A stretch of DNA of 64,000 nt, from contig NW_003314298.1 in assembly GCF_000143415.4 (NCBI RefSeq), forward strand, positions 789,014 to 853,013, read 5' to 3'. This document shows, piece by piece, positions 1 through 64,000 of this stretch. The notes beneath the pieces are model-generated. The model saw only the letters and a program-made list of their open reading frames with translations, made no database searches and was not told the DNA's origin. The stretch comes from Selaginella moellendorffii (taxonomy: Eukaryota > Plantae > Lycopodiophyta). The stretch's first letter is position 1; the number at the start of each line of letters is the position of its first letter. The translations under genes and the position numbers were made by a program.

Positions 1-1658
1 ATCTCCTTATCACGGAGCATGGACTCGACGACACCACCACCATGAGCAACGCTCTTGTCAACGTTTATGGACGTTGTGAGAGTCCGGACGACGCAAGGAC
101 AGTGTTCGATCAACTCGAGCTTCCGAATCTCATCTCGTGGAACTCGATGATTGGAATCTACGTGCAGTGCGAGAGACACGACGACGCTTTGCAGCTCTTT
201 CGGACCATGCAGCAGCAAGGGATCCAACCAGACAGAGTAAATTTCATGACCATCTTGGGAGCCTGTACGATTGGCTCTCACGGAAGAACTCGCAAGTTAG
301 TGCACCAATGCGTCGAAGAGAGTGGACTGGGAGGCTCGCCCCTGGTGCAAACATCCCTGGTGAACATGTATGCCAAAGCTGGGGAGCTCGATGTAGCAGA
401 GGTGATCCTGCAAGAGATGGACGAGCAGCAGATAACCGCATGGAACGTCCTCATCAATGGGTACACACTACACGGGCGAAGCAGGGAAGCTCTGGAAACT
501 TACCAAAGGCTCCAGCTCGAAGCCATCCCAGTGGACAAGGTTACCTTCATCAGCGTCCTCAACGCATGCACAAGCTCAACGTCTCTGGCCGAAGGCAAGA
601 TGATCCATTCCAACGCTGTGGAGTGCGGCCTCGACTCCGACGTGATCGTGAAGAACGCACTGACCAACATGTACTCAAAGTGCGGCAGCATGGAGAACGC
701 TCGCAGGATCTTCGACAGTATGCCCATCCGCAGCGCGGTGTCCTGGAACGGCATGCTCCAAGCCTACGCTCAACACGGAGAGTCCGAGGAGGTGCTCAAG
801 CTTATCAGAAAAATGGAACAGGAGGGCGTGAAGCTCAACGGAATCACTTTCGTCAGTGTTCTCTCGTCGTGCAGCCACGCCGGTTTGATCGCAGAAGGCT
901 GCCAATACTTCCACTCTCTGGGCCACGACAGGGGGATCGAAGTAAAGACCGAGCACTACGGCTGCCTCGTAGATCTTCTGGGAAGAGCAGGGAAGCTCCA
1001 GGAGGCCGAGAAGTATATCAGCAAAATGCCATCGGAACCAGAGATCGTTACCTGGGCCAGCCTTCTCGGAGCGTGCAGAGTTCACAAAGATCTCGACCGG
1101 GGAAAGCTCGCCGCGAGGAAGCTCCTCGAGCTGGATCCAGGCAACTCCTCGGCCAGCGTGGTTCTCTCCAACATCTACTCGGAGCGCGGAGACTGGAAGA
1201 ACGCTGCGAAGCTGAGAAGAGCCATGGCCAGCAGGCGAGTGAAGAAGGTCCCGGGCATCAGCTCGATCCAGGTGAAGAACAAAGTTCACGAGTTTCGAGT
1301 CCGGGACACGAGCCATCCTCGAGCAGCGGAGATTTACGACAAAGTGGAGGAGCTGTGCTTTGCGATGAGGGAGGCAGGCTACGTCCCAGACACAAAGATG
1401 GTGCTGCACGACGTGGACGAGGAGCAAAAGGAGAGCTTGCTGGCTTACCACAGCGAGAAGCTGGCAATCGCGTTTGGGTTGATAAGCACTCCGGAGAAGA
1501 GCTCGCTACACATCTTCAAGAACTTGAGAGTGTGCGAGGACTGCCACACGGCGACCAAGTTTATCTCCAAGATCACCGGGCGAGAGATCGTCGTCCGCGA
1601 CAACCACAGGTTCCACCACTTCAGGGATGGCTCCTGTTCGTGCAAAGATTACTGGTAA
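1..1658 (+). CDS. PLS-class PPR protein with E1/E2 and DYW deaminase domain (organellar C-to-U editing factor); 5' end lies outside the window
   Basis: PPR motifs ([16 protein letters not shown]), PG box [21 protein letters not shown]...CEDCH, C-terminus CSCKDYW; frame is open from base 3. Confidence 0.96.
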
Positions 1659-1699
1659 AACGAAATGAATAATCATGCATTCTTTTTCTTTTATCCTTA

Positions 1700-4600
1700 T
1701 AGCTTACTTCACTTTTCTCCGGCAGTCACATCACTGAATATTCCAGTTCATTCTAAATAATGATACTCCTTTAGAAAGTATTTTCTTAAGTATTAAGACA
1801 TTCAATAGTATAAAAATAAAAGTACTTTAATTTTCTCCTTTTCTTTTTCATAGTTGACAGTGAAATTAAGTATTTAAAATATATTATTATATAGATAATA
1901 ACAAGAAAATTGGTACTAAATTTATAATTTCATAAAGAATATATATCAAATATTATGTGAAATGTTAAGATGCATTTCAAAGTAAATAGCTTAGATTCTT
2001 ATCCATAAAACTACAACCCCATACTTATAAAGGGATTACCTTAAATATATACCTTAGCTATATATAAAGCCTAGCATATAACGGTTGTTTAGTGTTTATA
2101 AAAAGCTAGGAACTTCTGAATCTTTTAGAGATGGATGATTAAGTAAGTAACAATTGTTTTTGGGTTTTTTGGCACTCAATTGGGGGCATAAAAGCATAAT
2201 ATAATGGATGCTAATGGAGACTCTCTTGTCTTTCTAGTTTTCAATCATGCCTTTCACCAATGCCAATACTTATGACCAAGTGCTAACTTATACAATCTCA
2301 AAATTGTATTTGTCAAGTGCAACAATTAACCTTAAGATCAATTTTTTTTTTCTGTTTTGCAATAAGAACAAGTCCATAGATGACAAAAATCATGAACACA
2401 AGGAGAAAGCAAGGAAATTGTTGTTTCCTTCTTTAAATCATGAAGCATTCACTTCCAATATGCACCCATTGTAGTGGTTGTACTGTGAGAGAGCAGAGGG
2501 TATCGTCCCAGCAAACTACACTGGGCATCATCTCAACATAAATAATAATATAACACCGCTTCAATGTACATACAATATAATAAAGAGAATCATGGTACTT
2601 ATTTCAAAATAAACTTCTCAGTCACAATACTCCAATTCTTTAGGCAACATGGGACAAAAAAACAAGGAGTGCACTCAAGCTTGATCAAATTGTTTGCACT
2701 TACAAATCTAGCAAACACTCAGTTAAAGCACTATACTTCTTAGTTGCATTGCTTTCATGATCCAGCCTAATTAGAGCAATCTAGGTTTTATCTTCTTGAG
2801 TGTCTTTTTTATTCCATTCTATTAACTCTGACCCAGATGTGATGACACTGATAAGAAGGGGTCATGTACTTTTCTTCCCATTTATTTGGTCATTGGATTA
2901 CTAGGTAATATGCTGTGTGGCACTTTACAAGAGGAGAGGGGAAGCACATGTATATTGGATGGCAAGAGGAGAGAGGAAAAAGGTGGCTATGGAGCTCTCA
3001 CTTAGGAAGACAACTTTAGTCTGTAGTAGTGAGAAGAAACCATAACTAAATTTTCAAAATGCCTGCAAACACTCTGATGTAGCCTCACTGCCATGAACAT
3101 CTACACCCCTGTTGAGGAGGAGTTGCCAAAGAAGCTCACTTTTGCTTCTATGTCTCACTATGATTTCCTTTCAAGTAACTTATAATGAGATCATGTGTTG
3201 CATACAAAAGAAGGGATTATCACCACATCATAATAAATACCCATGAGACGCTCATGAGGAAGGTTGCCTCTTATGCTTTGGATTCTTTTGTATAATCTGA
3301 GAATTTTTGAATAAACGTAAACACATCCACCATTCTCTTTAGCTTTAGTACTCATCATTGTCTTTCTTATCACCTAATTGTATTATAACTTTGCAGCTAA
3401 AGCTAGAAAAAATCTTAAATTAAGAACTTTTCTTCAACTTCAAGACCTGACCTGATTGCTCCTAGAAGAAATGCATAGAATGTTGATATAATTATCCATC
3501 TTTTATCACTTTTTTTCTTGCCTTTCTACCAATTATGCTTTCAATTGCTCAAAGACTATATACTAACCTAAATTGTTGGGCTAATTGCAAGAAGAAAGGA
3601 AAATTTGCATCCATTGAACAATTCCTTTGACAAGTTAAAGGTAGCCCAAAGTAATTTACCACTAAGAGGCTAAAATGTACAAAAAACTTATATAATGAAT
3701 TACAAAATTTTCTTGTTCTTGTTTTGTGGAGATATAAATGTTTTAAGTAACTATATTTGTAAAAATAAATGACAAAAGTGCTTGTAAGTACATATTCTCC
3801 TACACCATTATAGATTTTTTAGTTTAACTAGTTCTAAATATTCCTATAAAAATTCCTAGAAATAAAATATTTTTAAAAATTAAGAGTTATTGGATTCAGA
3901 AAAAATTAATGTCCTTGAAATGTAAACCTTCATTCAAATTGCACTAAAATAATATACTATAAATAATGTTATGAGCTAACATTTATACTTAGAATAGGCT
4001 AAAACCTCTTAAATTAGTAATTAAATTTTTTAGAGCTATTATTTTATATAATTTCTAAATTTAAATTTTTATTCATAACTAATAATGTTTTTTAAACATA
4101 ATAATAATAATTTATTATAATAAATTTTTATATAAATCTCTTTAATAAAATATTTTTCAAATATAAATTAATATAAATATTTTTATTTAAGTTTTAGCTT
4201 ATTAAGTAATTTGTTGAGTTTTATCATATTTTTCTAAAATTTTAATACACATTTTTTATATTTATTTTATAGAAAACTTAAGTGCCTCACTATAAGTTTT
4301 TTTTATTTAGTTATAACTATTAATCACTATTTACATCAATTAAAATATAGTTTCTAACAAAACTCCTTTTCCAATAAATTAACAAATTTTATTTTAAAAT
4401 GTTTATTTAAATATTTAATTTTTCTTGAGCATAATAAAATTTATTCAATATTAACCAAAGGATAAAAGTTTTATAAGAATATAATAGTTATTTATTTAAT
4501 TAAAATATAAAACTAAAAATTAATAAATTTAACATTATCATAAAATAATTTACTTCCATAAAATGCATTATCTATTCTTGCACCACAAAAACATTTATTA

Positions 4601-6350
4601 AATTTGTAAACAAAAACTTTAGAGTAGTGGTTTTGAACTATGAATGGTACATATAAAAAGTATTTTATTAACTGAATAATTTACTTGTCTACTTGAAAGT
4701 CCATTTTTATATATTATTTTTAATAATTATTATTTTAAATTGTACTATAAATTATATAATTAATTTAAGATTTATCTCTTTCAGTCTCTAACTTATCTCA
4801 TTTTATTAAGTTTATAAAATATCACTAATATAAAAACTTTCTAAACTAAATTTTTATATTTTTTTTGTGAAAGTTCAATCTAACACAATTAACAAAAAAA
4901 AAATTAACGTAAAAGTCTTATCAGGAAAACTCAGTTTATAACAAAAAGAAATTTACATTACATTAAGTGTGATATAGTTGTTATAAAAAAAAACTATGTT
5001 TTCTTTCCAGACTTAAGATTTGATTACTTAGTTTCTTTAAATAGCTTCACTTTATTTGATTTGAACAAGTTTGGCTCAAAACTTTGTTACTATAAACCAA
5101 GTGTACTATCACTACTTAATTATATAAAAAAAACTATATATATTTTTTCTTGTTGCTACTTTGTTGTATGCTTTGGAAAATTTCTAATTATATGTCTTGC
5201 TAGAGGAGGTTAAACTTCTTCACAATACTGATATCCCTTCCTTTTTGCCACGATGGTGAAAGACTGTGAACTTACCATCAAACTTCTACACCATGGCTTG
5301 AGAAGCAAAAACGCTTGTAGCTACTTTCCTCTTTATCACTTGATCTTCATCAAGCTAAGAGATGCACTCAACCAAGTAGAAACCACTGACCAACAAACAC
5401 CAAAATTTTGTGTTGAGTATGTCATGAACATGCCAGACCCCGCCCCAGGAAAAGTTCCCATCTTGGAAACAAAAATAAAGAAAAAACTTTCTCACCTCAT
5501 AAAGATGGCCTGAGAACAGGCCAAAGCTGATCCATCTGTAGAGAAGTAGTGTTCCAGTCTATGGCACAGGAATAAGGTGAAAGGCTGCGCCACAAAGGCA
5601 GCACATTAGATTCACGCTAGAGGAAATATTACCTGGTAATTTGCACAAAATTGCAAAAACTGCCCCAAGGGCAGGAAAGCAATAAGGATGCAAGAACATA
5701 TGAGTGTCCTTGGGGGATTTATAGAAACTCGAGAATCATTTACCTAAACCACCACCTTTTATAGTCAATTGTGTGGTATTTGTCAAAGCTATGGCAGCAA
5801 TTTTGGATATCCCTTGCAATCACAATGTTTTGAAAAGGAGATGACATGCATTAGCATTTCCATCATAAATATTGCCACAATACTAATGAAATGACAATGA
5901 TTTCAACTTAGAACTGTTGATGTTATTTGTAAACCAAGTTGCCGCCTACGCAAAAGCTGCATTGAACAGGTATTATAAGTTTTCTCAATGCGCCTCACAG
6001 AAGTCCGGCCCATCTACTTTCAAGAATCCCTCTCCGAGATCAATGCCCTGGTTGAGTGCAAGGGACCTCAGCATGAGGGAAGTCACAGCCTGAAGACCAT
6101 CCTGAAGACTCTTGTAAAAATTTCATCAAAAGAGGAGTGGATTACCTGGAGAGGGTGAGAGACCACGGCAGATATAGCCACAGTTTGCGCAGTGGTTGTT
6201 ATTCTGATACCCAAATGCTGCATTCAAAACACTTAAAAAGCATTTTATGTTCTACTATCCATGTTTTGAATCCACTACCATTGAACCAAATAAAAAGCGC
6301 AAATATGTATAAAAAGTGAAAAAATATAGAAACCGGAAGCAAACCCATTC
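1700..6350. other. AT-rich, CpG-poor island with unassignable degenerate coding remnants; core 3700-5150 is extremely AT-rich
   Basis: Only short ORFs; long A/T runs; very few CG dinucleotides compared with flanking genes. Confidence 0.6.
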
Positions 6351-7045
6351 GTTAGACAGTATGACAAATTGAATACGAATTGCTCAGATATAATAGAATA
6401 ACTTTAGAAGAGACCAGTTCCAGGAGATATGTTCAACGAAAATACCAAACTGTTTATGTTTGTCACCTGACATCATCCAGAATAAAATTGACACACAAAG
6501 TTTGAGAATGAAACGTTCTTTCTTAAGCCAGAGACGCGTTTGACTTCTCCAAAGTCGCCCATCTTTTCTGAAGCAAATTTGCCTCTTTCAGGGATATTCC
6601 AACAAAATACGAAATTCCAAAGAAAAAATATGTTTCTTTCTATTTGCCGGCCTGAAAGTACAGTCTAGAGGGCCGCAACAAGAGAAAAAATGAAACAAAT
6701 TCATACGCTATCGTGCACGACCAAAGTCAAGCATCATTGCTGACTGGAACACGCTCTTTGACTTTCTCCTTAGTGCGATTGCGTTTACACGGGCTTGGGG
6801 ACGTTCCTGCATGTTGCAATCGCCTTTCCTTGGGAGCGTTCGTGATGGTAGGGCCGGAGTCCTATTGGCATCTGGTCCAGAACAATGGCACTTTGTTCGA
6901 GACTTTGCATCTGCCTTTATATTTTTAAGGACCGTTCTGGGGACCCAGACTCCAGAGAAGCAAATCACTCGAGGAGGAAACAGCAACTCTATATTTTTTC
7001 CTTTTCTTGCGTCTCAAACCAGGTGTAGATTCGAGACGAGGAGAG

Positions 7046-8119
7046 ATGGAGAGAACCAATCTCATACTATTGCTCTTCGTTTTTGCACAAGCCATGGTCA
7101 TCGCACAAGCAGGTAAATAGTTTTCGAACGAAATCGATCGATCATATATTGTTTTCTTTTCTTCTAGCCGAGGAGTATGACTACTCGAATGGGACTCGAG
7201 GCCAGGCAAACTGGGGAAACTTGAGACAAGAATGGAGGGCTTGCAGCAGCGGCAGAATGCAATCTCCGGTCGACATTCAATCCGAGGAGCTCCAGCCAGT
7301 GTGCTCTTTGAAGTTGCTCCAGACGAGATACAAACCAACGAATGCCACTCTCACCAATCTCGACCACGACATAGCAGTATGTATCTCCAGACTCCATCTC
7401 ATCTCCGAAAGATCTCCATCTAATCATGGCTCGGGCCCCTCGTTTTTCTATTCTCTGTTTGCGCAATAGCTCGAGTTTGGCGATGCTTCATCGGGATCGC
7501 TCATCATCGATGGCACCCTGTACAGTGTGAGCGAGTATCACATCCATGCTCCCAGCGAGCACACTGTGAATGGGAAGCACCTCGCAGTCGAGGGGCATCT
7601 TGTCCACAGGAGTGAAGACAACAGGCTTGCAGTCGTCGCAGTCATGTACACGATTGGATCCGAGGACGACCCTTTTATCGATCAGGTAAGCAGAGATCTG
7701 GGTCTTCTTCGAGTTGTTTTCACTGTCTTTTTGGTAAGGTTGAGCATTTTCTACCTGAGCTGAGCGGCGAGCAAGATGTTCAAGTGGTGGATCCCTCGCT
7801 GCTCAATGTTGGAGGCAAGCGATTCTTCAGATATGTTGGATCACTGACATCACCGCCCTGCACCGAGCAAGTGACATGGAGCGTGTTGAGACGAGTAAGC
7901 AAATAATTTCCTTAATCTTTAGTTTCTTTCCCTCTGACCTTGGTTCTGATGTTGCAGCCACGAACGATCTCGAAAACGCAGTACCGGCTTTTGGTGAATG
8001 CCCTCAATGTAAGAACTGATTCACGCGCTAAAAAACAGCTTCTAACATTGTGTGTACAGGGTGATAACAACAGATCGATACAAGGATTGTTTGGAAGAAG
8101 AATAAGCTATTATAAATAA
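7046..8119 (+). CDS. Secreted alpha-carbonic anhydrase (6 exons)
   Basis: Signal peptide MERTNLILLLFVFAQA; G..NWG, QSPVDI, HIHAPSEH and EGHLVH (three Zn His), YVGSLTSPPCTEQVTW, DNNR; GT-AG introns; TAA 8117-8119. Confidence 0.93.
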
Positions 8120-8516
8120 AAGATTCGTTAGAGTCCTTTTAGGGCACGCATTTTTTTAACCTCGTCTTGCTTAGATGCAGATCACCTGGCAAATCTTTCT
8201 AGCAAGCATTAATTCTTTACCCTTTCCTTTTTTAAGATTAGTAAGAGTGAATATGCTGAGTTGCACTAATGTTTTTGGTTTGCTTAAGCAAATCTGTTAT
8301 GCTGCAAATAAAAACGAGTTTTAACGTTTATTAAAGTAATTATATGAATTGTCTCCGCACATTGTTCTAGTTTTCTAAATTGATATATACTGCACATTTT
8401 ATTTTTAGACACCAACACTTTGTTTAAAGGTTATCCAAAAGCCCTAAACCCTTGTGTTTTAAAGATGGTCAAATTTTTTAGATCATGGATGGAGCATGGA
8501 AGATGGAGATTGTTTG

Positions 8517-9416
8517 TCAAATGTCTTTGAGATTGTCTGCCACCCGGTTGAGCGCCACGGCCAGATTGGCGAGCTGCGCCGCCAGCTCCCTGCGATCCCT
8601 CGACTCGATCTGGAGCCTCTCCCTCTCAAACTGGAGCGCCTCCCTGTGCCGCGCCTCGCGCTTCTCCTCCATGCTCGCCACCGCCGCCATGTACGTGCTC
8701 GTCAGCTTCCCAATCGCCGCCACCACGTCGCTCGCCGATTGCTGCCTCTTCTTCTTCCCGCTCGACCCCGGCGCCAGCTCGTGGTGGTGATCGTGATCGC
8801 CCTTGCCCGCGCGCGTCGATTGCGCGCTGGTGCTGAGATGGTCCAGCGCCTGCGCCGGCGGCGGCGGCGACACGATGGCCAGCCGCCCCGAGAGGAAAGA
8901 GTCGAGGCGATCGAAGAGGTCCTTGTCGAAGTAGCAGGGCAGCGATGGATCCTCCCTGCGCCGCTCCTCGATCGACATGGCGAAGTAGTTTGGCCTGCCG
9001 CTCTTCTTGAGCACGCCCTTGATCGTCTTGTAGTCGGAGAGGAGATTGTCCCACTTGCCCTTGCACTGGGCGACGTCGCGATCGTCGATCCCGTTGCGCT
9101 TCATGTGATCCACCACGCGCTTCCACTTCTCGCCCGAGCTGATCACCATCTTGTCCCGCGACAGGCAGCTCGCGCCGCTCGTGTCGATCGTCGCCTCCGA
9201 TTCCATCTTCTTGCCCTCGATCAGGAGCAGCACCTCGCTGTGCGTCCAGTTGCGATTCCTCTTCCTCTTCCCGGACAGCTGGTCGCCGGCATTCCTCGCG
9301 GCGCCACCGCCGACGCCGCCATAGCCCTTGTGAGCGGCAGCGTCCCCGACGATCACCTCCGAGCCCCCGAATCCGGCCTGCGATGCCTCTACCAGCTCCA
9401 CCAGCGGCGATGCCAT
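8517..9416 (-). CDS. Trihelix (Myb/SANT-like) DNA-binding protein with C-terminal coiled coil, intronless
   Basis: NWTHSEVLLLIE...KWKRVVDHM...QCKGKWDNLLSDYK; ERR...LP..FD signature; coiled-coil tail. Confidence 0.88.
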   Translation of the reverse strand: MASPLVELVEASQAGFGGSEVIVGDAAAHKGYGGVGGGAARNAGDQLSGKRKRNRNWTHSEVLLLIEGKKMESEATIDTSGASCLSRDKMVISSGEKWKRVVDHMKRNGIDDRDVAQCKGKWDNLLSDYKTIKGVLKKSGRPNYFAMSIEERRREDPSLPCYFDKDLFDRLDSFLSGRLAIVSPPPPAQALDHLSTSAQSTRAGKGDHDHHHELAPGSSGKKKRQQSASDVVAAIGKLTSTYMAAVASMEEKREARHREALQFERERLQIESRDRRELAAQLANLAVALNRVADNLKDI

Positions 9417-9626
9417 CGTAATCTCGCCCTACAGCTCCATGGAGTCTCCCCAGCTCTCTTCTCACCTGGCTCGATCCATCGCTCTTGCCCGCTCGCGGGA
9501 GCCCTAAACTCCGGCCGACGTGGCGCTCTGGACGGCCGGGATTGATGCTCTCGAAGCAAGGGCTCGGATTGAATAGGGTTTGAGGGCTTGCTCTTCGTTG
9601 TCTGTGCTCGGTGGAGGAAGGCGCGC

Positions 9627-10517
9627 ATGGCATGGGACCTAGCGCTGTGGATTCTCTCGTTTCTCGCGGTCGCAGCGGCGCTGGGGATCATCGTCTACCA
9701 GGTGAGCTCTCTTCCTCCTCGGAATCTCTTCGTCAGTGATGAGAAGGCAAAAATTCATTCTTGGCGAGTCCTTTGGACAAATGAGCTGGAGTAATCGCTA
9801 ATCTTCTCTCTGAGACGCTTCTTGCCACTGATGATCCACTGTAGCGTGTCATATGAGTTCTTCTTTAGGACAGTGACTATAGCACAGTCTTTAAATCTGA
9901 GGCTTCAAAAGGGAAATTTTTTTTCTTCTCTTCTGATGATGGGTTGTTTTTTTTGTCCTTCTCTCGCAGCTGCTATGTCTCTCCGATCTCGAATTCGATT
10001 TTATAAATCCCTTTGATTCTTCATCGCGTATCAACCGGTTTGTTCTTCCTGAATTTGCTATCCAGGGAGTGCTGAGCGCGATCTACCTTATTTTCGGCTA
10101 CTGGCTCATGTTCTTGCTAAACGCCCCGCTCTTATATTATAACATAAGACTGTAAGTTGCCATGTTTTTCATGTTTCCCTGCATTGACATGCTCTGATGT
10201 TAACGTGAATTTCTTTTTTTTTTTCACCTCAGATACATGAGCAAGAGGCACCTTGTAGATGTCACGGAGATCTTCAATCAGCTTGAACCGGAGAAGAAGA
10301 TACGCTTCTACAAGCTCGGCTTTTACCTTTCTTTGCTGTGCATCGTCATATACAGGTAAGCATAGCTCCGTGTTTATTTCTTAAAAGTTGGATTACTTTC
10401 TTGTACAGGATGCTATTGAGTGTGATTTAAGGATTTTTGTTGCTGCTCTGTAGGCTGGTGGTTTCCTCGATGGAGGTCATTCTCGAGTCGGGCATTGCAT
10501 CCATGGCGGAGATTTAA
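9627..10517 (+). CDS. Cornichon family ER cargo receptor (4 exons; alternative last exon ending at 10430)
   Basis: LLCLSDLEFDFINPFD, PEFAIQ, HLVDVTEIFNQL, KLGFYL across GT-AG-bounded exons. Confidence 0.93.
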
Positions 10518-10939
10518 TTGTGAGAATTCAGTTGTTCCACTCTTTAGTGCTGAACAAATTTTCGTCCACGCAGGATTTTAGTTTCTCAAACGTGTAGAGT
10601 GAGGTACAAATAGATGGTAATTTTTGATGTGATCTAATGACTTCTATGTGCAGGAAAGAAAAGTATTTTCTTTGTGAATATTGTAGTCTATCTTCGGCTA
10701 TAATATATGTACGCATTGCGTCAAAAATGAAGTGTCGCTTCTCATTGGGTACGCGGCGAATAAATACCGCTTTCTCAAAAATTCGTGGGACCAAATGTTT
10801 TCAGAAAACAGCTCCGCTCCATCTATGCCCGTGCCTTGTCGACAAATTTCTATTTGTCGGGTAATCACATTTTTAATTTTTTTTTTTCCCTCTCTTTTGC
10901 GGCTGGTTGTGGAATCCGTCTCATGGTATATATTTGCAG

Positions 10940-12391
10940 ATGCGGCGGGACGAGAGCTCACTTCGAATGGGGTTTCTTTCCTTGCTGCGATCAAGGAAGT
11001 CAGGTTTCGTTCTGGAAGGTGATGAATCAAGCTCGGCACGCAGTAGTGGAAGTGTCGCTCCTTCAACAGAGTTAGAGGGTGCTGCTTATGTCTGCTCCGC
11101 TTGCAAGACTCGCAGTTTTAGGAGCTCGGGAAGGCCACTGAAGGTTTTCTTTTATGAGGAGCTCAAGGCAGCTACCAACGACTTTGGGTTTTGCAACTAC
11201 ATGGCAGACGCAGAGGGTGGTCATGTATTTAGAGGAGTTTTAGAAGGAGGCGAGGTGGTTGCCGTGAGAGTTATATCGGACGCATCAGTCTTTCAATCTC
11301 GCAAGCAGCTCTTGGGCCGCATTCGTTCGTCTAATATTGTGAGACTGGTAGGCTACTGCGACGAAGGCGACGACAGGAAATTTCTTGTTTATGACTTCAT
11401 CTGCAACGGCTCTTTGGAGTGGCATCTAACAGGTAGCGAATTTTTTCCTTTTCATCTTTACATCGTCGTTGTTCTCTAATCGTGACCTTGTGCAGTTCTC
11501 ACTCGGAATGCCATGGGTTGGTCTATAAGGAAGTCAATTGCCGTGGGAATAGCCAAAGGTTTGCTTTACTTACACAGCTACTCAATCGCACATAGGAACT
11601 TGCGATCTAGGAACGTTCTCTTGACTCATGATTATACACCAGTTGTAAGTAAGCTATGTTTGTAGTTTCAGTGCCTAAAACATTTGCACAGATTACAGGG
11701 ATGGGCTATGCAAAGCATAAAACTCAACCAGCTTTTCCAAGTCCTCCTTGTGTCACTGGGTAAGTTTTGTATTTATCTCAGACGCCATTGCTCATTTTTC
11801 ACGTTGATAGCTACTCTGCTCCAGAACATTTCCGGGGGCATGCAGTGGACGAGAAGAACGATATCTTTTCCTATGGTGTCATACTGCTGGAACTCATCAC
11901 TTCTCGAAAGGCCATGGAGGATTCAAGCCAACGCCTTCTGACAGAATGGGTAAAATGCTGCCTCGTGGTGTTCGTCTATTGACATAGAGTTGTTTTATAG
12001 GCGTCCCCGCTGCTCCGAGACTTTGACCGCCAAAAGCTCGTCGATCCCGAGCTTGGCTGCGACGATAACAACACCTACGAGCTTGTCACTATGATGAGCA
12101 TTGCGTCGCTCTGCTTGAGCGAAGATCCACTGGAAAGGCCAAGCGCAGACAAGGTAAACGTGCGAGAACTTGAGTGTCTCATCGCCTTTTTAAATATCGT
12201 TCCAGATCTTGAGCCTGCTAGAAGAGGATTGTGACAGGGAGGTTTTCAGCTCCGACGATGACTTGTCCACTCTGTCGCAAGCTTCGTCGTCGCTAACACA
12301 TCGAGCGGAGAAAAAGGTGACTTGGAATGCTTGCTCTCCAGTAAGAAGAGCTCCTTCTCGTCGCCTCTCATACAATGTCATGCTCTCTTAA
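10940..12391 (+). CDS. RLK/Pelle-family cytoplasmic pseudokinase (6 exons)
   Basis: CSACK motif, FFYEELKAATNDF, IVRLVGYC, NGSLEWHL, YSAPE, DIFSYGVILLELIT, ERPS; catalytic motifs read VAVR, HRN, GMG. Start codon uncertain because the ATG follows an AG acceptor. Confidence 0.85.
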
Positions 12392-12549
12392 AAAAAACTA
12401 TGGTTCTTTTACTAAAGAAATTCAATCCTTTTCATCGTCTAAGGGAACGAAAAATTATACTAGAAAATAGTATATCAATGCCATCTCGAAGTTTCGCCCC
12501 GTAAAATTTCAAACTGATACTACTTGGATTTCCTACGATCTCACCATAT

Positions 12550-13213
12550 TCAAAACCGTTGATTGTTCCGATTGATATTAGAAAAGTATTTGCGCCAAGA
12601 AAAACATCACCGTGGTGACAAGAGGAGAGAAATCTGGCATAAAAAGACAAAACAAAAGAAAAAAAAAAACCAATACATTTTAATTACTTTTTCCATTCTA
12701 AAAAGCTTACCAGATCGACCAGCGCTGTTCTGCTCGAGCAAAGCTGCAAACACACAAAAAGTTAGGCCTGGAAAAAGAAAGAACCAAAAAGGAGAGGATA
12801 AACAAGGAAGAGAAAAAGCGAAGGAACACACTATCACCTACAAGCAAGGAATGGCAGGCAGAGAAAAGAGAGGAGAGCTTACTAGGACAGGCACTGGTGT
12901 TGGAGTCGAGCTTGCAATGCGTGGGAAGCATGACGGCGTTGGTGATATTGATCCCGGGAGTGGAAGTTACACCGCCAGTGGAGGAGAGGAGCTCGCACAG
13001 GCAAACGGGGCTGTGCTGATAGATGTAGTGGAGCCCCCGGCAGCACCTCGAGCCTGGAAGATCTCTCTTTCCCTCGATGTAAGTGATGCACGGCTGTATC
13101 CTGGCCAAGCGAGCTGTGCACTGCTTGTCCTCCCCAAGGACCAAGTGTACCACTAGGGGCAGTAGCAACACCAGCAGACTCACTCGCGCCGAGGAAGACG
13201 AAGGCGAAGCCAT
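12550..13213 (-). CDS. Non-specific lipid transfer protein (LTPG-like), 3 exons
   Basis: Signal peptide plus 8-Cys motif C-C-CC-CxC-C-C; last exon and stop inferred from splice sites. Confidence 0.85.
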
Positions 13214-13807
13214 TCTCTTCCTTCCCGAGCTCTGTCCTTGCGATCGAAAATGGAAATGAGACTCTACCTCGGCTTGGCTTGGCTTGATCTCGAGCTTGAG
13301 CTCTGCTCCACCGCTTTTTGAGACTCGCTCCCCCCCTTCCTCCTCGAAGGAAGAACTGTGAGGCACCTGAAAATCTGCTGCCGCTGCTCCTGAAACTGTG
13401 TTCTTGTTGCAGAGTAAAACTTGGTGTTTAATCGCTTGCCACTGCGGGAATTGAATGGAAACGTGTCAGGTAGCATTTAAGAAGACAACTACCACGCTGC
13501 ACTAACTGCACCACCTTTGGCTGGCGTATATGCGATTCCCATATGTTTCTCGAAGAATTCAACTCTATCAATTTTGGAGCTCGTCCTGTCTTTTTGTCCG
13601 CGTCAACAAATTCCGAATGATCATTAAATAATCAACGCTTTGAGCTGATCAACCTGGAAAGAAACCAAGTACAGGAGGAAGTTTCCATTTATGTAACAGA
13701 GAAAAGAAACACCAGTCAGTGCACGCACCTCACTACAAAATAGCAATCGCTTTTGTCTGGTCAAGCCTGAATTATAAAGCACGTCCATCGATGAGAAACA
13801 AGAAATT

Positions 13808-15589
13808 CTATAACGGAGGAGCAACAAAACGAACCTCATTGTCCTCCTCCTCATCGCCTGCCGAATGGATCATGTTGGACAAAACTACGTAACCCGAGCA
13901 GTCGTTTGGATCCAGCTCCAGCAACCGTTCAGCTGCACGCTTGCCACACTCGACGTCTCCGTGAACGCTGCAAGCTCCCAGCAGAGCAACCCACAATCCT
14001 CGATCACTGTCCATGCTCCTGAGAAAGTTTTCTGCCTCCCTCAACCATCCAGCACGTCCTAGCAGCCCGACCACACAGCCACAGTGCTCCAACCCGGGAA
14101 CCAGCTCGTCGTCCACGAGCATCGCGTAAAAGTTCTCACACCCATCGGCCAAGAGCCCCGCATGGCTGCAAGCCCAGAGAACACTGACGTAGGTGACTTC
14201 GTCGGGATCCACACCAGCTTGTTTCATCTTCCTGAATAGATCCAGGGCCATACTGCTGTCCCCGTGTTGCGCGTAGGCATTGATTAGCGCGGTCCACGAG
14301 ATGGAGTCCTGGTGGTCGAGGCTGTCAAACACTCGTTGCGCGTCTTGAAAACTTCCACACTTCCCATACATGCTCACGATGGCGTTTCCAAACGAGCTCT
14401 GCAACGCAGCACCAGTCTCGGCGCTGCAAGCATGAACCATCCTCCCCTCGGCCAGCGAGCTCGTGTTCCCGCAAACTTCCAGCATGCAGAGAAGTGTCAC
14501 GAAGTCAGCCCTCACGCCTTCCAGTTGCATCCTCAGAAACAGCTTCAGCGCCTCAACGTCTTGTCCATGCTGAGAGTAACCAGTGATTATCACAGTCCAG
14601 CTGACCACATTCCTGTGTTGCATCTTGCTGAAAACCTCCCTGGCCTTGTCCAACCTTCCACACTTTGCGTACATGTTGACTAGCGCATTCCCAACCTGAA
14701 GCTCGTTTTCAAACCCGGCTTCAACAAGGCACGAGTGAATCGCGTCCCCGGCCCTGAGATCATCACACGCGGTGAGGGTGGCAACGTAAGTCACGCTATC
14801 ACTTCGGACTCCCTCCTGTTGCATGGAGTGAAAGATCTCCATGGCTTCCCTGTTATGCCCGTGTTGAGAATAGGCGGTAACCATCGCAGTCCAGGACACT
14901 GTACTCCGGGGACTCATCGCGTCAAACATTTGCCGGGCACTCCACGGACAGTGGCACTTGCTGTACATGGTCACTAAAGCTGTTGCCACGAAAGTGTCCG
15001 ACTCGATGCCAAACTCCCGTATGCATGAATGGATCTTCTTCCCTTCCGAAAGTTCGTGAGAGCCACTTAAAACTCCCAAAACTACGATGAAAGTGATCCT
15101 GTCAACTTTGGCACCCTCTTGCTGCATCCTCCAAAAGAGCCGGAGACAGTACCTCGAGTGCATACGCCCGGCTTGGGCATAAGCTGAGATGAGAGCGTTC
15201 CAAGACACCGAGTTGTGCTGCGGCATAGCTGCAAAAACCCGACTTGCTTCTTCCAAACTTCCACACCGCCCATACATTCGCACGATGTGGTTCCCCAAGA
15301 TGAGGTTCTCTTGGAGACCTGCCTGAACTGCGAGACCATGAACTTTCCTCCCTTCGACCAGAGCGTTTGCGTTCCCACATGCCTGGAGAGCTCGAGCATA
15401 TGGACCCGGATGAGATGGTAGATTATCCGGGTCCAAAGCATCTACCAGTCTCGTCAAACTGCTGCTTTCACTGGCAATTTGCTCCAACCGATCAAACAAT
15501 CCCTTGAGCTGCTGCTGCTGTCCGGTCTTCTGGATTCTTGCCAAAGGAGTGGGAGTGACCACCACCAGACCACGAAGAACATCGCCCAT
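13808..15589 (-). CDS. PLS-E class PPR protein (no DYW), intronless
   Basis: PLS repeats (SWTAMVTAYSQHG, NALVNMYAKCG), E domain LWVALLGACSVHGD...YVVLSN; first ATG at 15589. Confidence 0.93.
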   Translation of the reverse strand: MGDVLRGLVVVTPTPLARIQKTGQQQQLKGLFDRLEQIASESSSLTRLVDALDPDNLPSHPGPYARALQACGNANALVEGRKVHGLAVQAGLQENLILGNHIVRMYGRCGSLEEASRVFAAMPQHNSVSWNALISAYAQAGRMHSRYCLRLFWRMQQEGAKVDRITFIVVLGVLSGSHELSEGKKIHSCIREFGIESDTFVATALVTMYSKCHCPWSARQMFDAMSPRSTVSWTAMVTAYSQHGHNREAMEIFHSMQQEGVRSDSVTYVATLTACDDLRAGDAIHSCLVEAGFENELQVGNALVNMYAKCGRLDKAREVFSKMQHRNVVSWTVIITGYSQHGQDVEALKLFLRMQLEGVRADFVTLLCMLEVCGNTSSLAEGRMVHACSAETGAALQSSFGNAIVSMYGKCGSFQDAQRVFDSLDHQDSISWTALINAYAQHGDSSMALDLFRKMKQAGVDPDEVTYVSVLWACSHAGLLADGCENFYAMLVDDELVPGLEHCGCVVGLLGRAGWLREAENFLRSMDSDRGLWVALLGACSVHGDVECGKRAAERLLELDPNDCSGYVVLSNMIHSAGDEEEDNEVRFVAPPL

Positions 15590-16845
15590 CACAAGTCTTT
15601 TCGGAAGAACATCTCCGCGAGTTGGTCTCTCAGTTCCTGGCCCTGCTGCTCCTCTAAACTAGCACACTCGCCGTTGCCTGCCTGTAGATGGTGGTGTTGT
15701 TGGTGGTATCTTACAAGGCTGTCCTCGTCCAGCCTCAGTGTCTGGAGAATGCTCTCGACCGGGATCTCGTTCTTGTCCAGCAAAACGTTGTGTAGGATGC
15801 AGCAGGCTGCGATGACTTTGGGAACAAACTTGACGTTGTGCTTCACGCACTTCGCTAGTATCTCGAACGTCTCCTTGAGAATCCCGAAGCTTTGTTCGAT
15901 GTGGATCACCGCCCGAACATGCCTCCTGTTAAAACTCTCAGCCATCACAGGCGTTTCAGCCTCCTGGTAGCGGACCAGCAGCCACGGAAGAAGCGGGTAC
16001 TTGTCACCACCCACAAGATAGTGCACCGAAGAGTTCTCAGACTGCGCCGCCGAGAGTAAGTTCGCTCCAGTTTTCAGTAGACCAGGACTGTGGGGATGCT
16101 GAGCATTGCATTGTATATCCAGAAACCTGTACGAGGTGTCGCAAACAGCCTGGAGCGCGATCAAACAGCTTGGTACGTCTCCCGAAGCCATAACTTGAAC
16201 ATTCGTCGTACCAATCGCACCAACGCAATTCGGAAGCTCGCACTTGTCGACAAACCCAGCAGCCGTCTGCCTGAGCCTCTCGGGAAACCTCACACAGCTT
16301 CCAAAGTGCTGGTTGATCGCCCTGACCACGTCAATGACGCAGCTCTGCGAGCTGCTCACACCGATTCCAAACTTCTCGCCTATGACGTGCAAGTCAGCCC
16401 CGCTGGTCAGCCTGTAGAGCGCGGCACCCAGCCTGCATGGAACCGGAATCGGCGACCTGAAGGTGGTGACTTTCTTGTTGAGCAGCGGCTTCAGCTGGTC
16501 GCAGATCCACAAGAACGTCTCCCGAGACATCTTGAGAGCGTTGAACCAGCTATCCCGGTCGTGCACCTCGAGCAGGAACTTATCAAACCAGGCTGGGTTT
16601 CTCGGCTTCACCCACCACCCAGCATCCGTGGAAAGCGCCAGAGAAGCCGACAGCATTGCACTTTGGAAGAAGAGCGCGTTGAGCTCGTCATCCTCTTCTT
16701 CCTGGCGTTTCTCTTCGTCCTGGTCACGAGCGAGACCGGTTTCCAGTCCAAACGACGCAGGACTTACGTTGATAATCTGCTCCACAGCACTCGCGGCAGA
16801 ACAAGCTGTCGCAACAGCAAGCCTGAGCTTCTTCCTCCGGTCCAT
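15589..16845 (-). CDS. HARBI1/ALP1-like Harbinger-derived DDE nuclease-fold protein, probably domesticated
   Basis: WWVKPR, MSRETFLWIC, ALYRLTSG HTH, PNCVGAIG, QAVCD, YPLLPWL, FNRRH, IEQSFGILK, ACCILHN; no TIRs seen. Confidence 0.88.
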   Translation of the reverse strand: MDRRKKLRLAVATACSAASAVEQIINVSPASFGLETGLARDQDEEKRQEEEDDELNALFFQSAMLSASLALSTDAGWWVKPRNPAWFDKFLLEVHDRDSWFNALKMSRETFLWICDQLKPLLNKKVTTFRSPIPVPCRLGAALYRLTSGADLHVIGEKFGIGVSSSQSCVIDVVRAINQHFGSCVRFPERLRQTAAGFVDKCELPNCVGAIGTTNVQVMASGDVPSCLIALQAVCDTSYRFLDIQCNAQHPHSPGLLKTGANLLSAAQSENSSVHYLVGGDKYPLLPWLLVRYQEAETPVMAESFNRRHVRAVIHIEQSFGILKETFEILAKCVKHNVKFVPKVIAACCILHNVLLDKNEIPVESILQTLRLDEDSLVRYHQQHHHLQAGNGECASLEEQQGQELRDQLAEMFFRKDL

Positions 16846-17540
16846 CTGTTCATATCAAAAACAACGTGTCGTATCACTACCACCAAAGGAGAAAATCGGT
16901 AGGAAAAAATCTCCAAGGTCGCACTGACAACCAGCAGGACAGATCGTCGTCACAAGAGTGAAAAGTCAAAAAACAAAGAGCTCGTGCGATGGCGAATTGA
17001 ATAAGAAGGAGCCAATCATTCATGCGTCAAGACCGAATCAACCAGTAGCAGATTTGCAGACTTGCAGATGTGAGCGCCGATCGATAGAATAAGACCTCAC
17101 GAACAAACAATCGCCATTTCACGAGCCATCGCTCGAGACAAAACAGTTTCACGACCAAGACTCGAGGGAAAATATGCGAGAAGAATCCATGAAAATGCGC
17201 AGCTCAATCCACCCAAAATCTAGAGCGCTCTGACACCGCGTTCTTACCTTCGGATGCACGCCATCGAAGATGCAGCTCTCCTCCTCCCAATCCGCCATAC
17301 CCTAGCACTGCGACTTCTTCTCCATCGCTACAAGCAAGCCAGCAGCCCTTAGGTCAAAATCTTTCACAAGGATTTTTTTTTTTTTTTCCTTCGGTTTAAC
17401 ATCACAATATCTGTACATCAGAGGAAGAGAATCAAAAAACATTCTCTGGTATTTTCTCTAAACTCACTCTCTTCTAGCATCGATTCTCCACCGATCTTTC
17501 ACCGAGAAGAAAATGCGATGGCCGCCGCCGCTCGAGAAGA

Positions 17541-19194
17541 TCACGAGTAGAGCATCGCGGTGGACAGATCGTAGGCAAATCCCTGCTTGGCCCGCGGGAT
17601 GGGCGATCGGCACGTACTCCGGACGTCGTCCTCGTCCTCGAATTCCAAGCGCGGCCTCTTCTTGGCGGCGGCGGCGGCGGCGGCGGAACTCTGCTGGATC
17701 TGGAGCAAGATCTCGCTGATGTTGCTGGGCACCGACTCCAGCTTCATGGGAGGAGGATTGATGATCCTGGGCTGCTGCGAAGAGCTCGGGGGAGTATTGG
17801 CAGCCTGGAACGATTGGGTGTTGAGAGATTGATCGTAGGCCCAGGGATTCACCTTGCTCATCATCACCATGGTCGTGTTGCCGGTATTGTGGAACTTATC
17901 GCCCAAGAAGGTCTGGAAGCCATAGCCGCCGCCGCCGCCGCCGCCATAGCCACCGCTGGTAAGTGACGAGGATTGATGGTGGTAGTGATCGAAGCTCTCG
18001 GAAGTTTGCTGCTGCTGGGACGAGGATTCGAAGAGTTCCTGCTGCTGGGGTGGCGGAGGAGCTGACGATAAACCTCCTACGAACTGCGTGGCTAGCTGCG
18101 CCGACGAGGATGATCCGAAGGGTGGGATTTTGTAGAGGCGAGAGTTGTCGTCGATGTCGGGGAGAGATGCTAGAACGTCGTCGAGCTCCTCCTCTGGCGG
18201 CTCGGATTTCATGCTGCTCCTGGGCGTGGTGCTGCCGGATAGCATCGGCTTGAATGCTCCACTGCTCTTCTTGTAAATCCGGCACAGTACCCAGTCGTCG
18301 AGCTGGAAAAAAAATCGATGAGAAAAACTGGAAGAAATGACCTCACAAGACACGATCTCTCGAAAGAATCGATGATTCACCATGAAAACTCTAGAGGAAA
18401 CGAGGATTTCGGCAAAGCATCGAGGATTTTCACCACAGAATGCAAGAAAGCAAGGATTTCATGTACTTCTCGCAAGCGCCAGCCGATTCCAGAAGAAACG
18501 AGGGTTTCACCAAGAAATCGCCAAAGAATGGAGGATTTCACCACAAAGAATGCCAGAAAAGCAAGGATTTCATGGATTTCTCGAGAGATCGAGCCCGCCG
18601 ATTCAAGCAAGAAACGCGAATTTCACCAGGAAATCGAGGATTTCACCACAAAGAATGCAAGAAAGAAGCCATGACTGAGGCGATGACGGAGATTCTTCTT
18701 ACCCTGAGCGATCCTTTCTTGCGCATGGCCGGAATCGCTGCGGCGGCCTTGGCGCTGCTATCGGCGAGGCGGTACTCGTGCATGATCCAATTCGTCTTGG
18801 ATCCCTTGGGCGCCTTGCCCTTGTAGAAGACGAGCGCCTTCTTCACCCCTACCTTCTTGCCCTTGCTAAGAATGGGCTTGTCCGTGCCGGTGGCCTTCCA
18901 ATACCCGGATGCGGCAGCCCGGTTGGGGCGCGCGCCATTGGGGTACTTCCGGTCCCTGGGGCTAAAGAAGTACCACTCCCTCTCCCCAAACAGGGCCTTC
19001 TCCGGGAGCTCCCACGGATCAAACTTGTAGAGATCGATCTCGGCGATGATAGGGATCGCGAATGGCCGGCTCTCCGCCTTGATCGCCAGGTAGCTCACGA
19101 CGAGCTCCTCGTCCGTGGGGTGGAATCGAAAGCCCGCGGGGAGGTTGAGCTGCTCGGATGGAGGCGCTGTGCGCGGCTTGCCGCCGCTGTCCAT
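17541..19194 (-). CDS. NAC transcription factor, ATAF/stress-NAC-like (exons 19194-18703 and 18302-17541)
   Basis: [60 protein letters not shown]; [10 protein letters not shown] motif. Confidence 0.95.
18400..18667. repeat. About 105-110-bp imperfect tandem repeat (3 copies) inside the NAC intron
   Basis: gaggattt(t)caccac...gaatgc...aaag recurs near 18422, 18531 and 18637. Confidence 0.8.
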
Positions 19195-19445
19195 AGATCG
19201 ATCGACCGAAATTGGATCGATGAGCTCCCGAGGAATGCCGAGCTTTCTAAGGCGATTGGATTGCGCTCGCCTCTCTTTCTTGACCGAATCTCGCTGGCTG
19301 GCGTGCGGATGAATAATCTCTTCCTCTTCTTCTCGATAGCTCCTTACGTGATCATCACAGCGATGGATCAATCAAGTGGAAGAAAGAACACACAAAAGAA
19401 AAAAAGACGAGGAGGAAAAATGTGGGCGCTGGCTTGAAAGTCGGC

Positions 19446-19451
19446 CACGTG
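19446..19451. promoter_or_regulatory. G-box/ABRE (CACGTG) upstream of the NAC gene
   Basis: GCCACGTG about 250 nt upstream of the ATG, plus TACGTG near 19346. Confidence 0.5.
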
Positions 19452-20253
19452 TTTAGGTGGCGATTGAGGCGGTCGAAAGAAAAATAAAGGGAGGGGATGA
19501 ATATATGCACGCACGCTTTACACTAGACCGCGGAGCTTCCGCGAAGGCAATGCGGAAGCTTCCTCCTGGTGAATATGCTGCATCCAGCTTGGACCGTGCA
19601 AGGGCTGGCGTGGCACTCCGTACCGCGACCGGCATTTGTCCCGGCCTGGCGGCGTGACGACCGGCTCCTAGCCGGTCACAAATGTAGTAAAAGGTGTCAC
19701 AGCACAGCTTGGTCCGGCTTGAGCTGTGCAAAGCTCCAAACTTTCATCCACGCTTTGGACAGGCAAGAGAAATCTCTCTTTCATCACGCACGGAACAGAC
19801 AATGGCTCTTGCATCATCTCTCGCACAATGAAGTGAGTGATCTGGAACTGAATGATCCAGGGATCAATCGCTGGGATCACCACATTTCCAGATGGTTTTG
19901 ACTTGGGTCTCTCGACGTCTCCAATTTCGCAACACCCATCTTCATGACAAGTTCCTGGGACTGGTTTCTAGAAAACGAATCCAGCCAAGCACAAAGTTAT
20001 ATCAATCAGTACAGAACTTTGGCTTACGGGGAGACTGTCTTTTAGAAACGCGAATCAAACACGACCTCCACTCCACTTTATTTTACTTTTTGGATGTTCC
20101 CAGGTTCCACACTAACATGGGCGGCACCGCATAATTTCCTTGCCTGCTTCAAAGCTGCCCACGTGAGTATTTGCCATCGTCGTATGTAACAAACGCGTGC
20201 GTAGCTTTCTCCGGCCCCACTGTACGTGGATACATCCGCTCATACATACGCCG

Positions 20254-21848
<1,595 letters not shown>

Positions 21849-21879
21849 TCTTTGTACCTCGAACCGGCCCTAATTTTTA

Positions 21880-24169
21880 CTAGGGTTCCCAGCGAACAGG
21901 CCCGCCACCTCCAAAGAATGGTCGCATGTAAGAATCATCGAAGCCTCTCCACAGGCTATGCACTGCCGAGGTTGGATTGGCGAGAAGCATGCTGAGGCTG
22001 CTCCGCCGGAGAAAGGTTGACGACCCATCTTCGTTTGCTTCTTCATCTTTCGGGGACGAAGGCTCCAGATGCCGTAAGTGGTGAGGGAGTAGTGTTGCAA
22101 TCAGCGGTTTTGTGACAACTCCCACCACCTTATAGAAAACGAAGTTAGCAAATCTTGTCAGTTTCAGGAAGAAAATTTTACGTACCAAGGTTGTGAAGAG
22201 TACTACTCCAGTTGTGCTATAGATCATGGTTGCATAGTCCGCGTTCATGGTTCCACTTGACGTTGAGAACTGAGAAACAAAGAAAATGGCGATGATCTTT
22301 TCTGATTAGATGCTTGTGTACCTGCTGGTACGCAAGGGCGATGGAGACTGCTCCCCGCATTATCCCGGACCACCAAATAATCACCTGTGAAAAACAAATC
22401 GTGGTGAAAAAACTGGCTCTGGTACTTTTTAAGCAGTAGTTTTCTTTCCCTTTGCTATCTCACTACGCTAGAATTACCTGGTGCCTAAAGCGCAGCTTCA
22501 CGCTTGATGAACCACGGGCATAGTTGGAGATGGCGGACATTGGAAAGACAAATGCCGCCCTCCCGAGAGGAGTTAGCGCCAGCAGCATAGCACAACTCAG
22601 TGATGCGGCTCTGCATTCATTCCAGATTCAAGTTGTATTAGTGATCAAGTTCAGAATGAAAGTACTCCCACTTGCCTGACATCGACAAGTTGCCATATGT
22701 TCACGTTGAAAACATTTGTCCCCACGTACAAGAACATGAAGCTTTCGGAAATGGAAGAAAAGGTAGCGAAAGCATGCCTGCTCCACCGGAGTTTTACGTC
22801 AGTGATAACAAGAGCTTACTTTACCATGGCTCTTACTTGGATGTGATTTTGGAACTGCCAGAAACATTGTGCCAGCCGTAGTGGGACATGAAAATGCCGC
22901 AAAAGAAAACCGAAAGTATCCCGCTCCATTGGAATAGCTGAAAATAAACAAATTATCGTTGAGGAAGAAACGATTATAGGCAAACCTCAGCCAACATATA
23001 AGACAGATACGCCATCAAAGCCATCAGTGCAATCTCTTTATCCGTGGAGTGCCTGCACTGTGTGAACTGTGACGTAAACACACGCGCCAAAACAACTGTA
23101 AGAACACGTACTTCCCGAAGTATAGACTCTTGAGAACATAAGCTGCGATCAGTCCAATCTAAGTTCATGAGAATTAGCCCAAGATTTAACAGAGAACTAA
23201 CGACTTACCACAACTCCAAGCACGGTGCTCACTGAGAAGAGGTAGACAAATTCATAGATCATTCTCAGCGCTGCTTTTCCATCCAATCCAGCCTCTTCAA
23301 ACCTCTGAACAGCTCGGAACAAAACAACAGCGGTTGCATCGTTAACCACCCCTTCCCCAAACACAAGACTGTAAAGTAGAGGAGTTTCGTCTTGGTGCAG
23401 CAACTGGCAGAGAAAGAAATCATGAAATTATAAACAAGCACGACGAGACAAAACCTGTAAAGTTGCCACGGTGTCTGTCGCCGAGAAGATTGTCCCAAGA
23501 GCTGCAAACACCCAACAGCGATTGGAAGACAATGACATTAGTCGATCGATTTAGCCTTGCTCACCCAAGTAATCTCTCATTTGCAGATTTCCAAGTTTTA
23601 GCCGCGGAAACATGTACTTGCATCCTGCAAAAATGCCAGTAGCGTGTTAAAGTTGAACAGCATCGCCATGGAAAAATCAAACCAGCTGTGACGATGGATG
23701 CCGAGATCAAGACACCGGATCCGCCAAAGAGCATGATCGTTCCAAAGTTGTGAAAGAATTGCTTCTTTTTCACTTGAAAGCTATGCCAAGAGAAAAAGAA
23801 AGATACGTGATCAAAGGGAGAGCCAGTTTACCCCGCATTGAAGATTATAGGAGGAAGAAGGTAGATGAAAAGCAATTGCTCGTGAGGATATAGATCACGA
23901 AGCCGACAGCACAACCCTGATAGAAAAAAGATCATGTAGAGAAAAAGTTTCTATCGAGAGATGGTTTCAATAAATCATACCAGGATAATCGCAATGGTCG
24001 CTTGATTCAGCCAGCGATTCTCCTCGTAGTAATGGCCGATGACAATGCACACGCACAGCAACGATACGAAGAGCGAGATCGAGATCACGGCCGCACGCTG
24101 AGATCCTGCCGCCGAAATCTCTGCCGCTTTTGCCACCAGGAATTCATACAGCCAGCCGACATTCTCCAT
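21880..24169 (-). pseudogene. NHX: Vacuolar-type Na+(K+)/H+ exchanger with a frameshifting deletion in exon 2 (null allele, pseudogene or assembly error)
   Basis: EENRWLN, FIYLLPPIIFNAG, FQVKKKQFF, GEGVVNDAT, WWSGIMRGAVS, WRGFDDSYMRPFFGG; exon 2 (23916-23832) is 85 nt, incompatible with phase 0 to phase 2. Confidence 0.8.
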
Positions 24170-24477
24170 ATCCAATCCCCGAGAAATCACAAACAATCGA
24201 GAGTGCCAGCAGAGGACGATTGGATAAGAATGCTGCGTCAAGATCCACAGATCACGCTCAAGCGATCGACATCCATCCAGATTTTACCTCTCCAGAAGCC
24301 GATCGATCAAAGATTGGCTCTCTTGGCGCTCCAGAGGACCAAAAGAAGGACCCAAAACCCCTAAAGAGTTTTAGCATGCATAGCTGGCGGGAAAGTCACA
24401 GCTGGCGTAAGTGACACCGTTGGAATTTGAAGGCCAAGATAAATTCTTCCAGAACAAAAGAACAAGAAATTTTTGTA

Positions 24478-24550
24478 TGAACCCGGTGTGACTCGAACAC
24501 ACAGCCTTCTGATCTGGAGTCAGACGCGCTAGCCATTGCGCCACGGATCC
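24478..24550 (-). tRNA. trnW-CCA: tRNA-Trp (CCA)
   Basis: GGATCCGTGGCGCAATGGCTAGCGCGTCTGACTCCAGATCAGAAGGCTGTGTGTTCGAGTCACACCGGGTTCA folds as a cloverleaf; anticodon CCA. Confidence 0.97.
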
Positions 24551-25568
24551 TTAACACAAAATACAATGTAAACATCACCATAATAAAATTTCTTAATCGG
24601 TGCTAACGCGTTTTCGCTGTGAAAGCCACCATCTCCTCCCTCGTGGACATCTAAAGAAACGATAGCAAGTTCCAGAGATGAAGAGCTCAACAAAGAGGCG
24701 GTAGCAACACTCAAAACACGTACCTGGATCAGTCGACTGTGTTGAGCATCTGTTTGTAGTGGGGAGCAGCATAAAGATCTTCTATGTTCTTGCGGTGAAG
24801 ATAAGAAAATGTCTCGTACGAGATCGCAAGCGAGTTGCTTCCTGGCTGGAAAGAGTCCCGGCAACACGAGAAGATGAAAAAACGTCAAGGCCAAGCCATC
24901 AACAGTGGAAAATGTGTACCTTGCGAGAAGATCATTTACTTTGGTCATTGTTGTGGTGCGTCGCAGATGTATTCCTTGTCAAGAGGTACGTTAACTCCGC
25001 TAAAGCAAAAGCATGCAGGCGGGAAAGTACTCACCACAGCTGGTGCAATGGAAATTGGCGTGCAAGATAGATTCCACCAGGTCATTTCTTCACGGCAAAC
25101 GAAGTCGACTGATGACCACGGAAATCCACCCTGGAGTCGTGTCCTTTCACAGGCCATCTCTTCTTCAATTTTGCGAGCTATTTCTCTGAGATTACAACAA
25201 AGATTTTAAAACCTTCCGATTGTTAAGCGAACATATTACCGTGGTCACGAACTTTCAGAACTTTGTTCAGAAGCAGACTTCGCGAAACTGCAGCCAAAAG
25301 AAAAGCATATCAGAGACAAAGAAAAGAAACTAAGAACCTTGGTTCCGTTGCGCTTCGTTCACGGGTACCTGCACTATCACGTTCTCGCTTTCTTCCCGGA
25401 GAGATGCTGCATTCTCATTGCGCTGTAAACAAACCTCTGGTTGCGATGGACTCATCAGTTCATGTTATTCAAGAAAGAAGTATCGTCGGCTATGTACATA
25501 GCAGAGAGAAGCTGGTCCAGGAACAGCTTCTCACAAAAATGAGGCAGTAGCAACACTAGTTAGTAGCC

Positions 25569-28500
25569 TCAAAACAAGTAGCTGGATGAGTCGAGCCCGT
25601 TACGTACGTCTTTGGAGAGCATCGAGCGTGCTTCCATCACAGATCGAGGAGGCTCCAAGTCTTTTTCATGAAGAGAATTCCCTTGCAACCGCTGCATCTG
25701 CGATGCAAAGATGTCGTCCAAAACCTTCGCAAAGCAGTAAAAGAAATTAAATGACATGAGCTCACACGACTTCGAAATTTTTTAAAACATACCCCAAGAG
25801 CAAAGCACGAGGATTTGTACCACGACCTGTTCTCCTTTCGGTTCTCCAGAAAATGAAGCACGTCCTGAAGAGAAGAGCGCGTCAAAAACACAAGCGAAAA
25901 AAACGAGCTGAATACCTTCGCCATCCGATCCCAGTAACCTCGAGAAACGGCAACGAAGACTCGTGTAGTAAACACTTCGTGAAGATGTGAGATTGTTTCA
26001 AGAAGCTGAGTGTTGAGATGTTGCATGCGTTCTCGCATATCGGTTTCTCCAGCGGCTTCTCTTGTATCTTCCAAGATCCTTTTCAGCTTGGTGCTCGGAT
26101 GAAGCCGCGCCTGCAGCATGAAGATGTAAACAATGAAAGTAACGAAAACATCTTACGTTATCTGCTAGCTTTTCCACAATTGCTTGGAGTAGACTCCTGT
26201 ACTTCGTTCGCAATGCGACCGTCACTTCGTTCAGCCGCTCCCCGAAGACCATCTTTCCAAGAGAAGCACCGTCAACAGGGAGGCATGCAACCCATGCTTT
26301 CAATTGCGTCTCTAGCTTTGGACGCAATGTGTCCAACAACCGCTTTATTGTGTTGAGAACAACTCCGAGCTGTTAAATTTATGATAGTCATTAGGATCGA
26401 GCCAGCGAATACGCGACTGAAATCTAGGATACTTACCTGGTTAGGCACACTATATAGTGTCAGAGACCTCCGCCTTGCTAGCTTCTGCATATATTGCAAA
26501 GTGAACTTCTTTGGTACCATCACTTCTTTCAACGGCACAAGAACATCTGCGTAGTGCTTCTCCAATGCAGTTAAGACGGCCCTTTCGACGTCAGCCACCG
26601 CCTACATGAAAATAAACATTGAGAATAGATTTAAAACATAACAGTCGGGTCACCCTTACATTCTCTAGAACAAATGTGTACTCTGGCCAGCGGCTGATAA
26701 TCACGTCATACTCGCTTAGTGTTTCTTTCATTCTTTCATAAACCTCCTCAACGAAAGGCGCAGTACCGTGTTGAGTTGTTACACCAGCTAGGCGCACCTG
26801 CAGGAATTTGTCAGATACGCAGCTAGTATGAAAAAGCGCTTAACTTTATCGAATTTGCAGACTTCCAATAATTGAAGTCTTTTTTCTTGAATCCACAGAA
26901 CGATGTAGAGGTGAAACAGGTCTTTTGCATCCACACCTCCCTTGACAGACCTGCAATATTCCTTACATACACTTGTCAGAAATCCTGCTCGTAAACATTT
27001 CTTACTTTACACCCCATGACGACAAGTCACGCTGGAAATTAGCCGTCGCGATAAGTAGATCCGCAACAGGTGGCGATGGGCTCGAAGGGGGACAGGCGAC
27101 CAGAAACGCTCGGAGCCGATTGCAAACCTCCACATTGTAGATGCTCGCCGTTATGTTCGGCAAGTCAATTGAGCTGCAAACAATAACTTGAGGCTGCTAC
27201 AACGAAAGTTCAGAGTCGAGTACCTTGGAAGTACATGTTGGTTGTGGATTTCCATGTCCGTGGCAATCTCTGCGCTAACACAAGAGCACAGATTTTTCAT
27301 TTTAAGGTATGCGGTGGCAAGTGACAGGGGATCCGCCAAAAACCCGTCATTTGTAGTCGCAACAAATTCATCAGTTTCCGCCATGAGTCGCTTGCATCTT
27401 TTCCTCGCAGCAGTCTGATCAGAAACCACGTAAGAGAAAGAAAATCATCTCAAGTTCTTGCCTGGAAGTAATTGCGAAGCGTCGCTTGCGCTTCTGTCGA
27501 GAGTATGTCGTTCAGCAAGGTAAAAACTTGCACTGCCGGTGAGAGACTGGGTGCAGCTACACCAGACGGCGGCTGGAAAAAATCTATAAAACCAGAAGGT
27601 GATGACTCGTCGAGAGACTTGTAGTTCTCAAAAACAAAAGCCAGAAGTTGCGAAAGTTGTTCTTCAACATCTGCAAAAATCCGTTTCTAGCGAGCAATAA
27701 TCGTAAGTACTCAGTTCTTTTGTACAACGCGATCTTACCTCCTGTCGATTAAGCTCACTCTCATCCCTCGCAGTGATAATAGGAATCAACAGCTCATAAA
27801 TCAATGATAGGCAATCTTCGGTAGGCGTGGCCACATCCATGACACATGCAAGGTACCTGAAGGACTCCATTCAGGCGTCTCAGTTTGAAATCGAAAGCGT
27901 ACCTCAGTTTCGTGTAAATGTCTGAAACACCGTAATACACAGCAAACTCGCACAGAAGCCATTGCCAGGACCCATACAATCGTAGCCTTCGCCGTCCAAA
28001 TTGGTGCACTTTCATAGCCACCTCCAGAACAATGTCGTAAGCGACAGTCTCCCCTACAGCACCCCACTGAAAAAGATAAACGCACATAAGAACGCTAGAG
28101 AAAAAAAGCAAGATTTAGTCACCTTTCCCGGGCCTAATTCCGACGATGTCGTAACATAGCTGATAAACAGCTGCAATTTTCCAACGCATTCATGATCGGG
28201 CTCGTTATAGATTGGCCACCACCGCACACGGTCGCTCTGAAACATTCACGGGTTACTTGTGTTTGAAACATAAATAAGGAATACATTACCATCTCATCCG
28301 TAGCTGAGAGTTGAGCAGTAGCACGACCAAGTAAGGATCCTTTGCAGTCAGAAACTTCGACTAGCAACTCATCCGCTGTAACTTCCGGGTGGCTGTTAGA
28401 AAAAAGAAAGAACTCAAATCAGTCTCTTTCTTTTCTCCAATTCGAAATAAATAAATCCACTTACAAGATGGACACTTCTCCACCACCAGGTTGCACGCGG

Positions 28501-29793
28501 ACAGCCTCACTTTCGGGAGAGCTTCTCAGCTTCAGCACGCAGAAATACGAATCTGCGAGCAAATGTGGTTCGTTGGGAAAAGATGCATGAAAATCTTCAC
28601 CTTGTGACTCTAGGAGCGACGCACTGCGCAAGGTGTTTACTCCAGCTTTCAACAGCCCGGAAACCTGTCTCATATACTGTGCTCCAGTATTCAAGTAGCC
28701 GCTGTTTTGCACGTTTGACGGCCCTTGCATGCTGTTTGCTCGCAACGGTTGACGAGGAATGACGCGAATCTTCCTCACTGCCCCCCAGCCCGACCAAAGT
28801 TTGTTAGAAGAGCGTCTACCCACAGAATAAACGTTGGAAAAGGTTTCGGCGAGAGATGGAAACTGGCATCCGGAACGCATCCTCATAATCAACTTCACTT
28901 TACGAACTGCTCCCAACCCAGCACAGAATTGTGCAGATTAGAATGCTAGCTCACACCTCATTCCTCCCCATCCTCCACCCTTGGAAATGACAAAAAGGAA
29001 ATGAAATCACGTACCTTGCACTTTGACTTTCCCAACAGTCGCTTTTGCTTTCGATCCCGATCGAGCGTCCACATCATATTGCGACTCCTTGGTCGACGAT
29101 TCCCCGTACGGCTGTAGAAGAAGTTGTTGCAATCTGAGAAAACCATGAAAAGCATGAAACCAAAGAAGAAAAATGAAAAGCATATTACCCGAAACTTGTC
29201 CGGAGTAGAATGCACTCGTCACGCAAAAACTCGGGAGCCTCGGCGCAGCCTCGAGACCAAGCATGAAGGCACAGGCGAATGCAAGCCTCGTAGGCGATGA
29301 TCGCTTGCCATGCAGCGTGGCCACTGTCAAGCGTTGATATCTTTGTGCTCTCAAAGTCGGAAGAAGCTGCTGTTGGTGCTGTTGTAGTCGCTGCTGCCGC
29401 TGCTGCTGTCTCTCCTCCATCGAAATTCACTCCTCCATCGAAGTTTACTGCTCCTCCATCGAAATTTACTGCTCCTCCGTCGAAATTCACTGCTCCTCCA
29501 TCCAAATGTATTGCTCCTCCATCAAAGTTTACTTCCGTGGACGCAGACTCTTCTTCTTGATCTTCTTCCTCTACCTGGTCAAGTGCCGAGATCTTTGCAT
29601 TCTCAAACTCGGAAGAAGCAGTGGATGTAGTGGCTGCTGCTGCCGCAGTAGCTTCGCCGTCGAAGGTTACATCCGTGGACACATACTCGTCTTCTTCTTC
29701 CTCTACCTCGAATGCCGAATCCCGATCCTCCCTGAAGCTCTCCACCTGGCGAACCCACTGGAGAGCGCTGTGATCTAGCCCTTCCGTGAACAT
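25569..29793 (-). CDS. Conserved plant protein of unknown function (At4g24610/At5g48310-like; C2-like middle and helical C-terminus), about 20 exons
   Basis: MFTEGLDHSALQWVR, AWQAIIAYEACIRLCLHAW, ETVAYDIVLEVAMK, SRGYWDR, FLENRKENRSWYK, DLEPPRSVMEARSML; family assignment from recall. Confidence 0.82.
29330..29710 (-). repeat. In-frame coding repeats: 21-bp (NFDGGAV)-type array nested within a duplicated acidic/Ala-rich module
   Basis: EVNFDGGAIHLDGGAVNFDGGAVNFDGGAVNFDGGVNFDGG; modules ..STDVTFDGEATAAAAATT..SSEFENAKISALD and ..STEVNFDG..ETAAAAAATT..SSDFESTKISTLD. Confidence 0.9.
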
Positions 29794-29923
29794 CCCTAGC
29801 TACCTACGATCTACCGCTTGGCGCGCCGCGGTGCCGTCCCTCTCTCCTCTCCCCGAGCGAGGGCTTCCGGCGTGACCTAAAAATGAGGAGCCGACAAAGC
29901 AGCTCAAGCATTTCAAATGCCCC

Positions 29924-29937
29924 ATGCCACGTGGCAT
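29924..29937. promoter_or_regulatory. Perfect 14-bp palindromic G-box ATGCCACGTGGCAT
   Basis: Exact palindrome about 130 nt upstream of the 29793 ATG. Confidence 0.6.
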
Positions 29938-30045
29938 AGTTACCGTTGGCTACAGTTTCTAGATTTATTTTAAAGAAAAAGGGTATTCACCACAAACCCT
30001 AATCCATATCTATGGGGCGATTCAAACTCTAGAAACAATCTAAAT

Positions 30046-31644
30046 CATGTTTTGATCAACTAACTATTCAGGCTAAGGAAGGGGCTCTGGAGGCTAAGGG
30101 GAAGGCTCTCCAGGCAAAGAAGGAAACGGGACGACTAAGGGAAGAGTTGGAAGTGGGAACTGAGCGGTTGAAGGTGGTTGAGGCGGAGGCTAAAAACGCG
30201 ACTAAACACGCGGATCTCGAGGGTCAGAAGGAGGCGAACATACTGAGGGAAGAGTTGGAAGTATGAAAGGCATGGTTGAATCTCCGTTGTGAGGCGGCAG
30301 CTCTCCCTCCGGAAGAAGAAGGTGGCTCTGCAGAGCTCAAAAGAAAGCTTGACGAATTGTCCAAGTTGCTGGAAATGAGTAAGTTGAGCTGCTGTGCAGT
30401 TCGGATCGTACCCTTGGAACGACATCGTCCAACAATTCCAACTGCCTTCCTTGGGTGTGAATGGCGGGCGTAGAAAAAGAAAGAACGCAAATCAGTCCGC
30501 GTTTCTTGAAGACAGTTCCTGAAGGTCTGCGCATACCACTGCGTCCTTCAACGCTCGAGAGGTTGATGAGTTTCATATCGAAAACCTTCTTGGAGGCTTT
30601 GAGCGACAAGGGCGGTTTGCGTTGAGATCAACCTGGGACCGCTGGCTAAGGGATACCATGCAGCTGTGGCAAAAAGACTTCTGGGACACGTCTGTGAGGA
30701 CGTGTACGGGAAGCAGACGACCAGATAATGTGCTCTTCGTTTTGAACGACAGGCCTCTGGTGATTATATCAGAAGAAAAGAAAGATAGGTGAAAATCCGG
30801 TGCTCGAGATAACCGCTAAGATTAAGCCAGTTTGGATGTATCACGGGGTGGATTACATTCTCGGATATGCTGCGAACGGCTTCAAAGTTCAACTGATGGC
30901 AATAACAGCAGACCCGGCTCAGAAGTGCAAGTTTGGCAAATCAAAGTGCTGGGAACTTCTAAAGCTGGAGCTGGATGGTATGCATCTTCAACTTTGCTTG
31001 CATTGTACTCAGTGTTCATCAGGCTACTTGAGGCACATAACGTGGCGCTAGACCAGTATACTCTCAAGACCAAAACGAAGTTGATGGACATAAGTCAGTC
31101 AAGAAGACATACGAATCCGCTGTGGTAAGTCATCTGCCGTTTCTGATCATGGCTTACTGATTTGTCCATTTACAGAGGTGAAAGATATGTATGCCAAGTT
31201 GGCTTTGAACGATCCAGCAAAGACAGTGATGTCTGCAAAACGACACGAACGACGGTTCAAGAGTTAGTGATGGCATTGCTTGACGTGATCAACACCTTGA
31301 AGGATATTCATTGGATGCAAAGGGATATAAAGAACTTCGACACAGGTACATTGATTTCAATTCATTAAAGTTTCGCATTTTCATTTGTGACTACAACTTA
31401 GGTACTTGGTGGCTCATTGATGTTGACAATGCATCCACTACGCCTCAAGACACAGGTGTCCACTACCAGCCATGCGCCAGAGATCACGGAGGAGCATGAC
31501 TATCGAGTGGACTTGTGGTCACTTGGGTACTTGATGCACGAGATCAAGGAACTGCCAGCTTCACTGGAGGAACTAAAAAAGACACTCAAGAGTGACGATC
31601 CAGATGATATGCAAAGCTCGGAGAAGGCAAGAGAAGTGTTGTAA
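30046..31644 (+). pseudogene. Decayed Crinkler-type coiled-coil + restriction-endonuclease-like + protein kinase gene
   Basis: Fragments RPDNVLFV...IISEEK, YILGYAANG, W(M)QRDIK, WWLIDVDNA, HAPEI, VDLWSLGYLM, separated by stops and frameshifts. Confidence 0.6.
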
Positions 31645-31892
31645 GCACATCTTTTAGTAAGTGCTATTTAATTTCTAATGCTTTCTCTTAAATACTTTGA
31701 CATGATAGCACCATCAAATCTCATCAAAAGAAGCAGCAGGGGTTTAAGAGTAGGAGAAGAGTGATGTCTTTTTGGCCATTGCTGAAGAGTTAGCTGAATA
31801 GGTGCAAACAGAATTGTAAACATTTTGGTTTGAACAGAGTTTTATTACTTATTATTTATTAATTCAATTGGAAGTTTATGATTATTTAGTAT

Positions 31893-32066
31893 TGTGAGTG
31901 CATGGAATATGGAAAGGGAATACAGAAATGTGCATATCCATTAACCCAAAAACCCTAGCTTATATACAGGAGCGAGTGGTCCGGATTGAAACCAATCCGA
32001 CGGCTACCAAAATTCACTATGCTAATATTAGTATACGGCATCGTAGTCGTACACTTGGCCTTCACA
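31893..32066 (-). repeat. 3' LTR
   Basis: TG...CA, 174 bp, 7 mismatches to the other LTR, preceded by PPT on the minus strand. Confidence 0.95.
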
Positions 32067-32098
32067 TCATCCCCTCCTCTCGGAATAATGGAAGGCCG

Positions 32099-35000
32099 TC
32101 AGGGTTCTCTTGTAGATAGGTCGGGATCTGGAGGAACGTCAGGAGGAGGCATCGGCGGATCTGTAGACGGTTTTAACTGCTCCTGATCCCTTTGTATGAA
32201 GCGTTTTAACCGCTGCACATGCACAATCTCCGGAGGATCGGTTTGCTGAATGTCATGCCGAACCTCATAAACTTGCGGTCCAACTTGCCGCAACACCCAA
32301 TACGGTCCTTTCCACTGCGCAAGGAGCCCCTTAGATAAACCACGTACCGTAAGATGGGGAAAACGAACTAACACCAAATCATTCACTTTGTACTCCACAG
32401 GTGGACGATGATGGGAGTTGTAGCGCCGTTGTTGTCCCACTTGTACGCAGCCTAAGTGTTTGGCAGACTCTGCTCGGACAAGTGGAAGAATGCTTGTCAA
32501 ATACTGATCCCATGACCTAGCATCAGGAGCTCGTGGCAATCGCGAAGGTAAACCCAACTCTGTTGGTAATATTGGATCATGACCATATAAAAGTTTATAT
32601 GGTGAAGCACCAACAGAACTCTGCACCCCTGTGACATAGGCATATCGAAGAGACGGCAAATAACCATCCCAATCCGAATGCTGAAAGTTCACATACTTCG
32701 AAATCATCCCTTTGAATGTCCGAACGAGCCGTTCCACCAGACCATCTGATTGTGGATGATAAGCACTCGTAAAAGTGTGGCGTATCCCGAACCGAGATGT
32801 CAAAACATGAAATACCTCAGCCATAAATGCAGGACCATTATCCGAAAGAATCCGCTCTGGACAGGAATGCTGGAACACCACTCGATTGAGGAGGAAGTAT
32901 CCAACAGCAGTTGCAGAGGCACTAGCAAGAGCACCAACTTCCACCCAACGAGTCAAGTAGTCAGAAGCAATAATAACATACTCATTGCCAGCAGTCGATC
33001 GTGGAAAAGGTCCCATAAGATCAAACGCCACCAACTCAAATGGACGGGAAACTACAATTGACTCCAACCGTCCTTCCGTAGCACAAGGGGGAGTATTACG
33101 AGCTTGGCACCAAACGCAGCTACGCACATACCGGATAATATCATGTCGCATCTCCGGCCAATACAAAGACCTGCGCAGCTTCTCGGTGACACGACGGTGT
33201 CCCATATGCCCACCTAGAACAGGAGAATCATGGTAGGCATGGAGAAACCGCGGAATAAACACCGAAGGTACCACCAGTCGTAAATGATCATCAGGATCTG
33301 TCCCCACAAAATAAAGAAGGCCATCTTCAAGGCGATATTGAGAATGTAAATGCCGGAAAGGCAAGTCATCAGCAAGTGATGCAAGATTCTCAAACCCATC
33401 TCGAAGCCTTCGAATCCACGGCTCAATCTTTTGAGCCTCGCGAACCTCCTCAAGAGAAGGCAGATCTTGCTCTGCACCCTGTGGACACTGAACGTCAAGG
33501 ACAGCAACCGCCAACGGCACAGAATCCTCATCTAGAAAATCCACAGATGCTGGAACAACAGGTTCGTCAGAATGATGAGAAGTGAGTGGAGAAGGAAGAG
33601 GAGCTCAAGAAAGGGCATCAGCATCAGCCATAGAACTCCCTGGGCGATGAACAACATCGAAATCATATATCTGAAGCTTCAAAGCCCATCGAGCCGTACG
33701 ACCAACCAGGTTCTTCCGCTTCAATAATGAAGTAACAGCAGCATGGTCACCTTCAAGTAACGTCCGAGAACCATGTAGATATGCATGAAGTTTCTCAAAA
33801 CCCCAGACTGCTGCTAAACACTCCTTCTCCGTCGTGGAGTAGTTCATCTCCGCTGGTTGTAATGTACGGCTTATGTATGCAATGGGATGGCGCTGACCAG
33901 GCACACTCGAGCTCTCTTGCATCAACACACCTCCAAGACCAATGTCAGAAGCATCCACGCGCAAAATAAAAGGTCGAGTGTAGTCAGGATATGCCAAAAC
34001 TGGAGGAGTCGTCAATAGCTCCTTGAGATCCACGAACGCCTACTCACAATCCAGAGACCAGATGAAAGATGACGTTGATGACTTCAGCAACGCTCGCAAT
34101 GGTGTAGTGCGATCGGAAAGATGATCCACAAAACGACCAAGATACTGCACCTTACCCAAAAAGCGCTGCACATCATTCACACACTTCGGAGTAGGGAACT
34201 TTAGAACAGCCACAAGTTTGTCAAGATCAACTTGCAAACCCTCACGAGAAATACGGTACCCAAGATAAGTTGTGTCCTTGGACCCAAACACGCACTTCGA
34301 CCGCTTCAGCTTTAAACCAACGTCGCGTAGCTGATCCAACACTTTACAAACATCACGAACGTGCTCCTCCCACGTCCCCTCCGAGTGGATCAAAACATCA
34401 TCAATGAAGTCAACAGTCACCTCCGGCATATCGCAAAGAACCTCGTCCATCATCCGCTGGAAAGTTGCTGGAGCATTGTTCAAACCAAACGGCATCACCA
34501 AGAACTCGTACAAACCAAATGGTGTACGAAAAGCAGTCTTAGGAATATCTTCTTCGGCCATCGGTACTTGCCAATACCCAGAAGCAAGATCTAGCTTGGT
34601 GAACCAACGACTCCGCCCCAGACGATTCAAGAGATCAGCAGTGTGAGGAAGAGGATACACATCTGGGATCATCACTTCGTTTAACGGACAATAGTCGATG
34701 CAAAAACGAATACTCCCATCAGGCTTCATCACAAGATGAGGTTCACATCCCAAGGACTCCGTGACTTCCGAATAACACCCTTTTCCAGCATTTCCTTGAC
34801 GTTTGCTCGTAAAATTTTGATCTCCTTAGGTGACCTACGACAAACAGGAACCTTGATTGGACGAGCATCCCCAGTTGGAATTGGATGACATGTGGCAATC
34901 TTGGCCCCAGACGATAGGTCAAATTCAAAGAGATCAGAATACTCCTTCATGAGCCGGTCAACTGCTACAACACAAAGATCGTCGGAGGGATCGGAAAAGG

Positions 35001-35586
35001 GAAAAGCAGAACAAGATGGAAACACAGAAGGAAAGAGTGGGGAAACAAAAGTAATGGAAGCAGAGGTAGAAGTAGAGGGACGAAGAGGTATGGAAGTGAG
35101 AGGAATGGATGAAACATAAGGAAGTATGAGACAAGGGGGAGAAGCCTCAAAGTCACACTTGGCATGATTGCGCTGCAACCAATCCATACCAAGAATGAGG
35201 TCAAAAGCTTGACTCGGCACCACCCGCAACGACTGCAACTCAAGCTCGAGATCGCCCACACGCACAACCAGGTCCACCTCATCCTGTGCACATGCATGTG
35301 TACGGCCGTTGCCATAAAGAATGAAAACTGGTTCTGCCGCACGACGCAAGTGTAGACGACAACGTGTGGCAACAGGTCGAGCAATAGAAGATAAACTCGA
35401 ACCTGTATCAACCAACACGGAGAGAATAATAGGAGACTTCTTGTTATAAAAACGAGCTTGGAAAGTAAAAACTGGATGAACTGGTGCCGAGTGAACCCCT
35501 TGATGATACTCCCGAAAGAAAGATGGAGGGGTCACTGATTTATGCGCGCAAGGTCCCTCCGTTACTCGTGTGACTCCTCGTTTCCC
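32099..35586 (-). pseudogene. pol: Pol (PR-RT-RH-IN) with one frameshift near 34750 and two in-frame stops (34040, 33605)
   Basis: ORF pieces 34729-35697, 34040-34753, 33605-34033, 32099-33544; the last three share a frame. Confidence 0.9.
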
Positions 35587-36494
35587 AGATGCATCTCGGT
35601 GTCCAGACCTTCTACTGCAGCAGCACCCAGGGGACGTTGATGACGCCAAGGTCTCCACCCAGGAAATGGAGGTCGCCAATCCGGAAAACGACGGCAACGC
35701 CGATAAGTATGACCAACTTCATCACACGCCCAGCAGCGAACATCACGGCCACGACCACGTCCTCGCGCTTGTCCTTGGACTCGAGCAGCAGCAGCATCAA
35801 CCTCCATTGGAACAGGACCATCACCCATAAGAAGTGGAGCGGAAGGACGTGCAGCGAGAAGTGGAAGAGGCGACGTCTCATAACGTTGTGCCAAGCGAAG
35901 AGCATCGTCAAGGGTGGCAGGAGCAAGTGCATGCACAAGTCCGACAAGATCTTGACGAAGTGCTAGCCACAACATTCCTAGCTTGATCCGCTCTGACATA
36001 TTTGGCTTCGCACGAAGCAAAAGACTTCGGAAACGAATGCCAAATTGCATCACCGACTCCAATGGCCCTTGGCGAAGACGATGCAATTGTTGGAAAGCAT
36101 CATTACAATCATCGGCATGTCCGAAGGCGCGTTTGAAGACGTCCGGGAGAACACTCCAATCCCCACGAGTAGCTACGCTCAAACCATTGTACCACTGCAA
36201 TGCCGTCCCATGGAGACACGTGGGAAACTCACGCAATTGTCGAGCATCATCCCAAGAATGATATGTGGCAATCACCGTAAAGTGATCGAACCAATGGTAC
36301 ACATCATCCCCAGGATTCCCGCGAAAGAACTCCGGTCGAACGCGAGGATTGGCACCAAGAGCAGGAGGAGTTGTACCACGTGCCGTGAACGCTGCCATCA
36401 ACTGAGTTTGGTTGTTCAATTGCAAGTGCATAGCATCAAGCAATTGAACCAACTGCTGCTCTAGAGTCAAAGGAGGAGATTGTGGATCGGCCAT
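35562..36494 (-). CDS. gag: Gag
   Basis: Retrotransposon gag motifs (FRGNPGDDVYHWF, LRQGPLESV) and CX2CX4HX4C knuckle. Confidence 0.88.
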   Translation of the reverse strand: MADPQSPPLTLEQQLVQLLDAMHLQLNNQTQLMAAFTARGTTPPALGANPRVRPEFFRGNPGDDVYHWFDHFTVIATYHSWDDARQLREFPTCLHGTALQWYNGLSVATRGDWSVLPDVFKRAFGHADDCNDAFQQLHRLRQGPLESVMQFGIRFRSLLLRAKPNMSERIKLGMLWLALRQDLVGLVHALAPATLDDALRLAQRYETSPLPLLAARPSAPLLMGDGPVPMEVDAAAARVQGQARGRGRGRDVRCWACDEVGHTYRRCRRFPDWRPPFPGWRPWRHQRPLGAAAVEGLDTEMHLGNEESHE

Positions 36495-36738
36495 GAAGAT
36501 GAACGAAAAAGAAAGAGCAAAAGAAGAGAAATGATAAAAAAGCTGGAAAGAAATGGTAGATCTAGACAATGCAAAAAGCTAGATCGAAACCAAAATCCTA
36601 AAAGGAAAGAACAAAAGAAAGGAAATGGAAAAGGCTAGATCTAAACCGAAATCCCAAAAAGCTAGATCTAGACGATGCAAAAGCTAGATCTAAACCGAAA
36701 TCCCAAATCCAAGCACTCCCCAGGGACAATCAAAGGTG

Positions 36739-36754
36739 CCCCTCATCTCCACCA
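36739..36754 (-). promoter_or_regulatory. Primer-binding site complementary to the tRNA-Ala 3' end
   Basis: TGGTGGAGATGAGGGG versus tRNA-Ala 3' end CCCCGCATCTCCACCA (one mismatch). Confidence 0.75.
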
Positions 36755-36755
36755 A

Positions 36756-36929
36756 TGTGAGTGCATGGAATATGGAAAGGGAATATAGAAATGTGCATAT
36801 CCATTAACCCAAAAACCCTAGCTTATATACAGGAGTGAGTGGTCCGGATTGAAACCAATCCGACGGCTACCAAAATCCACTACGCTAATATTAGTATACG
36901 GCATCGTAGCCGTACACTTGGCCCTCATA
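36756..36929 (-). repeat. 5' LTR
   Basis: 174 bp; outer terminus mutated (plus-strand CA to TA); followed by PBS on the minus strand. Confidence 0.95.
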
Positions 36930-37262
36930 GTATTATTAAATAATCCAATTGATCAATAATTATAAACAGGTTTATATGTTATAAATCAAGATTAATTAAA
37001 CATGAAAGAAGTGTTTAAGAAAGTTTATACATTATAAACATGTTTATAAATTATAAATACAGACTTAATCTAATGAATAACAACTAATCTATTATTAAAT
37101 GGTAGAATAAACTAAAATATGTTTAATAAAATTTATAAATTATAAATATAAAAGTAATCTAAATAAATACTATCATATTTTAGGTCTGGCATGGAAGCAA
37201 ACCATCGAATGGTTTGATACACTTTAAAAAGAAATTATGTGCCATGATAGAATCAATGGTAG

Positions 37263-38837
37263 TCACGCACACTTTTGTGGCGACCACTGTGAGAGGCACT
37301 CACGAATGAAAATGTTGAGCTGCAAACTATAGATATCCGGGAAGCTCCTAAAGTGATCGACGTGGGGTGACCACAGCAGGTTGCAAGCCTTGACAGTGCG
37401 CCCACTTCTTCGCTGCTCTTCCATAAATGACTCGACAGACTTGGCCGGGATCACCCTGTCCGCGGTGCTGTAAATGTAGAGCTGCGGGCACTTTGGCTGC
37501 TGCTTCGAAAGAATGGTGACAACTTCCGACAATCTCCTGCGATGCAAAAAAGAGATTAGTGCCTCGATGAATCAAAAGAGGAAAGACTCACTTCTTTACA
37601 TACGGAAGCTGTAGGAAAACCGAGAAGAATTTTTCGAGCATGCTCACTAGCGCTTGCTCCGTAACGTCGGCCTGGAGCCGAGTTTCGTGCGCCTCCTCGC
37701 TGCTGTGCTTGAGGATGTCCAACACGTCCACCTTGCGAGTGGTAACGCTCTTTTTCTTGAGAAACGCGGCAGAGAAACCGGATGCCCAGACCTGACCATT
37801 TGATACAAACTTCAGCTCCTGTTTGAAAAGAGAAAGCTTACCTGAGGATCAGGCTCTGCAACCGGGGCCGAATCCACGACGCATCCCTTCACCTTGTCCA
37901 GCAGCTTATTGTTCTTCTGCAACAGCCTCTCGAGAAGGACTCCATACCTGGAAAAGAAGAACAAAAACTCGTTAGCACGTTGAAGAGGCTGCGAAAAGAA
38001 GGAAAGTTACGTTAGCCATCCAGTGTTGCTAAAGGTGTGAAAGAAGAGATGCTTTTCCTTGCCGTTTTCCTCCTCCTCCATCCAGGCCAAGAGGTGGTGC
38101 GCCAGATGATCGATTTGTTGCTCGGCCTTTCCACCAGCCTTGAAACTTATCATGTCGCTCATTGGAATGACAAAGGTGACGGCGTTGATCCCACGCTCCG
38201 TGTACCAGTCCGCATACTTCTTGAGGTGCTTTTGCTTTGCTCCAAGCCATCCCAGCAAAACCACCGTCACCTCCTTGGAGTTCTTCCTCTCGTTCTCGTC
38301 TCTCGTGGATTCCTGCGGCTTGGAGGAGCTCTTCGAGTGCCACGAACGAATGTACTTTGAGGCGGCGAAAGTCGGAGAAAAGATGGAAGGATAGCTGGGT
38401 TTGGTGGCGGACGACGAGGAGAAAGAAGAAACAACGCTGCGGTAGTGTGGCTGGCATGGAGACGAGCGTAGCAAGAGGGAGCCATCAGTGGCGGATAGAA
38501 CAGCCAGGCTTGGAAGGATCGGGAAGAAGTGGAGCGACGAGCAAGAACACGTCTTGAGTGAATCGGAGACGAAGCGATGGACTGTCCAGACTACCTGATC
38601 GACCGAGGGGCTCTTGGATTCAATCGAGGAAGAAAGAGGAGATTTTTCTCTCACGTCGGCGCTCGAGAATGGAGGAACTGGCATGGAGGGATGAGCTGCG
38701 TAGAGGAGGTATGGCGGTGGGCCGAGAGTGGCAGGACGAGGACGAGGAGGAGCAATCTCGAACGATGATATCGCTGTTGCCAGACCAGCGGCGAGAGCTG
38801 CCAGAGGGCCATAGAGGCGCGTGGAAGTCCCCGCCAT
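37263..38837 (-). CDS. TMEM53/DUF829-family alpha/beta-hydrolase-like protein (4 exons)
   Basis: VVLLGWLGAKQKHLKKY, FHTFSNTGWLTYG, GCVVDSAP, PQLYIYSTADRVIP, SPHVDHFR. Confidence 0.92.
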
Positions 38838-40439
38838 TGGAAAGGAATCCAACGCGAGAGGAAAAATGGAAAAGGGGAATCTAGAGGCCTGGGATCGACT
38901 AGGGCTGTGTGATCGACAGCCCCGGGCGAGAAATTCAGCATGCAGGGAGGGAGAAATCTCTGCCAGGGACTGACCTTGGTTTGGAGTGAGGCGGCAGGCG
39001 ATCGATCTAGCTACGCTGCTGCTGCTGCTACTCCGTGTGTGGAAGTAACCGGATGAGAATCACGTCAACGGACATCGAGGGAGGGAGTCAAGAAGAACTC
39101 GCGGAGAAAGAAAACGCGTGCGCCAGAGAAAGAAAAGAGCCCTAACAGAATATGCCCAGTATCGCCACTATGCCCTAAACCAAACTACTGCATTTTATTG
39201 ATTCAAAAGAATATAAATAAAATTATTAATGCTAAAAAAATTAATCTATGCAATTAATCGTTGATATATTGCAAGTTAAAATATTTTTTCTTGCTTTATT
39301 TGGTTTACATTATTTTCATTATCCATATAGATAGTAATGTAGCAAAATTTAAATGGCTTTTAATATTTAAGTAGATGATGACTTGATAGCAAGAACTGTT
39401 AGTATGTGGCTAATATTATGAATTCCATGTAAACTCACAATTAAAATCATTTGAATGTTTCACTTTTATAATTCACAAAGTTACAGATTTAATGTTATTT
39501 ATAGTTGAATTCATTGTGGTCTACTACCTCACACTACTTCACTATTGCTTGTGTTGCTCCTTGCTCAACTTCCACTACTTGTTGCCGCTTACTCGACTTG
39601 TGCTGCTCGCTACTGCTCACTATTCCTTGCTGGAGCTACATTAATGTGAGTGGTAAAGGGCCTTTTGTTTGGTGCTCGTGATGACAAGATCGGATTCAAG
39701 CACATCTAGAAGTTCACATGAGCTCAATGTGAGGCCTTCGGCCCACAAGGAATCCAGAAAATACACACCAATGCTTGACCTGCAAAACAAAGCATGACAA
39801 GTGCCAAGTGTGAAAAAACCACAGAGAAAGATAAAAGGAAGATTAATCATCTGTTAGCAAAAAGATTTTACCTTAAACTTGCATGGAAGCATAGAGACTG
39901 AAAATAGAATGCCTGAGAGAATTGTTACATTGTCTTTCACAAAATCTATATAAATGCTCACATCAAAATGTGTCAGGAAAGAAAAAAATAAAACCAATTG
40001 TGTTTTGCTACCAACTTGCTGCTTTCCTGCGCTTTGGATGATCTGATCACCAAGCTGCAAGGCAAGAGACTGTGAGCTCAGGTTCCCCTTTACCACTTAC
40101 ATTTATCTGCCACGGGCACCTCTCGCTCATGCCTGGCCTCGAGAATCCATGAAATCAATCACACTGCCACAATCGATCCCTTAGGTCTTGAGAAAAAAAT
40201 GCTTGGAAAGAGAGGAGAGAGCTTACTCGCATGGTGCACTAGGACGAGACTGGATGAAGAGGACTACCTAGAAAGACCTCCACTATATGTTGCAACCAAT
40301 TAACAAAGGTTCAATATAGTTTTCTTGTACACTAAGTGGATGGTTCTTGCAGACCTGGCTCCGGCAACTAGTTTTAAACCACGGTTGAACTTAAAATATA
40401 CTGTGGAATAAAACAGCCAACTTATGAAATGTAGTAAGA

Positions 40440-42790
40440 TTACCATGCATCACTGCAACAACAACAGCCTCCTTCGAAACAGTGAAGCTGTTGACTATCT
40501 TGAACAAAGATCTTCTTTCCTTTTCCAGCAATCTCAGAAATCACTTTTGCTGAGGCATGGCAATCACTGCACATCTGCATGTTATTACTGACAAGAACAT
40601 TCTATTTGTGAGATTCTTGAAGCAATGCATATGCAATTGCAAGCTTCTCATGGACCTCCTCTTTGTTGCAATTGGGGTGCCAAAAGTTCTCTTCTTTCAC
40701 ATACCCATTCTCTTTTGCCAGCTTCATTAACCTCGTGAGCTCACCCCATATTTCTTTTATATTAGGATGACCAATCCCCCACACGAAATGTGTGCATTTT
40801 TCCACCAAGTTGGACACGGTTGATTGCTCCAAGCTTCTTCAAGCCCTCTGTCACCCTCCAAGCCCTTCTCTGTCACCATCTTTCTCAGCCCAGCAATTTC
40901 ACCAGTCCTGCTTTTCCCATATATCTCCACGAGGATAATGTATGGGGTGGCATTGTTTGGGTCCATGGCAAATATCTGCTTTGCAGCATATTTTCCGTGC
41001 CCAGCATTTACATGCTTCCTACAGGAAGAGAGAAATGTCATCCAAATTCTTGCATCCCGCTCATAGGGCATCGTCTCAATAAGTTCTTGGGCCTCTTCCA
41101 TCCGCTTCACCTTCCCAAGCATCCCAACCATGCAATCGTAATGCTCAATCCCTGGCACAATACCAAAGTCGGGTTCCATGGGCGTGAAAAATAGGCTTTT
41201 GCTCTCTTCAACATCCAAAACCTGGCTGCTTGCCACGAGTATAGCAATGAATGTCACCCTGTTGGGTAGAATTCCATCCAAAATCATTTCATTAAAGGTT
41301 TGAATCGCATGTGTTTCATCCCTTATCATTGTGCATGCCCTGATCATGGATGTCCATGTGTACACATCTTTGTTAAGCGTGTTGGCAAACAATGCCTTTG
41401 CATCATCATACCTCCCGCACGCTGCATACACAATGAGCATTATGAGGATTATATTGTGTGTGACAATATCTTTGTGTTTAGATTTGTCGTAAAAAAAGTC
41501 AACTGCTGATTGAAGACGGCCGTTTTGGGCATATCGCATTGACTGACGCCACATCCGGCTCGTCCATCCGGTCAAACATGGCCCTCGCGGAGTCAACGTC
41601 CCCGGTATTGGAATAGACCTCCAGCATCATCGTCCAGTGAACCACTGTTTTGTCATGCGGCATCTCCTCCAACACTTTGAGAGCTTTTGCCAAACTTTCT
41701 TTTTCACCTACACAGTGCCTCGAGTAGACACGTCCAAGAAATAGCATCTTTCGTGGGCATGTGTTAAATACATTTTTCGCATGGACTAATCGACCATTTC
41801 GTACAAGCTCCTTCATCATTGAATTCCAAGTGATCTGGTTCCTGAGCTCTTTTGGCATTGACTCAAACATCTCCTCAGCTTCTTGCAGTCTGCCAGCTTT
41901 TCCGTATGCAGAGATCATCACATTCCATGATGCTGCACTCTTGGTGTCACGGGGAATCCCATCAAACATCTCGCGAGCTCGATTAAGTTGCCCGTTCTGA
42001 GCATACCCTTGGACCATTGTGTTCAATGTAACAACGTTTGCCACCTTCAGCCCATAAAAAATTCTCCTTGCCTCGTCTACTTCCCCGTATGCACCCAAGA
42101 GTATGGTCCATGAGTAATCATCCTTTTCGGGCACTTGATTGAAAAACTCCGTTGTCTCAACGAGTTGATTCTTTTTAGCCATAGCTGCTAACATGATGTT
42201 CCAAGACACCAAACTCTTGGCTTCCATCTTCTCGAACAAGATCCAAGCATCTTCTACCCGGGCGTTTTGAGTGTATACTTTAAGCATAATATTCCCAAGA
42301 GTAGATGTTTGGCCGCTTGATTTCATCAAACACCAAACGACCATCGTCTGAACTCCCAAACATCTCAATCAACAGATTTGCCACAAACTTATCATTCCGA
42401 TAACTGCTTCGACGAACACATCTTCTTCAGCGTCTCTACAGAATGGATGTTCTTCCCATCAATCATAGTATGTGAGTTGGAAAAAGATCTTGATAAGAGC
42501 TCCTTCGCATGACAACCCCAATGGGTGTACATTTCAGTTGACATCCATTCAAGATAAGCGTGAGGAAGATCTGTAAGTCGCTTACCCTTGTATTTTCCAA
42601 AGTCCACTACCATTGATCCAATTCTATCACCATTTGGCTCGTGTATTTGCACATCCTTGTTTCTGGCCAAAGTTTGAATTGCTACCTCCTTCCACTCATT
42701 GTCAAGCTCTTGACTCATCCATTTCAAGTAGTTTTCAGGTACCGATTCAGATTCCTCGTGATTAGTGCCACAATTTAAAAACTCGTTAGA
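40440..42790 (-). pseudogene. PLS-E-DYW PPR pseudogene with N-terminal DUF3820-like motifs
   Basis: FGKYKGKRLTDLPHAYLEWM, then PPR repeats in shifting frames, HEKLAIAYAL*...MCSDCH...CCCSDAW. Confidence 0.8.
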
Positions 42791-42832
42791 GAATTAGAAA
42801 AGCGTTGCAACTAGCTTAGATCAAGAGAAAGC

Positions 42833-45320
42833 TCACCACTTACCATTGCAAGTGCAGCGGCCGTCAACGATGGTGTGCGTAGTCGCGGCATCCTTCACCA
42901 CAATCTTGCGTCCTATGATCTTGGAGATTGCGATAGTAGCACTATGGCAATTCCGACACACACGGAAGTTTTTGGTCACAGTTATTGGCCCCGTTGCCGT
43001 CTCGCTCGCCGCCCAGGCAATCGCAAGCTTCTCGCTGTGGAAGCACATCCCTTATTCTTTCTCTTCCTCGAGAACGTCGGCGAGAATTGGCTTGTATCCG
43101 TGCTCTTTCGTCATTATGTCGTCCCATGCCCGGAATCCTCCTCAACTTGAGTTTCTTGATCTTTCCCAGGATTTCTTTGAGCTTCTTTTCCTGCTTCGTG
43201 TTGTAGTAGATGCTGCGCAGCATGATGTATACGATGGGGGACTTGCCATCGTCGCTCTTGAGCCTCAGAAGCTTCTCTGCTGCAATCTCGCCGTAGACCA
43301 ACCATTCTTGCCGCAGAGAGAACCGCCATCCAGTTCACGGGATCGTCTGACAAACAGCTTGCAAGCTCCACGGTCGCTGCAAACTTCCCACCTCGGTTAA
43401 GGTTGACGACCACTTGGCCATAGTGCGAGGCATCCGGAACGAAGTCGAAGTCGCGTACAATTGTTCCAAGCTCTTCACCACTAGCAACCCAGACGAGAAA
43501 CGTGACTCTTGTTGGTTCGATGCCTTCTTCCGGATCGTCAAATCTGCTGCCTTTGGCCTGGAAAACAAGATACAATCAGCCGAGCCGAAGAAAGAAGAAG
43601 AAAAGCGAAATGGAACTATACCTGTTGTTCTGGACATCGGCTGACGCAAGGCTTGTCCAGGTAAAGACATCCTTCTCCCTTGCCCGTTCGAAAAGAGCTT
43701 CCGAGTCTTCAAGCAGCGGCAAACTGGAAATCATAATGTTGAACGACCTGGTGTCGATCCTATCACCCCCTCCTTCGGCGAAGAGCTTCTGTGCTCGCGA
43801 GTAATAGCCGTTCTTCACATAAACCGCGAGAAGAGCGTTGAAGGCAGCAGCATCCGGAGAGGGGATTCGCTTGTAGACATTCTCGGCAACATCAACGAGA
43901 TGACCATGGGTACCAAGGCTGTGCATGAGAGACGTGTAGGTGCTTCGAATAATCGCGTCGACATATCCATCATCGTAGCAAAAGGCCTTGAAGTACTGTG
44001 CTCTGACGTCCTCCAGCAGCGACAGGTCTGACGAGGCAACAGCAGCCTTGAGCTCTGCAATTGCAAAGTGCCTGAGTATGGTCGTTGAGTAGCTATCCCA
44101 GCAAGGATACCGCATGAAGCAGGGGAGAGCTCCATAGAAGCTGATAAAACAAACAGACGAAGAGTTAAAACGTAAGACTTTAGCAAAACCGTGCTCACCT
44201 TGCATGCGCATTAAGCACGATATTCCACGAAACAGCATTTCTTGTGGTGGCTCTTTGGAAGAGCTCCAAGGCCTCGCCAGGCTTATTGTTCACCGCGTAA
44301 GCCTGCAACATGGCGTTGTACGAGTACGCATTTGGAGAAGAGATGCTATTGAATAGCTTCTCCGCGTCCTCCAGCCTCCCTGCTCTTCCGGCTTCTTTGA
44401 TGAGATCGTGGCACCGCTTCCGGTCGGCAGGAGCACGCAGCTGGTCGGCCGATGCGCTTTTCGCGAAGCTGGTCTGCTTCTGATCGGTAGAAGCATTCCT
44501 CGCCGGGCGCTTCCGCTTGCTTTCCACAGCGCTCTCCTTCTGGCCAGTAGGCTCAGTTTCCACCTGGCTTGGATCGGTACGATGAGCTCCAAGCCTCGTA
44601 AATCTTCAGCATCAGCGCGTCCGTCATCCGGGAGAAGGAAGCTTTCCTCAGCTGGCAACAAGAGTTAAGTTAGTGCGCAACCAAAGGAGAAAGATAAAAG
44701 CACGCAAAGGGAGCAAGCAAGAAAGCAAAACTAGCTAGCTCAGCCCCTACAACGCAAGAACACGAGAACACTCCGAGAGAAAAGCCCCTACTAGCGAGAA
44801 AACACGAAGAGGACGCAAAACACACGAGAATCGAGGCAGGCCACAGAAAATGGAAGCCTCTGTCTCGAAGAAAGGAATGCTAACGCCAAAGACAACAGGG
44901 GAACAAGACACACTCGCAATCCACAGGGGAAGCCGGCGCCTTTGCTCAGAAAGAAGAGCAAGAATCCAGCCACAGCAGCGCAAGAAGTCGCAAGGATAGT
45001 AGTAGAGGAAAATCGGAGGGAATGGAAGCTTCCGGCTCCAAAGAAGGCGCAAAGAACGCAGTCAAAACCACACGCTAGCAAATCCAAGCCACCTTGTATG
45101 TGAATCTCTCTTGGTGCATCCAAACATCTTGTATGTTCCTGCGCTAAGATATGAAATCAAAAGGAAACGAAATCTCGCTAGTTACCTGCGACATGGAGAG
45201 ACAAGCTGCCAGAGCTGACGACATTGCTCCTCGCCGATCTAAGTCGCAGGTGCCAAGGTCGAGAGAAAGAGTATGACAAATCCTACCTTTCCTCCGCCCG
45301 ATTGCTGCAAGAGACGCCAT
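42833..45320 (-). pseudogene. Intron-containing divergent PPR-DYW gene, frameshifted, ending in GKW
   Basis: PPR motifs (GRLEDAEKLF, YSYNAMLQAYA), [14 protein letters not shown]...VCRNCH...RCTCNGKW; putative 5' exons from ATG 45320. Confidence 0.7.
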
Positions 45321-45599
45321 TGCCCTAAACGATCCGAAACTATCCTGCTCAGTACTCGCCCTAACAAAGACCTAGCGCGGGAAATTCGAACTATATTATT
45401 ACCAGTTACATTTGTTAAATAAATAAAAGTAAAAATCAGGCATTGCCCTAATTACAAACCCTTAATTGCCACCTCTTTAATTAAAGAAAGGATTCTCTAT
45501 TTGATTCTTTTACCACCTTTCATATAGATCCTGGTGGAAAAAAATGTATAGATCCACGTGTACGGTCCGTGTGCGATTCTTCCACGCTAGTTACTGAAA

Positions 45600-47643
45600 T
45601 ATCTCGAGGAATCGCAGTGGCGGCTTTCTTCTTGTGGCTCAATCCCGTGCTGGCGCTGGCCTGACATGGAAAGAATCCCTGCTCGGCGGAAGCAGCAGGG
45701 ATCGTGATGAGAGAGGCCAGCGCCAGTGCTCTCCATTCTTGGAACTAAAGCCCTGGGCCGTGCCCCCGGATAATTTCCTTGAGCACATCCAGATCGAAAG
45801 AAGTGCAACTGGTTGCGGGAGAAGATCGAGCGCAAGTATTCCAAGGAAAGGCAGATTATCATCCTCGATCGTCTCATCTGGGGGACAAAGTTTCAGAAAG
45901 AACTTAAGTGGACGGCCAAAAGGTTTGGACTGGAAGGTTGTGAGACATGAAGGAGCAAATCGATCGGGAGTTGCGAGCCTTGTCATTGGTATGCCTCATC
46001 GTGGCAGCTCCAACGTGCTGGGAAACGTTGTAGGAAGCCTCTGCGGCAAACATTTAGCGAGTTTGCTGGGGATGGCTACAGTGGAAGTGGTGATGTCAAG
46101 TACCATCTAGGAACGTCCTACGACAGACCGACCAGGACCGGGAAGCACATCCATCTCTCGCTCGTTGCGAATCCCAGTCACCTGGAAGCTGTGGACCCGG
46201 TTGTGGCGACGACTACGAGAAGAAGAAGAACATGACGATTTTGCTTCATGGAGATAGCTTCTCTGGCCAAGGTGATGCTGCACTTGAGCGATCTTCCAAA
46301 CTACACCACCGAGCAGTCGCTCCTCGCCTTACTGCACGGACGTTTCCAAGGGTTTGAACGCTCCTATCTTTCCCCTGAAAGGACATGAGCTGTCGTCCAT
46401 GCCTGGCCGCAAAATGGAGGTGCCAGTTCAAGTCGGATGTTGTGGGTCACAATGAGATCGACGAGCCATTGTTCACTCGACCAAAAATGTACCAGGTAAG
46501 CTCAACTTTGTCTCGATTTGCTAGTGCTTGATGGATTGTTTTTTTTCTTTTTTTGTGCAGGTCAAGATGAAACTCGTTGAAATTGGTCATGACGATCAGT
46601 GAGGAGACCGTGAAAAATATCCATGACAAAGTGTATGCGATTTTAAGCGAAGACTACGCTCCTAAGTCACAGGACTGATATTGGACGGGCTTCATGGGTC
46701 CGGAGCAGTTGTCACGGTTAAGAAACACCGGGTAAGTTTAGTCTTTCGTCTTTGTTTCTTACATGTATCGGTGTTCTGACTGCAGTGTCAAACCAGAGGT
46801 TGGCAAGAAAATCGCCACTCTTCCTCCCTCGTTTACCAGAGCGATCAAAAGGGTGTGTGGGCAACATGATTGAGACGGGAGACGGAGTTACAACTGAGGC
46901 ACTTGCGTTCGCAACGCTCCTTGCAGAGACATGCCGTGGTATGAAAGATACTGCCCCCTTGACCACGTTCTGCCCAATCGTGAGCAACAGGTTTTTTCTC
47001 CTGTTATTCTAGATTTTAATGCAGCTCGCTCTCGGAATATGGATTCAATGGAAAACCCATAGTTTGGAGACGTCGTCAATGGTGCGCAGGTGATCAGTTT
47101 TTGAGCTGTGGAAAAGCCAAGTGGTTGCCTCAAACAGGACTTGTGTGCATGCTGGCTGCCACACGGTTATGATGGACAAGGGCCACAGCACTCAAGGCTG
47201 GAAAGGTTTTTGCAGGTTTGTGCTGTGACATTCTTTGACGACGCTCTTTTACCTGTCCCTTTATCACTCCCTTCGGAAATAGAGTGTTTGGCCGCCTCTT
47301 CTCTCACTTTGGTTAGTGGAGCAAAACAATGACTGAGCTTTTTATCCAGGTATACTACGAGCTCGACGAGGAAAGGAGCGCGTTGGAGCAAAGGACGTGG
47401 CCATCTGCCGCGTAGAGCAGCTGTGCCCGATTCCTTACGATCTTCTCCAAAAGGAACTCAAGCGTAAGAAAGCTTGCGGAGCGGTTTCTCTTGTAGACGC
47501 GGATGTTGTGTGGTGCCAGGAAGAACCCATGAACATGGGCTCCCCTCAATCGTGGGAGCTTTGCGGAGATCCAAGTCCTCGGCCACCCGCACTGGATTCG
47601 CGGCCGTGCACAAGATGGGGCTCTCCAAGCACAAAATATGTAA
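45600..47643 (+). pseudogene. 2-oxoglutarate dehydrogenase E1 relic with many internal deletions, introns retained
   Basis: NWLREKIE, KRFGLEGCE-like, [67 protein letters not shown]. Confidence 0.9.
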
Positions 47644-47929
47644 GGCTAGCGAATTGTTCTAGGCAATCACACGTTTCTTTTCGTTCTTATGATCTTCCAA
47701 AAGAAAGGGAGAGGTCTTCTACCAGGTAAGCTCGTTATTCTCCAAGGATTTGTGATCTTAGTGGATAGATTTTACGCAAGTGGAAACTGAAATTTAAGAA
47801 AGATATCTGAAAAAGAAAAAAGATCGATTGTATGTCATCCGTTGTAATATATACTGAGATGAGAAGAGATTGCAGCAAAAAATAATATATCAAATGAGAA
47901 AAAAGAAACTATAGCAAAAGAAAATACAC

Positions 47930-49900
47930 TAAGATGAGCGGTAACACGCATCCAAACGTTGGAACTCACTCCTGCCCACCTCGATCAAGCATGCTGGTTC
48001 CGGCAGTTCTTCCGCAATGGCAAACTTCTTCACGAAGGACGATGCCTTCTTCGCCTTGACGTAAAAGAGTGTCCCAGCACGTACGCCATGGCCTCCTTCG
48101 CTCCGCCTTGATGGACAGATCCATCTCCACCGCGGCCTTTGGGAGTTGTCCAGCCGAGGGAGCTTTGCCTTGATGGACGGAACCTCATGATGGACGACGG
48201 CCTTTGCGAACCTCACCCTCTTCTTGTTGTCCAGCCGAGGGAGCTCCGCCTCCTCCAGTTTTTCCTCCTCGAGCGCTGCGGAGTTCCACCACAGTCATCC
48301 TCCCATCCACGGACACCTCGGTGCTCGAGGGGGTCCAAGGGTGCGCGTCCTCCATCTGGATGATACGCTCGAAGTCCTGGTCGTCCTGGTGGAGATCCTT
48401 GTAGCCGTATCTGCGAATGCACCTGTACATCCGATACTCCTTAGGCCCGATCCTGCCGATGGCGGTGGAACGTGAGGCACCGGCACGGACTTGATGCAGA
48501 CGAAGACGAGGACTTGGTGAAACGCCGGGAGGTTTGTGAGAAGATGGGTCTGTGTAAATCAGGCCTATTCCAGGAACTCGGACGATGCCAAGGCTCGGAC
48601 CCGGGGTGAGCAGCCACTTCATGGAGAACTTCTTGGAGGTGCCGTAATGCTATATGTACATGACGGCCATGAATATCACCGAGAGGACCAACGCCTCCTT
48701 CTTTGACTTGATCAGTGCCGCTGACATGTAAATGCCTCAAAGAAAAGGGCAAACGCAGCTGCCAGGAAGAAGCTCTTCCTCCATATGATCATGAGTGACG
48801 AACATAACCGTGACAACGGCCAAACCTGAAAGGACAAGATCAAATCAGGCGTTGGAAGTCACCACATACCATATGCGTGGCCGATGAGGATTGTATTCCT
48901 GAATCTGAGTGTCACGGCAAGCAGTTGACTCCGGGAATGTAACTCTGCCGGTAAATATCTTTGGATGTGTGGACGACTTTCACCCGTGGGAAGCAACCAG
49001 ATAAGCACTGCTTGACAATCGAGAAGGTTGCATGGTCTAATCCCTTGACAATCTCTTCAGAAACAGTATGCTGGCCAGTTTTCGTCATCGCCACCCTTAC
49101 GGGAGCCAGGCAGTCATTTCGAAAGCAGGTGGCGTTTCAAAATTTTCTTACTCGGTATGGATTTGTAGAAACTCTTCAAATGTCATCGTGATTCTTGGGG
49201 AGACATGCCGCTTGTCCCGTGTAGACAAGAACAAGACAAGGATAGACTACACACGCAATGTCTGGAAATCGTGTGCCGTCAGCAAAAAGCAAAGCATTGA
49301 TACATGTCCACACAAAAGTACCTTGATAGGAAAGTGTTCCAAATCAGCAAACATCAGTCCCGTTCCTGAATAAAACAAGAAGAAAAAGCAATCACTGTCC
49401 AGGTGGAGTGATGATAAAGTCATGCTAAGCCACCTGTGATACACACCAGAGAAGTCCATCCGTCAGAAGTTGTAAGGGTGACAGAGCTCGAAGGATGTTC
49501 CGGGATACAACCACGCTATCACGATGGGTGCGAAAATGAAGGCAACTCTATATATGCGTCCAGCGCAAACAGCCCGATGAATATCAAGCACGCAGCAATG
49601 TGGACCACGTCTGCAAGGACCCCATGACAATCGTGACTGCAAAGGGAGAATTTTAGACGTACGTTCATGGTGCTCGGTTTCCGTAGAGTTGATTCCAGAA
49701 ACAGCAGAAAGAACTGGGAGGAGAAAAAAGGAAAAACAGTCAGCGTACGGCTTTGAAAGTGCGGACCTGATATTGGTGGTGTAAGAACTCCATCGCCAAT
49801 GACCATACACGTCCCGAGGAGGAAGACCAATTTGAGGAACGCCTCCAGACTTTCTAGCTTGTAGGTGGATAAATCCTCGTTGAGGGGCTGCTGGTCACCA
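47930..49900 (-). pseudogene. HAK/KUP/KT potassium transporter relic, 5'-truncated and deleted
   Basis: [71 protein letters not shown]. Confidence 0.9.
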
Positions 49901-49962
49901 ACAACGGTAACAAACCTTATGAAGGATGGCGACGAGGGGTTAGGGTTTTTGGCGAGGGAGAA

Positions 49963-51663
49963 ATGTGGCGATGGCTGTGCCGAGGCGCTCCGGGAAGACA
50001 GCCGCAGCCCCACCGGTTTAGATCGGAACCGGCATGGGCTATAGCTGCTCTAGAGCGCACCCAGGTGAAGGTCGAAGTTTGCAATCAAGTCAAGGTGGAC
50101 AAAGGCGCTCCTCCCGCAAAGGCCACGTTCCTGGATCTGCCTGACGATCTTAGCGTAAGCTGGTGGTCTGCGGGGAGACGGAACCGGAAGCTTCTGCTCC
50201 GCAGCTGCTACGATCCCATCTTTAATCTCGTGTGGGAGCACAATGAGGTGGAAGCGGAGCGCTTGGACACTCCTATTGCAGGCGTAGTCTTGCTGGGGAA
50301 TCCAGGGATAGGGAAGACGGGGTTTTTGTGGCTGGCGCTGTGGAAACTGCTGGCCAAGAGGCGCAACATCGTCATAAAGCTCCCTAATGTGGATGACTAC
50401 GTATTTGTCACTTGGAAGGACGGCCAGCTTGAGGTGGAGGAGCGCACGGAGGTCCCGAAAACACTGCCTGACGGTGGTGAAGGTGTGCCCTGGTGGTACC
50501 TGGCTGATACGTTCATACCGAAAAGGGACTGGAGTTTGCACTGCAGGTTTTTGCTCACGTGCTCACCGAAGAAGGCCAATTACTACGAGTTTGCAAAGGC
50601 CGGCAACGTCTGCACGCTGTTTGATCCCATCTGGACAGAAGATGAGCTTCTGGCCCTCAACGAGCACAACTTCGGGCACGATCCAGAGGATGTGAGGAAA
50701 CGCTTCCTGAAGTGGGGTGGTATTCCTCGCTACGTGCTGCAGAAGGTGGGGCCGGAAGCCCAGGCACAGATAAGCGAAGCATTAGGACTGGTGCGAGAGT
50801 TCGACAGGGTTATCAATCACCAAGCGCTACCCGAAGGCCAGAGCCACAAGGCCTTCCATATGGTTGTTGACGAGAGCACGTTCAAGTCTTTCCGTTTAGC
50901 TCCCGCCAGTCCTTACGTCGAAGAGCAGCTCATGCTCAATCTCCCCTTGCCAGGATTGAAGCGTTTCTTGTCGGTCGAGCAACCAGATGGTATCTGGGAC
51001 ATCCAGGGAAAGCTGCTAGAGATCTTTGTGTGCAACATCATCATTCCCAGGGGTGGTAGGATGCAATACAGGGAGCTGCAGCAAGATGGGGAATTCGGGC
51101 CAGTTCTGGCAGGGAGCTACCCTCAGGTTCCTGCAAGCTATCCTCTGGAACGCAGAGGAGGAGGTGGACACGAGGCCGTTTTTCCACGAGAGATCCGGTC
51201 AGACCATAAGGCTGCGCTCTTCAAGCCTTCGTCAGCCAGGAATGCGGAATGGGATTTCATCGCCCACGGAGGCATATATCAGGTAACTGTCACAAAGAAG
51301 CGCGCCTTGGTACTCGGGCCAGCTGTTGAGAAAGCGCTGGACTTCCTGCGACTGTACTACGGTAAAGAGAAACAAGTCGACTTCTACATACTGGTACCGG
51401 GCTTCAATCTGACCGCCTTCACCATTGACTGGTTCGATACCATCAAGCCAGCTGAGAAGGGAAAGAGACGCTCATGCAAGGACAAAAAAGGAATGGTTGA
51501 TGAAGTGATGGACCGAATCAAGCAGCTGAACATTCGGGTGAAGGTAGTCTCGCTGGATATCGGTGACGTGTGCCCGACGTGCATGGGGGCAGGGATCATC
51601 GTGAGAAACTACCAGAGCGATGTCATCTCTTCCTTGTCTTCTTTACGCATGTCGGAGATGTAA
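49963..51663 (+). CDS. Crinkler/RHS-type P-loop NTPase + C-terminal restriction-endonuclease-like protein, intact and intronless (566 aa)
   Basis: Walker A GNPGIGKT, Walker B WYLADT, LTCSP..NYYEFAK, PIWTEDEL, WGGIPRYVL, GKLLE, P...NAEWD...YQVTV. Confidence 0.8.
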   Translation: MWRWLCRGAPGRQPQPHRFRSEPAWAIAALERTQVKVEVCNQVKVDKGAPPAKATFLDLPDDLSVSWWSAGRRNRKLLLRSCYDPIFNLVWEHNEVEAERLDTPIAGVVLLGNPGIGKTGFLWLALWKLLAKRRNIVIKLPNVDDYVFVTWKDGQLEVEERTEVPKTLPDGGEGVPWWYLADTFIPKRDWSLHCRFLLTCSPKKANYYEFAKAGNVCTLFDPIWTEDELLALNEHNFGHDPEDVRKRFLKWGGIPRYVLQKVGPEAQAQISEALGLVREFDRVINHQALPEGQSHKAFHMVVDESTFKSFRLAPASPYVEEQLMLNLPLPGLKRFLSVEQPDGIWDIQGKLLEIFVCNIIIPRGGRMQYRELQQDGEFGPVLAGSYPQVPASYPLERRGGGGHEAVFPREIRSDHKAALFKPSSARNAEWDFIAHGGIYQVTVTKKRALVLGPAVEKALDFLRLYYGKEKQVDFYILVPGFNLTAFTIDWFDTIKPAEKGKRRSCKDKKGMVDEVMDRIKQLNIRVKVVSLDIGDVCPTCMGAGIIVRNYQSDVISSLSSLRMSEM

Positions 51664-52129
51664 GTAATCTGACCAACGAGCAAGGTATGGATCGAAGTCT
51701 ACAACCTTTTCAGTGTGCTTACAATGTCTAACTTGGAACAGTTTGAATTTTTATATCATATAAGTATAAATGCATTGCTAATTTAGTCTAATTTCCTCTT
51801 CATGGCCCCGCACAGAAATGCAATGGATAGAATAAAAGATTCATACAAAGATCTTTTTTAAGTAAGTGAAAAAACCTAAGATAATTTTTAGCATATTCTG
51901 CCAAAGAAAAGGCTGTGGGAGTTTTGACACACTCCACACTTTTGTGAGCTTCATCAAGGGGAAAGAAACATAAAAAATCTTGAACTTTCTGAGTTTGTCT
52001 TCCAGGACCAAGACTACTCATTGTGCTCTTTACAGATGCGTGTGCCAGCAGGATCACTCAACGAACGTTCCGTAGAGAGAATTTTTTATCCGTACAAAGG
52101 GATATATTCTTGAAATTTTTCAGCTCTCA

Positions 52130-53638
52130 TTGCTATTTAGTCTTAGACATGCAGATATCGTCCTGGTGTTCTTCTTTGACAATGACACCTGTCCCCATGC
52201 AAGGCACGCAAATGTCACCAATGTCCAGCAAGACTACAGCTTCTTGATGCTGTCCATGACTTCATTAATCATAACATGTTTGTCCTTTCTCTTTTCCGGC
52301 TTGATGGTATCGAACCAGATTGAAGCGCGGTACCAGTATGCAGAAGTCGACTTGTTTCTCTTTGCCGTAGTACAGTCGCAGGAAGTCCAGAGCTTTCTCA
52401 ACAGCTGGCCCGAGTACCAAGGCCGCTTCTTTGTTAGTTGCCTGATATATACTTCCATTGACGATGAAATCCCACTCTGCGTTCCTGGCTGAAGAAGGCT
52501 TGAAGAGCGCATTCTTATGGTCTAATTGCGGAAAGACAGCCTCATGTCCAGTTCCTCCTTAAACTGTAGCTTGCCACCCCTGGGAACGAGTACGTTGCAG
52601 ACAAAGCTCTCTAGCAGCTTTGCCTGGATATCCCGGATACCATCTGGTTGCTCCACCGACAAAAAACGCTTCAATCCTGGTAATGGGAGATTTGACAGCA
52701 GTTGCTCTTCGACGTAGGCAGGAGCCAAACGGGAAGATGTGAACGTGCTCTCGTCAACAATTGTATGAAACGCCTTGCGAGCTGGATCGTCCGGCAGTGC
52801 CTGGAGCATTATAATCTTGTCAAAATCTCTCACCAGTCCAATGGCACGGCTTATCTCTGCCTGGGCTTCCGGCCACACCTTCTCCAGCACGTACCGAGGC
52901 GTACCACCCCACTTCAGGAAGCGTTTCCTCACTTCCTCTGGATCATGTCCGAAGTTGTGCTCGTTGAGGGCCAGAAGCTCATCTTCTGTCCAGACGGGAT
53001 CGAGCAGCATGCGCACGCACGTTGCCAGCCTTTGCAAACTTGGCCTTCTTTGGTGAGCACGTGAGCAAAAATCCTGCAGTACAAACTCCAGCCGCAGCTT
53101 GGTATAAACGTATCAGCCAGGTACTACCAGGGCACACCTTCACCACCGCCATTTAATGTGTTCGGGACCTCACTGTGCTTGTCCACTTTAAGCTGGTCGT
53201 TCTCCCAAGTGACAAATACGTAGTCATCCGTAGTAGGGAGTTTTATGATGATGTTGCGCCTCTTGGCCAGCAGTTTCCATAGCGACAGCCACAACTATCC
53301 CTGGATTCCCCAGCAAGATTACGCCTCGATTAGGAACGTCCAAGCTCTCCGCTTCCACCTCATTATGCTCCCACACGAGATCAAAGATGGGATCGTAGCA
53401 GCTGCGGACTAGAAGCTTTCGGTTCGGTTTCCCCGCAGACCACCAGCCTTCGCTAAGATCGTCAGGCAGATCCAAAAACTTGGCTTGTGCGGGAGGAGCG
53501 CCTTTGTCCACCTTGACTTGATTGCAAACTTCGACACTTCACCTGGGTGCGCTCTAAAGCAGTTATAACTCTTACCCGATCCGATCTGAAATGGTGCGGC
53601 TGCCTTCGCGGAGAGCCTCGGCACAGCCATCGCCACAT
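52130..53638 (-). pseudogene. Inverted, frameshifted paralog of the 49963-51663 NTPase-REase gene
   Basis: Same ATGTGGCGATGGCTGTGCCGAGG start; shared peptides (WTEDELLALNEHNFGHDPE, PLPGLKRFLSVEQPDG); Walker A GKT deleted. Confidence 0.9.
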
Positions 53639-53687
53639 GATTGCTTAGGGCTTGGGTGCATCTATGGAATTTTTCTTATGCTCAGCT

Positions 53688-54670
53688 TTACATTTTTTGT
53701 GCTTCGACGAGCTCCATCTTGTGCACGGCCGCGAATCATGGATCGTCTGGCCGGACACCCCCAGGCTGGAAGCATGTCGCATTGTGAACGCCAATGCCTC
53801 AGCTGTAGCCCAATCCACTCCGTCTCCCGCCTCAATGCTCACACATCCTCTTGATCGCTCTATGCGGCGATTTTCTTGCCAACCTCTGGTTTGACACTGC
53901 AGTCAGAACACCGACACATGTAAGAAACAAAGACGAAAGTCTAAACTTACCCGGTGTTTCTTAACCGTGACAACTGCTCCGGACCCGTGAAGCCCGTCCA
54001 ATATCAGTCCTATGACTTAGGAGTAGTCTTCGCTTAAAATCGCATACACTTTGTCATGGATTTTTTTCACGGTCTCCTCACTGATCGTCATGACCACTTT
54101 CAACGAGTTTCTTCTTGACCTGCACATAAAAAAAAAAACAAGCCATCAAGAACTAGCAAATCGAGACAAAGTTGTGCTTACCTGGTACATTTTTGGTCGA
54201 GTGAACAATGGCTCCTCTATCTCATTGTGACCCCACAACATCCGACATGAACTGGCACCTCCATTTTGCGGCCAGGCATGGACGATAGCTCATCTCCATT
54301 CAGGGGAAAGATAGGAGCGTTCAAAGCCTTGGCAACGTCCGTGCAGTAAGGCAAGGAGCGACTGCTCGGTGGTGTAGTTTGGAAGATCGCTCAAGTGCAG
54401 CATCACCTTGGCCAGAGAAGCTATCTCCATGAAACAAAATCGCCATGTTCTTCTTCCTCTTGTAGTCGTCGCCACAACCGGGTCCACAGCTTCCAGGTGA
54501 CTGGGATTCACAACGAGCGAGAGATGGATGTGCTTCCCAGTCCTGGTCGGTCTGTTGTAGGACGTTCCTAGATGGTACTTGACATCACCACTTCCACTGT
54601 AGCCCCACCCTCGGCCCTCCAGCAAACTCGCTAAATATTTGCCGCAGAGGCTTCCTACAACGTTTCCCAG
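53688..54670 (-). pseudogene. Second, inverted OGDH E1 relic
   Basis: Near-identical reverse complement of about 46020-46910 plus the 3' end near 47600-47643 ([32 protein letters not shown]). Confidence 0.9.
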
Positions 54671-55004
54671 TGCCAGTTCTTCTCCCTCCTGAAGAAGTTG
54701 CTCGAATGTTTGTGGAGCAACAACAAGCATATTAGTGACGGCATGAAAATTTAGAACAGAACAATGTCACTATGAGAGCAATGCTAATTGAGCGAGTGTG
54801 TTTAGAGGATATCGTGAAGGTGAAAAATTTCTAAAATAGCAGCTGCAACTCTCCAACAATTCAGTCTTTGGTGACAGAGATGAGCCTCTTCCGTCAGATT
54901 TTGAACTGCCGGCATGATTGCTATGGTATCTTGCTGATGACACACTGGTTCACGGTTCAAATCTCGGTGACGATATTGGAGAAGGTACTGAACCTTTGAT
55001 AGGA

Positions 55005-55440
55005 TGGTGACAGTGGGCTTCTTCTGAAGGAATGGAAGTTGATTCTTCCAAAGCTTTTTGCTTGGCTTCAGCAAGATCTTCATCAGCAGACTTCTTGTTC
55101 CTCTCTTGGACAGCCTTGCTAGCCCTGAAGAAAGCAACATCTTTCTGGAAAGCAGCTCTCCTTTCACCAACCAACTTTCCAAGTTCAACTTTAACCAAAG
55201 GCTCGACATCAGAAGAAATTCCCTCAAGAGAAGTCTGAACAATATGCCCAAACCTGGTATCAAATAAGGAGAGAGCAGCATCAGGAGAGATTAATTGCTG
55301 GTCCTTCAACACTGCCTTGGAGTCTTGATTCAAAGCAATCTAGGTACCTCACCCTTGACAAGTTTAGCTTGCAAAGTTTGATAACCATTTAGACTTGCAG
55401 TGTTGAATTCCTGTTTGGAATTCTGAATAACCAAATCAAA
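55005..55440 (-). repeat. Dispersed repeat copy A (unassigned degenerate ORF)
   Basis: QQLISPDAALSLFDTR...AEAKQKALEESTSIPSEEA shared with 59040-59535. Confidence 0.8.
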
Positions 55441-56149
55441 AAAGCTCCGGGGTCGTCATGCCATGAGGAGCAGGGTCGTGCTAGGTCCAGCAGCAAGGCT
55501 TGGACCAGCGATGCTTGGTCCAGCCATAGTGCTCGCTGAAGAAACGAACATTGCAGCACATGCCCGAGCAGCATGAGTTGCATGAGCTCCCGGAAGTAGC
55601 ACGAACGGGAGCTGGAGACAAACTCATGCTGTTTGAAGAGGCCATTCGCTGCAGATCGAAGCTGAAAGAGCTAGAGGATGAATCCCTATCTCTCTGTTCA
55701 GCATTATCATCTACTCCCGCATGAGTATCAACGTTCATGCATTCACACGTGTGATTTTCAGAGTAGTTATTGATAGCAGAGAGCATTACTTTGCTTCTCT
55801 CTGTCAAAAGCTTCTTTCTCAGCAGTTAAAAGTTGTTACAAGTTCAAAATTTAAACTTCTAGCTTTTGCACTTGTTAATTACAAACGGCAGAACTAGTTG
55901 TTCTTTAATTTGATCATGAGTTGAAGCTTGTGTCTCATGCTGAGAAGCAGGAGGGACGACGCACTCCATTGTCTGGCATGATTTTCATGCTGCGAACTAG
56001 GAGTGGCGACTCACTCCATTGTCCAAGCATTCTTTTCATCTTCATTCTCAGTATTCGGTTCATTTGTTGCCATCAAAGACTCAAAGTAAACTTCATCATA
56101 GAGTTTTCTTGTCACATGATTTAATTCCTGTTCATCCAGTGAATCTACT

Positions 56150-56720
56150 ACTAATTCCAAACGTGACAAAGTTTATGGCAATGGAGAGTTACTCCCATGT
56201 CATGCACATCAGCTCCACTGTATCTCTTAGAGTAAAAAAAAAAACCTTTTTTTTTTCTTTTTTCTTTCTCCCAGTTGCAAGACAGCTTAACTTCGTGGGA
56301 CACTCTTCGTGCCGCTTTGCCCGTGGGAACGGTCGGTGGAGCTCCAAAGGTAAGCATTGCTGAACATATGTCATTACTGTCATCAAATTCTCAATATCAT
56401 TCAGGTAAGAGCCTTGCAAATAATGACACGCCGTACAGTGGTGGAATTGGAGGGATCGTTTCAATGGTGACGTGGATATTGCTCTTGCACTTAGCACGAT
56501 GGTGTTCCCAACATCATCAACATCACAAAGTGCCACTAAGTGCGACGTGAATGGTCGGTTCACCTCCAATCTGGAGCCGGCGTAGTGGCAAACTCGGACC
56601 CAGTATATTGAAATAGTGAATAAAGCGGCTGGTCTGGGAGGGGCCATTGATCTTGCTGAAGCAGCTTTTGATGAATCCAAGCAAGTGACAAGAGTTGCAG
56701 CTTCTTCCACTTCTACTGTA
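56150..56720 (+). pseudogene. Anthranilate synthase alpha subunit C-terminal relic with introns
   Basis: YSHVMHISSTV, SWDTLRAALPVGTVGGAPK, PYSGGIG, DIALAL, HLQSGAGVVA, NKAAGL..AIDLAE. Confidence 0.88.
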
Positions 56721-57509
56721 AGCTGCTTTCTTTCTCGTTTTTCTTTTTAATTTTTCTTTTTTCTGACTAGTGCTGATTTAAATTTGACTGTTCATTGTAA
56801 ATGAAACATCGAGCGCATTGCAGAGAGGGCAACTCCTGTAAGAGATGCCTGTCAGCCAGCTGAAATTGAAATCAAACCCTCAAAAGTGTGCAGGTGATCC
56901 GAGGTCCTGTGAAAAACCATGACGTTTACGATGTTGGATATATATATGTGTAGCGGCTCTCTGGTCTCTGGTTCATCCTGTCTGGCTCCAACCATCGTCG
57001 CTGCAGCTGCCTTCTCGGTTTCCAGACGCGAGACATGCTTGACCAGCACACTTTTGAGGGTTTGAATATATATATATATTCCGCCATCGAGCAGCTGCTT
57101 CAATTCAATTATTGAACAAAAGGGGACATACCTGATTTAAGAAAGAGCCGCACTCCCAGATTTCATCTTCCTGATCCTGTTCTTCCTGAAAGCGGTGGTT
57201 AAGAAAAAAAAACAAATATACTTGGATTAGATTCCTGGGTCAGAAGCAAAAAATGGTATAACAAAATGCAACTTGCTCAGGTTCATCAATCGTCAATTAC
57301 GTACCTTGTTGATTCATACATTCATGAGCGGCCATAGCCTGTTCCCTCTTCCTACTTATTTCTCCCTAGCAAAACTCCACACAGGGCGGAGAGAAAATCA
57401 GAAAATATCGTATATTTTCATAGCCTAGGGAAAGGTATATAACCCGAATATACCCTAAATCATGAGACCGCAAAGCCAAGTAGATTCGTTTAAAGTGGGA
57501 AGCTATCAA

Positions 57510-58411
57510 CACAGCTTTATTGGCGTGTAAAACTTCCGGTTCCCCAGTATCCTCTGCAACTAAAAAAAAAAAGAAGCAAGAATTAGCAAGAACAACGAAA
57601 AGAAGTGAATACGATATACCTGAGCCTTAAGCAATACCTCCTCATAACCCCATGCCCGCTTCTTTGCGCATCACAACGCTGTGAGACCATCTTTGTCCTC
57701 AACGTTCACATCTTTGGCATTGTCCACAAGCACTTTGAAAGTGCCTAGGGGTACCATGGAATGGACTGCTTCAATGAGAGGAACCCGACCTGCAGAATCT
57801 GCCTCGCATGGGTCTGCTGCCTGCAGCAAAGCTCGCACCAGTTCATCATCCTTCACATCCAAAGCCTTGTTGAAATCCTCAACGCATATCGGACCTGTTG
57901 AAGGAACCTGCTGCAGTACCGGGCAACAAAAGCCACGAGCATCTAAAAGGAAAAGAAACGAAAACAAAACCATATCAATCAGGAGCACACCTTTTAAATC
58001 TTTGTCTGCACCTTCATCAAGAAACCACCTGACCATGTCACCGTTTCTCACCCTGCAAGCTTCCACCTAGAACAAAACTGAGCGTGCGTTCAGCGTGTGA
58101 CAACTTACCAAGGCCACATGTAAACTTCGTCACGTCGTCAAGGTTGTCAACACAAGCAGCATCACAGAGCAGTTGAAGAATCTCATCGTCAAACAGGCCT
58201 GTGTACAGGTCCCCATGCTGCAACAGAGATCAGTCACGCGAGTTGATGACTGACAAAACATTAAGGGTGAAGCAAAAGGACCAAGGTCCACGTACTCCGG
58301 CTTGTTCAAGACCTCGTCAAACTTCTTCGCGTGCTTGACCGAGTCATCAGCTAGAAGAATTACAGTCTCGGTGCAATGGTCGGAGGTGATGTACTCTCTG
58401 CATGTCTTCAT
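57510..58411 (-). pseudogene. Ankyrin-repeat gene relic
   Basis: MVRWFLDEGADKD, DSAGRVPLIEAV, DVNVEDKDGLTAL* (premature stop); GT-AG introns. Confidence 0.65.
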
Positions 58412-59039
58412 CGTTGTCGGCAGATCATCTGAGGCACCCAGAAGCTCAACGACTACTGCAGCGTTGGGCGGAAGAATTTTGCCGGCGACGTTCGGCCTGT
58501 CAAGGATGACAAAGCAATCCGGGCGGCAAGCCGTTTAGAGGACTTCGCTTCTAGTGAGTGAAAGAATGTCACTCCTACAAGGGCTCTGGGACGAACTCCC
58601 AGGGAAATCACTCGAGTTCAGCATTTCAACATGTTGGGCGTGGAGTAAAGCCTTCGGATCTGCAATGGGCGCTTCTCCTTGCTCGTGGATTAGGGCCTGT
58701 TAGGGTTCTAAGGGCGCGAGAACAAGGCGGCGGTGCAAGGTTTGCGGCAGCAGCAGCCAGGAACTCTTTAGTTCCCTTCTTCTCCCCTCTTCACCAAAAA
58801 ACAAAATGGAGAAAATGGAAAAACAATGGAAGAGGAGAATCGGAATGGAAAATGTGGTCGGAAGACGAAGGCGAGTGTGGAGCTCAAGACTGATGTTGAA
58901 CGATTCGAGAAATCCCTTGGGCCTGGATCCCCTTATATATCTAGACGGGCGTTTGGGGAGACGACTCAGCATGGTTGATGATGTGGCAGTTGACTCATCT
59001 CTCATCTGATTGCTTGTTGATGACATGGTTCGAATCTTG

Positions 59040-59580
59040 GATAGTGACAATGGCTTCTTCTGAAGGAATGGAAGTTGATTCCTCCAAAGCTCTTTGCTTG
59101 GCTTCAGCAAGAGCTTCATCAACAGATTTCTTGTTCCTCTCTTGGTTAGCCTTGCTGGCCCTGAAGAAAGCAACATCTTGCTAGAAACACTTTCCAAAAG
59201 AAATTCCCACAAGAGAAAACAACCTGGTATCAAATAAGGAAAGAGCAGCATCAGGAGAGATTAATTGCTGGTAGTGCACGACTTCCTCTTGTCTTGCTGC
59301 CATCACGATTCTGGTCACCTCAAGAAGATGCTTGTGATGAAAATTAGCAATCTTGGCATTGCAAGCTTTTTGGATCTTCTTATCCTTCAACACAGCCTTA
59401 GGAGTCTTGATACAAAGGAATCTAAGTACCTCACTGTTGACAAAGTTTAGCTTAGCTTGCAAAGTTTGATAACCATTGTAGCTCAAAGAATTTGATCTGA
59501 ATTCCTGTTTAAAATTCTGAGGAACCAAATCAAACAGGCTGGTGAGCTCAGCAGAGGAAGAAAAGCTTTTTGCAAGCACC
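59040..59580 (-). repeat. Dispersed repeat copy B
   Basis: Direct-orientation homolog of 55005-55440 with different deletions. Confidence 0.8.
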
Positions 59581-59739
59581 CACTCACAACTAGATGGCTA
59601 ATCTAAGCTTGAATCTAAGCCTGGATTGTGCTTAATTAATCTGAGATGATGAGCATGAAGAGTTGATGAGAAAAGCATATGAAAAAACTTATTAGTCAAT
59701 TACTCAAAACTTCGTTCTTGGCTTTGGCCTTATTTGCAC

Positions 59740-60600
59740 AAACTTTTACTCTTCAGTATGGTTTCAATTTTGCCATTAGCATGTGGTCTTCGCTATGAAT
59801 TGCTAAGTTCCCACTTCTAGGCACTTGAATTTCCATAAACATCCTTCCCAAAATTGTTGGAGATTCTTGATTAAAATTGCTATGTAATGTTCTTGAATCT
59901 TGATCCAATTTTTCATATATTCTACTTGTTGCCACTTGTTGGTCAACACCTCTTTATAGCTTAGTGCCTTAATATAACGCCCCAAGCATTTAACACATTC
60001 CACAAAAGTCTCCAACATTGCAAAAAAGCGTGCAATCAAGATGTTCATCCTCCTCTATGTCATTGGCTTCTTGGCCAACAAGTGCCATGCCCAGGATCAA
60101 AGAGTTAATTGCTCTGATACCATGAAAGCAACAGAGAAATGTGCACATGGGGAAGAATAACTCTCTCTATATTAACTGTATATGAATGGGGACATATGTA
60201 TAGAAATTACTGCCACATGGGCATAACTATACATGCCATATTAGCTCTACCTCCATCTGCCACTATCTTGGCATAATGAGCATTGCCATGAGTCTTGAGG
60301 ATTGCAGCAAAGTTGTCTGAGTGTGCACCACAAGAAAATTCCTGTGAATGTGATCTCGTCTGGAAAAAGGAGAGGGCGATGGAGTTGCCACTGGTTTGCA
60401 TTGCGTGGCAGCATTCCAGTAGCGAGTTACTGCTGATAGAAGCATCGCCCTTGACAGAGAGTTTCTCTCTCAAACATAGATTCTACTTCCTCGAGACTGG
60501 AGGCATAACCACCATTCATTTAGAATGGTGTTGTAAGTTTTTCTCTGTCAATGCTGTGGCCAATAAGTTGATTTGTATGTTATGTACATCCCAGAAGAGA
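59740..60600 (-). mobile_element. LTR-retrotransposon remnant (LTR end + tRNA-iMet PBS); boundaries uncertain
   Basis: Minus strand ...CA followed by TGGTATCAGAGC at 60122-60111. Confidence 0.55.
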
Positions 60601-60665
60601 ACTCAACCAAGCGAAGCTGGTTTCCGAGAAGAATGAAAAAAAACAAGAAAGAAATTAGCAAAAGC

Positions 60666-61477
60666 CTACTGTGGTTGCACGCCATGACTGCGCTCTCCCG
60701 CATCAGTTGTTGGATCGTCCAGGCACCGCTCTACGTGCTTTCTCGCGGGACAGCCTCTCAAGCTGCTGCATTTGTAGTAGCCCCTGCAAGAAGACCCAAG
60801 CTTGTTTATACTTGTTCTTCACTAAAGAAAAAGAGTCCTCTAAGAGCTTACCTTGGATGCGGAGAGCCTTTGATACCCGCTTGACTCGCTTTCTGGTGCG
60901 TGCCACCATCTAAAAACATTTTTTCTACGAAAGAGAGTGACCTATTTGAGAGATGCTACTGACCTGGTGCGCTTGAAGCCATGGCACTTGCCTGTCGAGA
61001 ATGCTCGCGGCCGAGCATTTTTCAACGGGATGGCTGCTCTTGGGAGGAACCGGCTTGAAAATGGTCCCATTGGTGACGCTGTTCTCGAAGAGCCCGCCGT
61101 TTGTGACGCTCCCCTCGAGGCTCAGGGACGAGATGAACGATCTGGACGACGAAGGTGGCGGGCTGGAGCTCATGGAATTATCGGAGCTGAAGCACATCGA
61201 TCCAAGAGCGAGCTCCGTCCCAGCTGCTGGCTCTTCTTTGGCGAGTTTCTGAATGCTCTCCGGCTGCTCGTCCTTGGGGGAGTGATTCATGGTCATTGCG
61301 TTGGGTTGTGTTGGCCCTTTCCTGAAAGAATTCACCCTTTTGAACTGCAACATTGCCGAGGACGCTGCGAGGCTATAACAAGGGAGGCCTGTCTCTGGAT
61401 AGAATGGCGAATCAATCGATGGACGTTCTCCAGGCCAGCTTTTGCAGCTCGTATGGCTATGGCTGCCGCTAATACAT
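60666..61477 (-). pseudogene. Group IId WRKY relic lacking the WRKYGQK segment
   Basis: AAKAGLENVHRLI, FKRVNS/FRKGP, SFISSLSLEGSVTNG, GKCHGFKRTR, RKRVKR/IKGSPHPR|[24 protein letters not shown]. Confidence 0.88.
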
Positions 61478-61556
61478 GCACCGGTCCGTTTAGGGCACCA
61501 CCCATTTTTTTTGTTTATTTTTTTGTTCTTATTTTTTATAATTTAGGGTCTGGGCG

Positions 61557-62663
61557 ATGGACACGGCCATGCTCCAGCTGTGGAGGATGCTCCTCCTCGC
61601 CGCGCTAGCGGCGCTCCAAGCCCTGGCCTGGGAATTGGAGAGGAGCAGCGGCGGCGGCGATCGGGCGGAGCCGGCATCGTTCTACTTCACGGATTTCGAG
61701 GATAATCTCCAGGATCTCAGCTTGCTCGGCGACGCCAAGTTCGTGCGAATCGAGGGCCAGGCGGATGGAATGGCGGTGCAGCTCTCCGGCACGCGCAAGA
61801 ACACCGTAGGTAGGCTGCTCTACAGTATCCCTGTCAACATGCTCGATCTATCCAACAATCCGGCCTCCTTCTCCACATTCTTCGAGTTCTCCATGACCGC
61901 CTTCGCCGGCGATGGCCTCGCGTTCGTCATCGTCCCCGACAAGATCTCCATCGGCGCCAGCGGCCCCTGGCTGGGATTGGTGAAAGAGGACGAGATCTCC
62001 AACCGGACGGCTATGGCGCCTCACACATTCGCGGTGGAGTTTGACAGCGTCATGAACATGGAACTCCGGGATCCAAACAGCAACCACGTCGGCCTGGATG
62101 TGGAAACCATCGTCTCCACCGTCACTGCCAATGCCTCCGACATTGGATTGATCCTCAACGATGGCTCCAGGACCTTCGCGTGGATCCAGTTCGATGGGTC
62201 GAGCAGCGAGCTAGACGTGAGGATCAGCAAGGATAGGAACTCCAGGCCGACGAAGCCGCTGCTCTCGCACAAGGTAGATCTCAAATCAGTGCTCCGGCCG
62301 TGGATGTACGTGGGTTTTAGCTCCTCCACCGGCGAGGCCTCGCAGAAGCACAAGGTGTTCTCCTGGAAGTTCTCCAGCGGCGGAAGTTCTTCCCCGAGTT
62401 CTTCAAGCCGGAGGAGGTGGCGAAATGAGATACTCCTACAGGGGATTCACTCGCTCCCGGCGAATCCGTTATCCCCCTCGATCGCAAAAGAGGGAGAGGA
62501 CGGATCATCAGAAGCCCCCCAGGTTTTGGATGATCACACTAGCAGCTTGGTGATTTTGGTGGTGGGATTTACGTGTGGAGCGAGCGTTACGTTGTTTTTG
62601 CTTGCTGGTTGGGCTTTGATGCGTTCCAGATTTGATCACAATGCGTATCAGGAGATCAATTAA
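61557..62663 (+). CDS. Legume (L-type) lectin protein with signal peptide and C-terminal TM, no kinase domain
   Basis: LLGDA, ASFSTFFEFSM, GDGLAFVIVP, FAVEFDS, NHVGLDV, MYVGFSSSTG, HKVFSWKF; TM LVILVVGFTCGASVTLFLLAGW. Confidence 0.92.
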   Translation: MDTAMLQLWRMLLLAALAALQALAWELERSSGGGDRAEPASFYFTDFEDNLQDLSLLGDAKFVRIEGQADGMAVQLSGTRKNTVGRLLYSIPVNMLDLSNNPASFSTFFEFSMTAFAGDGLAFVIVPDKISIGASGPWLGLVKEDEISNRTAMAPHTFAVEFDSVMNMELRDPNSNHVGLDVETIVSTVTANASDIGLILNDGSRTFAWIQFDGSSSELDVRISKDRNSRPTKPLLSHKVDLKSVLRPWMYVGFSSSTGEASQKHKVFSWKFSSGGSSSPSSSSRRRWRNEILLQGIHSLPANPLSPSIAKEGEDGSSEAPQVLDDHTSSLVILVVGFTCGASVTLFLLAGWALMRSRFDHNAYQEIN

Positions 62664-63277
62664 CAGGCAACCTCAGCAATCTACTATGCAAGAAAGTCAA
62701 TGTAGAGGTAAAGTCACATAGAGGTATGCTCTGCCTTATATATATTCTTGTGTGGGATGGTTCTTTTTCTTCTTCTTCCAATTTTTGTTCGTTTTCTTTC
62801 TTTTTTTCTTCCTTTTTTCATATATTCTTTTCCTAGTCGGTTACCAGGTCAGTATAATAGTTTTAATTCTTTTTAGAGGAGGCAAAAAGAAGGATTTTTA
62901 CTCTCTTTTTTTCTATTTTCGAAGATCTTTTCTCTTGGCGTGTTTTTTCAAGCTAGAAAGCTCTGTAAATTACATCTACAAATATAAAAATGTCCGTACT
63001 ATTATGAATGGTTCCGCATTTTCTCCGTACTTGTCGTTCGAACGAATCTGATTTTAGCATATACTAGCATATACGCTTTTCGTGACCTAAAAAAGACGCT
63101 TTCGATCTGACGGTGGCCATGCATCCAACGGTTGTGAGCCGCTCCAGCGAGGCTTTACATTGTGCGGCGCGCTGCAGTGCGTAGGGTTTCTTGGCGGTCG
63201 TAGGCGGCGGCGGCAGAGGCGAGGCGGCCGGATTTTCCTCTCCTTAGCAGCGCGAGCGATCTCAATCGCCTGCCAAG

Positions 63278-64000
63278 ATGGTGAGTGATTCCTCTGGAAT
63301 TCGTAGCGGATTCTGACATCGTGATGCTCTTTCCAGGTGAAATTCACGGCAGAAGAGCTGCGCCGGATCATGGACAAGAAGCACAACATCCGGAACATGT
63401 CTGTGATTGCTCATGTCGATCACGGTGAGTTTCTTCTAGATTTTCCATCCATTCAGTAGCTAAAGCTCGTCGATCTGAAATTTTCGCCAGGAAAATCCAC
63501 CCTGACGGATTCCCTGGTTGCGGCCGCTGGGATTATCGCCCAGGAGGTGGCTGGAGACGTCCGGATGACCGACACACGCCAGGATGAGGCCGAGCGTGGA
63601 ATCACTATCAAGTCGACTGGAATTTCCCTCTACTACGAGATGACCGAGGAGTCCTTGAAAGCTTTCAAGGGGGAGCGAGATGGTTCTGAGTACCTGATCA
63701 ATTTGATCGACTCTCCAGGGCACGTCGACTTTTCATCCGAGGTCACGGCTGCTTTGCGAATCACCGACGGTGCTCTGGTGGTGGTGGACTGTGTGGAGGG
63801 TGTCTGCGTCCAGACCGAGACTGTTCTTCGGCAGGCACTGGGAGAGAGGATCAGGCCGGTTTTGACAGTGAACAAGATGGACAGGTGTTTCCTCGAGCTC
63901 CAAGTCGATGGCGAGGAAGCTTACCAGACTTTTCAGCGCGTTATCGAGAACGCCAACGTTATCATGGCTACTTACGAGGACGCGCTCCTCGGCGACGTCC
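63278..64000 (+). CDS. EEF2: Translation elongation factor 2, 5' part (runs off the window)
   Basis: ATG|intron|[30 protein letters not shown]|[34 protein letters not shown]; telo-box TAGGGTTT near 63182. Confidence 0.98.

What the first reader, a model, noticed from the sequence alone, without database searches (positions are those of the whole stretch)
13808..16845. Stop-start coupled (TGATG) gene pair: HARBI1/ALP1-like ORF and a PPR editing-type ORF, a candidate bicistronic mRNA in a plant
Seen: on the minus strand the 418-aa HARBI1-like ORF ends AAA GAC TTG TGA (15591-15589), and the A of that stop is the A of the first ATG of an intact PLS-E PPR ORF. Both ORFs are intronless, with zero spacer for a 3' UTR, promoter or 5' UTR. 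Candidate UTR splice sites lie only upstream of the HARBI1 ORF. The PPR frame is open only from 15658. Known: TGATG overlaps mark translational coupling or termination-reinitiation in prokaryotes and viruses, and plant bicistronic mRNAs are rare (e.g. CDC26-TTM3). Inference: one transcript may yield both a chromatin-type domesticated transposase and an organellar RNA factor, by reinitiation or by a -1 frameshift or splice fusion.
Basis: partly seen in the sequence, partly recalled or inferred. Interest (0 to 1): 0.85.

Follow-up and report, generated by a model that had tools for sequence, protein, structure and literature searches.

The report
Zero-spacer ALP1-like/PPR gene pair, Selaginella
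In the spikemoss Selaginella moellendorffii the stop codon of a tamed transposase gene shares a base with the start codon of an organelle RNA-binding (PPR) gene; both genes are kept by selection and RNA crosses the joint, but whether one mRNA makes both proteins is unproven.

Summary
Observation confirmed. The window is S. moellendorffii scaffold GL377602.1. On the minus strand the ALP1-like gene ends TTG TGA at 15591-15589. The A at 15589 starts the only usable ATG of a 593-codon PLS-type PPR ORF. RefSeq annotates two genes sharing that base, and the other haplotype has the same joint.

Two details need correcting. The ALP1-like protein is 435 aa, with a 17-codon first exon and a 402-nt intron. 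The PPR has an annotated 68-nt intron at its 3' end, stops inside the E motif and has no DYW domain.

Both genes are old, have no close paralogue and are under purifying selection (dN/dS 0.23 and 0.17).

The 3.5 kb from the ALP1 intron to the PPR stop has no AT-rich island or AATAAA hexamer; such islands flank the block. Contigs of at least 12 runs labelled as probable RNA hold every sampled word across the joint.

Features expected for ribosome coupling are absent: ORF1 is long, has a strong start context and 15 ATGs, and there is no TURBS-like motif, slippery site or structure.

Best reading (about 0.4): one transcribed block, with the PPR made from a shorter RNA starting inside ALP1. True termination-reinitiation is about 0.25.

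The scan also noted this joint on the other haplotype.

The parts
17248..17298 (-). ALP1-like CDS exon 1 (17 codons, MADWEEESCIFDGVHPK). Its ATG has G at -3 and G at +4.
   Evidence: Exon 1 plus the 418-aa ORF equals XP_024539288 (P0001, 435 aa).
16846..17247 (-). ALP1-like intron, 402 nt (donor AAG|GTAAGA, acceptor AACAG|ATG).
   Evidence: The haplotypes differ here by 2.6%, against 0.7% in the ORF.
15589..16845 (-). ALP1-like CDS exon 2 (418 codons plus TGA). It is a domesticated Harbinger/HARBI1-type DDE_Tnp_4 protein with two of three catalytic residues replaced.
   Evidence: Pfam PF13359 4.4e-15. The alignment shows D to G, D to P and E kept. dN/dS is 0.23. No TIRs were found.
15587..15591 (-). 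TGATG stop/start overlap. The A at 15589 is shared.
   Evidence: It is identical in the other haplotype (L002 7698).
13808..15589 (-). PPR ORF (593 codons plus stop). PLS-type repeats with a 303-nt periodicity, an E motif cut at 44 of 63 positions, no DYW. The RefSeq CDS is 15589-13835 plus 13766-13761.
   Evidence: dN/dS is 0.17. The nearest other protein is about 40% identical.
13767..13834 (-). Annotated 68-nt intron at the very 3' end of the PPR CDS (GAG|GTTCGT ... TTCAG|GCT TGA).
   Evidence: Derived from the gene range 7710-9538 in L001 with a 586-aa product, the BLASTP end at residue 585 and the sequence.
13391..13833 (-). AT-rich tract after the PPR stop, with CATAAA (13693), ATTAAA (13432) and TTGTA (13738). 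It is the likely poly(A) region of the block.
17341..17480 (-). AT-rich tract between the NAC gene stop and ALP1 exon 1. It is the likely NAC 3' end and ALP1 promoter.

Best explanation
Two unrelated, independently selected nuclear genes of Selaginella moellendorffii lie head to tail with no spacer. The first is a domesticated Harbinger transposase (ALP1/HARBI1-like, catalytic triad degraded). The second is a DYW-less PLS-E PPR protein.

Shown: both ORFs are intact in both haplotypes and evolve under purifying selection. The ALP1 stop is at its ancestral place. The whole 3.5-kb block has coding-like composition and is bracketed by AT-rich tracts. RNA-run contigs cross the joint.

Inferred: RNA polymerase II starting upstream of ALP1 exon 1 reads through to a poly(A) site after the PPR stop. 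The ALP1 mRNA therefore carries the PPR ORF as its 3' part. The PPR protein, needed only in small amounts, is made mainly from a shorter RNA whose 5' end lies inside the ALP1 gene (a nested, TATA-less start site). It is not made by ribosomes that have just finished ALP1. On this reading the TGATG is the end point of spacer loss in a very compact genome, not a coupling device.
For: - The joint and both ORFs are confirmed. RefSeq models two genes sharing one base in both haplotypes.
- Selection: NG86 dN/dS is 0.23 (4 non-synonymous, 5 synonymous) for ALP1 and 0.17 (6 non-synonymous, 10 synonymous) for the PPR. dS is about equal to the intron and spacer divergence of 0.026.
- The PPR has no close paralogue (next best about 40% identity), so a 593-codon ORF has stayed open for a long time.
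- The ALP1 C-terminal E-L/V-R-x-Q-L-A motif and stop position match Ginkgo and Marchantia relatives.
- One-block composition: from 17340 down to 13834 there is no 40-nt window with at least 65% A+T, no AATAAA or ATTAAA, and only one 1-mismatch variant in the PPR ORF. Such tracts lie on both sides of the block.
- RNA: 12 runs labelled 'RNA?' from 6 studies hold 15 of 15 sampled words of 15490-15690. Nine runs hold 0.82-0.88 of 13700-17400, which is about everything but the introns.
- Against coupling, and so for a separate RNA: ORF1 is 435 codons with R at -3 and G at +4. It has 15 ATGs before the PPR ATG, with no depletion (8 out-of-frame against 7.0 +/- 2.0). There is no UGGGA within 150 nt.
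- Established knowledge: in Arabidopsis, second ORFs of read-through RNAs are rarely translated, and 202 of 271 second genes have their own start sites (PMC9768141).
- The genome is very compact. Divergent pairs have only 115-210 nt between CDSs, so promoters here are short and can lie in neighbouring genes.
Against: - No transcript 5' or 3' end was observed, and no read-level data could be laid.
- The 400 nt upstream of the PPR ATG hold no telo-box, site-II element, TATA or pyrimidine patch. In contrast, 4 of 6 other PPR genes of this genome carry a telo-box or site-II element within 130 nt of their ATG.
- The RNA around the joint is less folded than shuffles (z +1.87). That suits an accessible start codon on a long RNA as well as on a short one.
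- First-stage notes list other stop/start overlaps in this genome with a PPR as the downstream gene (untested). That could point to a systematic mechanism rather than accidental packing.
Confidence: 0.4

Rival explanations
1. True dicistronic mRNA with translational coupling. The only PPR-encoding RNA is the ALP1-PPR read-through transcript. A fraction of ribosomes (or their 40S subunits) ending at UGA re-start at the overlapping AUG (UGAUG). This gives a low, fixed ratio of PPR to ALP1-like protein. Continued translation may also spare the mRNA from decay triggered by a 1.9-kb 3' UTR with an intron.
For: - There is zero spacer with a stop/start overlap, conserved in both haplotypes.
- The PPR ATG has G at -3 and G at +4.
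- There is no internal poly(A)-type or promoter-type sequence. The telo-box and site-II elements seen at other PPR genes are absent here.
- The joint is unusually unstructured.
- RNA contigs cross it.
- The PPR is clearly under selection, so it must be translated from some RNA.
- Other such overlaps were noted in this genome (untested).
Against: - Reinitiation efficiency falls steeply with the length of the first ORF, which here is 435 codons.
- There is no TURBS-like UGGGA motif and no Rfam element.
- In Arabidopsis, second ORFs of bicistronic read-through RNAs are rarely translated (PMC9768141).
- Green-algal polycistrons use leaky scanning with weak ORF1 start contexts and few ATGs (PMC11291117). 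Neither holds here.
- The nearest ALP1-like relatives checked (Marchantia, Riccia, Eucalyptus, one Logan contig) have no PPR beside them.
Confidence: 0.25
2. Shared promoter with alternative splicing. The donor of ALP1 exon 1 (17248|17247) is sometimes joined to an acceptor just upstream of the joint. One candidate is CTACAG|G at 15682|15681, which leaves a 47-codon upstream ORF ending in the TGATG; reinitiation after an ORF that short is plausible. Another is the AG of the TAG at 15660-15659, which would fuse exon 1 in frame to the PPR with a 23-codon linker. The ALP1 ORF would then be an intron of the PPR mRNA.
For: - Frames and sites were read from the sequence. Exon 1 ends in phase 0. 15681 is in the ALP1 frame and 15658 is the first open codon of the PPR frame.
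- It would explain the missing promoter elements and the exact position of the ATG.
Against: - No junction read was seen, because none could be laid.
- RefSeq gives no such isoform in the tables available.
- The 15659 acceptor has a purine-rich, poor tract.
- An intron of about 1.57 kb would be long next to the two annotated here (402 and 68 nt).
- Exon 1 is acidic and unlike a transit peptide.
Confidence: 0.15
3. One fusion protein, made by a -1 ribosomal frameshift or by a short intron near the joint.
For: The PPR frame is -1 relative to ALP1 and is open for 23 codons upstream of its ATG.
Against: - There is no X XXY YYZ heptamer in the ALP1-frame codons 15660-15592.
- There is no stable downstream structure; the RNA is less folded than all 200 shuffles.
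- The good donor CTT|GTAAGA at 15715|15714, joined to TTTAG| at 15654, gives a 61-nt intron. That leads into the third frame and a stop, not into the PPR frame.
- No protein with the ALP1-like domain followed by PPR repeats is among the best 150 hits in 1.84 billion representatives.
Confidence: 0.03
4. The PPR ORF is a silent passenger in the ALP1 3' UTR: a decaying, DYW-less relic that is not translated.
For: - It is cut inside the E motif and lacks DYW.
- It has no promoter of its own in view.
Against: - The 593 codons are open in both haplotypes. There are 10 synonymous against 6 non-synonymous changes (dN/dS 0.17), and the nearest relative is only about 40% identical. An untranslated ORF of that age would carry stops.
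Confidence: 0.05

Closest known systems
Arabidopsis read-through (polycistronic) transcripts, 271 loci (Kurihara et al. 2022, PMC9768141)
   Same: Tandem same-strand plant nuclear genes are covered by one RNA. The first stop plus the second ORF look like a premature stop with a long 3' UTR. Second genes usually keep their own start sites.
   Different: In Arabidopsis there are real spacers and first-gene poly(A) sites that are skipped. Here the spacer is -1 nt and no internal poly(A)-type sequence is visible, so read-through would be the default, not the exception.
CDC26-TTM3 bicistronic mRNA of land plants and green-algal polycistronic loci (PMC7896298, PMC11291117)
   Same: Two unrelated proteins come from adjacent ORFs of one nuclear locus, and the arrangement is conserved.
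   Different: Algal ORF1s are reported as small, with weak start contexts and a bias against internal ATGs, and ORF2 is reached by leaky scanning (PMC7896298, PMC11291117). From my own knowledge, not read here, CDC26 is likewise a short first ORF. Here ORF1 is 435 codons with a strong context, 15 ATGs and no depletion.
Viral termination-reinitiation at overlapping stop/start (calicivirus TURBS, influenza B M1/BM2 UAAUG); from my own knowledge
   Same: An overlapping stop and start pentamer follows a long first ORF.
   Different: Those viruses need an upstream 18S-complementary motif (UGGGA) within about 90 nt. None lies within 150 nt here, and no conserved structure is present.
ALP1 and HDP1, domesticated Harbinger transposases of Arabidopsis (PMC5339849; ALP1 from my own knowledge)
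   Same: DDE_Tnp_4 fold, an incomplete catalytic triad, no terminal inverted repeats, and a single-copy syntenic host gene.
   Different: The sequence is only 25-29% identical to the angiosperm homologues found. Its clade (with Ginkgo, Marchantia and Riccia proteins at 33-40%) was not placed relative to ALP1 or HDP1. No PRC2 or IDM1 link was tested. 'ALP1-like' is NCBI's automatic name.
PLS-class E-subgroup PPR RNA-editing specificity factors
   Same: P-L-S repeat triplets followed by an E motif, in a species with thousands of organellar editing sites (PMC5654404).
   Different: It stops at position 44 of the 63-position E motif and has no DYW deaminase. It cannot edit by itself, and it may act with a trans DYW protein or as a plain RNA binder. 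No target was predicted.

Membership tests
Harbinger/PIF DDE_Tnp_4 transposase family (HARBI1-like) | Significant match to the DDE_Tnp_4 domain | tested here: met
   PF13359 E 4.4e-15, 56 bits against a cut-off of 24.8, residues 231-353. 887 homologues have E up to 1e-10.
Harbinger/PIF DDE_Tnp_4 transposase family (HARBI1-like) | Intact D-D-E catalytic triad (needed for an active transposase) | tested here: not met
   In alignment A1 the first D is G, the second D is P and the E is kept. Ginkgo, Marchantia and Riccia relatives each lack at least one.
Harbinger/PIF DDE_Tnp_4 transposase family (HARBI1-like) | Transposon anatomy: terminal inverted repeats, an adjacent Myb-like ORF, multiple copies | tested here: not met
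   No flanking inverted repeats in 13300-17340. The neighbours are NAC and PPR genes. There is one locus per haplotype. This fits a domesticated gene.
ALP1 clade proper (PRC2-associated) | Orthology to Arabidopsis ALP1 in a tree; association with PRC2 | not tested
   Only NCBI's automatic name is available. No Arabidopsis ALP1 or HDP1 sequence was obtained from a tool.
PLS-class PPR, E subgroup | Tandem P/L/S PPR motifs | tested here: met
   PPR_2 1.8e-57, PPR 1.7e-56. DNA repeats occur at spacings of 303, 603 and 906 nt, the size of P-L-S triplets.
PLS-class PPR, E subgroup | Complete E1+E2 motifs | tested here: not met
   E_motif PF20431 is matched only at profile positions 1-44 of 63, ending at residue 586 of 593.
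DYW-type editing factor | C-terminal DYW deaminase domain | tested here: not met
   No PF14432 hit. tblastn with the DYW-bearing PPR P0120 finds nothing downstream of 13823.
Bicistronic/polycistronic nuclear mRNA | Single RNA molecules containing both complete ORFs | tested here: inconclusive
   Contigs of at least 12 probable-RNA runs hold all sampled 31-mers across 15490-15690 and 0.82-0.95 of 13700-17400.
Bicistronic/polycistronic nuclear mRNA | No separate transcript for the second ORF, and the second ORF translated from the shared RNA | not testable with these tools
   Needs CAGE or 5'RACE, long-read cDNA and Ribo-seq.
Leaky-scanning polycistron (green-algal type) | Weak ORF1 start context and depletion of ATGs before ORF2 | tested here: not met
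   G at -3 and G at +4 at the ALP1 ATG. There are 15 ATGs, of which 8 are out of frame against 7.0 +/- 2.0 in synonymous shuffles.
Termination-reinitiation (TURBS type) | Stop/start overlap plus an upstream 18S-complementary motif | tested here: not met
   The overlap is present, but there is no UGGGA within 150 nt upstream. Only the viral consensus was searched.
Programmed -1 frameshift fusion | Slippery heptamer plus a downstream stimulatory structure in the overlap | tested here: not met
   No X XXY YYZ in 15660-15592. The minimum-energy fold is weaker than all 200 shuffles.

The most novel reading that the evidence does not exclude
The locus is an obligate dicistronic mRNA of a vascular plant. 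Ribosomes finishing a 435-codon first cistron re-start at the overlapping UGAUG to make a PPR protein. It would be one of a set of such units in S. moellendorffii, in which low-abundance PPR genes ride on the transcription, and perhaps the translation, of unrelated upstream genes. First-stage notes list a tRNase Z-PPR ATGA overlap, a pTAC14-PPR overlap and a PPR-PPR TAATG overlap, all untested.
Probability: 0.2. Interest if true: 0.8.

Novelty: new member of a known kind. Interest (0 to 1): 0.45.

Why it matters
If the pair is only tightly packed, it shows how far spacer loss can go in a compact plant genome. The promoter and 5' UTR of one gene, and the 3' UTR of another, would lie wholly inside coding sequence. 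That is a caution for gene models and expression counts at such loci.

If the PPR is really translated from the ALP1 transcript, it would be a land-plant case of reinitiation after a long first ORF. It would be unlike the short-ORF, leaky-scanning cases known so far. It would also give a simple way for the several hundred PPR genes that I recall being reported for this species to be expressed at low level without promoters of their own.

The locus is small, single-copy and present in both haplotypes, so it is directly testable with long-read cDNA, 5'-end mapping and Ribo-seq.

Tried and rejected
- **Read laying.** No depth, ends or splice joints were obtained. The Rfam and repeat scans stopped at 17340, and the motif script used only the 55 nt next to the ALP1 ATG. 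One local composition script did read the window across them.
- **Conservation outside S. moellendorffii.** No other Selaginella ALP1-like or PPR orthologue is in the protein collections; the next hits are 38-40% identical. Neighbourhoods of the Eucalyptus, Marchantia, Riccia and one Logan relative show no PPR. The Ginkgo protein is not on record with DNA.
- **RNA contigs through the protein index.** The exact 593-aa PPR is not in the collection, and the 435-aa protein is only on the NCBI scaffolds.
- **Fusion protein.** None among the best 150 of 4,896 hits.
- **Rfam at E up to 1.** No match.
- **Transposon ends.** None found.
- **Literature.** Searches for Selaginella with polycistronic, bicistronic or overlapping genes found nothing on this locus or on nuclear polycistrons in lycophytes.
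- **Word search of earlier findings.** A search requiring all words returned nothing.
Full report
**What is there**

The window is Selaginella moellendorffii scaffold GL377602.1, read in reverse. The minus strand carries these genes in order: NHX, agmatine deiminase, a NAC gene, the ALP1-like gene, the PPR gene and an LTP gene.

One search shows the text aaa gac ttg TGA TGg gcg. The ALP1-like stop is at 15591-15589, and the PPR ATG at 15589-15587 shares its A. One search lists both ORFs.

Pfam gives DDE_Tnp_4 for the first ORF. For the second it gives strong PPR, PPR_2, PPR_1 and PPR_3 matches plus a partial E motif.

RefSeq annotates two genes whose ranges meet on the same base. The second haplotype scaffold, GL377579.1, does the same. 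The 21-nt text around the joint is identical there.

- The ALP1-like protein XP_024539288 is 435 aa. A 17-codon exon 1 (17298-17248) is joined across a 402-nt GT..AG intron to the 418-codon ORF.
- The PPR model is 586 aa. A 68-nt intron (13834-13767) replaces the last eight ORF codons with a single Ala.
- The PPR frame is closed by TAG at 15661-15659. It has no other ATG until about codon 104, so 15589 is the only start that gives the full repeat array.

**Are both genes real and in use?**

*ALP1-like gene*
- It has one locus per haplotype.
- Its nearest relatives, by the search, are Ginkgo Gb_03106 (38% identity), Marchantia Mp_2g14130 (39%) and Riccia (35%).
- In the alignment the first catalytic D is G and the second is P; the E is kept. 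The relatives each lack at least one of the three.
- No inverted repeats flank it.
- It is therefore a domesticated Harbinger transposase. That is the same kind of gene as ALP1 or HDP1 (PMC5339849), though its clade was not placed.
- Its C-terminal motif (E-L/V-R-x-Q-L-A) and its end a few residues later match Ginkgo and Marchantia. The stop is at its ancestral place and was not extended to meet the PPR.

*PPR gene*
- Its only near-identical hit is its allele (P0011, 99%).
- Every other protein is about 40% identical or less, so it is an old gene with no close paralogue, not a recent retrocopy.
- It ends at position 44 of 63 of the E motif and has no DYW domain or DYW remnant downstream.

*Selection between the haplotypes*
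- The ALP1 ORF has 5 synonymous and 4 non-synonymous changes (dN/dS 0.23).
- The PPR ORF has 10 synonymous and 6 non-synonymous changes (dN/dS 0.17).
- dS (0.018-0.026) is about equal to the intron and spacer divergence of 0.026-0.029.
- The counts are small but agree with the age argument. Both are translated genes.

**How unusual is the spacing?**

I read same-strand CDS-to-CDS spacers from the RefSeq tables of five loci of this genome. They are -1, 31, 209, 232, 242, 449, 509, 547, 584, 758, 913, 924, 1059 and 1455 nt. The median is about 530 nt.

Divergent pairs can be as close as 115-210 nt. The genome is very compact, and this pair is its extreme.

Six other PPR genes, picked by homology and not by spacing, all have a divergent upstream neighbour 115 to 6,300 nt away. 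None abuts a same-strand gene.

**Signals for one or two transcription units**

- On the minus strand, from 17340 down to 13834, no 40-nt window reaches 65% A+T. There is no AATAAA or ATTAAA, and only one 1-mismatch variant inside the PPR ORF.
- AT-rich tracts lie just upstream of ALP1 exon 1 (17480-17341) and just after the PPR stop (13833-13391). The latter holds CATAAA, ATTAAA and TTGTA.
- The 400 nt before the PPR ATG hold no telo-box, site-II element, TATA or pyrimidine patch.
- Three of the six other PPR genes have a telo-box within 90 nt of their ATG. Two have a site-II element within 130 nt, one of which also has a telo-box, so four of six carry one or the other. An exact 8-mer like the telo-box is expected about 0.01 times per 400 nt, so that enrichment is real.
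- These points favour one block, but weakly. Two of the six other PPR genes also lack these motifs.

**RNA evidence**

- Sixteen of the runs listed (fifteen labelled 'RNA?', one '?') hold 0.62-0.95 of the sampled words of 13700-17400. Nine of them hold 0.82-0.88, which is about what is left when the 402-nt and 68-nt introns are absent.
- A second search with only 15490-15690 found 12 runs labelled 'RNA?', from 6 studies, that hold 15 of 15 sampled words.
- RNA therefore runs across the stop/start joint.
- This is required by every model with a zero spacer. It does not show that one molecule carries both ORFs.
No ends, depths or splice joints were seen.

**Could ribosomes couple the two ORFs?**

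- *Leaky scanning* is unlikely. This is the mechanism shown for green-algal polycistrons (PMC7896298, PMC11291117). Here the ALP1 ATG has G at -3 and G at +4. The CDS holds 15 ATGs before the PPR ATG, three of them in strong context. Out-of-frame ATGs are not depleted: 8 against 7.0 +/- 2.0 in synonymous shuffles.
- *Termination-reinitiation* would have to follow 435 codons. No UGGGA motif lies within 150 nt and no Rfam family matches. The 201 nt around the joint fold less well than all 200 shuffles (z +1.87). That suits an open start codon but is no coupling device.
- *A -1 frameshift* lacks a slippery heptamer and a structure.
- *A short-intron fusion* fails. The one good donor nearby (CTT|GTAAGA, 15715|15714) with the acceptor at 15654 leads into the third frame.
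- *A fusion protein* does not appear among the best 150 of the 4,896 hits in 1.84 billion representatives.
- In Arabidopsis, second ORFs of 271 read-through loci are rarely translated, 202 second genes have their own start sites, and the read-through RNAs are decay targets (PMC9768141).

**Reading**

The shown facts are these:
- two selected genes with a 1-nt overlap in both haplotypes;
- coding-like composition throughout the block;
- AT-rich brackets on both sides;
- RNA across the joint.

I infer one main transcription block from upstream of ALP1 exon 1 to a poly(A) site after the PPR stop.

| Route to the PPR protein | Probability |
|---|---|
| Shorter RNA starting inside the ALP1 gene | about 0.4 |
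| Genuine reinitiation at UGAUG | about 0.25 |
| Exon-1-to-joint splice | about 0.15 |
| Silent relic | about 0.05 |
| Fusion protein | about 0.03 |

The splice route would use either CTACAG|G at 15682|15681, giving a 47-codon upstream ORF that ends in the TGATG, or the AG of the TAG at 15660-15659, giving an in-frame fusion. The last roughly 60 ALP1 codons before the conserved terminal motif are a variable, gapped region among relatives. That region could tolerate embedded start-site signals.

One consequence follows from known plant decay rules and was not tested. An ALP1 mRNA that carries 1.9 kb and an intron after its stop should be a decay target, unless it ends earlier or ribosomes continue.

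**Wider context**

First-stage notes on this genome list the same joint on the other haplotype. They also list other stop/start overlaps, several with a PPR as the downstream gene, and other tight pairs. I verified only two of them:
- the other-haplotype joint;
- the 31-nt NHX to agmatine deiminase spacer in this window.

If the rest hold, the phenomenon is systematic and would raise the value of this locus as a test case.

**Verdict**

The anatomy is slightly different from what was described. The bicistronic idea is open but not the most likely route to PPR protein. It is a new member of the known kind 'zero-spacer or read-through tandem genes in plants', and is worth one long-read and 5'-end experiment.

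Noticed in passing
window 21848-21882 (minus strand): The NHX-type antiporter CDS ends TAG, and the agmatine deiminase ATG follows after only 31 nt on the same strand. The spacing is the same in the other haplotype. It is a second near-zero spacer within 6 kb of the finding.
   Followed up: partly
window 15616-15602 and 15586-15572 (minus strand): A 15-nt segment containing GATGTTCTTC occurs twice, 30 nt apart, on either side of the TGATG (13 of 15 identical). Both copies lie in the ALP1 frame (..EMFF.. and, after the stop, ..AMFF..). It may be a trace of a small duplication at the joint, or it may be chance.
   Followed up: no
window 17325-17302 (minus strand): A 7-codon ATG..TAG mini-ORF ends 3 nt before the ALP1 exon-1 ATG. 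It would be an upstream ORF if the transcript starts further upstream.
   Followed up: no
window 8517-9416 (minus strand; L008 19910-20809): A 299-aa Myb_DNA-bind_4 (trihelix/SANT) gene lies about 6 kb downstream, on the same strand as the ALP1-like gene. Harbinger transposases work with a Myb-like partner, so it may be worth checking whether this is a co-domesticated partner or an ordinary trihelix factor.
   Followed up: no
L008 9931-9985, L010 9977, L011 17947-17992, L009 9791-9871: Telo-box (AAACCCTA / TAGGGTTT) or site-II elements lie within 130 nt upstream of the ATG in 4 of 6 sampled S. moellendorffii PPR genes. The same elements are known from angiosperm promoters of organelle and translation genes. 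They are absent upstream of the PPR studied here.
   Followed up: partly
runs X17-X20, X32, X33 (sample S17): Very small libraries of unknown kind hold only 0.20-0.26 of the 3.7-kb stretch but 0.53-1.00 of the 201 nt around the joint. Their coverage seems concentrated there. If they are end-tag libraries, this could mark a transcript end.
   Followed up: no
window 3-1655 (+) and 40443-42311 (-): A 997-aa DYW-type PPR gene runs off the left edge of the window. It has only 115 nt between its CDS and that of a divergent neighbour. A fragmentary PPR-like region, with tblastn pieces at 24-41% identity, lies at about 40.4-42.3 kb.
   Followed up: no
window 8517-13213: CDS-to-CDS spacers of 186-210 nt occur for a divergent pair (Myb|cornichon), a tandem pair (cornichon to kinase) and a convergent pair (kinase|LTP). 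UTRs and promoters in this region must be extremely short or overlapping.
   Followed up: partly
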